The translations under genes were made by a program, and so were the position numbers. Shown here piece by piece: positions 1 through 64,000 of a DNA stretch of 64,000 nt (its first letter is position 1; each line of letters begins with the position of its first letter). The notes below the pieces were generated by a model. That model was not told the DNA's origin, made no database searches, and saw only the letters and a list, made by a program, of their open reading frames with translations. This DNA comes from Alphaproteobacteria bacterium (GTDB lineage: Bacteria > Pseudomonadota > Alphaproteobacteria > Bin95). The stretch is from NCBI GenBank assembly GCA_963665325.3, contig OZ224045.1, positions 1,920,001-1,984,000 of the forward strand, in the 5' to 3' direction.

Positions 1-611
1 ATCCGCCGGTGCCGGAACGATGCCAGGCGCTGCGGGTCGCGTTCGCCGTCGACGATCGCCCGCAGGATCTTCATGCCGGTCTGCCCCGTGATGTCGGCGA
101 TCGCCGAGTCCAGCCGGACATTCATCTCGGTCAGCGCCTTCTGCATGTGCTGCACGCAGCGCGAGCGGTCTTCAGTCAGGCGCTTCATCTGGCGCACATA
201 GGAGCGAAGCGGGCAGACCGCATCGCCAGGACGGAAGGCGCCCCGCAGCAACCCGTAGGACAGAAGCTGCCAGATCCACTGGCAATCGAGCACGTCGCTC
301 TTGCGACCGGCAATCTGCTTCGTCATCCGCGGGGGCACCAGGAGCACCTCGAAGCCGGCGCGTTCCAGCACCTCGTAGACCGGGATCCAGTAAACCGAGG
401 TCGACTCCATCGCCACCTTCGTCACGCCGCACGACGAAAGCCAGTCCGCCATCGCCCGCAGATCGCAGGTGAAGCCGCCGAACGCCCGGACCGGGTCCGA
501 AGTGCGCGCCGGATCGACGGCCACGAAGTGACGGTCCTTACCGATGTCGATCCCGGCGCAATCCGGGTTCACAACCCTCAACCGCTGCCTCTTCCCGGTC
601 TTGCGCGCCAT
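1..611 (-). CDS. IS110 family transposase/recombinase, N-terminal DEDD domain (3' end outside window)
   Basis: Missing from the ORF track (no stop in window). Manual translation from ATG 611: MARKTGKRQRLRVVNPDCAGIDIGKDRHFVAV...VAMESTSVYWIPVYEVL...GRKSDVLDCQWI, containing the GIDIG, MEST and KSDxxD motifs of IS110 DEDD recombinases. Confidence 0.95.
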   Translation of the reverse strand, partial: MARKTGKRQRLRVVNPDCAGIDIGKDRHFVAVDPARTSDPVRAFGGFTCDLRAMADWLSSCGVTKVAMESTSVYWIPVYEVLERAGFEVLLVPPRMTKQIAGRKSDVLDCQWIWQLLSYGLLRGAFRPGDAVCPLRSYVRQMKRLTEDRSRCVQHMQKALTEMNVRLDSAIADITGQTGMKILRAIVDGERDPQRLASFRHRR

Positions 612-635
612 GCTGGTCCCCATTTTGTGTGCCGG

Positions 636-795
636 TGCGGACGGGGAAGAACCACGCAACAATGCCCAATCTCTCGAACGAGGTCGCGGCGAACCGCGCC
701 ATCAGTGACAGAAGCCGATCGTGGTTCGGGCCAAGCTCATGAACGGGCGCTACATGCACACCAGTGATTCTCCGGCCTCCATTCCCCAGACCGAC
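636..795 (-). ncRNA. Putative IS110 bridge RNA
   Basis: Upstream of IS110 transposase. Outer stem 782-793 pairs with 638-648. Hairpin closed by GGCC 774-777/729-732. Second hairpin closed by perfect 8-bp inverted repeat 720-727/649-656. Both hairpins have internal loops. Confidence 0.6.
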
Positions 796-1104
796 CTCAA
801 ATCACAACACCGCCGCCAAGGCCACAAGGCCCCGTTACTTGCGCGACAGGGCCCACGCCCCGCGCGGGTGGGTGCTCATGACACTTCCGCAGGGGGTTCG
901 CTGCATGCAGGGGCCGGTCGCGGGAAGATCGGAACAAAAACGGATTGAAACGCGATGAGGGAGCGGCATTCGGGATGTGGAGAAACTGGGGTTCGGAAGG
1001 ATGGGGCTGCCGCCGCGAAATCTTCTCTCCCGCGCGCGGGCTACCGGATTCACACTTCTCCGCCCGGTGGCGTCGCATCGCATGTTCACCAACCTCACGC
1101 CCCG

Positions 1105-1131
1105 GCCCCGGACCGCAGCCCGGGGCAAGCT
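1105..1131. repeat. REP-like palindrome
   Basis: GCCCCGG-N8-CCGGGGC followed by AAGCT; resembles the hairpin at 42464-42488. Confidence 0.4.
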
Positions 1132-1203
1132 ACCCTCGCAGGCGAGGGAGGGAGACAGACAGCGATCTCATGTCCGAAAGGACCACAGGACATGCGTCAC
1201 GAG

Positions 1204-1245
1204 CATGGGAATCATGACAGACCATGACATCCCATGACACTTCCG
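1204..1245. repeat. 10-bp-phased CATGACA array
   Basis: CATGACA at 1213, 1223 and 1233, with CATG also at 1204. Last unit CATGACACTTCCG (1233-1245) is identical to 877-889. Confidence 0.8.
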
Positions 1246-1345
1246 GGGGCGTGTTGCCGCAGTCGTGCCGCGCAATCTCCACCGGATGCCGGCCGCCGGT
1301 GGTTCTCCCCCGAAGGGCCGTCGGATCGTCCGGGTCGAATCGCCC

Positions 1346-3490
1346 CTAAGCCGCCGGTGCCACCCGGCAGGGGATGCCCTTGAAGTGGGGGATGCCTTGC
1401 TCGCGGTCGAGGAAATCCTCGTCGTCGGGGCAGAGTTGGGCGTCGGCCATTTCCCAGGCGCTCTCGAGCCCGACCTCCGGCAGCCACCAGCCATGCGGAA
1501 TCCGCACCAGGCCCCTCTGCATGTCGTCGCGGACGGCGGCCTTCATGTGCACGCGCCCCTGCGCCGTTTCGGCGACGGCGGGCTCGCCGTCCGCTATGCC
1601 GGCTTCGGCAGCATCGTCGGGGTGAAGGAAGAGCAGGGGCTCAGGCGCGCGGGCCCGCAGGGCTGCGATATGGCGGTGGCCGGTCTGGAAATAGGCGTCC
1701 TCGCGCAGGCCCGTGAACAGGCGGAGCGGCATGTTTTCGGGCGCCGCCGGCTCCTCGCGCCAGTAGGGCAGGGGGTCGAAGCCGAGCTCGGCCAGCACGG
1801 AGGACGAAAGCTCGACCTTGCCGGACGGCGTGGCGAAGCCCGTCTCTTCGTATTTCCGGAACTGGAGGCCGTCCGTATGCAGGGCGTGCTGCCGGGCGAA
1901 GCTGTCGAAATCCATGCCGAGGGCCGCCACGCGGTGATCCAGCACGGCGTCCGCCGTTTCCCACGGAAAATGGTTGCCGAGGCCGAACCGGACCGCCAGG
2001 CCGCGCCAGAAATCGTAAACGCTGCGCGCCTCCCCGGGCGGCTCCGTGGCCTGCTGCGAGGTGCGGCAAAGTGCGGTCCAGCCAAATCCGTCCGCCAGCG
2101 CCTTGCGCTCCGTCCAGGCATCGCCCGGCAGGATGTAATCGGAGAGCGCGGCCGTCGGCGTCTTCATGTGCTCGAAGGTGACGAGAAGGTCCTGGTTCAG
2201 GAGCGCCCTCTGGATCAGCTGCATGTTGGCGAAGCTGAGCAGCGTGTTGTTGCCGAGCGCGAAGAACGCCTTGACCGGATAGGGCTCGCCGTCCGCCATC
2301 GCCCGGAACACCGCCGACGGCGTGGCCATGTAGCAGCCGGAGACGATGTTGGCGTATCGCCGGCCCCATACGCGGAGCGTCGGCTCTTCCAGGGGTGCGG
2401 CGCCGCGATAGGTGAACACCGGATGGGTGTCGGACCCCAGCTGCTTGGCCTTCTGCGCTTCCGGCAGCGCGTCGTGAAGCTCCAGGTCCGTCTCCGGCAC
2501 GATGCGCGGGTGGAAGCCGTGCAGCACATCGCCGCCCGGAACGTCGAGATTGCCGCAGATGGCGCGCAGGATCGCCTGCAGCCGGATGGCGGAGGTCGAA
2601 TTGCGCTGCTGGTCGGTGATCGGCGACCACGGGATCACTGCGGGACCCGACTGCGCATAGAGGCGCGCGGCCTCGGCGATCTGGTCAGGCGCAACGCCGG
2701 TGATCTCCGCGACCCGGTCCAACGGAAACTCGTTGACGCGCGCACGGAGTTCGTCGAACCCCGCCGTCCACCGCTTGACGAAATCCCGGTCCCAGAGGCC
2801 TTCGTCCATGATGACCTTGAGCCATCCGAGGCACATGGCGGCGTCGGTGCCGACCTTGAGAGGCAGCCAGATGTCGGCGAGCTCGGCATTCTCCGACCGG
2901 CGCGGATCGAGCACGATCAGCTTCGCGCCGCGCTCCTGTGCGCGGCGGATGGCGTTGTATTCCGGCGTCCAGGAATGCGGCTTCGGATTGTGCCCGAACA
3001 GCACGATGCACTGCGTCTTGGTGAAGTCCGGATAGGGGAACCAGCCATAGACCAGTCGGTTGACGGCGGCCGTATTGCCGGCGCAGAGCGCCACGCCGGA
3101 AATCCAGTTGGGCGAGCCGACAAGGTTCATGAAGCGCCGGCACATGCCGTTGTCGGTCTGCGTGTTCCAGGAACTCGTCGAGACCGCGAACCCCTCCGGT
3201 CCATAGCGGTCGACAACCCGATGAAGGCGTTCGGCGATGTCGTCGAGCGCGCTGTCCCAATCGACCCGCTCCCATTCCCCGGAGCCGCGCGGCCCCTTGC
3301 GGCGGAGCGGATGCAGCACCCGGTCGGGATGAACGAAGCCGGAGGGCGCATGCACGCCCTTCATGCAGATATTGGCGCGTCCCGGCCTCGGGTCCATCGC
3401 CTTGACCCTGGTGACCTGCCCCCCTTCGGTCTCGACCGTAACCTGGCAGTAGATGTCGCAGGATGAGCAGAGCGCGCGCGCTTCGGGCAT
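1346..3490 (-). CDS. Mo/W bis-PGD enzyme of the DMSO reductase family, acetylene hydratase-like
   Basis: N-terminal CSSCDIYC...ICMK [4Fe-4S] motif, RRFMNLVGSPNW, LCAGNT metal-ligand loop, TPSGKVEL, GLRED, IPHGWW. Start placed at ATG 3490 (MPEARALC). Confidence 0.9.
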   Translation of the reverse strand: MPEARALCSSCDIYCQVTVETEGGQVTRVKAMDPRPGRANICMKGVHAPSGFVHPDRVLHPLRRKGPRGSGEWERVDWDSALDDIAERLHRVVDRYGPEGFAVSTSSWNTQTDNGMCRRFMNLVGSPNWISGVALCAGNTAAVNRLVYGWFPYPDFTKTQCIVLFGHNPKPHSWTPEYNAIRRAQERGAKLIVLDPRRSENAELADIWLPLKVGTDAAMCLGWLKVIMDEGLWDRDFVKRWTAGFDELRARVNEFPLDRVAEITGVAPDQIAEAARLYAQSGPAVIPWSPITDQQRNSTSAIRLQAILRAICGNLDVPGGDVLHGFHPRIVPETDLELHDALPEAQKAKQLGSDTHPVFTYRGAAPLEEPTLRVWGRRYANIVSGCYMATPSAVFRAMADGEPYPVKAFFALGNNTLLSFANMQLIQRALLNQDLLVTFEHMKTPTAALSDYILPGDAWTERKALADGFGWTALCRTSQQATEPPGEARSVYDFWRGLAVRFGLGNHFPWETADAVLDHRVAALGMDFDSFARQHALHTDGLQFRKYEETGFATPSGKVELSSSVLAELGFDPLPYWREEPAAPENMPLRLFTGLREDAYFQTGHRHIAALRARAPEPLLFLHPDDAAEAGIADGEPAVAETAQGRVHMKAAVRDDMQRGLVRIPHGWWLPEVGLESAWEMADAQLCPDDEDFLDREQGIPHFKGIPCRVAPAA

Positions 3491-3602
3491 CGGCCGAACC
3501 TCCGGGCAGTCGGGATGGCGCCATCTTGACCCGGGAGCCCGAAAGCGGTCAATAACGGGACACAACCGCCGCCGGAGGGGCGTCGGAGAGAGGAGAACGC
3601 CC

Positions 3603-3914
3603 ATGTCCAGGGTCCACGTCATCGCCGTCATCCAGGCCAAGCCCGGCCGCCGGGCCGAGATTCTGGAGGCCTTCAACGCCAATGTGCCGGCGGTGCATGC
3701 AGAGGACGGGTGCATCGAATACGGCGCGGCCGTGGATGCCGAGGCGGGCGCGATCCAGACGAAATACGGCGAGGACACCTTCGTCGTCATCGAGAAATGG
3801 GCCAGCCTGGACGCGCTCCGCGCGCATGGCGCGTCGGCCCACATGGCCGCCTACGCGGCAAAGACGAAGGAGCTGATCGCCAGCCGGACGATCCACGTGC
3901 TGAACGACGCCTGA
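3603..3914 (+). CDS. Antibiotic biosynthesis monooxygenase (YgiN-like putative quinol monooxygenase)
   Basis: VIAVIQAKPGRR...EDGCIEYG...IEKWASLDALRAH; GAGGAG RBS upstream. Confidence 0.85.
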   Translation: MSRVHVIAVIQAKPGRRAEILEAFNANVPAVHAEDGCIEYGAAVDAEAGAIQTKYGEDTFVVIEKWASLDALRAHGASAHMAAYAAKTKELIASRTIHVLNDA

Positions 3915-3918
3915 GCCT

Positions 3919-4725
3919 TCACCGGTCGAAGGAGAACGTCTCGATCTCCTTTCCGTCGATGCGCGCGATCGTTAGGCGGCCGTAGCCTGGCCGGTCGATA
4001 TGGACGCCGGTGTCGATCCCGAGGATGTTCCCGTGCCATGTCGGCTGCCGGCATGAGGTGTGGCCGGTGAGCACCGCGCGCACGCCTTCGACCGGGCCCA
4101 GATATTCACCGCCCGTCTCCCCGATCTCGCGCTGCACCCAGCCGTGATACACGCGGCTCCAGAGCGCGCGCGTGCGGGCGAGATGGCTGGCTGGCTCGTC
4201 GCCCTCCAGCGCGTTCTCGAGTTCCCGCCAGGACCGGTGCACGGGGCAGGCATGCACGAGCCCGACCGGTCCGTGCGGGGTCTCGACCCGGGCCGCGAAG
4301 GGAAGCGTTCGGAGGGCGGCCATCCAAACCTCGGCGCTGTCTTCCGCGTTTCGGAAGTGCCACCAGTTCCCGCCGTTCATCTGCCAGAGGGCCCAGGCGT
4401 CCGTGCCCGGGAGCCGCCCTGGAGGCAGTTCGCCCACCTCGTCCAGCGCCTCCAGCATCAGCTGTTCGTGGTTGCCGCGGAGCACCAGGTGGAAGCCCGG
4501 CCCCTCAATCCAGGCTTTCGCCTCGAAGGAACGCGGGCCGCGGTCGATCAGGTCGCCGAGCGAGAACAGGCGGTCGTCCGGGCCTACTTCCAATTCGTCC
4601 AGCGCGCGGCGCAGCGTGGCGAAATGGCCGTGCAGATCGCCCACGACCAGGTCGCGGCCCCCGGGATTCGGCCCAAGACGGACGCTGAGCGGCGTGCCCG
4701 GCGGGGCGAAGCTGTCGGTTCTCAC
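3919..4725 (-). CDS. Metallophosphoesterase (PphA/lambda-phosphatase-like Ser/Thr phosphatase)
   Basis: GDLHG, GDLIDRG, RGNHE, GHT and IDTG motifs; GTG start with GAGGA RBS. Confidence 0.9.
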   Translation of the reverse strand: MRTDSFAPPGTPLSVRLGPNPGGRDLVVGDLHGHFATLRRALDELEVGPDDRLFSLGDLIDRGPRSFEAKAWIEGPGFHLVLRGNHEQLMLEALDEVGELPPGRLPGTDAWALWQMNGGNWWHFRNAEDSAEVWMAALRTLPFAARVETPHGPVGLVHACPVHRSWRELENALEGDEPASHLARTRALWSRVYHGWVQREIGETGGEYLGPVEGVRAVLTGHTSCRQPTWHGNILGIDTGVHIDRPGYGRLTIARIDGKEIETFSFDR

Positions 4726-4899
4726 GGTGTCCGTTTCCTCGACGCGGGTGGCTGCCGCGCAGGATAGGCCGGCGGCCCGGAATTCTCGAACGGGAACGAC
4801 AAGGGCGGCATGGATGCGGCGGCCGGCCTGCGGGCCCGCCCGGTTGAAACAGGTTTCCGCATCCGGTCCCGAGGCGGGGCGCGGCGCAGGCGGCCGCCA

Positions 4900-5571
4900 T
4901 TGGCCGCGCTCGGCACGATGCTCGTCTTCGCCGTCATTCTGCTGCGCTCGCTCTGGGGTACGCTTGCCATCGTCATCATGCCGGTCGCCGTCCTCGCTTC
5001 CACGATAGGCTTTACCGGCTGGACCGGTATGAAGTTTTTCGGCGAGAGCGGCGCCGCGCTGTTCGTGCTGATGGCGGTCACCGTTGCGCATTCCGTGCAT
5101 GTATTCGAGGGCATGGCTACGGGCCTGCGCCGGGGCCTGGACCGCAAGGAAGCGGCGATTCAGTCGCTCCGGGTCAGTCTGTGGCCGGTTTTCCTCACAT
5201 CGCTCACGACGGCAATCGGATTCCCCAGCCTGAGTTTCGCGGATATGCCGCCCATCCGCTCGGTGGGCAAGGCGCTGCTGGCGACGACCGTCTTGTTCGG
5301 ACTGGGGTTCATGGTGTTCGGGGTGTCGGGTCTGGTGACCAACCAGGCGCTGGGGCTACCGGCCGGCATCACCGTCGTCATCGCCCTGCCGGCGGACTTC
5401 CTGTTCCTGCCGCCCCTGCTGATGGTCCTCGACGGGACCAGGGAGACGAGCGGACAGATCAGGGAACGGCTGCAGCGGGAAGCCGGCCAGCCGGGCGGAT
5501 TGTGCTATCCTGCGGGAAAAGGCTTCGGCGGGGGCGCACGCACCGCAGCCGCCGATAGGAGGAAACGGTGA
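4900..5571 (+). pseudogene. MMPL/RND transporter remnant (5'-truncated, internally deleted)
   Basis: TM segments ..VAHSVH..PVFLTSLTTAIGF..MPP joined directly to C-terminal segments SVGKALLATT..ADFLFLPPLL; far shorter than an RND protein; several Pro in TM helices. Confidence 0.7.
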
Positions 5572-6377
5572 TTGGCGCATTTCTCTCCCGCCCGCTGCCT
5601 ATGCTGTTCGGGCTGTTGTTCGCGGTCTTCGCATGGCCCGCCGGCCTGGCGGCCGAAAGCGCCGAGGAAGCCGGGCTCAGGATCGCGACGGACGCCCGCG
5701 AACGGCAGAAGGGCTTCGGCAATTTCATTGCAGGCATGACCATGACGCTCCGCAACAAGCGGGGCCAGGAGAGCAAGCGCGAAGTCCGCCTGAAGGTCAT
5801 CGAGGTAGAGGGAGACGGCGACCGGACCGTGTTCGTGTTCGACCGGCCGCGCGATGTCAGGGGAACGGCGTTCCTCGTCCACGCCCACAGGGAGGAGGCC
5901 GACGAGCAGTGGCTCTATCTTCCCGCCCTGAAACGGGTCAAGCGCATCAGTTCCTCTAACCAGTCGGGCTCCTTCATGGGCAGCGAGTTCTCATACGAAG
6001 ACCTGGGCACTCCCGAGGTCGAGAAATTCACCCACCGGGTTCTGCGCAACGAGCCCTGCGGTGAACTCGAATGCATCGTCTCCGAACGTATTCCGGTCGG
6101 CCGCGACTCGGGATACTCGCGCCAGCTGGTCTGGCTGGACCGGGAGGAGTTGCGCATCATGCAGATCCAGTTCTTCGACCGCAGGGACGCGCATCTCAAG
6201 ACGATGGTCGTGGAAGGCTACAACAAATATCTGGACCGCTTCTGGCGGAGCAGCAAGATAACGATGACCAACCACCTCACGGGAAAAAGCACCTTGCTGG
6301 ACTGGTCCGACTACGAGTTCGGGGCCGACCTCGACCTCGGCGACTTCACCCGAACGGCACTGAAACGGGTGCGGTAG
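5568..6377 (+). CDS. Outer-membrane lipoprotein-sorting protein (LolA-like, RND-associated)
   Basis: Signal peptide; PRDVRGTAFL, QWLYLPALKRVKRISS, FMGSEFSYEDL motifs. Confidence 0.88.
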   Translation: MIGAFLSRPLPMLFGLLFAVFAWPAGLAAESAEEAGLRIATDARERQKGFGNFIAGMTMTLRNKRGQESKREVRLKVIEVEGDGDRTVFVFDRPRDVRGTAFLVHAHREEADEQWLYLPALKRVKRISSSNQSGSFMGSEFSYEDLGTPEVEKFTHRVLRNEPCGELECIVSERIPVGRDSGYSRQLVWLDREELRIMQIQFFDRRDAHLKTMVVEGYNKYLDRFWRSSKITMTNHLTGKSTLLDWSDYEFGADLDLGDFTRTALKRVR

Positions 6378-6427
6378 CGCAAGGTCCCGACCTGTCGAAC
6401 CGTGGCTGCCATTTCGGCCGGCACATA

Positions 6428-6715
6428 TCAGACGGGCAATTCGCACCTCTGCTCGGCGATGTGGAATTTCAGCTTCTTCGTCGGCTTCATCGAGGGAACC
6501 GGGTTGAACCGGAACTCATAGTCCGAATAGGCGAGGCTACCTCACCGTTCGACCGCCTCGGCTATGGAACGGCCGATCAGGTCCATCTTGCAGATGGTCC
6601 CGATACGCTCTTCCGCCTTCTCGTCGAGATCGAATATGAAGCGAAAGACATCGCACGTATTGACGAGACAAATGATGTTCGTGTCCCTTGGATCGGGAAT
6701 CGTGTCGCCAGGCTT
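6428..6715 (-). pseudogene. C-terminal fragment of an unidentified protein with an in-frame TGA
   Basis: Manual translation KPGDTIPDPRDTNIICLVNTCDVFRFIFDLDEKAEERIGTICKMDLIGRSIAEAVER*GSLAYSDYEFRFNPVPSMKPTKKLKFHIAEQRCELPV*; protein-like composition, no start codon found. Confidence 0.45.
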
Positions 6716-6951
6716 TCGGTGGCGGCCTGAACACGGGCCCGGCGCGGGTAGCGTCCCTCCTTGCTGCGGCGGTGCGATTGCAGAATGCCCTCTTCCCGGC
6801 CCCGACGGGCGAGGGAGGCCGCGGACGTCCGGTTCGCCCCGCTTGCCATGGCCGGCGAGCCTATGTATCCAGCTTTTCGACCCGTATGGCGGGATGCGCG
6901 GATGGAGAGCGGCGCCCCGGGGCGCGAAAGAGAAAGGGCCTCAATAATGCA

Positions 6952-7027
<76 letters not shown>

Positions 7028-7192
7028 AATCCGCGCGGCTTCTAGCCGCTCTGCACGGACGGGTCAAGCAAGCGGACCGGCGTTTCGGAAAGGATGCAGA
7101 CATGCGAGAGATCGTGGCGATCGCCCTGTTTGCTCCTCGGCTTGCGTTCGCCGGCGCGGCAGGTCTCGGCGAGTAGGGGGCAGCAAGCGACA

Positions 7193-8816
<1,624 letters not shown>

Positions 8817-8836
<20 letters not shown>

Positions 8837-9665
8837 GCTCGCCGAAATTGTCCATGAATGGCAGCGCCTTTTCCGTATAGCGGGGCGCCACCAGCACGGC
8901 GCGCTCAATGCGCGGATTCTCTGCAAGCCTGCGCAGTCCGTCTTCATTGGCGCCGTTGAAGGCGAATACCGAGACGGAAATCGACTCCGGATCACGGCCC
9001 GCTTCGGCGGCCAGCCGATTAAGCTCGGCGACGGCGGCGGGAAAATCTTCCAGCAGCACATCGATCGGCATCCAGCCGTCGCAGTAGCGGACCGTTCGCT
9101 TCCGCCCGAGCGGAGTTGCGCCGCCATAGATGATCGGCGGGTGCGGGCGCTGGACGGGCTTCGGGTAGGAAACGATGCGGTCGAAGCGGACGAACTCGCC
9201 CCGATAGGTCGCCTCTTCTTCCGTCCAGATCGCCTTCATGGCCTCGACGCGCTCCCGCAACACCTGCCAGCGGCGCCCGAAGTCGGTGCCGTGATTGGCC
9301 ATCTCCTCGGCATTCCAGCCGCCGCCGATGCCGAGCAGCAGCCGTCCGCCGGAGAGATAGTCAAGCGTTGCCGCCGCCTTGGCCAGCACGATCGGGTCGT
9401 GCTCGATCACCAGGCACACGGCCGTGCCGAGCTTGATGGTCGAAGTGGCGCCCGCCGCGGCCATGAGCGACACGAACGGGTCGGCCATATGATAGTAGGG
9501 CTTCGGCAGATGATCGCCGCCGGGATAGGGCGTCTCGCGGCTTGCGGGAATATGGGTGTGCTCGCCGACCCAGAAGGACTCGAAGCCCCGCTCCTCGGCG
9601 GCCCTGGCCAGATCGTCGGGCCGGGTCCCGTATTCGGTGTTGTAGCTGAAAATGCCGAGCTTCAT
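8817..9665 (-). CDS. LLM class, putatively F420-dependent oxidoreductase
   Basis: EERGFESFWVGEHTHIP, DPFVSL, SGGRLLLGIGGGWNAEEMANHG, PKPVQRPHPP. Confidence 0.85.
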
Positions 9666-9812
9666 TGCCGCCCCCTTCGTAACGCCGGGGAAGCCTAAAG
9701 AGATTCAGGCGTGGGGAAAGGCCCTCTGGCCGGGGCGGGGATATCCTTTCGCACGGCGGTCGGCCGGGATAGGGTTGGGAAACGACCCGTCGAAGCGGAA
9801 GGCAGGCATCCG

Positions 9813-10586
9813 ATGCAGGGACTGGCGCAGCGCTTGTGGGAGGCCCGGCGTGGCGGAACTCTGGTTGAGGCGGCCGCCAGGCGGGAGCTCGCCGGTCTGG
9901 ACGATGCCTACCGAGTCCAGGACGGGGCGGTGCAGGCGTCGGGCCATGCGCGCGTCGGCTGGAAGGTCGGATCGACCAGTGCCGAAGCCCGGCGCAAGCT
10001 TGGCACCGACCGGCCCGGCGCCGGCGCGCTGCTCGAGCCCTATTGCTTCGAGGACGGCGCGGATGTGCCGGTGTTCGCTGCGCATGCGCCGGCTGTGGAA
10101 GGCGAGTTCGTCTTTGTCATGGGCGAGGGCCTGCCGCCGCGCGAGACGCCTTTCGAACGCGCCGAGGTTCTGTCTGCGGTCATGGGCGTCGCAGGCGGCA
10201 TCGAGGTCGTCGGCTCGCGCTTCGAAGGCGGGCTCGCCGGGCTCGGCCGGGAGGGCGTGACGGCCGATTTCGGCGCCAATATCGCTTTCGTCGAGAGCGA
10301 GGCGCGGCCCGACTGGCGGGACCGGGACCTGCGCGAGGCCGGCGTGACGCTCTCGGTGGATGGAGAAGCGCTGGCCGAAGGGACCGGGGCGCTCGCGCTC
10401 GGCGACCCGGCGCTGGTGCTTCTCTGGCTCGCCAACCATTTGCGCGAGCGCGGCGACGGGCTGCGCGCCGGGGACCGTGTGACGACCGGAACGTGTACCG
10501 GAGTGGCCGCGATCCGACCCGGAGCTCAGGTCCTCGCGGATTTCGGCCCGCTCGGGCGGGTGGGTTTCACCGCCATTCCGGCGTAA
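9813..10586 (+). CDS. 2-keto-4-pentenoate hydratase-like (FAA hydrolase superfamily)
   Basis: AYRVQ, GWKVGSTS, EGEFVF, GDP..WLANHL..GDRVTTGTCTG. Confidence 0.8.
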   Translation: MQGLAQRLWEARRGGTLVEAAARRELAGLDDAYRVQDGAVQASGHARVGWKVGSTSAEARRKLGTDRPGAGALLEPYCFEDGADVPVFAAHAPAVEGEFVFVMGEGLPPRETPFERAEVLSAVMGVAGGIEVVGSRFEGGLAGLGREGVTADFGANIAFVESEARPDWRDRDLREAGVTLSVDGEALAEGTGALALGDPALVLLWLANHLRERGDGLRAGDRVTTGTCTGVAAIRPGAQVLADFGPLGRVGFTAIPA

Positions 10587-10631
10587 GCAGCCGGTCTCGC
10601 TGCGATTGCCGTCTCGCCCGGAGAGCCAACC

Positions 10632-12188
10632 ATGAGCAAGATCGTCACGGCCGCGGAGGCGGCGGCGCTGGTCCCGGCCGGCGCAACGCTGGGGGTGGAC
10701 GGGTTCGTCGGTTCGGTCTGCCCGGAAGAACTGCTGCTCGCACTGGAAGCGCGCTTCCTGGAGACAGGCGAGCCGGAAGGAATGACCGTCATTGCCTCGA
10801 CCGGCTCCGGCGACACCCGTGGACGCGGGCTCGACCGCTTGCGCCATGACGGGATGATCCGCCGCCTCGTCACATCCTATCTCAACCTCAACCGGATGCT
10901 TCAGCGCCGGCTGATCGACAACGAAATTGAGGGCTATCTGCTGCCGCTCGGCGTCATCGTGCAGCTGTACCGGGAGATTGCAGCGGGGCGGCCCGGCCTC
11001 GTGACCCATGTCGGTCTCGGCACGTTCGTCGATCCGGAGCATGGCGGCGGCAGGGTGAACGCCCGCACGGTCGAGGGCTATGTGGAGCGCGTGCGGCTCA
11101 GCGGGCGGGATTGGCTGTTCTACCCGTCCATGCGGCTCGATGCCGGACTGCTGAGGGGCACGACGGCGGACCCGGACGGCAATATCACCATGGAGCGCGA
11201 GATCGGCACCTTTCAGGGGCCGAGTTTCGCGCAGGCCGTGCGGAACTCGGGCGGCACCGTGCTGGCGCAGGTCGAGCGCATCGCGGAGCGCGGTTCGCTC
11301 GATCCGAGGAAGGTTGTGATTCCCGGCCATCTCGTGGACCGGGTGGTCGTGGCGCGGCCCGAGAACCATCCGCAGACCTTCGCGACCGCCTACGACCCGG
11401 TGTTCTCGGGCGAGGTCCGCGCGGACATGAGCGCGCGGCAGCCGCTGCCGCTGACGGTCAAGAAGGTGATCGGCCGGCGCGCGGCGATGGAGCTTCGCCG
11501 GGGCGATGTTGTCAATCTGGGCGTCGGCGCGCCCGAATATGTGGCGACCGTCGCCGGCGAGGAAGGCTGCGGCGACGCCTTCACGCTCACGGTCGAGTCC
11601 GGCGCAACGGGCGGTTATCCGGCCTACGGACTTTCCTTCGGCGCCGCGATCAATCCGAGTTCGGTCATCGACAACACCTACCAGTTCGACTTTTACGACG
11701 GCGGCGGGCTGGACATCACTTTCGTTGGCATGGCGGAGCTCGATGCCGCGGGCAATGTCAACGTGTCGAAGTTGAAGACGCGCATCCCCGGCATCGGCGG
11801 CTTCTTCAATGTGACGCAGGGCGCGAAACGGGTCGTGTTCTGCGGCCAGTTCTCGGCCGGGGAGTCGGATATCCGCGCAGTCGGCGGGCGCCTCGATATC
11901 CGGCGCGACGGGGACCCGGTCAAGTTCGTCGAGGCGGTCGAGCAGATCAGCTTCAACGCCCGCGCCGGCTTGGCGCGCGAACAGTCGATCATGGTCGTGA
12001 CAGAGCGTTGCGTCTTCGCCATCGACGAGGCCGGACCGGTTCTGACCGAGATTGCGCCCGGTGTCGATTTGGAAGGCGACGTGCTGACGCGGATGGCCTT
12101 CCGGCCCCGCGTTGCCGACGATCTTTGCGAAATGCCGGCGGCTCTCTTCCACGACGAGCCGATGGGCCTGGCGGCGCGGCTTTCCTGA
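10632..12188 (+). CDS. Acyl-CoA:acetate/propionate CoA-transferase (YdiF/Pct-like, fused)
   Basis: GLGTFVDP, RGTTADPDGN, VNLGVG, TVESG (catalytic Glu), DFYDGGGLD, GNVNVSK, TERCVF. Confidence 0.9.
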   Translation: MSKIVTAAEAAALVPAGATLGVDGFVGSVCPEELLLALEARFLETGEPEGMTVIASTGSGDTRGRGLDRLRHDGMIRRLVTSYLNLNRMLQRRLIDNEIEGYLLPLGVIVQLYREIAAGRPGLVTHVGLGTFVDPEHGGGRVNARTVEGYVERVRLSGRDWLFYPSMRLDAGLLRGTTADPDGNITMEREIGTFQGPSFAQAVRNSGGTVLAQVERIAERGSLDPRKVVIPGHLVDRVVVARPENHPQTFATAYDPVFSGEVRADMSARQPLPLTVKKVIGRRAAMELRRGDVVNLGVGAPEYVATVAGEEGCGDAFTLTVESGATGGYPAYGLSFGAAINPSSVIDNTYQFDFYDGGGLDITFVGMAELDAAGNVNVSKLKTRIPGIGGFFNVTQGAKRVVFCGQFSAGESDIRAVGGRLDIRRDGDPVKFVEAVEQISFNARAGLAREQSIMVVTERCVFAIDEAGPVLTEIAPGVDLEGDVLTRMAFRPRVADDLCEMPAALFHDEPMGLAARLS

Positions 12189-12212
12189 GCGGAAAACCGC
12201 GCCGGCCCGGCT

Positions 12213-13529
12213 CTATGCCGTGATGTTCTGGATCATCAATCGCGGCAGCCAGAGCACGATGCCCGGGAAGGCGACGAGCACGGCGACCGTGATGATGTCC
12301 GCCACGAAGAACGGCCAGATTCCCTTGAAGACGTCCTCAAGCGGAATATCCGGGCGCACGCCGTTGACCACGAAGCAATTGAGTCCGATGGGCGGCGTAA
12401 CCAGGCAGACCTCCACCATCTTGACGATGATGATGCCGAACCAGACCGGGTCGTAGCCGAGCGCCGTGACCGCCGGATAGACGACCGGCAGGGTCAGGAG
12501 CAGCATCCCGATGCCGTCCATGAACATGCCGAGCACAATATAGGCGAGCAGGATCAGGATCATCACGACGATGGGCGGCACATCGAGGCCGACAACAAAA
12601 TTGGCGAATGCCTCCGGCAGGCCCGAGAAGCCGAGGAACCGCACATAGATCAGGATCGACCAGATGATCGTGAAGATGAAGACCGTCAGCTTCGCGGTCT
12701 CCATAAGCGATTCCCGGAGGTTTGCGGGTCCCATATTCCGCTTGGCAAGCGCAATCAGGAAGATCACGAATGCCGCGACCCCGCCAACTTCGGTGGGTGT
12801 CATCCAGCCGGTGTAGATGCCGCCCAGGATGATGACGATCACGAAGAAGATGCCGGAAGCGCCGCCGAGAGACCGGACCTTTTCTCCGAAAGGAACGGCT
12901 GAAACGGGCGCACCCAGCGAAGGGTTCAGCTTGCAGCGGAAGATGATCAGCATCGCATAGATCACCGCCGAAAGCGCGCCCGGGATGAAGCCCGCCAGCA
13001 GCAGGGCGCCGACCGATTCCTCGACGATGATCGCATAGATCACCAGGATGGCGCTCGGCGGAATCAGCGAGGCCAGCGTGCCGCCCGCTGCGACCACGCC
13101 CGCAGCGAGGCTGCGGTCGTAGCCGTATTTCAGCATTTCGGGAATGGCGACCCGGCTGAACACTGCTGCAGTCGCTGTCGAGGCTCCCGAAACGGCCGCA
13201 AAACCGGCGGTCGCAAACACGGTTGCGACGGCCAAGCCGCCCGGCAAGGTGCCGAGCCAGCAACGCGCCGCGTAGAACGCACTCTGCGTCAGCCCGGCAT
13301 AGAAGGCCAGAAAACCGATGAGGATGAACATCGGCAGCACCGAGAGCGTGACATGACTCACCTCTGAATGCGCTAGCAACCCGGCGAGGCCGGCGCCGGG
13401 GTCGTAACCCCGCAGCCAGATCAGGCCGATAACGCCTGCAATTCCCGAGGCGTAGGCGACGCGGACCCCGAGCACCACCATGCCGATGATGATGACGACC
13501 GAGAGCAAACCTGCATTGAACGGATCCAT
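12213..13529 (-). CDS. dctM: TRAP transporter large permease
   Basis: Many TM helices; LPMFILIG, GGTLASLIPPS, TPPIGLN motifs. Confidence 0.92.
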   Translation of the reverse strand: MDPFNAGLLSVVIIIGMVVLGVRVAYASGIAGVIGLIWLRGYDPGAGLAGLLAHSEVSHVTLSVLPMFILIGFLAFYAGLTQSAFYAARCWLGTLPGGLAVATVFATAGFAAVSGASTATAAVFSRVAIPEMLKYGYDRSLAAGVVAAGGTLASLIPPSAILVIYAIIVEESVGALLLAGFIPGALSAVIYAMLIIFRCKLNPSLGAPVSAVPFGEKVRSLGGASGIFFVIVIILGGIYTGWMTPTEVGGVAAFVIFLIALAKRNMGPANLRESLMETAKLTVFIFTIIWSILIYVRFLGFSGLPEAFANFVVGLDVPPIVVMILILLAYIVLGMFMDGIGMLLLTLPVVYPAVTALGYDPVWFGIIIVKMVEVCLVTPPIGLNCFVVNGVRPDIPLEDVFKGIWPFFVADIITVAVLVAFPGIVLWLPRLMIQNITA

Positions 13530-13543
13530 ATCCCTCTACCCCC

Positions 13544-14206
13544 TCAAGCCTGCGTGCCGCCGTCGGGGCGGTTGTCGCGCTCCTGCGCTTCCTTGCCCAT
13601 GACTTCCTCAATCTCTGCGCGCGCATGCGCCGCCGCGTCCAGAATGACAGGCACAGCTACCGGCGCCTTGGCCGGATCGAGGAAGAGGCGGGCGTACCCC
13701 CAGACCTGTATGGACAACCGGATGCACAACAGCACCAACGCGAACGGAACGACCAACTTCCCGGGCCATGTTTGCAATTGCACATCGATGGTGCTGTCGC
13801 CGTCGATATAGGCGCGCAGGAAATGTTCCCAGCTCTTGTCGATGATAATCAGGCAATAGATAACGCCGATGATGACCGCAAAACACTCGGAAGCCCATAG
13901 AAACCGGCCTCGCATCTTGGAGATCACCAACTCCATCCGAACATGCACGCCGAGCCGTTGGGCGTATGCCGCAGGCAGGAACGCAAAAATCGCCATATAG
14001 ACTTCCACCCAGTCGATCGCGCCCGGAATCGGATGGTTGAAGAGTTTTCGTCCCAAGACTTCCACGACAACGAAAAACATCAAAATGAAAATCGTCCCTG
14101 CCGCAAACAGCGTCACAGCGTCTTCGACACGACTCATATGGCGGTCAATTGTAGCCAAGGCTCCGCTACCCTGACCCATGTTCGTTTCGTTGGAAGTCCC
14201 GACCAT
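13544..14206 (-). CDS. dctQ: TRAP transporter small permease
   Basis: 4 TM helices, GRKLFNHPIPG, HVRMEL; located between dctP and dctM. Confidence 0.88.
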   Translation of the reverse strand: MVGTSNETNMGQGSGALATIDRHMSRVEDAVTLFAAGTIFILMFFVVVEVLGRKLFNHPIPGAIDWVEVYMAIFAFLPAAYAQRLGVHVRMELVISKMRGRFLWASECFAVIIGVIYCLIIIDKSWEHFLRAYIDGDSTIDVQLQTWPGKLVVPFALVLLCIRLSIQVWGYARLFLDPAKAPVAVPVILDAAAHARAEIEEVMGKEAQERDNRPDGGTQA

Positions 14207-14247
14207 GGCAGTGCTTGCCTTCCACCCATTACCTAAAAGAAGTTAAT

Positions 14248-14285
14248 CAAAGAAACGGGGCCGTCTCTGGGAAGAGGCGGCCCCG
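14248..14285 (-). terminator. Hairpin plus U-tract between dctP and dctQ
   Basis: CGGGGCCGTCTCT/AGAGGCGGCCCCG inverted repeat 14256-14285, followed on the minus strand by TTTCTTT. Confidence 0.65.
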
Positions 14286-14305
14286 CGCAGTAGCCCGTTC
14301 CGACG

Positions 14306-15340
14306 TTATGCTGCCTTGTTGTGGACGGCTGCACGCTCGAGAATGAAGTCAAGCAGTGCCTGGGACGGAATCTTGCCGGCCCATTTTGCTACCCACTCGT
14401 TCCAGACCGGCTCAGCGCCGACCTTCTTGAGCTCGGCATGCTGTTCCTTCGAGAACTTCACGACCTGCATCTGCTTGTGGTAGAGCGGAATCCACTTCTC
14501 GTCAGCCTTTTTGTAAGCCGCGATCAGCGCATTGTAGGAGTTCCACTTCAGATCCGAATCGAACAGCGCACGATGTTCATCCGACAGGGCGTTATAGGCG
14601 TTTACATTCATAACGATGGGGCAGTTGACCGCACCCAGCGCCATGCCTTCGGTGAACCATTTCCCGACCTCGTTCAGCCTGTAGGCGCCAAACGTGTAGC
14701 TGTAGGGGAAAGAAATAGCCTGGACGATTCCGCGCTCCAGGGCCGTGTAGGTTTCCGGAGCCGGCATCGTGGTCGGCACGGCTTCCAGCTTCCGCATCGC
14801 ATCGCCGATGCCGCCGAGCGCGCGAACCCGCATGCCCTTGAAGTCCGAGGCGTCCTTCGGCGCGTCGCCGACGCCCATGAACTCATACTGCGGCAGGATG
14901 CCGGAGAAGATGGGAATGGCGTTCCAGCGTTTCATCTCCTTCTTCCATTCCGGATGGCCGTAGAAGTCCTCATGCACCTTCGCCTGGACCGTCAGCTCGG
15001 CGATGGGCAGGAACGGCAGGTCCAGCACCGTGCCGGCAGGGTTCTTGCCGGGATGGTAGGAGGTGCAGAAGTTCGCGGCCTCGTGGCTGCCGATCTTGAT
15101 GCCGTCGAGATTTTCCTTTGGAGGCGAGATCGCGCCGCCGTAATGGATCTTGAGCTTGAAATTGCCGCCCGACTTCTCGGCAAGATAGTCGCGCATCGCT
15201 TCCATGCCGGCAGTGAATGCACGCGGCTTGCCCCAGGTGGAGAAATTCCAGTTCACCTCATCTGCGGCGGAAGCGGACATGGCGACGCCTCCCACCATGG
15301 CCACCGCGGCAACGCCGCATGCCAGACGTACGATCTTCAT
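14306..15340 (-). CDS. dctP: TRAP transporter substrate-binding protein
   Basis: Signal peptide MKIVRLACG..ASA; DFKGMRVRA, ETYTALERG. Confidence 0.9.
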   Translation of the reverse strand: MKIVRLACGVAAVAMVGGVAMSASAADEVNWNFSTWGKPRAFTAGMEAMRDYLAEKSGGNFKLKIHYGGAISPPKENLDGIKIGSHEAANFCTSYHPGKNPAGTVLDLPFLPIAELTVQAKVHEDFYGHPEWKKEMKRWNAIPIFSGILPQYEFMGVGDAPKDASDFKGMRVRALGGIGDAMRKLEAVPTTMPAPETYTALERGIVQAISFPYSYTFGAYRLNEVGKWFTEGMALGAVNCPIVMNVNAYNALSDEHRALFDSDLKWNSYNALIAAYKKADEKWIPLYHKQMQVVKFSKEQHAELKKVGAEPVWNEWVAKWAGKIPSQALLDFILERAAVHNKAA

Positions 15341-15560
15341 GTTTGCACTCCCTTGGTCGCTGGTTTTGTCCGTTCGAGCCCGCAAGCCGGTACCCCCGCC
15401 TCACGCTTCGACAGGACTTCAGCCTGTCAATCTCCCACCATAGCAAGTCCGTCCGTAGAGTCGCAACCCGGTCGCGATACGGCCTCATGAAAGGGAATTC
15501 GTTTTGCCGGCGCGGGTTAACCCGGAGTGCGCGCTTTGGTAGCTTCCCGGGATGGGATGT

Positions 15561-16232
15561 ATGGAAGACCGTAATGCCGCCGAGCGGCTGGCGGCGGTGA
15601 CAGGCCGCATCGGGGCAGCTGCCGAGGCCGCCGGGCGAGACCCTTCGTCCGTCCGGCTGGTGGCGGTGTCGAAGCTGCAGCCGGAGGCGCGCGTCGCGGG
15701 GGCGCTGGAAGCCGGGCACCGGCTCTTCGGGGAGAACCGGGTGCAGGAAGCCGAGGAACGCTGGCCGGCGCTGAAGGAGCAATACCCAGATATCGCGCTC
15801 CACCTGATCGGCGGGCTGCAGACGAACAAGGTCCGGGCGGCCGCGCGGCTGTTCGACGTCATTGAGACGGTGGACCGGCCCCGGCTTGCCGCGGCACTGG
15901 CGCGCGAGTTCGAGTGGACGGGCAGGGCGCTTCCCTGCTTCGTGCAGGTCAATACCGGCGACGAGCCGCAGAAGGGCGGCGTGGCGCCGTCAGCGCTCGA
16001 CGGTTTCCTCGACGAGTGCCGAACGGGATACGGCCTCGATGTGGTCGGGTTGATGTGTATTCCGCCAGCCGAGGATCGGCCCGGGCCGCATTTCGCTTTC
16101 CTGCGAGAGGCAGCCCGACGCAACGGCCTCGGCGGACTGTCGATGGGCATGAGTGCGGATTTCGAGACCGCGATCCGCTTCGGCGCAACCCATGTGCGGG
16201 TGGGCAGCGCGGTTTTCGGGGCGCGCGGCTGA
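15561..16232 (+). CDS. yggS: YggS family PLP-binding protein
   Basis: [43 protein letters not shown]. Confidence 0.95.
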
Positions 16233-16329
16233 GGCCGTTCCGCCGCTCTGTCTCACTCCCCGGAATCGCCTCGTTTCCGGAGTTGTGATAGCGTTTGCGT
16301 GGATACCTCCCCTTCCGGAGACCGGCAGG

Positions 16330-17013
16330 ATGGCGCGCACGATTTTGCTCGTGGACGACGACGAAACGCTGCGCGGCGTGCTTGCCGAGCAATTGCAGTT
16401 GCGAGACGAATTTGCGACGCAGGAGGCAGGCACGGCCAGAGAAGCCGTCGAGGCCGTAGAGTCGGGGCAGTTCGATGCCGTGATTCTCGATGTCGGCCTG
16501 CCGGACATGGACGGGCGCGAGCTGTGCCGGGCGATGCGGAGCCGGGGGGTGAAGGTGCCGATCGTCATTCTGACGGGTGTCGATACGGATGCCGACGCCG
16601 TTCTCGGCTTCGATGCGGGCGCGAACGACTATGTCACCAAGCCGTTCAGGTTCGAGGTCCTGCTGGCCCGGCTCAGGGCGCATCTGCGCCAGCACCAGCA
16701 GAGCCACGACGCCGCCCTCGATATCGGCGGCTACAAGTTCCGCCCCGCCTATAAACAGCTCCTCGACGGGACGGGCGGGAGGACGGTGCGCCTGACCGAG
16801 AAGGAAACGGCCATCCTCCAGTATCTCTACCGCGCCGGCGGGGCGACGGTCAGCCGGGAGACGCTCCTGCGGGAGGTCTGGGGCTACCGCCCCGGCGTGA
16901 CCACGCACACGCTCGAAACCCATATCTACCGCCTGAGGCAGAAGATCGAGCGCGACCCTTCCCATACCCGGATCCTGGTGACCGAACCGGGTGGATACCG
17001 GTTGGCGTCCTGA
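16330..17013 (+). CDS. OmpR-family response regulator
   Basis: LLVDDD, ILDVGLPD, DYVTKPF, HTLETHIYRLRQKIE. Confidence 0.93.
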   Translation: MARTILLVDDDETLRGVLAEQLQLRDEFATQEAGTAREAVEAVESGQFDAVILDVGLPDMDGRELCRAMRSRGVKVPIVILTGVDTDADAVLGFDAGANDYVTKPFRFEVLLARLRAHLRQHQQSHDAALDIGGYKFRPAYKQLLDGTGGRTVRLTEKETAILQYLYRAGGATVSRETLLREVWGYRPGVTTHTLETHIYRLRQKIERDPSHTRILVTEPGGYRLAS

Positions 17014-17014
17014 C

Positions 17015-17842
17015 TTGTCCGCTTCTTTCGAAGTCCGTTTTCGCGGGGTGCGTGGCAGCATCGCCTGTCCGGGACCGGGAACGGCCGGATATGGCGGCAA
17101 TACAGCCTGCATCGAACTGCGCTGCGGGGAACGGCTCGTGGTTCTCGATGCAGGCACCGGCCTGAGGGGACTGGGCGCAGACCTGGCCGGCGAGGGGCCG
17201 TTCGAAGCAGACATATTGCTGAGCCACACGCATCTGGACCATGTGGTCGGCCTGCCGTTTTTCGCGCCGCTGTTCGACGCCCGCAACCGGTTCGCCCTTC
17301 GCGCGGGCCATCTGGCGGACCGCGGCGGTGTGCGGCAGGTGCTGGAGCGGTTGCTATCGCCGGAACTGTTCCCGGTGCCGCTGGAGGGCTTTGCAGCCGA
17401 ATTGCGCTGCCTCGACTTCCACGCCGGAGAAGCCTTTGCACTTGGAGACGGCATCCAGGTACGCACGGCTCCGCTCGACCATCCGGGCGGCGCCACGGGC
17501 TACCGGGTGGAGTTCAGCGGGAGGTCCGTCTGTTATGTCAGCGACACCGGCCATAAGCCAGGCGAGCCGAACGGGCACATTCTGGGGCTCATCGAGGGCG
17601 CGGATATCGTGATCTACGATGCGATGTTCACCGAGGAGGAATTTGCCCGCCGTCCGGACTGGGGGCATTCGACCTGGAACGAGGGCGTTAGGCTCTGCGA
17701 GGCGGCAGGGGCTGAGACGCTGGTGTTGTTCCACCATGACCCGCGCCGCGACGATGAAGCGATGGTCCGCCTGGGCGCGGAAGCGGCCGAGCGCCGGCCG
17801 GGCACGCTGGTCGCGCGGGAAGGCGCGGTACTGAGCCTCTGA
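17015..17842 (+). CDS. MBL-fold metallo-hydrolase
   Basis: RGVRGS, GGNTAC, SHTHLDH, HPGG, WGHS, LFHHDP; TTG start inferred. Confidence 0.88.
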   Translation: MSASFEVRFRGVRGSIACPGPGTAGYGGNTACIELRCGERLVVLDAGTGLRGLGADLAGEGPFEADILLSHTHLDHVVGLPFFAPLFDARNRFALRAGHLADRGGVRQVLERLLSPELFPVPLEGFAAELRCLDFHAGEAFALGDGIQVRTAPLDHPGGATGYRVEFSGRSVCYVSDTGHKPGEPNGHILGLIEGADIVIYDAMFTEEEFARRPDWGHSTWNEGVRLCEAAGAETLVLFHHDPRRDDEAMVRLGAEAAERRPGTLVAREGAVLSL

Positions 17843-17859
17843 AGCGGCAGACGCGCCGC

Positions 17860-18432
17860 TCAGCTTTCTTCCGGCTCCCGCCAGCGGCGGACGGTGCCGA
17901 GGTCGACGTCGAACAGGTCGAGGGCGCGGCCGAGCGTGTGGTCGATCATCTCGTCCAGGCTCTGCGGGCGGGCGTAGAAGGCCGGGACCGGCGGCATGAC
18001 GATGGCGCCGTTCTCGCTTGCGGCCGACATGGCGCGGAGATGGCCGGTATGCAACGGCGTCTCGCGCACGAGCAGCACCAGCCGTCGGCGTTCCTTCAGC
18101 GTCACATCCGCGGCGCGGGTCAGCAGGTTCGTCGTCGTGCCCCAGGCAATCTCGGAGAGCGACCGGACCGAGCAGGGTGCTACCACCATGCCGCGCGTGC
18201 GGAACGAGCCGGAGGCGATGGCGCCCGCAATGTCGCGGGGGTTGTACACCCGGTCCGCGAGCGCCTTCACCTCCGCGGCCCTGCGGTCGGTCTCGTGCGA
18301 AAGCGTGACCTCGGCGGACGCGGTCATCACCAGGTGCGTTTCGATCGCGCTCGCTGCCAGAAGCTCCAGCAGGCGGACGCCGTAAACGACGCCGGAGGCG
18401 CCGCTGATGCCGATGACGAGACGGTCTGTCAT
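17860..18432 (-). CDS. ubiX: Flavin prenyltransferase
   Basis: GISGASG, IASGSF, RAADVTLKERR, RETP, PPVPAFY. Confidence 0.95.
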   Translation of the reverse strand: MTDRLVIGISGASGVVYGVRLLELLAASAIETHLVMTASAEVTLSHETDRRAAEVKALADRVYNPRDIAGAIASGSFRTRGMVVAPCSVRSLSEIAWGTTTNLLTRAADVTLKERRRLVLLVRETPLHTGHLRAMSAASENGAIVMPPVPAFYARPQSLDEMIDHTLGRALDLFDVDLGTVRRWREPEES

Positions 18433-20012
18433 GCCGACTGCAGCCTCGCCGATGCGGCCGGTTCCTGCAAGCCGGCGCGCGCCATGACGAAGGCGGGCAG
18501 GAGACCGGCGAAAGCCAGCAGGCCGACCGCCACGAACACGTCCTGGAAAGCCTGCGCCTCGGCCTGCGCCAGCACGACTTCGCCCAGATAGCGCGCCGCG
18601 GTCGCGCTCGCCTCCTCGGGCCCGAGCCCGCCGATGGCGGCCAGCCGGCCCACGCCCTCCAGCATCGCCTTGCTGGCGGCGTTGGCTGCCGTCTGCGTCG
18701 CCGTGAAGGCCTGGGCGAATACGCCCGTGCGCATTTCCAGCAGCACCACCAGCAGGTTGATGCCGCAGGCGCCGCCGAGCATCCGGGTAAAGTTCACCAG
18801 TCCCGATCCCTGCTGCAACTGGTCCGGGCGCACCGCTCTAAGCGACCCGGTGTTGAGAGAGGGGATGACGAAGGAGAGCCCGAAGCGGTTAATCATGATG
18901 AAGAACGCAAAGGTCCAGAAGGGCGTGTCGGCGTCGGCCGTGGACATGAGCAGGAAGCCGAGCCCGAATACGGCAAGCCCGGCCATGATCGGCCAGTGCG
19001 CCGGCACCATGTCGCTGATCCGCCCCGCGACCGGGAACATGACCGCCATCAGCAGGCCCGCCGGCACCATCAGCAGGCCCGCCCGCGTCGCCGTGTAGCC
19101 CTGCACTTCCTGCACGAAGACCGCGATGAGGTAGATCGAGCCGAACATGCTGAAGCCGAAGATGAAGCCGACGGCGAAGGCGGAGGCGAAACGCCCGTTG
19201 CGGAACAATGTCAGGTCGAGCAGGGGCGCCCGCGCTGCCAATTGGCGGAATATGAAGCCTGCCGTGGCGGCCGCGCCGAGGGCGAGTTCGAAGACGATTC
19301 TGTCTGAGCTCCACCCGATGCGCTGGCCGCTGGCGAGACCGTCGAGAAGGGCCACGATGGCCGTGACCAGAAGCAGGAAGCCCGGCCAGTCGAAGGCTGT
19401 GCGCGGGCCGACGGCCTCGCGCTCGGGCATGAAAACGAGGCCGAGCGGCAGGGCCGCCACGACGCCCGGCAGAGGGATCAGGAAGACCCAGCGCCAGTCG
19501 AAGCCGTCGATGGCGAGCCCGCCGAGCGCCGGGCCGAACGCCGGCGCCAGCACGACGCCCAGGCCGAATAGTCCCATCGCCGTGCCGCGCCGCTCGGGCG
19601 GGAACACGCGGAACAGGATCTGCATGGACAGCGGCTGCAGCAGCCCGCCGCAGGCGCCCTGGACGACGCGGGAAAGGATGACGACATCGAGGCTGGGCGC
19701 GGCCGCACCCGCGAAGGCGGCAGCGGTAAAGGCAAGAAGCGTCCCGGTGAGTACTGCCCTGGCGCCGAAATGGCGGACCAGCCAGGCATTGAGCAGCATG
19801 CCGGCCGTCATGGCGGCGAAATAGCCGGTTGCGACCCATTGCGCGCGGTCCTGCCCCACGCCGAATGCGCCCATGATGTGCGGCACGGCCACGGTGACGC
19901 TCGTCGCGGAGAGCACCATGGCGATCATGGCGACCAGCGCCGTGCCGCTCGCCCACCACCGATATTGCGCCCCGAAGCGCTCCGTCAGGACCTCAACGGT
20001 CTCGGACGTCAA
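18429..20012 (-). CDS. DHA2 family MFS efflux permease (EmrB-like)
   Basis: Many TM helices; RVVQG, APAFGPALGG, FDWPG, PLLDL. Confidence 0.9.
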   Translation of the reverse strand: MTSETVEVLTERFGAQYRWWASGTALVAMIAMVLSATSVTVAVPHIMGAFGVGQDRAQWVATGYFAAMTAGMLLNAWLVRHFGARAVLTGTLLAFTAAAFAGAAAPSLDVVILSRVVQGACGGLLQPLSMQILFRVFPPERRGTAMGLFGLGVVLAPAFGPALGGLAIDGFDWRWVFLIPLPGVVAALPLGLVFMPEREAVGPRTAFDWPGFLLLVTAIVALLDGLASGQRIGWSSDRIVFELALGAAATAGFIFRQLAARAPLLDLTLFRNGRFASAFAVGFIFGFSMFGSIYLIAVFVQEVQGYTATRAGLLMVPAGLLMAVMFPVAGRISDMVPAHWPIMAGLAVFGLGFLLMSTADADTPFWTFAFFIMINRFGLSFVIPSLNTGSLRAVRPDQLQQGSGLVNFTRMLGGACGINLLVVLLEMRTGVFAQAFTATQTAANAASKAMLEGVGRLAAIGGLGPEEASATAARYLGEVVLAQAEAQAFQDVFVAVGLLAFAGLLPAFVMARAGLQEPAASARLQSA

Positions 20013-21129
20013 TGTTCACTTCCACCATCATTCCCGGCAGGAGCGTCATGTCGTTGCGCTCCAGGGCGATGCGCACGGGCACGCGCTGGGTGATCTTGGT
20101 GAAATTTCCGCTCGGGTTGGGTGTGGGAAGCAGGGCGAAGTTGGCGGTGGTGGTGCTGCCGATGCGCTCGACGGTGCCCGTGAACTCGGTGTCGGGATAG
20201 GCGTCCACGGAAACGGCCACCGCCTGGCCAACCCTGAGCCGGCTGAGCTCAGTCTCCTTGATATTGGCTTCGATCCAGAGCTCGCCCGGGTCGTGAAGCA
20301 TCAGCATGCGTTGGCCGTCATTCACGTATTCGCCCTGCTCGACGAAGATACGGTCGATCAGTCCGTCGTTGGGTGCGCGCAGCAGCCGGTCGTCCACATC
20401 GACCCGCTGCTGGTCGAGCTCCGCCATCAGCCGGGCGGTCCGGTGGTCCAGCATGGCGAGCTCGGAATCGGTCACTTCGAGGCGCCGGCGCTCCGCCTCC
20501 GCCTCGGCCATCTGGGCGCGTGCGGCCTGGGTTTCGGCATCGACCTTCTGCAGGTCGGCCTCGATCCGGTCCACTTTGGAGTTGGCCTGGTCGAGGGCAT
20601 GTTTCGAGACGACCCGACGCTCGTAGAGCGCCCTGGCGCGGCGGAGTTCGGAGCGCGCGAGGTCGAGGTCCGTCAACAGTACCGAGCGGCCGGCCTTGCT
20701 CGCACGGACATCGCTCTCGCGGCTGAGCATCCTTGTCGAGGTCTGCGCATCCATGACGCCGCGCTCGACGAGCAACCGGCGCCGCTCCGCTTCGAGCCCG
20801 GCCAGTTCGGCTTCGATGCCTTGCACCCTGAGCTTCGGGATCCGGTCGTCGAGGCGCGCCAGCACCTGACCGGTCTCCACGCGGTCTCCTTCATCGACCG
20901 CTAGTTCGAGGATTACGCCCTCCACCTTGCTCGCAAGCGTCACCATGTTCGCCTTGATGCGCGCATCGTATTCGTGGACATGCGTGAAGCGGTCCCACAC
21001 CTCGCGCCCGCCATAGGCCAGCGCCGCGCAGGCGATGACGGCAATGGCGAGATAGCGCAGCCGCCGCATGGCGCCGCCGCGTCGCGCCGGCGGCGGGGGC
21101 GCGGCAGCGGTCTCAGGCGTTTCAGCCAT
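19993..21129 (-). CDS. HlyD family membrane fusion protein (EmrA-like)
   Basis: N-terminal TM, coiled coil, ANIKETEL, FALLPTPNPSGNFTKITQRVPVRI. Confidence 0.92.
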   Translation of the reverse strand: MAETPETAAAPPPPARRGGAMRRLRYLAIAVIACAALAYGGREVWDRFTHVHEYDARIKANMVTLASKVEGVILELAVDEGDRVETGQVLARLDDRIPKLRVQGIEAELAGLEAERRRLLVERGVMDAQTSTRMLSRESDVRASKAGRSVLLTDLDLARSELRRARALYERRVVSKHALDQANSKVDRIEADLQKVDAETQAARAQMAEAEAERRRLEVTDSELAMLDHRTARLMAELDQQRVDVDDRLLRAPNDGLIDRIFVEQGEYVNDGQRMLMLHDPGELWIEANIKETELSRLRVGQAVAVSVDAYPDTEFTGTVERIGSTTTANFALLPTPNPSGNFTKITQRVPVRIALERNDMTLLPGMMVEVNIDVRDR

Positions 21130-21610
21130 GGTCCCTGTCCTCGTTCAGCCCTTCGAGACGGTTCCGTATTGCGTTGAAGACATGGAGGCAGACGTCGAGT
21201 TGCTGCGGGTCGATATCCTGCGTCAGCTCCTGGCGAAGCTCCCTGCCGACCCGGTCGATCTCCTCCAGCAGTGGCAGGGCAGCCGGCGTCAGCCGGACCG
21301 TCTTGGCGCGCCGGTCGCTGGGCGAGTCCCGCCGCTCGATCAGCCCGTCGCGGGCGAGCGCGTCGAGCTGCGGCACGAGCGTCGAGTCCCTGATGCCGAC
21401 GCGGAGCGCGAGGCGGCCCTGCGTCAGCCCATCGGGATAGGCGCTGAGATGGATCAGCGCTGCCCAGCGCGCCTGCGAGACGCCGAGCGGCTTCAGCCGC
21501 GCGTCGAGCGCCTGGCGCCAGAGCCGCGATAGCACCGCCAGCTTCAGGCCGAAGCGGTGGTCGCTCTCCAGTCCCGACGTGCTGCCTGTCTTCGCTTCCT
21601 CATAATTCAT
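21122..21610 (-). CDS. MarR family regulator (SlyA-like)
   Basis: SQARW, TQGRLA, DRRAKTVRLT wHTH; first gene of the emrAB-ubiX operon. Confidence 0.9.
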   Translation of the reverse strand: MNYEEAKTGSTSGLESDHRFGLKLAVLSRLWRQALDARLKPLGVSQARWAALIHLSAYPDGLTQGRLALRVGIRDSTLVPQLDALARDGLIERRDSPSDRRAKTVRLTPAALPLLEEIDRVGRELRQELTQDIDPQQLDVCLHVFNAIRNRLEGLNEDRDHG

Positions 21611-21731
21611 TGCCTATATATTAGGACACAAAAGATTCGTATGGAAGGGTTTTTCAGCGGGTTCATGTGCAGCTCGAACTTGAAATGCGGGCAACCGATT
21701 GACAGCCGCGGTACGATCCACACCGTCGGCC

Positions 21732-21773
21732 TTGCAGTGGCAGGAAGCCCCTATATAATGAAGATTATATAGG
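21732..21773 (+). promoter_or_regulatory. Sigma70 promoter and operator of the abrB-doc TA pair
   Basis: TTGCAG (21732-37) N16 TATAAT (21754-59); perfect inverted repeat CCTATATAAT-N4-ATTATATAGG 21750-21773. Confidence 0.75.
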
Positions 21774-21786
21774 TGGGAGAAGTCGG

Positions 21787-22014
21787 ATGCTTTCCTTCAA
21801 GGTCACCAGGATTGGCGCATCGTCCGGCGTGATCCTCACCAAGGAGGTAATGGCACGGTTGCGGGTGAAGAAGGGCGACACACTTTACCTGACGGAGGCA
21901 CCGGGCGGTGGCTACCGGCTGACGCCCTACGATCCCGATTTCGAGCGGCAGATGAAGCTGGCCGAAGAAATCATGCACGATGACCGGGAGGTGCTGCGGG
22001 CGCTGGCGAGGTGA
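21787..22014 (+). CDS. AbrB/MazE-like antitoxin
   Basis: KVTRIGASSGVILTKE..GDTLYL..DREVLRALAR; overlaps doc by GTGA. Confidence 0.88.
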   Translation: MLSFKVTRIGASSGVILTKEVMARLRVKKGDTLYLTEAPGGGYRLTPYDPDFERQMKLAEEIMHDDREVLRALAR

Positions 22015-22412
22015 CCGAACCGCGCGGTGGCCCGTGGCGTTGGGTCCCGGCGACGGTCGTTTTCGCCGTCCACGACAGCCAAATCGCCGAGCACGGTGGC
22101 GCTGGCGGCCTGCGAGACGGTGGCGCACTGGAGGCCGCTTTGGCGCGCCCCCTGAATCTCGAAGCCTATGGCCGACCCGACATTGCAGACCTGGCGGCAG
22201 CGTACATCTACGGCCTTGCCAGGAGCCACGCCTTTACAGACGGCAACAAGCGCACGGCCTGGGTTACCGGCCGCCTCTTCCCGGCCGACAACGGGGCCCG
22301 CCTCGAATTCGATCCGTACGATGCGATCCGCCTCATGGAGAGCGTAGCCGCGGACAAGGTCTCCGAGACCGAGCTCGCTGTCTGGCTCAGATCGCGGCTG
22401 GCAAGCCCGTGA
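22011..22412 (+). CDS. doc: Doc/Fic family toxin
   Basis: HGGAGGLRD, ALARP, HAFTDGNKRT Fic/Doc motif. Confidence 0.9.
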   Translation: MTEPRGGPWRWVPATVVFAVHDSQIAEHGGAGGLRDGGALEAALARPLNLEAYGRPDIADLAAAYIYGLARSHAFTDGNKRTAWVTGRLFPADNGARLEFDPYDAIRLMESVAADKVSETELAVWLRSRLASP

Positions 22413-22419
22413 CGATTGG

Positions 22420-23280
22420 CTAGTCCTTGGGCCTGTCTTCCCAGGAGACGACCGTCTGGCGGGCTTCGCCGAGACCTTCTATGCCGAGATGGACCTCGTC
22501 GCCGACATCCAGGAAGCGCGGCGGCTTCATGCCGCCGCCGACGCCGGGCGGCGTGCCGGTCATGATGACATCGCCGGGCATCAGCGTCATGAAACGGCTG
22601 GCATAGGCGACGGCCTGGACCACCGAAAAGATCATCTTGCCGGTGTTGCCGGTCTGCATCCGCTCGCCGTTCACATTCAGGAACATGTCGAGGTTCTGCA
22701 CGTCGGCGATCTCGTCCGTCGTCACCAGCCAGGGGCCGATGGGGGCGAAGCTGTCATGGCTCTTGCCCTTGGTCCACTGGCCGGACCGTTTGGTCTGGAA
22801 CTCGCGCTCGGAGACATCGTTGCCGAGCGCGAAGCCCGCCACATGGTCCATGACCTCGCTTTCGCCGATATATTGCGCCTTCGTGCCCATGACGACGACA
22901 AGCTCGACCTCCCAGTCGAGCATGGTCGCATCGACCGGCTTGACGATGGGATCGTTCGGTCCTGTAAGCGCCGTAATCGGCTTCTGGAAGTAGATCGCGT
23001 CCTTCGGGATCGGCGCGCCTACCTCATTGGCATGGTCGATATAGTTGAGGCCGACGCAGAGCACCTTGGCCGTGCCGGCAATCGGCAGGCCGAGGCGCGG
23101 CGACCCGGAGACTTCCGGCAGGCCGGCCGGGTCGAGGCCCGCCAGACGTTCGAGGCCCGCGGGCGAAATCGCTTCCGGTCCCAGATCGGCAATCGTGCCG
23201 GAGAGGTCGCGAATGGCGCCTGCCGCGTCGAGCAGGCCCGGCTTCTCCTGGCCCCTCGGGCCGTAACGCAATAATTTCAT
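22420..23280 (-). CDS. Fumarylacetoacetate hydrolase family protein
   Basis: CVGLNY, DWEVEL, NDVSER, KGKS, TGTPPGVG. Confidence 0.92.
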   Translation of the reverse strand: MKLLRYGPRGQEKPGLLDAAGAIRDLSGTIADLGPEAISPAGLERLAGLDPAGLPEVSGSPRLGLPIAGTAKVLCVGLNYIDHANEVGAPIPKDAIYFQKPITALTGPNDPIVKPVDATMLDWEVELVVVMGTKAQYIGESEVMDHVAGFALGNDVSEREFQTKRSGQWTKGKSHDSFAPIGPWLVTTDEIADVQNLDMFLNVNGERMQTGNTGKMIFSVVQAVAYASRFMTLMPGDVIMTGTPPGVGGGMKPPRFLDVGDEVHLGIEGLGEARQTVVSWEDRPKD

Positions 23281-23283
23281 CTT

Positions 23284-24492
23284 CTACTCCGCCGCTTCGG
23301 CCGTTGTTTCCGTCATCTCGCCGACGGCTCCGGCCGCCACGAGCTCTTCCACCTGCCCCGGCGTCCAGCCTTCGCGGAGCAGGATTTCGCGCGAGTGCTC
23401 GCCGATATGCGGGGCCGTGTCGAGCGCCTCGTCGGAACCGACTTTCGGCAGTCCCGGAACGTTCGAGACCGGCAGGGCGCCCGGCATGCCGGGATGCTCT
23501 AGCCAGGCGACGCTCTCCACCGCCTTCACATGCTCGTCGGCGAGGAAGCGGTCATAGGTCGAAACCAGCGCATTCATCACGCCGGCCTCGGTCAGCGCCT
23601 CGGCCCATTCGGCAGTCGTGCGCTTCATGAACTCGGCCCGGACGATCGGCATCAGCTCCGCCTCGCGCTCGATGCGCTTCTCGCGGGCGTTGTAGCGCGG
23701 GTCGTCGGCCAGTTCCTCGCGTCCCAGCACCTTGCAGAGCGAGACATAGTGGTGCTCGCGCATGGCGGTGACATTGATGAATCCGTCGGCGGTCTGCATC
23801 GTGCCGACCGGCACGTAAAGCACCTGCGGCGCGCCGCCTTCCAGGTGATGCTCCATGACCTTGGCGGACTGGAACGCCGCCGCCGACTGCATCAGCGAGC
23901 AGTCGATATAGGCGCCCTTGCCGAAGCGGAACTTGCGCAGCAGCGCGGATGATATGGCCTGGTAGGCGTAGAGCCCGGTCATCACGTCGATGGCGATCAT
24001 GCCGATGCGCTGCGGTGTGCCGGAGGTGTCGCGGTTGATCGACATCCAACCCGAGAACGCCTGGATCACCGAATCGGTAACCGGCAGGCGGTTGTAGGGG
24101 CCGTCCTGGCCGAAGCCGGTGACCGAGAGGTAGATGACCTCCGGATTGACGGCCTTCACCTGCTCATAGCCGATGCCGAAGCGCGCCATGACGCCGGGGC
24201 GGAAGCTCTCGACGACGACATCGGCCTCCGAGGCGAGCTTGAAGGCGACCTCCTGCGCGGCCTTGTTCTTCATGTCCATCGCGAGCGATTTCTTGCCGCG
24301 GTTGAACACGACGGAATGGGCGCACTGGTCTCCGTAGGTCTTGCCTAGCGTGCGCCCCCAGTCGCCGTCGAGCGGCTCCAGCTTGGTGACTTCCGCGCCG
24401 TGTTGCGCGAGCAGCATCGTGCTGTGCGGGCCGGCGACGCCCTGGGTGGCGTCGAAGACCTTGACGCCCTCCAGGGGCAGGGGTGTCGGCAT
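23284..24492 (-). CDS. CaiB/BaiF family III CoA-transferase
   Basis: VAGP, NRGKKS, ESFRPGV, GFGQDGPY, APHIGEH. Confidence 0.92.
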   Translation of the reverse strand: MPTPLPLEGVKVFDATQGVAGPHSTMLLAQHGAEVTKLEPLDGDWGRTLGKTYGDQCAHSVVFNRGKKSLAMDMKNKAAQEVAFKLASEADVVVESFRPGVMARFGIGYEQVKAVNPEVIYLSVTGFGQDGPYNRLPVTDSVIQAFSGWMSINRDTSGTPQRIGMIAIDVMTGLYAYQAISSALLRKFRFGKGAYIDCSLMQSAAAFQSAKVMEHHLEGGAPQVLYVPVGTMQTADGFINVTAMREHHYVSLCKVLGREELADDPRYNAREKRIEREAELMPIVRAEFMKRTTAEWAEALTEAGVMNALVSTYDRFLADEHVKAVESVAWLEHPGMPGALPVSNVPGLPKVGSDEALDTAPHIGEHSREILLREGWTPGQVEELVAAGAVGEMTETTAEAAE

Positions 24493-24641
24493 GGCTCGAA
24501 TGTCTCCTCGCCCGCATGAGGGCGTGCAGCGAAAAGCGGATTCGCGGAATATCGGGCGGCGGCAGCAGCGAAGTCAATGCGCTTGCCGGGCGGCGCATGC
24601 GCGCGGCAGAGTGGGGCAATCGAGCGGGGAGGAGCCGACCC

Positions 24642-25406
24642 ATGCGCCTGCGCCTCAGGCAGATTTGCCTTGTTGCCCGCGACCTGGAGCCGGTCGTGGC
24701 GGACCTGAAGCGCGTCTTCGGGCTGGAGGTCTGTTATGTGGACGATGCCGTTGCGGCCTACGGCCTGGTGAACGCGTTGCTGCCTGTCGGCCACCAGTTC
24801 CTGGAGGTCGTTGCGCCGACGCGGCCGGGCACCGCCGCCGGACGTTATCTGGACCGGCGCGGCGGCGACGGCGGCTACATGGTCATCACGCAGTGCCCCG
24901 ACCTGGGGGCGAGGCGGCACCGGGTCGCCGAGCTCGGCGTGAGAATCGCCAACCCGCTGGAGCACGGCGATTTCCAGGGTATGCAGCTTCACCCCAAGGA
25001 CACGGGCGGCGCCTTCTTCGAGATCGACTGCCAGCAGGGAGGCGAGGCGGAGGACGGCCCTTGGCATCCCGCGGGTCCCGGGTGGAAGCCTCATGTCCGC
25101 ACGGACATCGTTTCCGCGATTGTCGCCGCCGAGCTGCAGAGCCCCGATCCCGAACGGCTGGCCGCCCGCTGGAGCCAGATCGCTGAAATCCCGCTCGAAC
25201 GGGACGGGCAGGGCGCCGTGGTAATGCCGTTCGACAATGCCGAGTTGCGGTTCGTCGAGGCCGTGGACGGGCGCGGCGAAGGGCTGGCCGGGCTCGACCT
25301 CAGGGGCGAGGACGCCGAGGCGGCCTTTGCCAATGCGCGGGCGGCGGGACTGCCGGTCGAGGACGGCGTCATCGCGCTCGGGGGCATGCGCTTCCGCCTC
25401 GTGTGA
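24642..25406 (+). CDS. VOC/glyoxalase-like protein
   Basis: LRLRQICLVA, FLEVVAP, GGDGGYMVI, QLHPKD. Confidence 0.8.
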   Translation: MRLRLRQICLVARDLEPVVADLKRVFGLEVCYVDDAVAAYGLVNALLPVGHQFLEVVAPTRPGTAAGRYLDRRGGDGGYMVITQCPDLGARRHRVAELGVRIANPLEHGDFQGMQLHPKDTGGAFFEIDCQQGGEAEDGPWHPAGPGWKPHVRTDIVSAIVAAELQSPDPERLAARWSQIAEIPLERDGQGAVVMPFDNAELRFVEAVDGRGEGLAGLDLRGEDAEAAFANARAAGLPVEDGVIALGGMRFRLV

Positions 25407-25449
25407 CGGCTGCTATGCTTTCCGGCGAAAGAAGTTGGGAGGCGAGGCC

Positions 25450-26532
25450 ATGGATTTCGGCTATTTCGGCCTGATGGGCTACCGCGAGCGGGGCACCCCG
25501 CCGCAGCGCGTGTTCGAGGAGCATATCGAGCAGGTGCGCCAGGCGGATCGGCTCGGCTTCGGAATCGCGTGGTTCGCGGAGCACCATTTCTCCAACTACT
25601 GCATCTGCCCCTCGCCGCTGCTGATGGCGGCGCGCTGCGCCGGGGAGACGCAGCGGATCAAGCTCGCCCCGGCCGTCGTGGTGACGCCGCTTTACCAGCC
25701 CGCGCGGGTGCTGGCCGAGATCGGCATGGTGGATGCCTGCTCGGAAGGCCGGCTCGTCCTCGGGGTCGGCAGCGGCTACCAGCCTTACGAGTTTGAGCGC
25801 TTCGGCCAGGACCTCGCCGAGGCGCGGCCGCGGCTGGAAGAGTTCCTCGACATGATGGAGCTCGCCTTCGACAACGAGACCTTCAGCTACGAAGGCAAGC
25901 ACTACCGCATGCCCGAGACCCATATCAGCGCGCGCCCGGTCAATGGCCGGCCGGATGTCTGGGTCGCCGGAGACGGGGATGTCGGCCACCGCCTCTGCGC
26001 CCGGCGCGGCTATTCGCCCATGTTCACCGGAAGGTGGCTGGGCGCGGAATACCTGGCCGGGATGCGCGAGCGCATTGCCGAGGCCTACCGGGCCGAGGGC
26101 TGCGACCCGGAGACGATGCGGATCGGCTTCCAGCGCTTCCTCTGCGTGACCGAAAGCCGCGCCGAGACGCTAGCCTATGTCGATAATGCCCGCCACCAGA
26201 TGCGTCTCGCCTCGGCCTTGCGCCGGCGCGCCGAGGTCATGGACGGGGCGATGATGACCGAGGTGCCGATGCCGAACGAACTGTCTCTCGAAGAAATCGC
26301 CGACAATCTGCTGGTCGGCGACTGCGAGACCATCGCGGAGCGGCTTTGCGCCGAAATCCGCGCCGCGCGGCCGGCCCACATAATGTTCCACTTCCAGGTC
26401 GGCGGCTCCTCGCACAGCGCGGCGCTCGACAGCATGGAGAAGCTGATGACCGACATCCGCCCGATGGTGGAGAAGGAACTCGGGCCGCTTGCCGACTACG
26501 GCGCGCCGTCTCGCCCGCAGGCGGCGGAGTAG
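25450..26532 (+). CDS. LLM class flavin-dependent oxidoreductase
   Basis: WFAEHHF, SPLL, EGRLVLGVGSGYQPYEF. Confidence 0.9.
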   Translation: MDFGYFGLMGYRERGTPPQRVFEEHIEQVRQADRLGFGIAWFAEHHFSNYCICPSPLLMAARCAGETQRIKLAPAVVVTPLYQPARVLAEIGMVDACSEGRLVLGVGSGYQPYEFERFGQDLAEARPRLEEFLDMMELAFDNETFSYEGKHYRMPETHISARPVNGRPDVWVAGDGDVGHRLCARRGYSPMFTGRWLGAEYLAGMRERIAEAYRAEGCDPETMRIGFQRFLCVTESRAETLAYVDNARHQMRLASALRRRAEVMDGAMMTEVPMPNELSLEEIADNLLVGDCETIAERLCAEIRAARPAHIMFHFQVGGSSHSAALDSMEKLMTDIRPMVEKELGPLADYGAPSRPQAAE

Positions 26533-26537
26533 GGCCC

Positions 26538-27329
26538 ATGTCCGACCATCTGCTGGAGCGCCATGAGAACGGCGTCGCCTGGCTGACTCTGAATCGGCCC
26601 GAGCGGCTGAACGCGCTGACCGACGACATGCTGGACGGCCTGCTTGCGGTCATGCAGCGTCTTTCGGCGGACCGGGAGACCGGATGCGTCGTGCTCTCCG
26701 GGGCCGGGCGCGGCTTTTCCGCCGGCGGGGATGTGAAGGGCATGGCTGCCGGTTCGCACCAGGACGACACGCTGGAGGGTCGCACGCAGTCGCTCCGCAA
26801 CCGCATGGAGGTGAGCCGGATCGTCCACGAGATGCCGAAGCCAGTCATCGCCATGATCCGCGGCCCGGCGGCTGGCGCCAGCCTGTCGATCGCACTCGCC
26901 TGCGACATGCGGGTCGCCAGCGAAACGGCGCTGATTACCACCGGATTCGCGCAGGTGGCGCTCTCCGGCGACTTCGGCGGCTCCTGGTTCCTGACCCGGC
27001 TCGTCGGCCCGGCAAAGGCGAAGGAACTCTACATGACGGCCGCGCGCCTCGGCGCGGAAGAGGCGCTGGCGCTCGGCATTCTGAACCGGGTCGTTCCCGA
27101 TGACGCGCTGGAGGCGGAGACGGCCGCGCTGGCGGAGAGCCTCGCCGCCGGCCCGCGCATCACGCTCGCCTACATGAAGCAGACGCTCAACGGCGCGGTC
27201 ACCGCCTCGCTGTCCGAGACGCTCGACACGGAAGCCCGCAACCATTCCCGCTCCGGCCTGACAGAGGACCATCTCGAAGCGGCAAAGGCCTTCGTCGAAA
27301 AGCGCAAGCCGGTCTTCTCGGGGCGGTAG
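26538..27329 (+). CDS. Enoyl-CoA hydratase/isomerase
   Basis: LTLNRPERLNA, FSAGGDV, ALACDMR, AFVEKRKP. Confidence 0.92.
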   Translation: MSDHLLERHENGVAWLTLNRPERLNALTDDMLDGLLAVMQRLSADRETGCVVLSGAGRGFSAGGDVKGMAAGSHQDDTLEGRTQSLRNRMEVSRIVHEMPKPVIAMIRGPAAGASLSIALACDMRVASETALITTGFAQVALSGDFGGSWFLTRLVGPAKAKELYMTAARLGAEEALALGILNRVVPDDALEAETAALAESLAAGPRITLAYMKQTLNGAVTASLSETLDTEARNHSRSGLTEDHLEAAKAFVEKRKPVFSGR

Positions 27330-27352
27330 CGGCCAGCGGCGTTACTGTCCCC

Positions 27353-30300
27353 TCAGCTGCACCCGTCCGTCTGGCCGCAGGTCATGCATTTCATGCAGGT
27401 GCCGTTGCGGACCATGGTGAAGTTTCCGCAGCCGCCGCAGGCATCGCCTTCATAGCCCAGCATCCGCGCATGGCGGATCGCCGCGTCGTGGGAGCCGGCC
27501 CCCACCGCCGCCGGCATGGGCGCATCGACGAACGACGCCTCCGCGGCGTCCCCGGCGATTGACGCGGTATCGTTACGGCCGCCCGAGAGCACATAGAGGT
27601 TGTCGCGCACGAAGCCGCGGCTGGCGGCGGTCGGGATTGGCTGGCCCATTTCGCGTTCGGTCAGCGCCGCCTCATTCTCGCCGGCGCCCAGGCTGTCGGG
27701 GCGCAGGTCGTCCGACATCACGTGGCTGAGGTCGCCGCGACCGAGATAGGAGATCGCAAGCTCGCGGAACAGATAGTCCAGGATCGAGGTGGACATCTTG
27801 ATCGCGTCGTTGCCTTCCACCAGGCCGGACGGCTCGAAGCGGGTGAAGGTGAAGGCCTCGACATATTCCTCGAGCGGCACGCCGTATTGCAGGCCGATGG
27901 AGATGCCGATGGCGAAATTGTTCATCAGGCTGCGGAAGGCGGCGCCCTCCTTGTGCATGTCGATGAAGATCTCGCCGAGCTTGCCGTCATCGTATTCGCC
28001 GGTGCGCAGATAGACCTTGTGGTTCCCGACCGTGGCCTTCTGCGTGTAGCCCTTGCGGCGGTCCGGCAGGCGCCTGCGTTCGATCAGGCGCCTTTCGACG
28101 ATGCGCTCCGCCAGAACGGCCGCGCGGCCCGCGGCGGGCTCGTCCGCGACCTCCTCCGCAAGATCGCCGCCGAGCACGGTTGCCGCCAGCGGCTGCGAGA
28201 GCTTCGAGCCGTCGCGGTAGAGCGCATTCGCCTTGAGGCCGAGGCTCCAGGACAGGAGGTAGGCGTCGATGCAGTCCTGCACGGTTGCGCCGTTTGCCAT
28301 GTTGACGGTCTTGGAGATCGCTCCCGAAATGTAGGGCTGCACGGCGCCCAGCATCCGGATATGGCTCTCCGTCGAGAGGTACCGGACGCCGTTCCGGCCG
28401 CAGGGGTTGGCGCAGTCGAAGACGGGCAGGTGCTCGTCGCGGAGGTCCGGTGCGCCCTCGACCGTCATGGCGCCGCCGCAATAGAGGTTCGCGGCCTCGA
28501 TCTCCGCTTTTGAGAAGCCGAGCGCGCCCAGCAGATCGCTGCTTTCCAGCTGCTCGTCGCCCAGGCCGAGCGCCTCGCGGCAGGCCTCCTCGCCGAGCGT
28601 CCAGCGGTTGAAAACGAAGCGGATGTCGAAGGCGCTCGGCAGCGCGGCCTCCACCGCCTCGATCATTTCCGGCGTAAAGCCCTTCGAAGCCAGCGCCTCA
28701 TGGCCGATGGCGGGTGAGTCCTTGAGAGTGCCCCGGCCGACGGCATAGCGCTCGATGGCCTCGACCCGCTCCTCGTCGTAGCCGAGCGCGGCCAGCGCCT
28801 CGGGCACAAGGCTGTTGATGATCTTGAAATAGCCGCCGCCGGCGAGCTTCTTGAACTTCACCAGCGCAAAATCCGGCTCGATGCCGGTGGTGTCGCAGTC
28901 CATCACCAGGCCGATCGTGCCGGTGGGCGCAATGACGGTGGCCTGCGCATTGCGGTAGCCGTGCTTTTCGCCGGACTCCAGCGCAGCGTCCCAGGCGGTC
29001 CGCGCGGCTTCGGCGAGGCCCTCGAAGGGGCAGGCATCGGCGTCGAGCGGCTGCGGATCGGTGTTCAGCCCCTCATAGCCCCCGGCCTCGCCATGCGCCG
29101 CGCGGCGATGGTTGCGCATGACCCGCAGCATCGCCTCGGCATTGGCGGCATAGCCCTCGAACGGGCCGAGTTCGCCCGCAATTTCCGCCGATGTGGCATA
29201 GGCGGTGCCGGTCATCGCCGCGGTTATGGCGCCGGCGGTCGCGCGGCTCTCGTGGCTGTCATAGGCGATGCCCGACGCCATCAGCAGCCCGCCGATATTG
29301 GCGAAGCCCAGGCCGAGCGGCCGGTAGCGGTAGGACCTCTCGGCGATACGCCGCGACGGAAACTGCGCCATCGACTCGGAGATTTCGAGCGCGGTAGTCC
29401 AAAGCCGGACCGTGTGCCGAAAGCCCTCTATGTCGAATCCGCCCTCCTCCGTGCGGAAGGCCATCAGGTTGATCGACGCCAGATTGCAGGCGGTGTCGTC
29501 CAGGAACATGTATTCCGAACAGGGGTTCGAGGAGTCGATCCGCCCTTCGGCCGGGCAGGTGTGCCAGTCGTTGATGGTGGTGTCGAACTGCACGCCGGGG
29601 TCCGCCGAGGCCCAGGCGGCGTGGGCGATCCTGTCCATGAGGGCGCGCGCCCGCACGGTGTCCGAAACCTCGCCGTCCGTGCGCCGCGTCAGCTTCCACT
29701 CGCCGTCGTCCTCGACGGCGCGGAGGAACCCGTCCGTCAGCCTGACGGAGTTGTTGGAATTCTGACCGGCGACTGTGCGGTAGGCCTCGCTGTCCCAGTC
29801 CGTGTCGTAGGTGCGGAAATCGATCGCGGTGAAACCCTGGCGGGCGAACTGGATCACCCGCTGGATATAGCCTTCCGGTATGGCGGCTTCCCGCGCGCCC
29901 GTCACCGCCTTGCGCAGCGCCCGGTTCCGCTTCGGGTCGAACCGGCCGGACTCGCCGGTGCCGCCCGGGGCGCAGGCGGCGATGACGCGGCCCAGATGCT
30001 TCTCGCAGGCCCTGGAGCCGGCGACCAGCGCGGCGACCTTCTGCTCCTCGACCACCTTCCAGTCGATATATTCCTCGATGTCCGGGTGGTCGATGTCGAG
30101 CGTGACCATCTTGGCGGCCCGCCTCGTGGTGCCGCCCGACTTGATGGCGCCCGCCGCGCGGTCGCCGATCTTCAGGAAGCTCATCAGCCCGGAGGAGCGC
30201 CCGCCGCCGGAGAGCGGCTCGCCTTCGCCGCGCAGCTTCGAGAAGTTGGTGCCGGTGCCGGACCCGTATTTGAACAGCCGCGCCTCGCGCTGCCAGAGGT

Positions 30301-30922
30301 CCATGATCCCGCCTTCGTTCACCAGGTCGTCGGAGACCGACTGGATGAAGCAGGCATGGGGCTGCGGGCGCTCATAGGCCGAATCGGAGGCGCGGCACTC
30401 GCCCGTCGCGAGATCGACGAAATAGTGGCCCTGCGCCGGCCCGTCGATGCCGTAGGCCCAGTTCAGGCCGGTGTTGAACCATTGCGGCGAGTTCGGCGCC
30501 GCCATCTGCCGGGCGAGCATGGCGCGCATCTCGTCGTAATAGACTTGTGCGTCCTCTTCGCTCGAAAAGTAACCGCCCTTCCAGCCCCAATAGGTCCAGG
30601 CGCCGGCAAGCCGGTGGAAGACCTGGCGGGCATCGCGCTCGCCGCCGGGGGTGGCGCCCTCGGCAGGCCGGCGGCGCTGGAGCCAGTCCGGCACGCCGTC
30701 CTCGGCGACCGGTTCCGTGAGGTCCGGAACGCCGGCCTTCCGGAAATATTTCTGCGCCAGCACATCGACCGCCACCTGGGACCACCCCTGCGGCGCCATG
30801 ATGTCGTCGGCAATGAACACGGGAGTGCCGTCGGGATTACGGATTTCGCTGTTTCTGCGAACGAACGCAACGCCGTCATAGGCCGAGGCGCATCCGCCAG
30901 TGTGGTGACGCTGGAAACGCAA
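27353..30922 (-). CDS. nrdJ: Vitamin B12-dependent (class II) ribonucleotide reductase
   Basis: [32 protein letters not shown]-terminal CxxC/CxxC TSCPD region. Confidence 0.96.
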
Positions 30923-30977
30923 GCGAGCTATCCTCGAAACAGTTAAGCCGTGAACAGAAGATCAGCTTAACTGAAGT

Positions 30978-30993
30978 TCGCTAGATTTTGTAG
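30978..30993 (-). promoter_or_regulatory. Possible NrdR box
   Basis: Minus strand reads CTACAAAATCTAGCGA just upstream of nrdJ, loosely like the NrdR consensus. Confidence 0.35.
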
Positions 30994-31127
30994 ACAATCT
31001 TAAGGAAAACGCTATTGGCAGTATCTGCAGGCCATGACGCGTCAAGCGAAAAAGCCTGTTTTCTCTGGACATTGACCCAACCGACTGGGTAATGCGATAA
31101 CCGCCGAAGTTCTGGAGAGACCCGCTT

Positions 31128-31487
31128 GTGACTTCCATCGGAACGCGGCTTTATACGTGGATGCACGGCGAGTTTGTCGGCGAGGACGAGCAGGGCAACC
31201 GCTATTTTCGCAGCCGTCGGGGCCGCCTGCACGGGCGCGAGCGGCGCTGGGTCGTCTATGACGGCCAGGTGGAGGCTTCGCGCGTGCCGCCGGAATGGCA
31301 TGCCTGGCTGCACCGCATGGTGGATTCGCCGCCGGCCGCCGACCGGCCGCGCTATCCCTGGCAGCTGCCGCACGAGCCCAACCTTACCGGCACGCCGGAG
31401 GCCTACCGGCCGCCGGGGCACGATTTCGCCGGCGGACGCCGCGCGGCGGCGACGGGCGACTACGAGGCCTGGACGCCGGAGCAATGA
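31128..31487 (+). CDS. NADH:ubiquinone oxidoreductase NDUFA12 (17.2 kDa) subunit family
   Basis: VGEDEQGNRY, RRWVVY, VPPEWHAWLH, NLTGT. Confidence 0.92.
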   Translation: MTSIGTRLYTWMHGEFVGEDEQGNRYFRSRRGRLHGRERRWVVYDGQVEASRVPPEWHAWLHRMVDSPPAADRPRYPWQLPHEPNLTGTPEAYRPPGHDFAGGRRAAATGDYEAWTPEQ

Positions 31488-31939
31488 GGCGCAGCCTGCT
31501 GGAAACGATTACCGGCGCGGCGGTGCTGCTGGCCGCGGCGGCGTTCGTGTTCTTTGCCTATTCGACGGCCGATATCGGGCGCGGCGGCGGCTATGAGATC
31601 ATGGCCGAGTTCGACAATATCGGCGGACTTGCGGTCGGCGACGACGTGCGGATGAGCGGCATCAGGATCGGCGCTGTCTCTGGCCAGCGGCTGGACACGG
31701 ACACTTTCTCGGCGGTCGTTACCTTCTCCATCGACTCCTCCGTCAAGCTGCCGACCGACAGTTCCGCCAAGATCGCCAGCGAGAGCCTGCTCGGCGGCAA
31801 GTATGTCCAGATGACTCCCGGCGCCGAAGACAAGACTATCCCGCCCGGCGGGCGCATCGCGTTTGCGCAGTCGTCGGTGAGCCTCGAGGACCTGATCGGC
31901 CGCTTTATCTTCAGCGGCGCCGATGACAAGAAGAACTAG
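31484..31939 (+). CDS. mlaD: MCE/MlaD lipid asymmetry maintenance protein
   Basis: N-terminal TM, FDNIGGL..VRMSGIRIG, SLLGGKY. Confidence 0.9.
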   Translation: MRRSLLETITGAAVLLAAAAFVFFAYSTADIGRGGGYEIMAEFDNIGGLAVGDDVRMSGIRIGAVSGQRLDTDTFSAVVTFSIDSSVKLPTDSSAKIASESLLGGKYVQMTPGAEDKTIPPGGRIAFAQSSVSLEDLIGRFIFSGADDKKN

Positions 31940-32336
31940 CCGGCTTTTCTCATCGATGCTGGCGTTGCTGTTGTTGCTGGCGGCCGGCGCGGCGAATGCC
32001 CAGGACGGGCAGGCATTCACCTATCGCGAGATGGGGGTGGCGGTGCTGCAGGCGCTCGACAAAGTCACCGCGCGGATTTCCACCCTGACGATGCCGCTGG
32101 AGCGAACGAGGCGATTCGGCACGCTGGAGGTCACGGTCTGGGCCTGCCGGAAGCGGCCGCCGGAGGAGCCGCCGGAAAGCGCGGTCTTCCTCACCGTCGT
32201 CGAGCGCCGCCGGGACGCCCCGCCGGCGCGGCTGTTCCAGGGGTGGATGTTCGCATCGAGCCCCGCAATGTCGGCCCTGGAGCACCCGGTCTATGACATC
32301 TGGGCGCTCGACTGCCGCGACAGGCCGCCCGAATAG
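31923..32336 (+). CDS. DUF2155 domain protein
   Basis: LDKVTAR, FGTL, FQGWMFASSP..LEHPVYDIW; conserved position after mlaD. Confidence 0.88.
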   Translation: MTRRTSRLFSSMLALLLLLAAGAANAQDGQAFTYREMGVAVLQALDKVTARISTLTMPLERTRRFGTLEVTVWACRKRPPEEPPESAVFLTVVERRRDAPPARLFQGWMFASSPAMSALEHPVYDIWALDCRDRPPE

Positions 32337-32339
32337 GGA

Positions 32340-33768
<1,429 letters not shown>

Positions 33769-33776
<8 letters not shown>

Positions 33777-36700
33777 GTGCCTCGGCACCCTGGGCGGCGG
33801 CCGCCATCTCGATAAGCGCGCGGCGGTAGTCCACGGGCATGACCTTGACGAACCGTGCCCGGGCGGCGTTCCAGTCCTCGAGCATGGCGGCAGCCACGAC
33901 GCTGCCGGTATAGCGGCGGTGGCGCTGGACCATGCCGTAAAGCCGCGCCTCGTCGTGGTTCATCATGTCGTGCAGGTCGTCGGCGTCCCGGCCGGTGGCG
34001 GCGACCGGCTCCAGCACCGCTGCAGCCAGATTGCACCGCTTCTCGAAGGTGCCGTCGGGGTCGTAGACATAGGCGATGCCGCCGCTCATCCCGGCTGCGA
34101 AATTCCGCCCGGTGCCGCCCAGAACCGCGACGCAGCCGCCCGTCATGTATTCGCAGCCATGGTCGCCGACGCCCTCGACAACCGCCCAGGCGCCTGAGTT
34201 GCGGACGGCGAAGCGCTCGCCGGCGACGCCGGAGAAGTAGCACTCACCTTCGATCGCTCCATAGAGCACCGTATTGCCGATGACGATATTTTCGCTCGGT
34301 GCATAAGGTGTCGCGGCAGGCGGGTAGATGACCAGCCGGCCGCCGGACAGGCCCTTGCCGACATAGTCGTTCGCGACGCCCTCGAGGTGAATCGCCATGC
34401 CGCGGGTTGCCCAGGCGCCGAAGCTTTGCCCGCCGACGCCCTTCGCCTCGATGACGATGGTGTCCTCGGGCAGGGCGGCATGGCCGCGCCTCTTTGCGAC
34501 CTCGCCCGCCAGCATGGCGCCGACGGAGCGGTTCACATTGCGTACGGGCGTGCGGATATTCACCGGCCGGCCTTCGTCCAGCGCTGGCGCGGCCTCCTCG
34601 ATCAGCCACTTGTCGAGCGCGCGGTCGAGGCCGTGGTCCTGCCCTTCGCAGTTATGGATAACGACGCCAGGCCCGACTTCCGGCTTGAACAGCAGCCGGT
34701 TCAGGTCCACGCCATGCGCCTTCCAGTGATCTTCCGCACGGCGCATGTCGAGCCTGTCGGAACGCCCGATCATCTCGTCGAAGCGCCGGAAGCCCATCCG
34801 CGCCATGATCTGCCGCACTTCCTCGGCAACGAAGAAGAAGAAGTTGATGACATCCTCCGGCGCGCCGGCGAAGCGCTTCCGAAGGTCCTCGTCCTGCGTG
34901 GCAATGCCGACCGGGCAGGTATTCAGATGGCACTTGCGCATCATGATGCAGCCCATGGCGATCAGCGGCGCGGTAGAGAAGCCGAACTCATCCGCACCGA
35001 GCAGCGCCCCGATGGCGACGTCGCGCCCGGTGCGCAGGCCCCCGTCCACCTGCACGGCGATGCGGGTGCGCAGATTGTTGAGCACGAGGGTCTGGTGCGT
35101 CTCGGAAAGGCCGATCTCCCAAGGCGAGCCGGCATGGGTGAGCGAGGTGACCGGCGACGCGCCCGTGCCGCCCTCGAAGCCCGAAATCGTGACATGGTCG
35201 GCCTTGGCCTTGGAGACGCCGGCGGCGACCGTGCCGACGCCCACTTCCGAGACCAGCTTGACGCTGATCCGCGCCGCCGGGTTCACATTCTTCAGGTCGT
35301 GGATGAGCTGGGCCAGGTCCTCGATCGAATAGATGTCGTGGTGCGGCGGTGGCGAGATCAGGCCGACGCCCGGCGTCGAGTGCCGCACGCGCGCAATATT
35401 GCGGTCCACCTTGTGCCCGGGCAGCTGCCCGCCTTCGCCGGGTTTCGCGCCCTGCGCCATCTTGATCTGGATATCGTTCGAGTTGGCGAGATACTCGGCC
35501 GTCACGCCGAACCGACCCGACGCCACCTGCTTGATCGCCGAGCGCATGCTGTCGCCGTTCGCCATCGGCTCGAAGCGGTCGGCCTCCTCGCCGCCTTCGC
35601 CGGTGTTCGACTTGCCGCCGATGCGGTTCATGGCGATGGCCAGCGTGGTGTGCGCCTCGCGCGAGATCGAACCGAAAGACATCGCGCCGGTCGCGAAACG
35701 CTTCACGATCTCCGCGGCAGGCTGGACCTCCTCGAGCGGTACGCCATTGCCGTCTTCCCGGAACTCGAACAGGCCGCGCAGCGTCATCAGCCTGCTGCTC
35801 CGCTCGTTCAGGATCGCCGCATATTCCTCGTAGCTGGCGGCATTGTCGGCGCGTGCGGCGTGCTGGAGCTTGGCGACCGAGTCCGGCTCCCACTGGTGGC
35901 GTTCGCCGCGCAGCCGGTAGGTGTATTCGCCGCCGACATCCAGCATGTTGCGGTAGATCGGCGAGTCGCCCCACGCGGCCCGGTGCCGGGCGACGGTTTC
36001 GGCCGCCACCTCGGCGAGCGAGGCGCCCTCCACGGTGGTCGCGGTGCCGGTGAAATAACGCTCGACGAAATCGCTCGCGAGCCCAACCGCATCGAAGATC
36101 TGCGCGCCGCAATAGGACTGGTAGGTCGAGATCCCCATCTTGGACATCACCTTCAGCAGGCCCTTGCTGACGGCCTTGATATAATTCTTGTGGACCTTCT
36201 CGCGCGTATAGCCGGCGGAGAAGGCGCCGTCCTCATGGAGTCCGTCCAGCGTCTCGAAGGCGAGATAGGGGTTGATCGCCTCGGCGCCATACCCCGCGAG
36301 CACGCAGAAATGATGCACTTCTCGCGCCTCGCCCGTTTCCAGCACAAGGCCGGCTCCGGTCCGCGATCCTTCGAGGATCAGGCGGTGATGGACCGCCGAG
36401 CAGGCCAGCAGCGCCGGCAGCGCGATCCGGTCCGGCCCGACCGAGCGGTCCGACAGGATGAGGATATTGAAGCCCTGTTCGACGGCCCGCTTCGCCTCGC
36501 CGCAAAGCCTTTCCAGAGCCGGTCCCATGCCCTCCGCACCTTCGGCGGCGTCCCAGGTGGTGTCCAGCGTTTCGGTCAGGAACGCCCCGCCTACTAGGTC
36601 GCCCACATGGCGGATCTTGTTGAGGTCGGTATCGGTCAGGACCGGTTGCGAGACTTCGAGACGGCGATGCGTCCCGCCGCTGTCCAGATCGAGCAGGTTC

Positions 36701-38355
36701 GGGCGCGGCCCCACCAGCGAGACCAGCGACATCACCAGTTCTTCGCGGATCGGGTCTATAGGCGGGTTGGTGACCTGCGCGAACAACTGCTTGAAATAGG
36801 TGTAAAGCAGCTTCGGGCGCTCGGAGAGCACGGAGATCGGCGTGTCGGTGCCCATCGACCCGACGGGATCGTCGCCGCCCTCGCCCATGGGCTGCAGGAA
36901 GACCTCCAGATCCTCGTTCGTGTATCCGAATGCCTGCTGGCGGTCGAGCAGCTCGCCCGCCGCCGGCCGGTTGCTGGCCGCTGGCGGGGGCGCCTCCAGG
37001 TCGTCGAGCCGGAAGCGCGTGCGGGCGAGCCACTGGCCGTAAGGCTGGGAGCGCGCCAGCTCCGCCTTGAGCTCGCCGTCGTCCACGATGCGTTGCTGTT
37101 CAAGGTCGATAAGGAACATCTTGCCCGGCTGGAGCCGCCATTGCCGGGCAATGCGCTCCGGCGGAATGTCGAGTACGCCGACTTCCGACGCCATCACCAC
37201 AAGGCCATCCGTGGTCACCAGGTAGCGCGCCGGGCGCAAACCGTTGCGGTCGAGCGTGGCGCCGATCTGCCGCCCGTCGGTGAATGCCACAGCCGCCGGG
37301 CCGTCCCAAGGCTCCATCAGCGCCGCGTGATACTCGTAGAAGGCGCGCCGCTCTTCGTCCATCAGCGGGTTGCCGGACCACGCTTCCGGGATTAGCAACA
37401 TCATTGCATGCGCGAGCGAATAGCCGCCCCGCGTAAGGAGTTCCAGCGCATTGTCGAAACAGGCGGTGTCCGACTGGTCCGGCGGAATCAGCGGCCAGAG
37501 CTTCTCCAGATCGTCGCCGAACAGCTTCGAACTGGTGGCATGCCGGCGCGCCGCCATCCAATTGTAATTGCCGCGCACGGTGTTGATCTCGCCATTGTGG
37601 CAGATCATCCGGTAGGGGTGCGCCAACCGCCAGGACGGGAAAGTGTTGGTCGAGAAACGCTGATGCACCAGCGCCAGCGCCGACGTGATCCGCTCGTCCT
37701 TGAGGTCGAGATAGTAGTCGCTCAATTGCGGCGCGAGCAGCATGCCCTTGTAAACGATGGTGCGGCAGGAGAGCGAGGGGATGTAAAAGTCGTCGAGGTC
37801 GGGCGTGCCTTCGTTTGCAGCTTCGTTCTCGATCCGCTTGCGGATGACGAACAGCTTGCGCTCGAACGCATCTCCCCGCCCGGTTTCCTTGCCCCGCGCG
37901 ACGAAGATCTGGCGCACGACGGGCTCCGTGCCGGCGGCGGTCGGACCCAGGGTATCGCTGGCCACCGGTACGGTCCGCCAGCCGGCGACATGCTGGCCTT
38001 CCTCGCGCACGATGCGCCCGACCAGCGCCTCATAGACGGTGCGCGGCGCTTCGGCCCGGGGCAGGAAGACGGAGCCGGCCGCATAGTCGGGCTCGTCCGG
38101 TAGGTCTATGCCGGCTTCCGGAGCCACGGCGCGGAACAGCGCATCCGGCTTTTGAATTAGGATGCCGGAGCCGTCCCCGGCCAGCGGATCGGCCCCGACC
38201 GCGCCTCTATGGTCCAGGTTGAGCAGGATTTCGAGGCCCTGCCGGATAATCCGGTGCGACTTGCGGTTCTGGATATCGACGACGAACCCGACACCGCAGC
38301 TGTCATGCTCGTTGCGCGGGTCGTAGAGTCCCTGCTTGGGCGGCAACGCAGACAA
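33769..38355 (-). CDS. gltB: Glutamate synthase large subunit
   Basis: [49 protein letters not shown]. Confidence 0.97.
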
Positions 38356-38561
38356 GGAATGTCACCTCCGCAGGTTTCGTTGGGAAAGAGCCGCAGCCTC
38401 TCACGCCGGTTTGAGCACAGCCCAAAGGAAAGCCGATATAAAGCATTGCGGGGCCGGGTAGAAGACGGCGGGACGGTTGGTCGCAACGCTTTTGCGCCTC
38501 CCGGGCGCGGGCATTGCGATGCGGTTAAGATGGGTCGGGTTCGACCGGCCGGGACAGGGGC

Positions 38562-39281
38562 ATGGCGGAACGCATTCTGATTACCGGCGGCGCGCGGCGC
38601 CTCGGTCTTGCGCTCGCGCGGGCGATGCTTGCGGACGGGCACCGGGTTGCGGTCCATACGCGCCGCAGCGAGCCGCCGGCCGATCTGGACGTCGTCCTGT
38701 TGCGAGGCGATCTGGACGACCCCTGCGTGCCGGCGCGGATCGTCGAAGAGGCGCATGCGCGGCTGGGCGGGCTTTCGGTGCTGGTGAACAATGCCGCGCG
38801 ATTTGAGCCGGACCGGATCGGGACGCTCGACTCCGCCTCCTTCGACGCGCATATGGCCACCAATCTACGCGCGCCGTTGTTTGCAATCCAGGCGTTCGCT
38901 GCCTCGCTCGGGCCGGACGGCACGGGGCTTGCGGTCAATATCGTGGACCAGAAGATTCGCCATCCGGGGGCGGGCTATCTCTCCTACACGCTCAGCAAGG
39001 TTGCGCTGGAGGGCGCCGTGCGGGCGCTGGCGGCGGAGCTGGCGCCCCGGCTGCGGATTGCGGCCATTGCGCCGGGCATCGTTTACGAGAGCGCTGGCAT
39101 GAAGCCCGGACGGCTGGAGACCCTGGGCGCCAGGCTGCCGCTCCGTCGCACGGCCCGACCGGATGAGGTTGCTGCCGCGCTTCGCTACCTGATCGACACG
39201 CCCTCGGTCACGGGCGAGACGCTTTTCGTGGATTCAGGGGAATCGTTGCGCGCGCGTTCGGTTATTCTGGGCGCAAGCTGA
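38562..39281 (+). CDS. SDR oxidoreductase (pteridine reductase/FolM-like)
   Basis: TGGARRLG, NNAA, YTLSK. Confidence 0.88.
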   Translation: MAERILITGGARRLGLALARAMLADGHRVAVHTRRSEPPADLDVVLLRGDLDDPCVPARIVEEAHARLGGLSVLVNNAARFEPDRIGTLDSASFDAHMATNLRAPLFAIQAFAASLGPDGTGLAVNIVDQKIRHPGAGYLSYTLSKVALEGAVRALAAELAPRLRIAAIAPGIVYESAGMKPGRLETLGARLPLRRTARPDEVAAALRYLIDTPSVTGETLFVDSGESLRARSVILGAS

Positions 39282-39298
39282 AGGGAGAGGGACGGCAA

Positions 39299-40759
39299 AT
39301 GGCGGCATATGACACGGTCATTCGCGGCGGCACGGTCGTTACGGCATCCGATATGTTCCGGGCAGATATCGGCATTGCCGGCGGGCGCATCGCGGCGCTC
39401 GGGGAGAACCTCGACAAGGGCGCGCATGAGATCGACGCCGGCGGCCGCCTGGTGATGCCGGGCGGCGTGGACAGCCATTGCCATATCGAGCAGCCGGGCT
39501 CCACCGGCGGCACCAATGCCGACACCTTCACCAGCGGCTCGATTTCAGCCGCCTGCGGCGGCACCACCACCACCATCAGCTTTTCGCCGCAGGTCAGGGG
39601 TCGGGGCGTGAGGGAAGCGATGGACGGCTATGCCGCGCTCGCGCGAAAATCGGTCATCGACTACTGCTTCCACATCATCGTGAACGACCCCTCCGACACG
39701 GTGATCGAGGAGGAGTTGCCGGAGCTGATCGCCGAAGGCCACCGGTCGATCAAGGTCTTCATGACCTATCCGTCCAATAGGATGGACGACGCGCAACTGC
39801 TCAAGGTGTTCGCCTGCGCGAAGCAGCACGGGGCGTTTGTGTGCGTCCATGCGGAGAACCACGACGCCATCATGTGGATGACCGACCGGCTGCTGGAGGC
39901 CGGGCTGACCTCGCCGCGCTACCATGCCTGGTCGAAGCCGCCGGTCGTCGAGCGCGAGGCGGTGCATCGGGTGATCGCGCTCGCCGAAATGCTGGACCTG
40001 CCGATCCAGGTCTTCCATGTCACCTGCGAGGAAGCCGCCGAGGAAATCCGCCGGGCGCAGGCGCGGGGCATCAAGGTGTTCGGCGAGACCTGCCCGCAAT
40101 ATCTGACCCTGACTGCCGAGGACATGGACCGCGACGGCTTCGAGGGCGCGAAGTTCATCTGCTCGCCCGCGCCGCGCACGGAAGAGGACCACGAAGCGAT
40201 CTGGCGGGCGCTCACCGACGGCACGCTCGGCATTGTGAGTTCCGACCATGCGCCCTACAGCTTCGACGACCCGAGGGGCAAGGCGCTGCACGGCGCCAAT
40301 GCGCGCTTCAGCGAAATCCCGAACGGCGTGCCCGGGCTGGAAACGCGCCTGCCGCTCGTGTTTTCCGAAGGTGTCGCCGCGGGCAGGATCGGGCCCTGCG
40401 AGTTCGTGGCGTTGACGTCCGCCAATCCGGCCCGGCTGTTCGGCCTCTATCCGAAGAAGGGAACGCTCGCCGTCGGGTCCGATGCCGACATCGCGATCTG
40501 GGACGCAGAGCGTGAAGTCACGATCCGAAGCGAAGACCTGCACACGCTGACCGACTACACGCCCTATGAAGGCATGTCGGTGACCGGCTGGCCCGTGATG
40601 ACGCTCTCGCGCGGCGAGGTGATCTGGAACGATGGCGAGGTAACGGCCGAGCCGGGGCGCGGCCGCTGGCTCAAGCGCGAGCCCTACGATTTCATCCGTC
40701 CCACCGGACGTTTCACCGCCCCCTTCGACCCCATCGCGCTCAGAAAGCTGGAGGAGTGA
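39299..40759 (+). CDS. hydA: Dihydropyrimidinase/hydantoinase
   Basis: PGGVDSHCH, GGTTT, KVFMTY, VHAEN, ETCPQY, SSDHAP. Confidence 0.92.
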   Translation: MAAYDTVIRGGTVVTASDMFRADIGIAGGRIAALGENLDKGAHEIDAGGRLVMPGGVDSHCHIEQPGSTGGTNADTFTSGSISAACGGTTTTISFSPQVRGRGVREAMDGYAALARKSVIDYCFHIIVNDPSDTVIEEELPELIAEGHRSIKVFMTYPSNRMDDAQLLKVFACAKQHGAFVCVHAENHDAIMWMTDRLLEAGLTSPRYHAWSKPPVVEREAVHRVIALAEMLDLPIQVFHVTCEEAAEEIRRAQARGIKVFGETCPQYLTLTAEDMDRDGFEGAKFICSPAPRTEEDHEAIWRALTDGTLGIVSSDHAPYSFDDPRGKALHGANARFSEIPNGVPGLETRLPLVFSEGVAAGRIGPCEFVALTSANPARLFGLYPKKGTLAVGSDADIAIWDAEREVTIRSEDLHTLTDYTPYEGMSVTGWPVMTLSRGEVIWNDGEVTAEPGRGRWLKREPYDFIRPTGRFTAPFDPIALRKLEE

Positions 40760-40762
40760 GGC

Positions 40763-41419
40763 GTGGGCATGCCTTACGAATTGCAGCTGTTCGAAGATGC
40801 TCTTTTCGGTGGCGAGGAGGTGCTGTTCGACGATCCCGCGCCGCGGGCGATCTATGTCTCGGCCGGCAGCGTCTCGGTGAATGGGGAATATCTTTTGTTG
40901 GATGAAGGAGTTGTTTCGACCGATGCGGTTCGGCTGTGCGCCGGCGGCGACGGTGCCACGGTCTGGCGGTGGGAGGTCGTGTCCGCAAACGAGGGACCGT
41001 GCGCATACGGCCATCGGACGACCCTTCGCCTTGCCGGCGGGATCGATCCGACCGCGATTGCCGACGAGCTACTGATCCGGCTGGACAGCGTCGCCTTCCC
41101 GCCCGGCGGCACGGCTCTTCTCCACACGCACCAGGGCCCCGGAATCAGGTGCCTCCGGGAAGGCGGGATAAGGATCGACACGGAAGGCCGCTCCTCTTCA
41201 TACGGCCCTGGCGGCGCCTGGTTCGAGAGCGGACCGGAACCTGTCTTCGCGCAAGCGTCGCCGGATGTCCCCAGCCGCTTCATTCGAGCGATGGTCCTGC
41301 CGCGTTCCCTGCTCGGCGCATCGTCCATTCGCTATGTCAGGGACGAAGACCGGGACAGGCCGAAGTCGCAGACCTACCGGGTGTTCGCCGAATTGCCGGT
41401 AAGCCCGGGTCCGCAATAG
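40763..41419 (+). CDS. Cupin-like hypothetical protein
   Basis: FPPGGTALLHTHQGPGIRCL..G.AWFE cupin-like motif; coupled to hydA. Confidence 0.7.
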   Translation: MGMPYELQLFEDALFGGEEVLFDDPAPRAIYVSAGSVSVNGEYLLLDEGVVSTDAVRLCAGGDGATVWRWEVVSANEGPCAYGHRTTLRLAGGIDPTAIADELLIRLDSVAFPPGGTALLHTHQGPGIRCLREGGIRIDTEGRSSSYGPGGAWFESGPEPVFAQASPDVPSRFIRAMVLPRSLLGASSIRYVRDEDRDRPKSQTYRVFAELPVSPGPQ

Positions 41420-41612
41420 ACCGGTCGCCTTGCCTGCGGGGTGGCAGGGGCCGCGCGGCGTCCTTCCCCCCGGAGGAGGACTTGGCGGAGGAGCCGGAGA
41501 CCGGCTGGGAAGGCGGTTCAGTACGCCTTGTCGCGGCGGCGGCGCCGTTCGAAGATGCGGTCTCGACGCTCGCGGCAATATTCGCACGGTCAAAATCGCC
41601 GGCGTCCTTGGC

Positions 41613-41645
41613 TTGAATTGTAGTTAAGACCAGACTGTGACTGGT
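41613..41645 (+). promoter_or_regulatory. Promoter/operator of the phd-vapC TA pair
   Basis: TTGAAT at 41613; inverted repeat ACCAG-N7-CTGGT 41629-41645. Confidence 0.5.
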
Positions 41646-41679
41646 TGATTTGGAGCGGGGCGCAAAGGAGACAGGCGCA

Positions 41680-41922
41680 GTGTCGGAAATTGGGGCGTTC
41701 GAGGCAAAAACCCACTTGCCGCAACTGCTTCGGCGGGTGGAAGCTGGCGAACGGTTCGTCATCACCAGGCACGGTCGGCCGTTGGCCGAATTGGTCCCGT
41801 TCCGCTCGCAGGATTCCGGCAAGGTGCAATCTGCGATCGATGCCTTGAAGGAGTTCCAGCGAACTCACTCCCTCGGCGGGATTCCGATCCGGCAGATGAT
41901 CGAGGAAGCGCGCAAACACTGA
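41680..41922 (+). CDS. Phd/YefM family antitoxin
   Basis: IGAFEAKTHLPQLLRRVEAGERFVITRHGRPLAELVP; AAGGAG RBS. Confidence 0.92.
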   Translation: MSEIGAFEAKTHLPQLLRRVEAGERFVITRHGRPLAELVPFRSQDSGKVQSAIDALKEFQRTHSLGGIPIRQMIEEARKH

Positions 41923-42338
41923 TACCTTTCGTTCTCGATTGCTCGGTCGCCATGGCTTGGGTGTTCCCCGACGAGTCCTCGCAGGCAACCGACCGGCTGC
42001 GCGATTCGCTCGTCAACGACCGCGCGTTCGTCCCGTCGCTTTGGCCCGTCGAAGTCGGTAGCGTGCTGCTTACTGCAACGCGCCGCCGCCGCATCGGTGT
42101 CGGCGAGTGTCCGGTGATCTGCGCCAGCCTGGACGCGCTTCCCATCGAAATCGAGCAGGTGTCCACATCCTGCGTATGGGGGGCGGCGCTCGCGCTTGCC
42201 GACCGCCATGACCTGTCCGTCTATGGCGCCACTTATCTCGAACTCGCGCTGCGCATGCGGCTACCGCTCGCCATGCTGGACCGGGCCCTGGGGGCCGCGG
42301 CGCGGGCAGCCGGGGTCGATACGCCTGCCACCGCATAG
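41919..42338 (+). CDS. vapC: VapC/PIN domain toxin (possibly decayed)
   Basis: Frame extends upstream of ATG 41952 to CTG 41919, giving IPFVLDCSVAMAW; also WPVEV, LSVYGATYLELA, LDRAL. Confidence 0.8.
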   Translation: MIPFVLDCSVAMAWVFPDESSQATDRLRDSLVNDRAFVPSLWPVEVGSVLLTATRRRRIGVGECPVICASLDALPIEIEQVSTSCVWGAALALADRHDLSVYGATYLELALRMRLPLAMLDRALGAAARAAGVDTPATA

Positions 42339-42385
42339 GCCGGCGGCACCGGTTTGCGCTTCATGGAGAATGCCGCCCCGATTTT

Positions 42386-42488
42386 CAACTCGGCCGGAGC
42401 GAAGCGGAGAGCCGGGGGCCAGGCAATCCAGGCCTGCGCCGTGTTGCGCCGGCAGTGCCGCGTGCCCCGGCTCAAGGCCAGGGCGACG
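42386..42488. repeat. REP/RPE-like palindromic element
   Basis: CGGCCGGAGCGAAGCGGAGAGCCGGG ... GCCCCGGCTCAAGGCCAGGGCGACG, a typical alphaproteobacterial REP doublet. Confidence 0.6.
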
Positions 42489-42604
42489 ATGGGGGAGGCC
42501 GTCCCCGGTTTTGATCGACGATCGCTGATATAAGTCCGGCGTCAGCATCGAGGAGTCGCCGAACCGGGCGGATGGGAGTGTCGGCAAGCGGGAGGAGAAA
42601 GAAT

Positions 42605-43360
42605 ATGCGTTGCAGCGGAAAAGTCGCGATCGTCACCGGCGGGGCGATGGGCATCGGCCGCGCAGTCGCGGAAGGCCTGCTCGCGGAAGGTGCGAACGTG
42701 GTCATTGCGGACCGTGCCGGCGCGGCAGAAGCCGCGAAGGCGCTCGACAACGCGGGAAGCAGCGTCATCGGCGTTGCTTGCGATGTGTCGAGCCAAAGCG
42801 AGACCGAGGCCATGGCCGGTGCCGCGCTGGAGGCGTTCGGCCGCATCGACGTGCTGGTCAACAATGCCGGGATCTACTCCTCGTTGAAGACCGGGCCCTT
42901 CGAGGAACTGGACATCGAGGAGTGGCGGCGCGTCCTCGAGGTCAACGTCATCGGGCAGGCGATGGCGACCCGTGCGGTCGTCCCTGCCATGCGCCGGCAG
43001 GGAGGAGGCTCGATCGTGAACTTCTCGTCGGGGACGCCGTTCAAGGGCGTTCCGTTCCTCCTGCACTATGTGGCGAGCAAGGGCGCCGTGAACGCGATGA
43101 CCAAGGCTTTGGCAAAAGAACTCGGCGCCGCGGATATACGGGTCAACGGGGTGGCGCCCGGCTTCACGCTCTCCGACGGCGTGCTCGGCAATCCCCACCA
43201 ATTGGAAAAGCTCCAGGAAATTTCACGGCAGGCCCGTGTCCTCCAAAGAGACCAGCATCCGGAGGATATAGTCGGCGCAGTGGTCTTCTTCGCTTCGCAG
43301 CAGTCCGCGTTCGTCACCGGACAAACGCTCGTCGTGGACGGCGGCGCCTACTTTCACTGA
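42605..43360 (+). CDS. SDR oxidoreductase
   Basis: TGGAMGIG, NNAG, YVASKG, VDGG. Confidence 0.92.
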   Translation: MRCSGKVAIVTGGAMGIGRAVAEGLLAEGANVVIADRAGAAEAAKALDNAGSSVIGVACDVSSQSETEAMAGAALEAFGRIDVLVNNAGIYSSLKTGPFEELDIEEWRRVLEVNVIGQAMATRAVVPAMRRQGGGSIVNFSSGTPFKGVPFLLHYVASKGAVNAMTKALAKELGAADIRVNGVAPGFTLSDGVLGNPHQLEKLQEISRQARVLQRDQHPEDIVGAVVFFASQQSAFVTGQTLVVDGGAYFH

Positions 43361-43446
43361 CCCGGACGGGCCGGTCTGGCACGGCAGTGTCCGGCCGTGC
43401 TTGAATGACGCCCGTTTCCTTCCCCTGAACGAAAGCCCGAGCCGTT

Positions 43447-44637
43447 ATGTCCGCTACGCTGCCTCTCGCCCATATCAAGGTTCTCGATCTCACCCGTGCC
43501 CGGGCGGGGCCGACGGCCGTGCGCCAGCTCGCCGACTGGGGTGCCGATGTGGTCAAGATCGAGGCGCCGCCCGGCGAGGACGCGCGCTCGGTGGTATCGG
43601 GGAGTCGTCACGGTTTCGACTTCCAGAACCTCCACCGCAACAAGCGGTCGATGACGCTCAATCTCAAGGCCGACAAGGGCCGCGAGATCTTCCTGGCAAT
43701 GGCGAAGGACGCCGATGTCATCGTCGAGAACTACCGCGCGGGCGTGAAGCACCGGCTCGGCATCGACTACGAGGCCGTTAAGGCCGTCAATCCGCGCATC
43801 GTCTATGGGTCGATCTCGGGTTTCGGCCAGTCCGGCCCCTACCGCGACCGGCCGGGCGTGGACCAGATTGCACAAGGCATGGGCGGCCTCATGTCGATTA
43901 CCGGCCTGCCAGGGCAGGGGCCGGTCCGGGTCGGCATCCCGATCGCGGACCTGACGGCCGGGCTGCACCTGGCGCAGGGAATATTGCTCGCGCTTTACGA
44001 ACGCGAGCGTTCGGGCGAGGGGCAATGGGTGCATACCTCGCTGCTGGAAGCGCAGATCATGATGCTGGATTTCCAGGCGGCGCGCTGGACGGTCTCGGGC
44101 GAGGTGGCCCCGCAAGCCGGCAACGACCACCCAACCTCGATCCCGACCGGCGTGTTCCCGACCTCCGACGGGCATATCAATATCGCGGCTTCGGGCAACA
44201 CCATGTTCGAGCGGCTCTGCGGCGCGCTCGGTTGCCCGGAGCTGGTTTCCCACCCCGACTATACCGACGACGGGAGCCGGTCGAAGAACCGGGCTGCGCT
44301 CAACAAGGTGCTCGGCGAATACACGGCCAGGCGTCCGAGCGAGGAGTGGGTGATTACGCTCAACGAGGCGCGCGTGCCCTGCGGACCGATCAACACAATC
44401 GACAGGACGATGACCGACCCGCAAGTCCGCCATCTCGGCATCGAGAAGGCAATGGCACATCCGGAACTCGGCGATGTCGGCGTCGTCGGCCAGGCCGCGA
44501 CGCTCTCGCGCAGCGGCGGTCGCCCCGATATCCGCATCCACACGCCCGAACAGGGCGAGCACACGGCGGATGTCCTCGCCGCACTCGGCTATGACGGCGC
44601 GGCCGTTGAAGCGCTGAAGGCGGAGGGAGTGGTGTAG
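43447..44637 (+). CDS. CaiB/BaiF family III CoA-transferase
   Basis: RARAGP, HRNKRS, ENYR, GFGQSGPY, DQIAQGMGG. Confidence 0.92.
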   Translation: MSATLPLAHIKVLDLTRARAGPTAVRQLADWGADVVKIEAPPGEDARSVVSGSRHGFDFQNLHRNKRSMTLNLKADKGREIFLAMAKDADVIVENYRAGVKHRLGIDYEAVKAVNPRIVYGSISGFGQSGPYRDRPGVDQIAQGMGGLMSITGLPGQGPVRVGIPIADLTAGLHLAQGILLALYERERSGEGQWVHTSLLEAQIMMLDFQAARWTVSGEVAPQAGNDHPTSIPTGVFPTSDGHINIAASGNTMFERLCGALGCPELVSHPDYTDDGSRSKNRAALNKVLGEYTARRPSEEWVITLNEARVPCGPINTIDRTMTDPQVRHLGIEKAMAHPELGDVGVVGQAATLSRSGGRPDIRIHTPEQGEHTADVLAALGYDGAAVEALKAEGVV

Positions 44638-44683
44638 GGCGAAGGCCGATCGTGTAGCGGCCGAAAGGATCGCACCGGAACCG

Positions 44684-44926
44684 TTACGGCAGGCGGTCGA
44701 GCACGGCTATGTGCAAGCCCCCCAGCACCGCTGCAAGCGCGGCGGCGATAGCGTAAAGGCGAACGATCAGTTCCGCCCGCAGGTTCGCCAAGTCTGCCTT
44801 CGTTGCCAATTGGTCCCGGTCGCGATCGGCCAATGCTGCCGCTATCGACTGCGCCTGTTCCTTTTCGACGCCGGCATCCTGCAGGGCCTTGGCGGCGGCG
44901 AAGATGTCGAAGGTAGCGGCAGCCAT
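44684..44926 (-). CDS. DUF1640/CCDC90-like small membrane-anchored coiled-coil protein
   Basis: FDIFAAAKALQDAG..QAQSIA..LATKADL + C-terminal TM; GGAGG RBS. Confidence 0.75.
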   Translation of the reverse strand: MAAATFDIFAAAKALQDAGVEKEQAQSIAAALADRDRDQLATKADLANLRAELIVRLYAIAAALAAVLGGLHIAVLDRLP

Positions 44927-45060
44927 GCGGCCTCCGTTGTTTCAGCGGGACGACAAGGCCCCCAAGCGCAGTACCAGCTTGCCTCGCGCTGCCTGACTTA
45001 GCAAGAGATACGGAGCGACAGGAGTAGAAACAATGCCCTGTCTCCCGGCGCCCGGCCGCC

Positions 45061-45954
45061 CTACCGCGTCGGGACGGGGTGGTCGCCTGAGTAGTCGTAG
45101 AAGCCGCGGCCGGCCTTGCGTCCGATCCAGCCCGCCTCGACATATTTCACCAGCAGCGGGCAGGGGCGGTATTTGCTGTCGGCGAGTCCGTCATAGAGCA
45201 CCTGCATCACCGCGAGGCAGGTGTCGAGCCCGATGAAATCCGCAAGTTCCAGCGGCCCCATCGGGTGGTTGGCGCCGAGGCGCATGCCGGTGTCGATGGC
45301 ATCGACGGAGCCTACGCCCTCGTAGAGCGTATAGACGGCCTCATTGATCATCGGCAGCAGGATGCGGTTGACGATGAAGGCCGGAAAGTCTTCCGCCGCT
45401 ACCGGCGTCTTGCCGAGGGAGAGCGCGAATTCCTTCACATGCTCGAAGGTATGGTCCTCGGTCGCGATGCCCCGGATCAGTTCGACCAGGGTCATCATCG
45501 GCACCGGGTTCATGAAATGCAGGCCGATGAACCGCTCGGGCCGGTCGGTGGTGGAGGCCAGCCGCGTGATCGAGATCGAGGAGGTGTTGGACGCGACGAT
45601 GGCGCCGTCCGCGAGATGCGGCAGCAGCGCCTTGAAGACCTCGCGTTTCACCGCCTCGTTCTCGGTGGCGGCCTCGATCACGATGTCGCAGTCCCGGAAG
45701 CGGGCATAGTCGGAGCCTGTGTCGATCCGCGCCAGCGCCTCGGCCTTCGCCGCCTCGTCGAACAGGCCCCGGCGCAATTGCCGGTCCATGTTGCCTCCGA
45801 TGACGTCGAGGCTGCGTTCCAGCGCCGCCTCCTGCACATCGACCAGCCGCACATCGAAGCCGGAAAGCGCCGCGACATGCGCGATGCCGCTGCCCATCTG
45901 CCCCGCGCCTATGACGCCGACCGTGCGGATGCGGTTGTCGAGGCCCCTCGGCAT
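45061..45954 (-). CDS. hbd: 3-hydroxybutyryl-CoA dehydrogenase
   Basis: GAGQMGSG, EAATE, SNTSS, HFMNP, HPMGPL. Confidence 0.93.
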   Translation of the reverse strand: MPRGLDNRIRTVGVIGAGQMGSGIAHVAALSGFDVRLVDVQEAALERSLDVIGGNMDRQLRRGLFDEAAKAEALARIDTGSDYARFRDCDIVIEAATENEAVKREVFKALLPHLADGAIVASNTSSISITRLASTTDRPERFIGLHFMNPVPMMTLVELIRGIATEDHTFEHVKEFALSLGKTPVAAEDFPAFIVNRILLPMINEAVYTLYEGVGSVDAIDTGMRLGANHPMGPLELADFIGLDTCLAVMQVLYDGLADSKYRPCPLLVKYVEAGWIGRKAGRGFYDYSGDHPVPTR

Positions 45955-45959
45955 GGCGG

Positions 45960-46913
45960 TCAATCGTTTTCCGCCTTGTATTCGGTGACCGCCTGGGTGA
46001 GTTCCGGCACCGCCTTGAACAGGTCGGCGACGAGCCCGTAATCGGCGACCTGGAAGATCGGCGCCTCTTCGTCCTTGTTGATGGCGACGATCACCCGGCT
46101 GTCCTTCATGCCGGCGAGATGCTGGATGGCGCCCGAAATGCCGACGGCGATGTAGAGCTCCGGCGCAACCACCTTGCCCGTCTGCCCGACCTGGTAGTCG
46201 TTCGGCACATAGCCCGCATCGACCGCGGCGCGCGAAGCTCCGACCGCCGCGCCCAGCTGGTCGGCCAGGGCTTCCAGGATGTTGAAGTTCTCGCCGGAGC
46301 CCATGCCGCGCCCGCCGGACACGACGATGCCGGCGGTGGTGAGTTCCGGACGCTCGGACTTGGTGAGCTCTCGCCCGACGAAGCTGGAAAGCCCGACGCT
46401 GCCGGCGCCGGACGCCGGCTCGACAGGAGCGGACCCGCCCTCGGCAGGGGCCGCATCGAACGCCGTCATACGCACGGTGATGAGCTTGACCGGGTCGCCG
46501 GACTGCACCTTCGCCATGGCGTTGCCCGCATAGATGGGCCGCACGAAGGTATCCGCCGACACGACTTCCGTGATGTCCGAAATCTGGGCGACGTCGAGCA
46601 GAGCCGCCGCTCGGGGCAGGATGTTCTTGCCGTTGGCGGTGGCCGGCGCGAGCACATGGCTGTAGTTGCCGGCGATATCGACCACGAGCTTCGCGACATT
46701 CTCCGCGAGCGCGTGTTCGTAAGCCCCGTCCTCGGCAATGAGCACCTTGGCGACGCCTGCTACCTGGGCGGCCGCCTCGGCCGCGGAGCCGCAACCCTGT
46801 CCGGCCACCAGCACATGCACGTCGGCGTCGATCTCGGCCGCTGCGGCGACGGCGTTGCGGGTGGCCGCTTTCAAGGTGGCGTTGTCGTGTTCGGCAATGA
46901 CGAGAACGCTCAT
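45960..46913 (-). CDS. etfA: Electron transfer flavoprotein alpha
   Basis: [26 protein letters not shown]. Confidence 0.97.
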
Positions 46914-46917
46914 GGGG

Positions 46918-47667
46918 TCAGATCACCTTCGCTTCGGTGGAGAGCTTCTGCACGAGCTCCTCGACGGTCTCGACCTTCACGCCGCCGGCGCGCTTCTCCG
47001 GTTCGCCGACATGCAGCACCTTGAGGCGCGGCGCGGTGTCGACGCCGAGGTCGGCCGGCTCGAAGCGGTCGATGGGCTTGCGCTTCGCCTTCATGATGTT
47101 GGGCAGGGAGGCGTAGCGCGGCTCGTTGAGGCGCAGGTCCACCGTCACCACCGTCGGCAGCGTGACCTCGACCGTTTCCAGCCCGCCATCGACCTCGCGC
47201 GTCACCTTGGCCTTGTCGCCATCTATCGCGACCTCGGAGGCGAAGGTCGCCTGCGACCAGCCGAGCAGGGCGGAGAGCATCTGGCCCGTCTGGTTGCAGT
47301 CGTCGTCGATGGCCTGCTTGCCGAGAATGACCATCCCCGGCTCTTCCTTCTCGCAGATCGCCTTGAGCATCTTGGCGACGGCGAGCGGCTCGACCTCGTC
47401 CTCGGTCGTCACCAGGATACCCCGGTCCGCGCCCATGGCGAGCGCCGTGCGGATCGTCTCCTGGCACTGCTGCACGCCGATGGAGACCGCAACGATTTCC
47501 TCGGCGGAGCCGTTTTCCTTCATGCGGATCGCCTGTTCGACGGAGATCTCGTCGAACGGGTTCATCGACATCTTCACATTCCGGGTCTCGACGCCGGTGC
47601 CGTCCGGCTTCACCCGGATCTTCACATTGTAGTCGATGACGCGCTTGACGGGGACGAGGACCTTCAA
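46918..47667 (-). CDS. etfB: Electron transfer flavoprotein beta
   Basis: [21 protein letters not shown]; TTG start with GGAGG RBS. Confidence 0.96.
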
Positions 47668-47779
47668 GGGGACCTCCGCAGGCTCTGGTTGAAGGGCAAG
47701 GGCGGCTTTTAGGGTTGCGGTGCCGGGCAAGTCAAGCGGCGCGGGGCATTTTGCGGTGCAGCAATCCGCCGCGCCGAGG

Positions 47780-48643
47780 TCAGGCGTGCCCGGCCCCCGG
47801 CAGGTCCTCGGGCCAGATGGCGGCGGGCCCCGTGCCGGGCCAGCCGATGGGGCCGCCGGCCTTCATGGCGGACTCCACCGGCGCGATGCGCTTGTCCCAG
47901 AGCGCGGCGATGATCCGGCGCCCGCTAAAGCCGTCCGAAATCTCGGAGGCGAGGAACCGGACGGGCGGGGCCATCACCAAGGGGGAGAGCAGGGCGTCCC
48001 TGTCCGGCGCGCTCTCCTCCGTCACCATGGGCGTGTCGGTCGGCCCGCCGGGCGTGAGCACATTCACGGTGATGCCGCTGCCCTCCAGCTCGCCCGCGAA
48101 CTGGGCCGACATCGCCTCCAGCGCCGCCTTCGATGCGCCATAGGGAAAGAACTGCGGCCGCAGCATTGTCGAGAGCGAGGTGGTGACATTGACGATCCGG
48201 CCCCAGCCGCGCTCGCGCATGAAGGAAACGGCGGCCTGCATGAAGACGAAGGGCGCGGTGGTATGGACGGCAAGAAAACGGCGCCAGTCCTCCGGCGAAA
48301 CCTCGCTGAACCCGGCGAGGGGGCGAAGGTGGTAGTCGGGGCGCAGCGTGCTCATGCCGATGCCGGCATTGTTGATGAGGATGTCCAGCCGCCCGAAACG
48401 CTCCGCCGCGCGTCCTGCGGCTTCCGCGCAGGCTTCCTCGTCGGTGAGGTCCAGCGCCAGCGGCAGCACGACGCCGTCGCCGTGCTTCTGCCAGAGGCGG
48501 TTCGTCAGCGCCTGGAGGCGTTCCTCGTCCCGGTCCACCAGCGCCAGCCGATGCCCGTCACCCGCAAGCGCCTCCGCCATCGCCGTGCCGAGGCCGCCGG
48601 CAGCGCCCGTCAGCAATACGGTCTTCGCGAAGGACGGGCTCAC
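47780..48643 (-). CDS. SDR oxidoreductase
   Basis: [18 protein letters not shown]; GTG start overlaps the upstream stop. Confidence 0.88.
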
Positions 48644-49488
48644 GCAGGCCGTTCCCCGTATGAGATGGTGCGCAGCATGATCCGGCGTTCGTCGGGCGCG
48701 TAGTCGCCGGCGCCGCGGTGCATGGTGGCGCGCTCGTCCCACATCACCACATCTCCGGGCCGCCAGCGATGATGATAGACGAACTCGTCCTTCGTGGCGT
48801 GGTCCAGCAGGCCGTTCAGCAGCGTCTCGCCTTCCTCGCCCTCGATCTCGACGAACCCGAAGGTGTGGATGGAGTTGACATAGAGCATCTTGCGCCCGCT
48901 TTCGGGATGCGTCCGCACGACCGGATGATGCACCTCCGGCAGGTCCCCCTTCTGGAAGTCCTTGAGCGGCACGGTCGCGTTGCCGCCGGGACCGGCGGCG
49001 TAGAGATGGCGCCCGGTCAGGCCGCCGATACGCTCCCGCGTCTCGTCCGGCAGCGTCTCATAGGCGCGGATCATGTTGCAGAACATCGTGCCGCCGCCCT
49101 TGGAGGGGATTTCCTTGGCGTGCAGGATCGCGACCGCCGGCGGACGCTCCTCGAAGGTGCCGTCGGAATGCCAGGTCGTGGCGCGCTTGTAGCCGAGTGC
49201 GTCGAGGGAGCCGTCCTTCTTCACATTGGTGAGCCAGGAGACTTCCGGCACCTCCTCATGGCGGTAGTCGATCAGCACATGGAGCTGGAGCGGCCCGAAG
49301 CGCCGGCCGACCGCGGCCACCTTGTGCGCGTCGAGGTCCTGGCCGCGGAACACCAGCACCGGGTTCTGCCAGAAATGCTCCTTGATTTCGCCGAAGACCT
49401 CGTCGGAAATCGGGGCCGAAAGATCGACACCCGTCACTTCAAGGCCGAGCGCGTCGCCGAGAGGGCGGGTTGCGAGTTGTTGCGTCAT
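48640..49488 (-). CDS. TauD/TfdA family Fe(II)/2-oxoglutarate dioxygenase
   Basis: WHSDG (HxD), HPVVRTHP, WDERATMHR. Confidence 0.92.
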   Translation of the reverse strand: MTQQLATRPLGDALGLEVTGVDLSAPISDEVFGEIKEHFWQNPVLVFRGQDLDAHKVAAVGRRFGPLQLHVLIDYRHEEVPEVSWLTNVKKDGSLDALGYKRATTWHSDGTFEERPPAVAILHAKEIPSKGGGTMFCNMIRAYETLPDETRERIGGLTGRHLYAAGPGGNATVPLKDFQKGDLPEVHHPVVRTHPESGRKMLYVNSIHTFGFVEIEGEEGETLLNGLLDHATKDEFVYHHRWRPGDVVMWDERATMHRGAGDYAPDERRIMLRTISYGERPA

Positions 49489-49536
49489 GTCCTGCCTCTA
49501 TGCTGTCCCTTTTGCTGCTTTCCTGATCGGGTGCCC

Positions 49537-50235
49537 TCAGGCGAAACCCGCCGAGGCGCTCATCGCAATGGTCCCCTCCGGCGTCACTGCCCAGACCTCG
49601 CAGCCGTCTTCGGTCGGCTTGCCGACCAGGCGCACGGGCCCATCGATGAAGAGCGGCGCCCGCGCCCGCATGTCGAAGGAGGTCATCCGCTTCGGCGCCA
49701 TGCAGTCGCGGGCGAAGTTCATCAGGTAGCTTTGCGAGAGCGGCCCGTGGACGACCAGCGCCGGATAGCCCTCCACCTCCTTGGCCCAAACGGCGTCGTA
49801 ATGGATGCGGTGGGCGTTGAAGGTGAGCGCCGAGAAGCGGAAGAGGGTGACTTCGTCCGGGCGCTCTTCCGCCTTCCAGACGGTGTCATCCGGCGGCGCG
49901 GCGCGCTTCGGCGCGCTGTTGGCGGCGCCGGCGGGCGTCTCCTCTCGATAGACCGTGTCGCGCTGCTCCACCACGGCGAGGCCGCGCGGCGTGGAGATGC
50001 GGCTTTCGACCGTCGCAAAGGCGAGGCGGCCGGTGCTGCCGTCCTTGACGGTCAGGTCCACAAGCTCCGTCTCCCGGTGCAGACGGTCGCCGACGCGGAT
50101 CGGTTCGTGGAAGGCGAGGCGGGTGCCGGCGTACATGCGGCGCGGAAAGGGCATTTCCGGAACCACGCCGGAGGAGGCGGGCGCCCCGTCGGCCCCGAGC
50201 TCTGCCTGCTCGAAGCGCGGCAGGAAATAGAGCAT
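49537..50235 (-). pseudogene. MaoC-like double hot-dog acyl-CoA dehydratase (itaconyl/mesaconyl-C4-CoA hydratase-like), probably 5'-truncated
   Basis: PRRMYAG, LFRFSALTFNAHRIHYD, LVVHGPL. Similarity begins abruptly at MLYFLP; the family normally has a further N-terminal segment. Confidence 0.7.
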
Positions 50236-50269
50236 ATTCCGACCACCACAGCTTTCCCGGCAGGAACGC

Positions 50270-52018
50270 ATGGGAGGGAAGCTGTTGGATTCGCCGCACG
50301 TTGTCAACAGGCCGTCATCGGCGCGTGTCGGAAGCATGCTGCTTTCGCTGTCGCTGGGTGCTGTGCTGCTTGGCGGCTGCGGCTGGTTCGACCAGGCCGA
50401 GGTCGCGCGGGATGCGGCGTCGGTAGAGACCCGGCTGGGTTCGGTCGGCTCGCTGAAGCCGGACAGGCCCGGCTTCCGCTCTCTCACGCAATCCAGGGAC
50501 CCCTATCTGGCGTTGCGGCCGGTGGCGGAGGATCGTTCGCTCCTGCCCGAGGACCTGCGCTCGGAGACCGGGATCGTGGTCACGCTCGGCGACGAGCCGG
50601 GCGACGAGGTTCTGGCGCGGCGGATATCGGATGCGGCCGGGATCGGGGTCCGCCTGGCCGGCGTCCGCTGGCAACGGCCAGGCGACGAGGCCGGGACGCT
50701 GGAAGCGCCGGCCGAGAGCGTGCGCGTGGACTGGCTCTCGTCCTGGTCCGACGAGCTGGCGGGCGAGGCCGGCGTATGGTCGGGTCCGCTGGACCGGCTG
50801 CTGGATGCCTGGACGCAGGCTGCGGGCTACCGGTGGCAATATGACGACGAGGTGGCGCTGGTCGAGGTCGTACGGTCCGAGACGCGCATCTTCGGCGTTC
50901 ACGCCCTGCTCGGCAGCCAGAAATACAATGTGACCACGACGACGGTCGGCGCCGGCGGCGAAGCCACGTCCGGGTCCTCGTCGCAGTCGATCTCCTCGGA
51001 GATGACCTACGACCCCTGGCAGGAGATCGGGCCGCAGGCGGTCGCGGCGGCGGGCGCGGAAGGGACGGTCTCGATTTCGGCGGCGTCCGCGACGGTGACG
51101 GCGACCGGCCTGCCCCGGGCGGTCGAGCGGGTGCGGGCGTATCTGGAGCATGTGAACCGTCATGTGCTGCGGCCGGTGACGCTCTCGGTGCATCTCTACT
51201 CGGTGCGCTTCGACAAGGGCTCGGACTACGAAGTGGGGCTGACGGGCATCCTGCCGGAGGCGTTCGGGTCCAACTTCGCGGTCGGCGTCGACGGCGGCAC
51301 GATTTCCGTGGTGAGGCCGACATCGGTCGGGGCCTCGTCCCTGCGCGCGACGGTGAATGCTCTGAGGAAGGTCGGCACGGCCTCGCGGGTGCTGTCGGTG
51401 GACGTGCCGACGCTGAACGGCCGCCCGGCGCAGTTCTACGACCTGTTCGACCAGGCCTATCTGCAGCAGGTCAGCACCACGATCGAGGACGGCGTGCGGG
51501 CGGTGGAGCTGACGCCGGGCACGGTATCCTCGGGCTTCGGGCTCAGCTTCGTCGCGCGGATCGTGGCGCCGGACGAGGTTCTGGCGCGCATTACGGCCAC
51601 CATTCAGGACCGTCCGGAGTTCGCGGCCTTCGGGGCTGCGGGCAACCAGATCCAGCTTCCTTCTGGCGGTCGGCGCGCGATCGTGGTGACACAGCGCATC
51701 GCGAGGGGCGAGACGCTCCTCCTCACGGGCTTCCGCGACCGGTCGTCCTCGGGCGAGCGGTCGGGCACGTTCCATCCGGCGGTGCCGCTGCCGGAGGGCG
51801 GCGCGGATGCGGCCATCGCGCGTATCGAGACGGCTCTGCTGGTGACGGCCGATATCGGGACGCCGCTCGGCATATCGGAGCGGAGGCTCGGCACGGGGTT
51901 CCCGGCCGGCGGTCCGGTCGCCAAGGTCGAGAGCGGCAATGCGGCCCCGGCGGACCCGGCCCTCCAGGATGCAGTCTCTCCGGCGGCAGGCGGCGCGGCC
52001 CGGGAGGCTGGCGGATGA
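50270..52018 (+). CDS. pilN: Type IVb pilus lipoprotein secretin (PilN/BfpB-like)
   Basis: Lipobox LLGGC; WSGPLDRLLD; PTLNGRPAQ..QAYLQQVSTT..LTPGTVSSGF; GETLLLTGF. Confidence 0.8.
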   Translation: MGGKLLDSPHVVNRPSSARVGSMLLSLSLGAVLLGGCGWFDQAEVARDAASVETRLGSVGSLKPDRPGFRSLTQSRDPYLALRPVAEDRSLLPEDLRSETGIVVTLGDEPGDEVLARRISDAAGIGVRLAGVRWQRPGDEAGTLEAPAESVRVDWLSSWSDELAGEAGVWSGPLDRLLDAWTQAAGYRWQYDDEVALVEVVRSETRIFGVHALLGSQKYNVTTTTVGAGGEATSGSSSQSISSEMTYDPWQEIGPQAVAAAGAEGTVSISAASATVTATGLPRAVERVRAYLEHVNRHVLRPVTLSVHLYSVRFDKGSDYEVGLTGILPEAFGSNFAVGVDGGTISVVRPTSVGASSLRATVNALRKVGTASRVLSVDVPTLNGRPAQFYDLFDQAYLQQVSTTIEDGVRAVELTPGTVSSGFGLSFVARIVAPDEVLARITATIQDRPEFAAFGAAGNQIQLPSGGRRAIVVTQRIARGETLLLTGFRDRSSSGERSGTFHPAVPLPEGGADAAIARIETALLVTADIGTPLGISERRLGTGFPAGGPVAKVESGNAAPADPALQDAVSPAAGGAAREAGG

Positions 52019-53310
52019 GTGTGCTTGTCGTCGGCGGTCACCGTTTCGCGGCCGGTCTCGATTGGGAGCGGGAGGTCCTGCGCGGGGGCAAGGCGGCGAA
52101 GGCGGCGCGCGACCGGGGCCATCGCTGGACGGTCGAGCTCGGCGGGCAGACGGGGTTCCTCGGCGACATAGAGAACCCCGGCGGCCTGGCGCCGCTGGCG
52201 GGCGCGCTCGTGGAGTATGTGCGCAAGCGCCCGGAGGGCAGGTCGCCCTGGACGGCGTTCATCGAGGAGGACGGCGAGGGCGATGGGCCGAAGCGGGTCG
52301 GGGTGGTGCGCAGTTCGGGCGGCGCGATCCTTCCCGGGGGCGACGGCGTGTTTGCGTCGGCCCCGGATGCGCAGAGGGCGCTCGGGACGGGCGCCACCCA
52401 GGGCGTTCGCATTCTCGCCACGCCGGGCCTGGCGGAGCTGTTCGAGGAAGCGGCGACCGTCGAGCCGTCGAGCATCGCGGCTGCCGCCAAGGACCTGCCG
52501 GTCCTGGCCGAGGCGCCGAAGGGGAGCCTGTCGAAGGCCGCGGCCTGGGCGGCGGCGCTGCTGCTTGTTGTCGGCGGGGCGGCATATGCGGGCCTGTTCC
52601 ACTATGACGACATTCTGGAGCTGGCCGGATACGGGAAGAAGGAACCGGAGGCGCCGCCGACGGTCGAGGCGGTTGTGGTGACGCCGGCGTTCCTGCGCTC
52701 CTGCCAGGCGGGCTGGGACGGCCTCAGGGTGCGCATGGCGGGGTTCGACCGGCGGGCCGTGGTCTGCCATCCGAGGTTTGCCGGGAGCGAGACGGGCGCC
52801 TCGCCGGGCTTCCTGATGGGCCGGCCCGTTCTGGAGGTCCGTTGGGAGCTCAGGAAAGGCCTCGACCCGCGCGTCTACGAACCGATGGCCCGGGACATGC
52901 TGAGCGGTTGGGCGAAGGCGTTCATCGACGACAACGGCGCATCGGTTGCGCTTGTCGCGCTGCCTTCGGTGCTCGAGCAGCACGACCCGGAGGCCGGCCA
53001 CGCGCTGGAGCCGGAACAGTTCCGGGACCTTCTGGACCGGACGCTGGCGCTCCGGGGCTTCGATATCGAATACACGGAGTTCGGCGCGGACGCCGAAGCG
53101 CTGCTCGGCACCGGCAGGCCGCTCAGGGAAGCGGTGGCGATGCTGTCCGCCATGAAGGGCGTCGAGGTCGCCTCGGTCTCCTGGAGCGAAGAGGGCGGCT
53201 GGCGGTTCGGCGTCAGGCGGACCCGATCATTCATGATGCTGGAGAGCGAGTTCGACGCGCTGCGCCAGGCGGGCGCGGCGGCGGATCGCGCAACGGGGAG
53301 GTCCGGATGA
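52015..53310 (+). CDS. pilO: Type IVb pilus accessory protein PilO-like
   Basis: N-terminal FAAGLDW motif, ILPGGDGVF, central TM; ATGA-coupled to pilN as in R64-type operons. Confidence 0.6.
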   Translation: MSVLVVGGHRFAAGLDWEREVLRGGKAAKAARDRGHRWTVELGGQTGFLGDIENPGGLAPLAGALVEYVRKRPEGRSPWTAFIEEDGEGDGPKRVGVVRSSGGAILPGGDGVFASAPDAQRALGTGATQGVRILATPGLAELFEEAATVEPSSIAAAAKDLPVLAEAPKGSLSKAAAWAAALLLVVGGAAYAGLFHYDDILELAGYGKKEPEAPPTVEAVVVTPAFLRSCQAGWDGLRVRMAGFDRRAVVCHPRFAGSETGASPGFLMGRPVLEVRWELRKGLDPRVYEPMARDMLSGWAKAFIDDNGASVALVALPSVLEQHDPEAGHALEPEQFRDLLDRTLALRGFDIEYTEFGADAEALLGTGRPLREAVAMLSAMKGVEVASVSWSEEGGWRFGVRRTRSFMMLESEFDALRQAGAAADRATGRSG

Positions 53311-53365
53311 TGCGCCCGGGAGCTCCGATCCTCTTGACGGCTGCCGTCGTGCCGGGCCCTGCGGG

Positions 53366-53779
53366 TCAGGGCAGGTATTTGATGGCGAAGACGGCGAGGC
53401 AGGTGAGCGCGGCCATGGCGGCGAAGAAGCGCCAGAACAGCCGGCCCATGCGCCGGTCGGTCTCGGCTGCGGTCTCGTTGAGGCGGTGCTCGGTCGCGTT
53501 GAACTGCCGGAGGACAGATTCGATGCGCCGGTCGGATTTCGCGAAGCGTTCCATGAGCCGCTTTTCGCTGGCGGCGATATTGCGGTCGGTCGCGGCGCCG
53601 GCTTCGAGCAGGGTGGTCCGGAGCGCGTCGAGAGCGGCTTCGATCTCGGCCCCGTTCACCGGCTCGCCGGCAGCGGCGGCGGCGTGGAGCTGGAGGGCGA
53701 CCGCCCGGGCCTTCTGCGGCTCTATCCCGGCGTCCGCGAGCGTGCCGGCTGCGGCGACAATATCGAACGGCTCGGCCAT
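53366..53779 (-). CDS. DUF1640/CCDC90-like protein
   Basis: MAEPFDIVAAAGTLADAGIEPQKARAVA..coiled coil..LFWRFFAAMAALTCLAVFA. Confidence 0.7.
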   Translation of the reverse strand: MAEPFDIVAAAGTLADAGIEPQKARAVALQLHAAAAAGEPVNGAEIEAALDALRTTLLEAGAATDRNIAASEKRLMERFAKSDRRIESVLRQFNATEHRLNETAAETDRRMGRLFWRFFAAMAALTCLAVFAIKYLP

Positions 53780-53836
53780 GGCGGCGTCCTGTGCTGCGGG
53801 GCGGGTCCGGGGCGGACCGGCGGGAGAGCGGACATT

Positions 53837-55942
53837 ATGAACGAAAACGGAGTGATCCGGATGAGACGGACGGGAACGGCGCTTCTGGCGCTCGCATTTG
53901 CGGGGATCGCGTCGGGCGCTATGGCCCAGACGGGCGATCCGGACCGGACGCGCCAGCAGGAGGCGCTGGCGCATGCGGTGGCGATCCAGAATGCCTGGGC
54001 CAGCGTGGAGGCGCGCATCCGGGTGACGGACGCCGCGAATCTCTGGGAAGATGAGTGGACCGGGCTCGCCGCTCCTCCTTCCGGGTCCTGGTGGCTTTCG
54101 TCCTGGACGGAGCGGGGCCTGACGGCGCGCTACTGCGAGGGGGTGCTGGCGGTCTATGCGGCACAGGACGATCTGAAGGGCCTGGGCCGGGGCCACAGGG
54201 AGGTCCAGGTTGCGCCCGTACTTCATGGCGGCGGCCGGACGGGCCTGCATGTGATCCTGGCGAACACGCGCATCGCGCGGGGCGCGCATGGACGCGACGA
54301 CACGGCGCTGCCCGCCTGTATGGGCATTCCCTCGACGGGGGAGGACCGTGTAGGCCTTGTGGGTCTGGTCGCCGACCCGGTCCGCACGGTGACGGGCATA
54401 CGTTGGGAGACGGAGACGCGGGACGTCGCCTGTCCGGGCTCGCCGGCGGACACCTTCCGCGAGGCGCGGCAGGTTCCGATCCAGGTGACGGCGCTGACGA
54501 ACTGTCCGGTGGCAACGCCGGAGTGCAACGATCTCTCGGAGACGGCGCCGTCCGCGCCGCATCTCTGGCCGCGCGACTGCGCGCTCCGGGCGGGCCTGGG
54601 CTCTCGGGCTGCCTGCACCGACTGGCGTCATGCCGAGGGACTCTGTCCGTTCCAGTATGCGCAGGCGCCGCCGCCCACGCCGATCCCGGACCCGGTGATC
54701 GCCTGGAGGACAGCGCCGGTCCACAGAACCACGGGCTCCTGCAGCTGCCCTGCCGGCGAGACGGGGACCTGCACGCTGCATTACGAGCAGAACACGGAAT
54801 ACCGGGACTTCCAGGTGCGGCCGGGGGCTCCGGTCGTGACGACCCGGCGCATCGCCCGGGTGAACGGCGCCAGGCGGCTGGTGCGCACGGTCGAGAACTG
54901 CGCCCCGCCTCCGCCGCAAACATGCCCGGCCGGCCAGGTGGGGACGCCGCCGAACTGCACGACGCCTCCGCCGGGTCAGACATGTCCGGCCGGCCAGGTG
55001 GGAACGCCGCCCAACTGCACCACACCTCCGCCAGGTCAGACATGCCCGGCGGGCCAGACAGGGACGCCGCCCAACTGCACGACGCCTCCACCGGGCCAGA
55101 CATGTCCGGCAGGCCAGGTGGGAACGCCGCCCAACTGCACGACGCCTCCGCCGGGTCAGACATGCCCGGCGGGCCAGACAGGAACGCCACCCAACTGTAC
55201 GCCGCCTCCCAAGGACCCGCCTCGCAAGCCGGACGAGTGTGAGGATAGCAGCTGCGGCGAGGGCGGCGACGAGGGGGACAGTGATGACGACGGGGGGAAC
55301 ACCTCCACATCGAGTACCAGCGATCATCCGGGGCTGGATGACAACACCGGCGTCAGCTTCGGAACCGGGACGGATGCCGAGACCGAAGCCGAGGATAACG
55401 CCGACAACGGCGGCGGCGAGGGAGGCGGCGGCAAGCCGATCATTCTGGATCTGGACGGCGATGGCGTGGAACTGGTGCCGCTTGAGGAGTCGACAGCGTT
55501 CTTCGACATCAACGGCGACGGCTACCGGGAGCGCATGGCCTGGGCGTCCTCCGATGACGGGTTCCTCGCCTACGACAAGGACGGCGACGGGCGCATAGTG
55601 GCGCATGACGAGCTCTCATTCGTCTCCTATGTCGAGGGCGCGCGCACGGACCTCGAAGGTCTCCGCCATTTCGACACGGACCGCGACGGACAGCTCGATC
55701 CCGACGATGCCGAGTGGGCCATGTTCCGCGTCTGGCAGGACCTCGACCAGGACGGCGAAAGCGATCCGGGCGAGCTGCGGAGCCTCGACGAGGCGGGCAT
55801 CGAGTCGATCTCGCTCACCAGCGACGGGATCAGGCGCACGGTCGCCGGCAACACCGTCTTCGGCGAGGGCGAATATGTCGGTCCGCATGGCCCGAGAGCT
55901 TTCTGGGACGCGGCGCTCGGGCGCGGGGAGCGCAAGGAATGA
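53837..55942 (+). CDS. Secreted modular adhesin: PilM/PilV-like N-terminus, Cys-rich domain, 20-aa repeats, C-terminal Ca2+-binding RTX self-processing-module-like domain
   Basis: Sec signal (..ASGAMA/Q); five CPAGQ(V/T)GTPPNCT repeats; KPIILDLDGDGVEL..DINGDG..DDGFL..RVWQDLDQDG..GELRSLDEAGIESI. Alternative start 53861. Confidence 0.75.
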   Translation: MNENGVIRMRRTGTALLALAFAGIASGAMAQTGDPDRTRQQEALAHAVAIQNAWASVEARIRVTDAANLWEDEWTGLAAPPSGSWWLSSWTERGLTARYCEGVLAVYAAQDDLKGLGRGHREVQVAPVLHGGGRTGLHVILANTRIARGAHGRDDTALPACMGIPSTGEDRVGLVGLVADPVRTVTGIRWETETRDVACPGSPADTFREARQVPIQVTALTNCPVATPECNDLSETAPSAPHLWPRDCALRAGLGSRAACTDWRHAEGLCPFQYAQAPPPTPIPDPVIAWRTAPVHRTTGSCSCPAGETGTCTLHYEQNTEYRDFQVRPGAPVVTTRRIARVNGARRLVRTVENCAPPPPQTCPAGQVGTPPNCTTPPPGQTCPAGQVGTPPNCTTPPPGQTCPAGQTGTPPNCTTPPPGQTCPAGQVGTPPNCTTPPPGQTCPAGQTGTPPNCTPPPKDPPRKPDECEDSSCGEGGDEGDSDDDGGNTSTSSTSDHPGLDDNTGVSFGTGTDAETEAEDNADNGGGEGGGGKPIILDLDGDGVELVPLEESTAFFDINGDGYRERMAWASSDDGFLAYDKDGDGRIVAHDELSFVSYVEGARTDLEGLRHFDTDRDGQLDPDDAEWAMFRVWQDLDQDGESDPGELRSLDEAGIESISLTSDGIRRTVAGNTVFGEGEYVGPHGPRAFWDAALGRGERKE
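54917..55209 (+). repeat. Intragenic 60-bp tandem repeat, about 5 copies
   Basis: Sequence lines 54901-55141 are near-identical at 60-nt period; encode QTCPAGQ(V/T)GTPPNCTTPPPG. Confidence 0.97.
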
Positions 55943-56448
55943 GCGCGTTGCCGGCTACCGCTGCAAGAGCGCAGGAAAGCGTCGCACCGTATTCGGGTGT
56001 GACCGTTCGGGTCACGCGCACCGCGGAAGACATCGCGGCGCGGGTGGCTTTGGCCCGGCGTGCGTTTGAAGAGCTGAACGACGGCCTGCCCTATGACGAG
56101 GACATGGTCCGGCGGACCTTCGAGTGGAGGCTGAAAAGGCCGGATCGTTGCCTGCTGCAGGCCGAACTGGACGGCAGGGTCATCGGAGGGGCGGCGGGCG
56201 CGATCGCCGCTCACTACCACTCGCCTGCGCTCGGAGCCACGCTTGAGGGTTACTACGTGCTGCCCGAGCACCGCGGCTCGCTGGCGGCGGTCAAGCTGCT
56301 GCACGGCTTCCGGCGCTGGGCCCGGACGAACGGGGCCGTCCGCATGTATGTGGGCGTGAACTCCGGAATCGACATTGCGCGCACGGACCGGTTCCTGAAG
56401 CGCCTGGGTTTCCGGATGACGGGCGGCAACTACAGGCTCGCGCTATGA
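55939..56448 (+). CDS. GNAT family N-acyltransferase
   Basis: YYVLPEHRG acyl-CoA motif A, FLKRLGF motif B; ATGA overlap with the adhesin. Confidence 0.85.
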   Translation: MSALPATAARAQESVAPYSGVTVRVTRTAEDIAARVALARRAFEELNDGLPYDEDMVRRTFEWRLKRPDRCLLQAELDGRVIGGAAGAIAAHYHSPALGATLEGYYVLPEHRGSLAAVKLLHGFRRWARTNGAVRMYVGVNSGIDIARTDRFLKRLGFRMTGGNYRLAL

Positions 56449-57428
56449 GCGCCCCAGCGGCAAGGACCGAAGTGTGGCGTCCGGAACGTACCACGGTCGG
56501 GCGGAAGAGCGGGATGACCGGCCCGGGACGTCATTCCGCCGTCCGCAGCTTCGCGCCCGAAGATAACCCGTTCGAGACGGTGATGGCGGACATCACCCAT
56601 CGCTGCAACATGGCCTGCGCCAATTGCTATCTGCCGAACCGGGACGTTCCCGACATGGATATGGGTCGGCTGGAGGAATGCCTCGCTGCCCTGCCGTGGC
56701 GGGTCAATCTGAGGCTCATCGGTGCTGAGCCAACCATGCGCCGGGATCTGCCCGAGATCGTCGCCATGGTACGGCATCTGGGGCATCGGCCCGTTCTTGT
56801 GACGAACGGGCTGCGGCTGGCCCGGGACAGTTATGTCCGGACGCTCAGGGAGGCGGGACTGCGCCATGTCGTGGTTTCGTTGAACGGCGCCGACAATGAC
56901 GACTGGTACGAGGCGATCGACAACATGCGCTGCGCGGCGAAGAAGTTGCGGGCGGTCGGGAATGCGGTCGCCCACGGCATGATCGTCAATACAGGGACGA
57001 TCCTGGTCAGGCGCGTGAACGAGGCCGCGGTAGGCCGCATGTACAGGTTCATGGCGGGCCTCGGCCCCCGGCACGCCGTGCTGCGGTTCAAGAATGTCGG
57101 CGCGCTCGGCCGCTACGACGCGGTGTCCGAGGCCGTGAACCTGAGCATGGTGGAAATGGAGGCGCTGTCCGCCGGCGCCATCGGCGTCGATGCCGCCGCT
57201 CTTTCCGCGTGGAACATCATCAAGGGGGAAAGGGCGCCGGACAGCCGCCTGTTCCCGGCGGACCTGGCGGCGCGGTCGGGTCGGGGCCTCTGGTTCAAGC
57301 TGACCGACTGGCAAGCCAATGCACAGGGGTGTCTCGATCCCGACCTGCGTCGGCGCGGGCGGATTACCGGAGAATTCAGGATCGCCCCGTTCTTCGATCA
57401 CGTGAAAGCCAATGAGGGCGGATATTGA
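56445..57428 (+). CDS. Radical SAM enzyme, function unknown
   Basis: CNMACANCY (CX3CX2C), IGAEP, TNG, VSLNG; ATGA overlap with the GNAT. Confidence 0.9.
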   Translation: MSAPAARTEVWRPERTTVGRKSGMTGPGRHSAVRSFAPEDNPFETVMADITHRCNMACANCYLPNRDVPDMDMGRLEECLAALPWRVNLRLIGAEPTMRRDLPEIVAMVRHLGHRPVLVTNGLRLARDSYVRTLREAGLRHVVVSLNGADNDDWYEAIDNMRCAAKKLRAVGNAVAHGMIVNTGTILVRRVNEAAVGRMYRFMAGLGPRHAVLRFKNVGALGRYDAVSEAVNLSMVEMEALSAGAIGVDAAALSAWNIIKGERAPDSRLFPADLAARSGRGLWFKLTDWQANAQGCLDPDLRRRGRITGEFRIAPFFDHVKANEGGY

Positions 57429-57448
57429 AAATGTCGGGGAGAGTGGCG

Positions 57449-58711
57449 ATGAAGATCGCAAGGAACCTGTCCTGTTTGGCTGCCGGGTTCCTGCTGGCGT
57501 CCTGCGTGACGCATAGCGCGGATGGATCCGGGGATATTCCGCAGCAGGGCAACTACAGGCCCTACGACGGTTTGTTCTTCGAGAACCTGCTCTCCGACCG
57601 GGTCTGGATCTTTCATAAGCCGGCTCGCCGTACTTATCGCAACGTACCGCATTTCATGGTCTTCCGAAGCGATGGTCAGCGCCTGAGATGCACTGGGCGG
57701 TGGATGACTCGTTACAAGCTGGACTGGACCGGAGACGAGTTGGCGCGCTGGTCTGTTCAAGGAAAGGGCCTGGGAGCAGTTGTGCGATATGACTACGAGA
57801 AGAAGAAACCTACCTACGGGTATTTCTTCTACGATCCGGCAACCGGCTCGCTGGCCGTTGATGTCTTGCGCAGCAATGCGGATTGGAGACGTGCCTGGAC
57901 ACGCGGGGCTACCGGCTGGGTCCAAGACAGCATGCCCCGCTCCCTGGCCGACGCCTGTCCCGGCCTCGACCTGCCTGCCGGGATGCGGATCAACGAGAAG
58001 CAGACCTCGCACAGGCTTGACGAGCTGCGCCTCCAGGACCCGGACGCGCCGATCCGCAACTTCCCGGGCTCGCATCTGACGGCACCGGGCCGCACGGGCC
58101 TCGGCGCCTCGGGCGGCAGGCCGACGACGACGAAGGCGGAGGTCGAAGCGTTCCTCGAAGCCCAGCAGGGCAACGTGTTGATCAGCACAAAACGGATCGG
58201 CGTCACCTATGTGCGCGCCGGGGATCGTGAGGAGCTCTGGCGGATCGGGGCGGAGTACCATATGGCCGAAGGCTTCTGGGACTTCGTCCGCACCACGGAC
58301 GAAGCCGGCGAGTGGATCGAGGTCCATGACGGCCCGAGGGTCAGGCGCCGCTACCCGATCGGCTACCCGTTCCCCTATCTGCCCACTGGCCACCGTCATC
58401 CGGCGTTCCAGCTGACGGACGAGTTCCTGGCGCGCCCCTATCCGCGCGAGTTGCCGTTCATGGGCGAGGCCTATGCGGACAAGCGTTTCGTGTTCCACCC
58501 GAAGGGCAAGGTCTCGGTGGTGGACGAGGCCGGGAACCTGGTCGAGGGCCCGCATTTCGCCGGGACCTGGGCGTGGACGAAGGGCAATCTGGAAATGACG
58601 GTCAGGAACGACCCGGCCGGTCCGAAGCGTGTCCACTGGCGCATATTGGCGGCCGAACTCGGGATGAAGCCCGTGATGTGGACGAAGCACACGCCGGACA
58701 AGATCGACTGA
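57449..58711 (+). CDS. Hypothetical lipoprotein
   Basis: MKIARNLSCLAAGFLLASC lipobox; GGGGAGAG RBS; long ORF rich in aromatic residues. Confidence 0.75.
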   Translation: MKIARNLSCLAAGFLLASCVTHSADGSGDIPQQGNYRPYDGLFFENLLSDRVWIFHKPARRTYRNVPHFMVFRSDGQRLRCTGRWMTRYKLDWTGDELARWSVQGKGLGAVVRYDYEKKKPTYGYFFYDPATGSLAVDVLRSNADWRRAWTRGATGWVQDSMPRSLADACPGLDLPAGMRINEKQTSHRLDELRLQDPDAPIRNFPGSHLTAPGRTGLGASGGRPTTTKAEVEAFLEAQQGNVLISTKRIGVTYVRAGDREELWRIGAEYHMAEGFWDFVRTTDEAGEWIEVHDGPRVRRRYPIGYPFPYLPTGHRHPAFQLTDEFLARPYPRELPFMGEAYADKRFVFHPKGKVSVVDEAGNLVEGPHFAGTWAWTKGNLEMTVRNDPAGPKRVHWRILAAELGMKPVMWTKHTPDKID

Positions 58712-58750
58712 GGCTTGCCGGACGATGTCGCGCGTTTTCTCTGATCTGCC

Positions 58751-58781
58751 CTTCGCGGTGCCGGTTTCCGGCGGGCCGGCC
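58751..58781 (+). repeat. 31-bp dispersed repeat, copy 1
   Basis: CTTCGCGGTGCCGGTTTCCGGCGGGCCGGCC; 29/31 identical to 60418-60448. Confidence 0.85.
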
Positions 58782-58790
58782 CTACCCGGT

Positions 58791-58979
58791 CTATCCGATC
58801 CGCTTGAGCAGTTCAGCCTTGAGCCTCGCGAGGCCGGATTCGAACTCCTGTCGGTTGAGGGGCGCGCGGGTCTCGGCGACGAGTCTGGGCTGTTCCACGA
58901 CGGCGCGGGCTTGTTTCCGGTCCATGCCGGCTTCCACGAGCGCGTCGAAGGCGGTCAGAGTGTCGAAGCCGATTGCCAT
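58791..58979 (-). CDS. Short DUF1640/CCDC90-like protein (no TM anchor)
   Basis: MAIGFDTLTAFDALVEAGMDRKQARAVV..LKAEL. Confidence 0.7.
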   Translation of the reverse strand: MAIGFDTLTAFDALVEAGMDRKQARAVVEQPRLVAETRAPLNRQEFESGLARLKAELLKRIG

Positions 58980-59036
58980 GGTCGTATTGTTTCTTTCGGG
59001 CGCGCGTCAGGTCAAGGCGCGAAGCCCGCTGCCCTG

Positions 59037-59735
59037 TCAGATCGCGGTGCCGGGCGTATCGGGCTGCCTCCGGAGGCGTTCGACGATCAGGGTGTCGAGG
59101 TCATCCAGCCGGCCATCGACGGCAAGTTCCACGGCTTCGAGGACGAAGGTCGGGTCGGCGGGCGGAAGCACGGCCGAGGCGGTCATCGCCTCCGGTCCGT
59201 CGGGAGCCTGGAGGTTCAGCATGGTGGCTTCGCGCGTGTTGCCCGAGACGTCGATTCTCCACATCTCGGGAACGCCCAGGCGGCGGTAGAAGAGCGGTTT
59301 GGTGGCGTCGCCGCGGCTGCGCTCGACCTCGATGACGAGATCGAGCGGCGTGAGGCGTTCGAAGGCGTCGAGTTCCGCCTCGCCCTTTTGGCGGGCGCGG
59401 GCCCGGCGTTCGGCGTTTTCGCCCAGATAGTAGCAGGCGTCGGGTTCGGCGCCGGTGTTCTCGGGATCGTCGGAGTGCCGCCATCTTGTGGCTCCGAGCG
59501 CGACGGCGCGCATGCCGGCATGTCTTGCGGTGTGGTGGACGGCCTGTCCGGCGCCCCAGGCGTGGGTTTCGTGGCGGGAGGACGGCGTCATCAGGGCGAT
59601 GAGGCCGGTGGCGGGGTCGATGAAGACGCGCCGGGCGATGCTGTTCCAGTCGAGCTTTGCGAGGCGGGGAATGTCGTCCGGGAAGAACCGGTAGGTCGTG
59701 TATTGCGACCCCATGCTGCCGGTGCTGCGTTCCAT
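59037..59735 (-). CDS. Uma2/DUF820 family PD-(D/E)XK endonuclease
   Basis: MTPSSRHE, AEPDACYY, DLVIEVERS, YRRLGVPEMWRID. Confidence 0.85.
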   Translation of the reverse strand: MERSTGSMGSQYTTYRFFPDDIPRLAKLDWNSIARRVFIDPATGLIALMTPSSRHETHAWGAGQAVHHTARHAGMRAVALGATRWRHSDDPENTGAEPDACYYLGENAERRARARQKGEAELDAFERLTPLDLVIEVERSRGDATKPLFYRRLGVPEMWRIDVSGNTREATMLNLQAPDGPEAMTASAVLPPADPTFVLEAVELAVDGRLDDLDTLIVERLRRQPDTPGTAI

Positions 59736-59812
59736 GGCGAGGCTCCTGCGGTTCGCACCCAGCATATCACAGGGCAGGCGCCGGCGATGTCAGCCTCGCC
59801 GGTTGCGCCCGG

Positions 59813-59986
59813 TCAGGGGATCAGCATGACCGCGGCGACGAGGAGAGCATTGACGGCGACCATGAAGCCGATGAGGCGCCATGTCAGCCGGGTCTCCAGC
59901 GTCGCCAGGTCCGCCTTCAACTCACCGACAGCCACATTGAGTTCATGGTGTGTGACGGGTTCGCCGGCATCGGACCCGGCCTGCAT
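59813..59986 (-). CDS. DUF1640-like C-terminal fragment
   Basis: GEPVTHHEL..LKADLATLETRLTWRLIGFMVAVNALLVAAV; lacks the FDT head. Confidence 0.55.
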   Translation of the reverse strand: MQAGSDAGEPVTHHELNVAVGELKADLATLETRLTWRLIGFMVAVNALLVAAVMLIP

Positions 59987-60002
59987 TGGCGCGGCGCTGG
60001 CG

Positions 60003-60323
60003 CTATTTGAGCAGCTGGAGCAGGGCGACAATCACGCCGCCCTGCGCGATCAGCCCTCCGAGCATCCATTTGAGCAGGTCGGACTTCACGGTCTCGATCC
60101 GCTTGTCGACCTTCGCGATCTCTGTCTTGAGCCCGGCCTCGACCTTCGCGATATCGGCCTTGAGTGCGGCCTCGACCCTGGCGATATCGGCCTTGGTTGC
60201 GAGATTGGCGTTGAGCAGGGCGACCTGCTCGTCGGCGAGGGTCTCGGCCTGCCTTTCGGTGAAGCCGCTCTCGGTCAGTCGCTTGACGTAGCGGTGAGTG
60301 TCGAACGCGATGGCTTCGGACAT
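60003..60323 (-). CDS. DUF1640/CCDC90 family protein
   Basis: MSEAIAFDTHRYVKRLTESGFTERQAE..LATKADI, 11-aa repeats, LLKW + TM. Confidence 0.88.
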   Translation of the reverse strand: MSEAIAFDTHRYVKRLTESGFTERQAETLADEQVALLNANLATKADIARVEAALKADIAKVEAGLKTEIAKVDKRIETVKSDLLKWMLGGLIAQGGVIVALLQLLK

Positions 60324-60329
60324 GCCGCA

Positions 60330-60358
60330 ATCATAGGAATGTCTGCGTCGCGGGACAA
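60330..60358 (-). promoter_or_regulatory. Sigma70 promoter for a leaderless mRNA
   Basis: TTGTCC-N17-TATGAT-N6-ATG(60323) on the minus strand. Confidence 0.65.
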
Positions 60359-60417
60359 GGACGCCAACCGAGCGGCGTGGGTCTCGTGAGAATGCCGGTC
60401 CTGTTCCGTCGCTCTCT

Positions 60418-60448
60418 CTTCGCGGTCCCGGTTTCCGCCGGGCCGGCC
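60418..60448 (+). repeat. 31-bp dispersed repeat, copy 2
   Basis: CTTCGCGGTCCCGGTTTCCGCCGGGCCGGCC; homologous to 58751-58781. Confidence 0.85.
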
Positions 60449-60456
60449 TCGGCCGC

Positions 60457-60882
60457 TCAGTCCAGGTATCGGAGCGCGGCGGCTGCGATGGCGAGGATTG
60501 CCGCGAGGGCGGCGAACAGCCCCAAAGCGAGGCGTGCGATGCGTCTTCGGTGCCGGGCGAGGTCCTGTGCGATGCGGTATTCGACGGCGTCGAGATGGCG
60601 CCGGACAGCGTCCGTTTGCCTGCGGTCGGCCGCTTCGATCCGTTCGAGGATGTTTTCCTCGGCGTCCTCAATGTGCTTGTCGGTGCGCCTCCCGGTTCCG
60701 TCGATGGCCTGGATGAGCTCGTCGCGGAAGCTTCCGGTCGGGCTTGCGAGCCGTTTCAGGAGCGGCGGCGGACTGGCGCGGGCGCGCACGCGCAGGGCAG
60801 CGTCCCTGGCTTCTTCCGGTTCCATTCCGGCGTCTTCCAGCGCCTTGGCGATGGTGGGCAGATCGAGGGGAGGTTTTGCCAC
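60457..60882 (-). CDS. Divergent DUF1640-like coiled-coil membrane protein
   Basis: GTG start; LDLPTIAKALEDAGMEPEEARDAA..coiled coil..LALGLFAALAAILAIAAAA. Confidence 0.6.
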   Translation of the reverse strand: MAKPPLDLPTIAKALEDAGMEPEEARDAALRVRARASPPPLLKRLASPTGSFRDELIQAIDGTGRRTDKHIEDAEENILERIEAADRRQTDAVRRHLDAVEYRIAQDLARHRRRIARLALGLFAALAAILAIAAAALRYLD

Positions 60883-60917
60883 GGGTGGAGCCTGCCCGTT
60901 TCCGGGGCGTGCGGCAA

Positions 60918-61819
60918 ATGCGGCCTTCGGGGCTGGTATCCGTCTCGGGCTCCTGCCGCTGGCGCTCGCGCTTTCGGTGGCGGTGCTGTTGTTCGGCGAA
61001 GCCTCGGCGCAGGGCACCGGAGGACCGGCGCCGTCCGGCACGGGCGACGTTCTTCAACCAACACCGGCGGCGGCGGATATTGTGGCCGTTCCGTCCGCTG
61101 CCGGCGCGTCGGGGCGGCGTGCGGGCGGTGCGGCTGGGGCCGCGGCCGGTCTGTCGGGGCGGCAGTCCGATCCTCCCGCTGCCGCCCCGGCTTCTCCTTC
61201 CGGGCCTCCGGTTATCGCATACGAGCCTGCGGTGCTTCGCGTGTTCGAGTGTCCGCGCGAGGCGATCGCGCGGATGCTGTCGAGCGCGGTGAACGAGGGG
61301 CAGTTCAGCGAGGCTCTGGAGCTGGAGCGCGAGGTTCTGGTGCTGTGCCGGGACCGCCAGACGATCCTGAAGGAGCTTGTGGGCTCGGAGATCGAGCTTG
61401 CGGCGGCGCTGAACAAGTCTGCGGTGGCGAGGGCCGAGGAAGCTTTGAAGCTGGAGACGGCGCGCCGCGAGGCGGATGCGCGGGTACGCGGGGCGCATGC
61501 GGCGATGCTGGAGGCGGCGCGGGCGGAGATCGTGCGCGAGCAGCAGGCGAAGGCGGCTGCCGAGACGGCCAGGACGGCTCCGAAGGAGAAGGCGCCTCCT
61601 CCCGAGCCGCCCCGCGCCTATGGCTGGTTCGCGGTGATGGGGTCGGGCGAGGCGCTGCGCGCAGCGGTGACGGACGGCGAGAACGTCTGGCGGGTGGAGG
61701 CGGGCGACCGGTTGCCGGGCGGCGTGAAGGTGGTTTCGGTCGAGGCTCGTCCTCCGGGCGTGCGCGTGAAGGGCTGGACGAGCGGGCGCCTGCCCTACCG
61801 GTCGAGGTCCGGGCGATGA
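60918..61819 (+). CDS. pilP: Type IVb pilus PilP-like protein (apparent 5' frameshift)
   Basis: Signal peptide ..LLFGEASA/Q, coiled coil, C-terminal VMGSGEALRA..VEAGDRLPGGVKVVSV PilP-type beta domain; ATG 60918 is one base out of frame. Confidence 0.6.
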
Positions 61820-61863
61820 CCGGCGACTTCTGCGAACGGGTGATTTCGGCGCCGGCTGCGGCG

Positions 61864-62811
61864 CTACGGTCCGGGCGGCTCGTGGTTCTCGTCGGCGCCG
61901 AATTCGACAAGGAAGCGCCGGAAGGAAGGGATCGGACAGAGATAACGTGCTCGAAATCCGCGCTGCAATGCTCCTCTGTGGACCAGATGGGCGAAAAAGG
62001 CCTCGCCGTTCATGCCGTCCGGCAGTTGCCGCGCCCGGCTGTCCGGATCCCCGTCGCTGCGCGTGCGGCATTGGCGTTCGATTTCCGCCTCGATGTCGTC
62101 CCGCCGGGCGCCGCCCTCCGGCAAGGCCGTCAGCACCGCGGCCACCAGCCGGCGCGCTCCTTCCATCTGCGGGCTGATGCGGGCCAGGTAGGCTCGCTCC
62201 CTGAGCGCGGTCTCGCGGTCGAGAACGGCCGCGGTCTCCACTGCGGCGAGATTTCCTTCGGCACGGACGAGTTCGGCGGCAAGCGCGCGCATGGCGTTAT
62301 GCAGATGCTGCGGCCAGCCATCGCTGCGCCCGGAGAGGAGGGCCGGCCAGTCTTCTGCGCCGTCGGTCCGGCGGACGCGACATCGTTCGAGCATGGCTTC
62401 GACCGCATCCCTTGCCTCGTCGGGGGCAAGCGCGCCGAGAGTGTTGACGGCTTCGATCTCCAGGCGCGAGAGGCCGCAGCGGGAGACGACATCCTGGGAG
62501 TTTGCGAGGCCGGCCAGCACCGGGACGATCGGCAGGCCCGGCATGCCGGAGTGGAGCTTCACGAGGACGTCGGTCGCGGCCTCCCGGACGGTCTGGACCT
62601 CGTCCACGGCAAGGCAGACGGGCCGGGTCCAGGACTGCGGGGGGAACCGGCGGCGAAGCTCTTCGAACGAGGGCGCAGGCGGCGCCATCGCGGTTCGTCT
62701 CGATCCGCTGGCGCCGGCAAAGCCGGGAACGCCGGTGTGTCCGGCAATGTCGCGGGTTTCGGTTTGCCGCCAGGTGAGTGTGCTCTCGGTATCTGATGGC
62801 GGGATGGTCAC
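61864..62811 (-). pseudogene. P-loop ATPase C-terminal part lacking Walker A
   Basis: Walker B LAVDEVQ, PVLAGL, GWPQHL, CPIPSFRRFL; no GxxGxGK in the ORF. Confidence 0.6.
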
Positions 62812-63020
62812 GTTGTTCGATGGTTTTCAGGCGTCGGGCCGGGCGTGACGGCGGGGGTGTCGGACGGCCGTCGGCGCGTCAAGCCGCTTCGCGGCTCCTG
62901 CGCTGCGCTCCGGCCCTTCGGGTGACCCGCCGCCGTCCCTCCGACGGAGTGCATCCATGGCCGTAAGCAAGCTTCCGGCCACGGGCCGGCCGCTTTACGC
63001 AGTGTGACAATGGGAGCGGT

Positions 63021-63081
63021 GTTACCCGTTACCGTTACCCTCTCTCCCTAGGGGTTCGAGGCGGTAACGGTTTTCGGTAAC
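63021..63081. repeat. GTTACC iteron-like cluster
   Basis: GTTACC at 63021, 63028 and 63034; inverted GGTAAC at 63063 and 63076. Confidence 0.75.
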
Positions 63082-64000
63082 GTGTCCCTGCGGTCGTTGC
63101 CGTTGAGGGCGGCGAGGCGGTATCCGCCTTCGGATGCGCGCTCGACGCGTCCTTCGCGGACGAGCCTGTGCAGCGCCTCGGCGACGGTTGCGGGCCGGGT
63201 TGCCGCGCGCTCGCGGATCCGGCGCTGGGAGAGCGGCGCGTCGGCGTCGGCGAGGGCCTGCAGGATGCGCCGTTCGGGGGTATCCGGCTCCGGCGCCTGG
63301 TCTTCCGGCGTCTCGCGCAACCGCAGGGCGGGGCGCTCGTCGTCGTCGGCGAGTTCGATCTCGAGGTCTTCGAGGCCAGGGGCGTCGCGATGCTCGACGG
63401 TCATGAGGATCTGGCGGTCTCGCCGGCGCAGGTACAGATTCGAATCGCCCCAGGCGTGAAGTTCGCTGCTGCCGCGCAGCGCCTGCCCGGGCCGGGAGCC
63501 GCCGCTCTTTCGTGCGTGATGGACGAGGAGGACGGCGGTTTCGAAGCGGCGCTGTATGTCGCGCAGGAAGCCCAGCATGGGGGCGACCTCGGCGACGGTA
63601 TTTTCGTCGACGCCGTGCAGGCGCACGAGGGGGTCGAGGACGACGAGGCGGGGTGAGACGCGCTCCACCGTCTCGACCAGGCGCTGGCGATCGGCGCGAT
63701 GGTCGAGACGCAGCGTGGGCACGTCGATGACGGCGATGTCGAGGGTCTCGAACGCGGTGCCTGCCGCCTTTGCGATGCCCTGGAGGCGTGCGCGCACGAT
63801 ATGGCCGGCGTCCTCGGCGGCGAACAGCAGCACGGGGCCGCTTGCGGCGGGACGGAAGTGGCGCAGGCAGGGGACGCCGGCGGCGACCGCGACGGCGATG
63901 TCGAGTGCGAGGAAGGATTTGCCGCACTTGGGCTCGCCGCCGACGATGCCGACGCCCTGCTCGGACCACAACGCCTCGACCATCCAGCGGCGCGCCTGGG
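63048..64000 (-). CDS. AAA_25 / RepA-like RecA-fold helicase with C-terminal wHTH (5' end outside window)
   Basis: GGEPKCGKS Walker A, AAED, VLDP, VHHARK, LRGSS; frame open to the window end. Confidence 0.9.
   Translation of the reverse strand, partial: QARRWMVEALWSEQGVGIVGGEPKCGKSFLALDIAVAVAAGVPCLRHFRPAASGPVLLFAAEDAGHIVRARLQGIAKAAGTAFETLDIAVIDVPTLRLDHRADRQRLVETVERVSPRLVVLDPLVRLHGVDENTVAEVAPMLGFLRDIQRRFETAVLLVHHARKSGGSRPGQALRGSSELHAWGDSNLYLRRRDRQILMTVEHRDAPGLEDLEIELADDDERPALRLRETPEDQAPEPDTPERRILQALADADAPLSQRRIRERAATRPATVAEALHRLVREGRVERASEGGYRLAALNGNDRRDTLPKTVTASNP

Follow-up and report, generated by a model that had tools for sequence, protein, structure and literature searches.

Bridge RNAs are a known and much-used mechanism. 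The bridge recombinase IS621 of Escherichia coli and its RNA are described by Durrant (2024, PMC11208160) and Hiraizumi (2024, PMC11208158), and the passages of the Durrant paper used here describe variation in bridge RNA structure inside each of the two groups. In the extracts used, the IS1111 group is defined by an RNA in the long right end and by subterminal inverted repeats of 7–17 bp. For the IS1111-type seekRNAs (ISEc11, ISKpn4, ISPa11), excerpts of Siddiquee (2024, PMC11187229) give a top-strand-first guide order in IS1111, which has its RNA downstream of the gene, and the opposite order in the IS110 type. Excerpts from the literature also show that insertion of IS110 elements into host repeats is already known for IS621, ISPpu9, and ISPpu10; the last two, IS110-family elements of Pseudomonas putida, target one conserved multicopy intergenic repeat.

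The element described here lies at the left edge of a 64,000-nt stretch of alphaproteobacterial DNA, the whole of which is called the window. It resembles IS621 in its recombinase (DEDD plus serine, aligned at each of the five catalytic residues), in the placement of its RNA in a long left end opposite a short right end (263 and 16 nt, the layout of the IS110 group), and in the two predicted internal loops of this RNA, which serve the target and the donor, respectively. A 2-nt core shared between the guides, handshake positions, and a repeat as the natural target are further likenesses. IS621-like elements are reported to have guides for both DNA strands; here these were seen for the target only. 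Our best explanation, to which we give a probability of about 0.88, is that an intact IS110-family element here encodes a true bridge RNA, which reads a host repeat, and that the element belongs to a divergent clade with reversed guide order.

The Element and Its Transposase

Positions 1–876 of the window (minus strand) form the left part of an IS110-family element of ~1,658 bp (1.66 kb). It consists of a 263-nt left end (LE), a 458-aa DEDD/serine transposase gene, and a 16-nt non-coding right end (RE). As seen from the ORF and a whole-genome lookup, the gene starts at 611 on the minus strand and exits the window's left edge.

3..611, minus strand: transposase, first 203 of 458 codons (ORF; PF01548, PF02371; NF033542), the remainder lying left of the window

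An earlier interpretation made from the letters of this DNA (the sequence-only reading) had remarked that the transposase was absent from the ORF track. This was correct; the track missed it because the ORF runs past the window edge and only 203 of its 458 aa lie inside. The domain search gave PF01548 (78 bits) and PF02371 (52.8 bits), with a DEDD_Tnp_IS110 domain in the window ORF. The NCBIfam model NF033542, ‘IS110 family RNA-guided transposase’, scored 282 bits against a cut-off of 140. Residues D22, E69, D106, D109, and S338 align with D11, E60, D102, D105, and S241 of IS621, the latter being named as in the excerpted text of Hiraizumi (PMC11208158). The IS621 transposase is the sole solved relative and is distant (E 1.4e-5, 27 bits). 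Judged by these domains and residues, the protein is predicted to be an IS110-family bridge recombinase.

Exactly two copies of the element were found in the genome (5 contigs, 5.58 Mb), with identical proteins, and the RNA covariance model gave two matches in this genome and no more. The element is an intact IS110-family insertion sequence. Four other loci (G000 C5:113658, C1:1479644, C3:1297639, and C4:1062444) code distant IS110-family proteins, with 28–32% identity along part of their length; the RNA model had no match at any of the four.

For comparison we used 74 genome loci and 80 metagenome loci, whose transposases were 44–98% identical to that of the element. A total of 1,059 relatives were detected across two collections (507 and 552), and the best 80 of each were taken. 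No relative was found in the viral_contigs collection. In eight multi-copy clusters, the ends were set where the copies cease to be alike.

Element Ends and Core Dinucleotide

Both genomic copies are identical from the coding part through position 883, and their flanks differ beyond it. Each reads flank-TGTCATGAG-CACCC...CTCGAGAG-(AG)ATGTCATG, so that the boundary drawn from the two copies alone could stand anywhere inside the shared letters. In close families the right end always stops at ...TTACTC(A/G)(A/G)G-AG and the left end opens with AG-C..CCACC. These family-wide junctions place the AG core at 876–875 and the first element base at 874.

612..874, minus strand: left end non-coding region, 263 nt, first element base 874 (two copies identical; family-wide junctions)
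875..876, minus strand: core dinucleotide AG, at both element junctions (copies and family comparison)
877..883, minus strand: left target flank TGTCATG, one host-repeat unit outside the element (copies, families, empty sites)

AG was present at both ends of both copies and of related families. The reconstructed empty site, TGTCATGAGATGTCATG (TGTCATG-AG-ATGTCATG), is found uninterrupted at three other places in the genome (chance expectation, none), and these empty sites hold a single AG. The same short core therefore stands at both junctions without target duplication, as in IS110 bridge recombinases. The three empty sites, each a candidate target, are at G000 C1:1745700, C3:373949, and C3:1324789.

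The sequence-only reading had put the element end near 880. It was close, and the copies are indeed identical to 883; the first element base is 874, and TGTCATG at 883–877 belongs to the target. In full, that arrangement takes TGTCATG (883–877) into the element as a 7-bp repeat at both ends, with CA as the core, the loop carrying the 8-mer GCTCATGA as donor guide, and TGTCA as target guide. Identity of the copies up to 883 agrees with it, as do the TGTCATG that follows the right end in both copies and the presence of the 8-mer and 5-mer themselves. It conflicts with the constant stop of the right end in all close families and with the existence of uninterrupted TGTCATGAGATGTCATG sites, and it is taken up again with the guides below.

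Several observations were made around the junctions. Runs of (AG)n stand straight after the right-end core at the right-end junctions of L001 (717–719) and L002 (~3160), and also at L072, L074–L079, L088, and L089; the second genomic copy has one AG more after its right end than the window copy. A scar of ~22 nt resembling the left-end start follows TGTCATGAG at G000:C1:97166 (minus strand, locus L006) and continues into unrelated DNA; the RNA model had no match at this scar. Head-to-tail tandem copies joined as RE-AG-LE made up 13 of the 26 copies with a right flank listed (cluster L037–L058, one genome, OZ253557).

A short subterminal inverted repeat switches by clade, as AGTAAC/GTTACT, AGAAAC with GTTTCT, or CAAAC with GTTTG. 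In the present element, the 6-nt AGTAAC (834–839) is opposed to GTTACT at the right end (L001 723–728); 35 nt separate the left motif from the core, and 5 nt the right one.

834..839, minus strand: AGTAAC, inverted copy of right-end GTTACT (subterminal inverted repeat; changes by clade)

Structure of the Predicted Bridge RNA

The covariance model R1 placed the RNA on the minus strand of the left end, and the following parts were delimited.

637..803, minus strand: bridge RNA core as modelled, 167 nt (covariance model R1, 160 bits; no other real match in the window)
782..791, minus strand: P1 outer stem, 5' strand, pairs with 640–648 (covariation, RNAalifold)
640..648, minus strand: P1 outer stem, 3' strand (covariation, RNAalifold)
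774..777, minus strand: P2, 5' strand, closes the target arm, pairs with 729–732 (100% of cells paired, compensatory changes)
729..732, minus strand: P2, 3' strand (covariation)
745..762, minus strand: P3, target-arm terminal hairpin (covariation, RNAalifold)
721..727, minus strand: P4, 5' strand, closes the donor arm, pairs with 649–655 (all 7 pairs compensatory in alignment A3)
649..655, minus strand: P4, 3' strand (covariation)
682..700, minus strand: P5, donor-arm terminal hairpin (covariation, RNAalifold)
701..720, minus strand: conserved 5' side of the donor loop, including CUGUCAC at 711–705 (family comparison)

When 18 family representatives were aligned, 96.3% of cells were paired and 7 pairs had changed on both sides; none of 500 shuffles scored as high, and slid controls gave 41–53% paired. 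Alignment A3, in which the 92 model matches were fitted to the covariance model, showed 93.8% paired cells and double changes in 26 of 30 pairs (slid controls 37–49%). RNAalifold recovered P1–P5 from the alignment unaided. The covariance model matched 72 of the 80 metagenome loci, always directly upstream of the ORF and on the same strand. A single-sequence fold of 883–612 was no better than shuffles (z −0.02; 93 of 200 shuffles folded at least as well). In Rfam there was no matching family, with three chance-level matches only (E 4–9).

A conserved structured non-coding RNA adjoins the recombinase gene, as in IS110 bridge recombinases. From its covariation, the left end is predicted to encode a bridge RNA of ~170–190 nt on the minus strand. 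The RNA is modelled as a three-way junction. Two arms extend from P1: the target arm is made up of P2, an internal loop, and P3, and the donor arm of P4, a second internal loop, and P5. The fold previously drawn over 636–795, an outer stem and two hairpins with internal loops, matches this covariation-supported structure. The broader proposal that an IS110 left end codes a bridge RNA here is likewise upheld by the protein domains, the catalytic residues, the covariation of the stems, and that of the guides.

Target Guides

Three parts of the target loop were compared with the DNA around the insertions.

736..742, minus strand: left target guide (LTG) with the sequence UCAUGAG, matching the final 5 nt of the left flank and the core AG (cluster and family comparison)
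766..770, minus strand: right target guide (RTG) with the sequence GAAUC, in the target loop on its 5' side, the core G being the partner of C766 (positional pairing scan)
735..735, minus strand: handshake-like base C, identical to the base that opens the left end (in 0.88 of 58 families; permuted 0.56)

The variable LTG stretch directly follows the conserved GCACCCG of P3. This 7-mer equalled flank plus core in all 8 of the multi-copy clusters (cluster 1 matched 6–7 of 7). Loci L015 and L064 have near-identical RNAs, and their LTG 7-mers differ exactly as their flanks do. Among 91 RNAs, 48 different LTG 7-mers were counted. The LTG 7-mer was found within 140 nt upstream in 70 of the 91 loci, some of the misses being loci cut off by contig ends; with guides swapped between loci, the mean was 0.9 and the maximum 4. 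Its likeness to the left flank stops sharply at −8. In this wide set of 91 loci, the ends were placed using LTG and donor-guide matches, so identity at −3 to −6 holds by construction, and only the eight multi-copy clusters and the permutation test are independent of such placement. The families are kin to one another, so that the guide z-scores overstate independence.

The LTG gives the 8-mer GCTCATGA a different meaning from the one first attached to it. Its two copies at 735–742 and 874–881 (plus strand) are present as had been claimed, are the sole two in the window, and match the junction. The label of donor guide has to be given up, because 874–881 consists of the last 5 nt of the flank, the AG core, and the first element base, and the loop that matches it is therefore the LTG. 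As a repeat, the 8-mer is no more than chance: at least two copies occurred in 71 of 100 shuffles of the window, and three other direct repeats of 7–11 nt lie within 600–900. The second match had been TGTCA at 706–710 on the minus strand, taken as a programmed target guide. TGACA does stand at 706–710; its complement sits in the CUGUCAC of the donor loop, a motif shared by 14 of the 91 relatives; between them, these 14 have 12 different target guides. Since CUGUCAC is kept across 12 targets, the likeness of TGTCA to the host repeat is a coincidence.

The core dinucleotide was always shared between the LTG and the left donor guide (LDG, below). Among the 91 RNAs, 72 had AG in both, 19 had AA in both, and none was mixed; AA was confined to one clade. 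The proposed CA core is contradicted by these counts. Taken together, the arrangement with TGTCATG inside the element is very improbable: its supposed donor guide is a 7-mer in 48 versions that tracks the varying left flank and not a conserved element end, its supposed target guide is kept in families with 12 different targets, and both guides carry AG or AA in 91 of 91 sequences. We therefore keep to the bridge RNA with the LTG at 742–736.

All 58 non-redundant families show pairing between position 766, in the 5' part of the loop, and the second base of the core. The preceding four bases of the RTG pair with RT+1 to RT+4, which open the right flank, in 0.69, 0.67, 0.67, and 0.57 of these families (permuted 0.36–0.44), and the same scan of the 58 families gave no pairing signal between RTG positions and the donor. 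An exact 4-mer RTG match at one RNA position was found in 20 of 58 families and was confirmed when G-U pairs were allowed. The element's own RTG predicts ATTC to the right of the core. The copies have ATGT and AGAT, in which 2 and 1 of 4 bases pair. In the family L083–L086, none of 4 insertions matched the RTG. One loop thus appears complementary to both target strands including the core, with a weak RTG match for the element itself. According to an IS621 abstract, recombination can occur when a substrate matches just half of the RNA. Pairing of the 5' side of the target loop with the LTG inside the RNA was also considered; it is present in some families and absent in others, and pairing with the right flank was favoured.

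New copies were observed inside the DNA that codes a resident copy's left target guide (L068 1237–3126, L044, L050). At these insertions, the left flank reads CACCCG plus the guide, and the right end is followed by the rest of the resident RNA gene. It is visible from these loci that guide-coding DNA mimics the target and is hit by new insertions, which gives nested and tandem copies.

Donor Guide

The donor loop carries on its 3' side a second 7-mer that follows the right end.

671..677, minus strand: left donor guide (LDG) with the sequence UCGAGAG, identical to the final 5 nt of the right end followed by the core (cluster and family comparison)

The LDG tracks right-end variation, which reads CTCGAGAG here, CTCGGGAG in L015, and CTCAAGAG in most others. 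Of the 91 loci, 80 had this 7-mer downstream (mean 2.3 and maximum 6 when permuted). A670, the next base after the LDG, equals the first base of the right flank; this holds in 0.48 of 58 families against 0.30 permuted.

No consistent position was found for a right donor guide by positional pairing, by exact k-mer histograms, or by a G-U-tolerant scan of the whole left end, and the donor half of the model is incomplete for this reason. Small peaks of the right-donor-guide scan on a conserved P3 strand were judged to be chance. The right side of the donor is conserved within clades and is followed by a hairpin and the 6-nt inverted copy AGTAAC; its recognition by the protein is possible. Left-end DNA at 841–854 is similar, when both are read in one direction, to 705–717 on the conserved 5' flank of the donor loop (CGGCTnnGTCGC vs CGGCUUCUGUCAC in close families). 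This likeness of left-end +20 to +33 to the donor loop was dropped, as the longest common substring of 4.95 vs 4.64 ± 0.12 permuted (top 4.98) was not significant.

The lack of a detectable right donor guide and the clade-specific inverted repeat that flanks the donor would suit a shorter active species. This would be a seekRNA-like RNA of about the target arm alone (70–100 nt), with the donor arm active only in a longer precursor or the donor read mostly by the protein and the subterminal inverted repeat. Excerpts of Siddiquee (PMC11187229) report that 70–100-nt seekRNAs suffice and are more abundant than the 145–170-nt forms. We consider this unlikely for the present clade: the donor arm is conserved and supported by covariation as well as the target arm is, 80 of 91 loci have a donor-arm 7-mer that tracks the right end, and the X2 RNA contig spans both arms. 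An RNA of both arms remains the preferred reading.

Host Repeat and Expression

TGTCATG has 710 copies in the genome against 308 expected, and 220 of them form 82 clusters, mostly at 10-nt spacing. Both element copies lie inside TGTCATG arrays, and so does the 98%-identical L016 of another assembly, which has the same target guide. An unoccupied array lies nearby in the window.

1213..1239, plus strand: host array free of the element, three CATGACA units with a 10-nt spacing (sequence; without an AG core in the right place)

The host TGTCATG repeat had already been named as the target, and this part holds: both copies are flanked by TGTCATG, and the LTG reads it. On this sequence evidence, the natural target here appears to be one unit of a host TGTCATG array.

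Expression was examined by comparing four RNA-library runs with positions 1–1300 of the window, as assembled contigs, which show neither the strand nor the true ends of an RNA. Two runs of one metatranscriptome study gave contigs at 648–828 (word depth 138, ending in adapter at 828) and 667–883 (depth 64), with a word depth of 20–22 over the coding part. These contigs were 96–97% like the window, with 6–12 differences, none of them inside the three guides. Runs X3 and X4 covered the coding part only, at low depth. These contigs give a weak hint of a transcript of the RNA region, with DNA carry-over possible. A scan of 560–960 for sigma-70-like promoters and terminators found none. A promoter guess at ~827–799 was dropped, as it conflicts with the contig that ends in adapter at 828.

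The position directly upstream of the start codon, and the lower-depth contigs that extend from the leader into the coding part, would also fit a structure that is no more than the 5' leader of the transposase mRNA, with a role in the control of its translation or stability, and with the junction matches as by-products of insertion into repeats. We regard this as scarcely credible. A leader gives no reason for loop segments that co-vary with the left flank and the right end or share the core dinucleotide, nor for a third segment complementary to the right flank, and the NF033542 family model is named for an RNA-guided transposase.

Comparison with Known Systems

Several differences from IS621 were noted. 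The protein has 458 aa, compared with 328 aa in the IS621 PDB chain. The top-strand guide precedes the bottom-strand guide along the RNA, opposite to IS621: the order here is RTG (770–766), LTG (742–736), and then the LDG, which is the bottom-strand donor guide. Bottom-strand guides are 7 nt long and the top-strand guide is ~5 nt. The core AG is the reverse complement of the CT of IS621, and both arms share a common outer stem.

With the IS1111-type seekRNA elements in the excerpts of Siddiquee (PMC11187229), the subterminal inverted repeat is a common feature. The RNA lies in the left end, upstream of the gene, and the inverted repeat is only ~6 nt, which sets the element apart from the IS1111 group. 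From its sequences, the clade appears to join an upstream RNA location to the IS1111 guide order. The host repeat consists of TGTCATG units at 10-nt spacing, whereas that of ISPpu10 and ISPpu9 is REP.

Read on the opposite DNA strand, the core would be CT (TT in one clade), and the order and handshakes would be as in IS621. If this reading holds, the gene cassette would be inverted relative to the strand-exchange chemistry. A description of such a layout was not found in the literature consulted, in which the figure of Durrant with the six examples ISPpu10, ISAar29, ISHne5, ISCARN28, ISAzs32, and ISPa11 was represented by its legend and the passages of a 2026 review contained nothing on guide order. 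We offer only tentatively, as a suggestion that is more doubtful than the main reading, that the clade has a third, undescribed bridge RNA layout. It would combine a left-end RNA, IS1111 order, a common outer stem, one-base handshakes at the bottom-strand guides, and a donor right side without a detectable RNA guide.

Proposed Mechanism and Significance

UCAUGAG (742–736) has the sequence of the left target flank plus AG and would therefore pair with the bottom strand there. GAAUC (770–766) would pair with the top strand at the core G and up to 4 nt rightward. UCGAGAG (677–671), on the 3' side of the donor loop, copies the right end plus core, and the base after each bottom-strand 7-mer matches the first base of the other DNA's right side in a one-base ‘handshake’. 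The transposase–RNA complex may then join the circularised element (RE-AG-LE) to a target ...TCATG-AG-AT..., with strands exchanged at AG. The expected product would be flank-AG-LE...RE-AG-flank without duplication.

For annotation of the host genome, the element is an ordinary IS. With one scaffold throughout, the clade supplies 48 target guides that nature has reprogrammed, as well as 18 donor guides. The missing right donor guide is relevant to ‘half-match’ recombination and to off-target insertion, as is the weak match on the right of the target. The clade also breaks the reported link between RNA-gene location and guide order, and could for this reason help to reveal what is essential in the IS621 plan.
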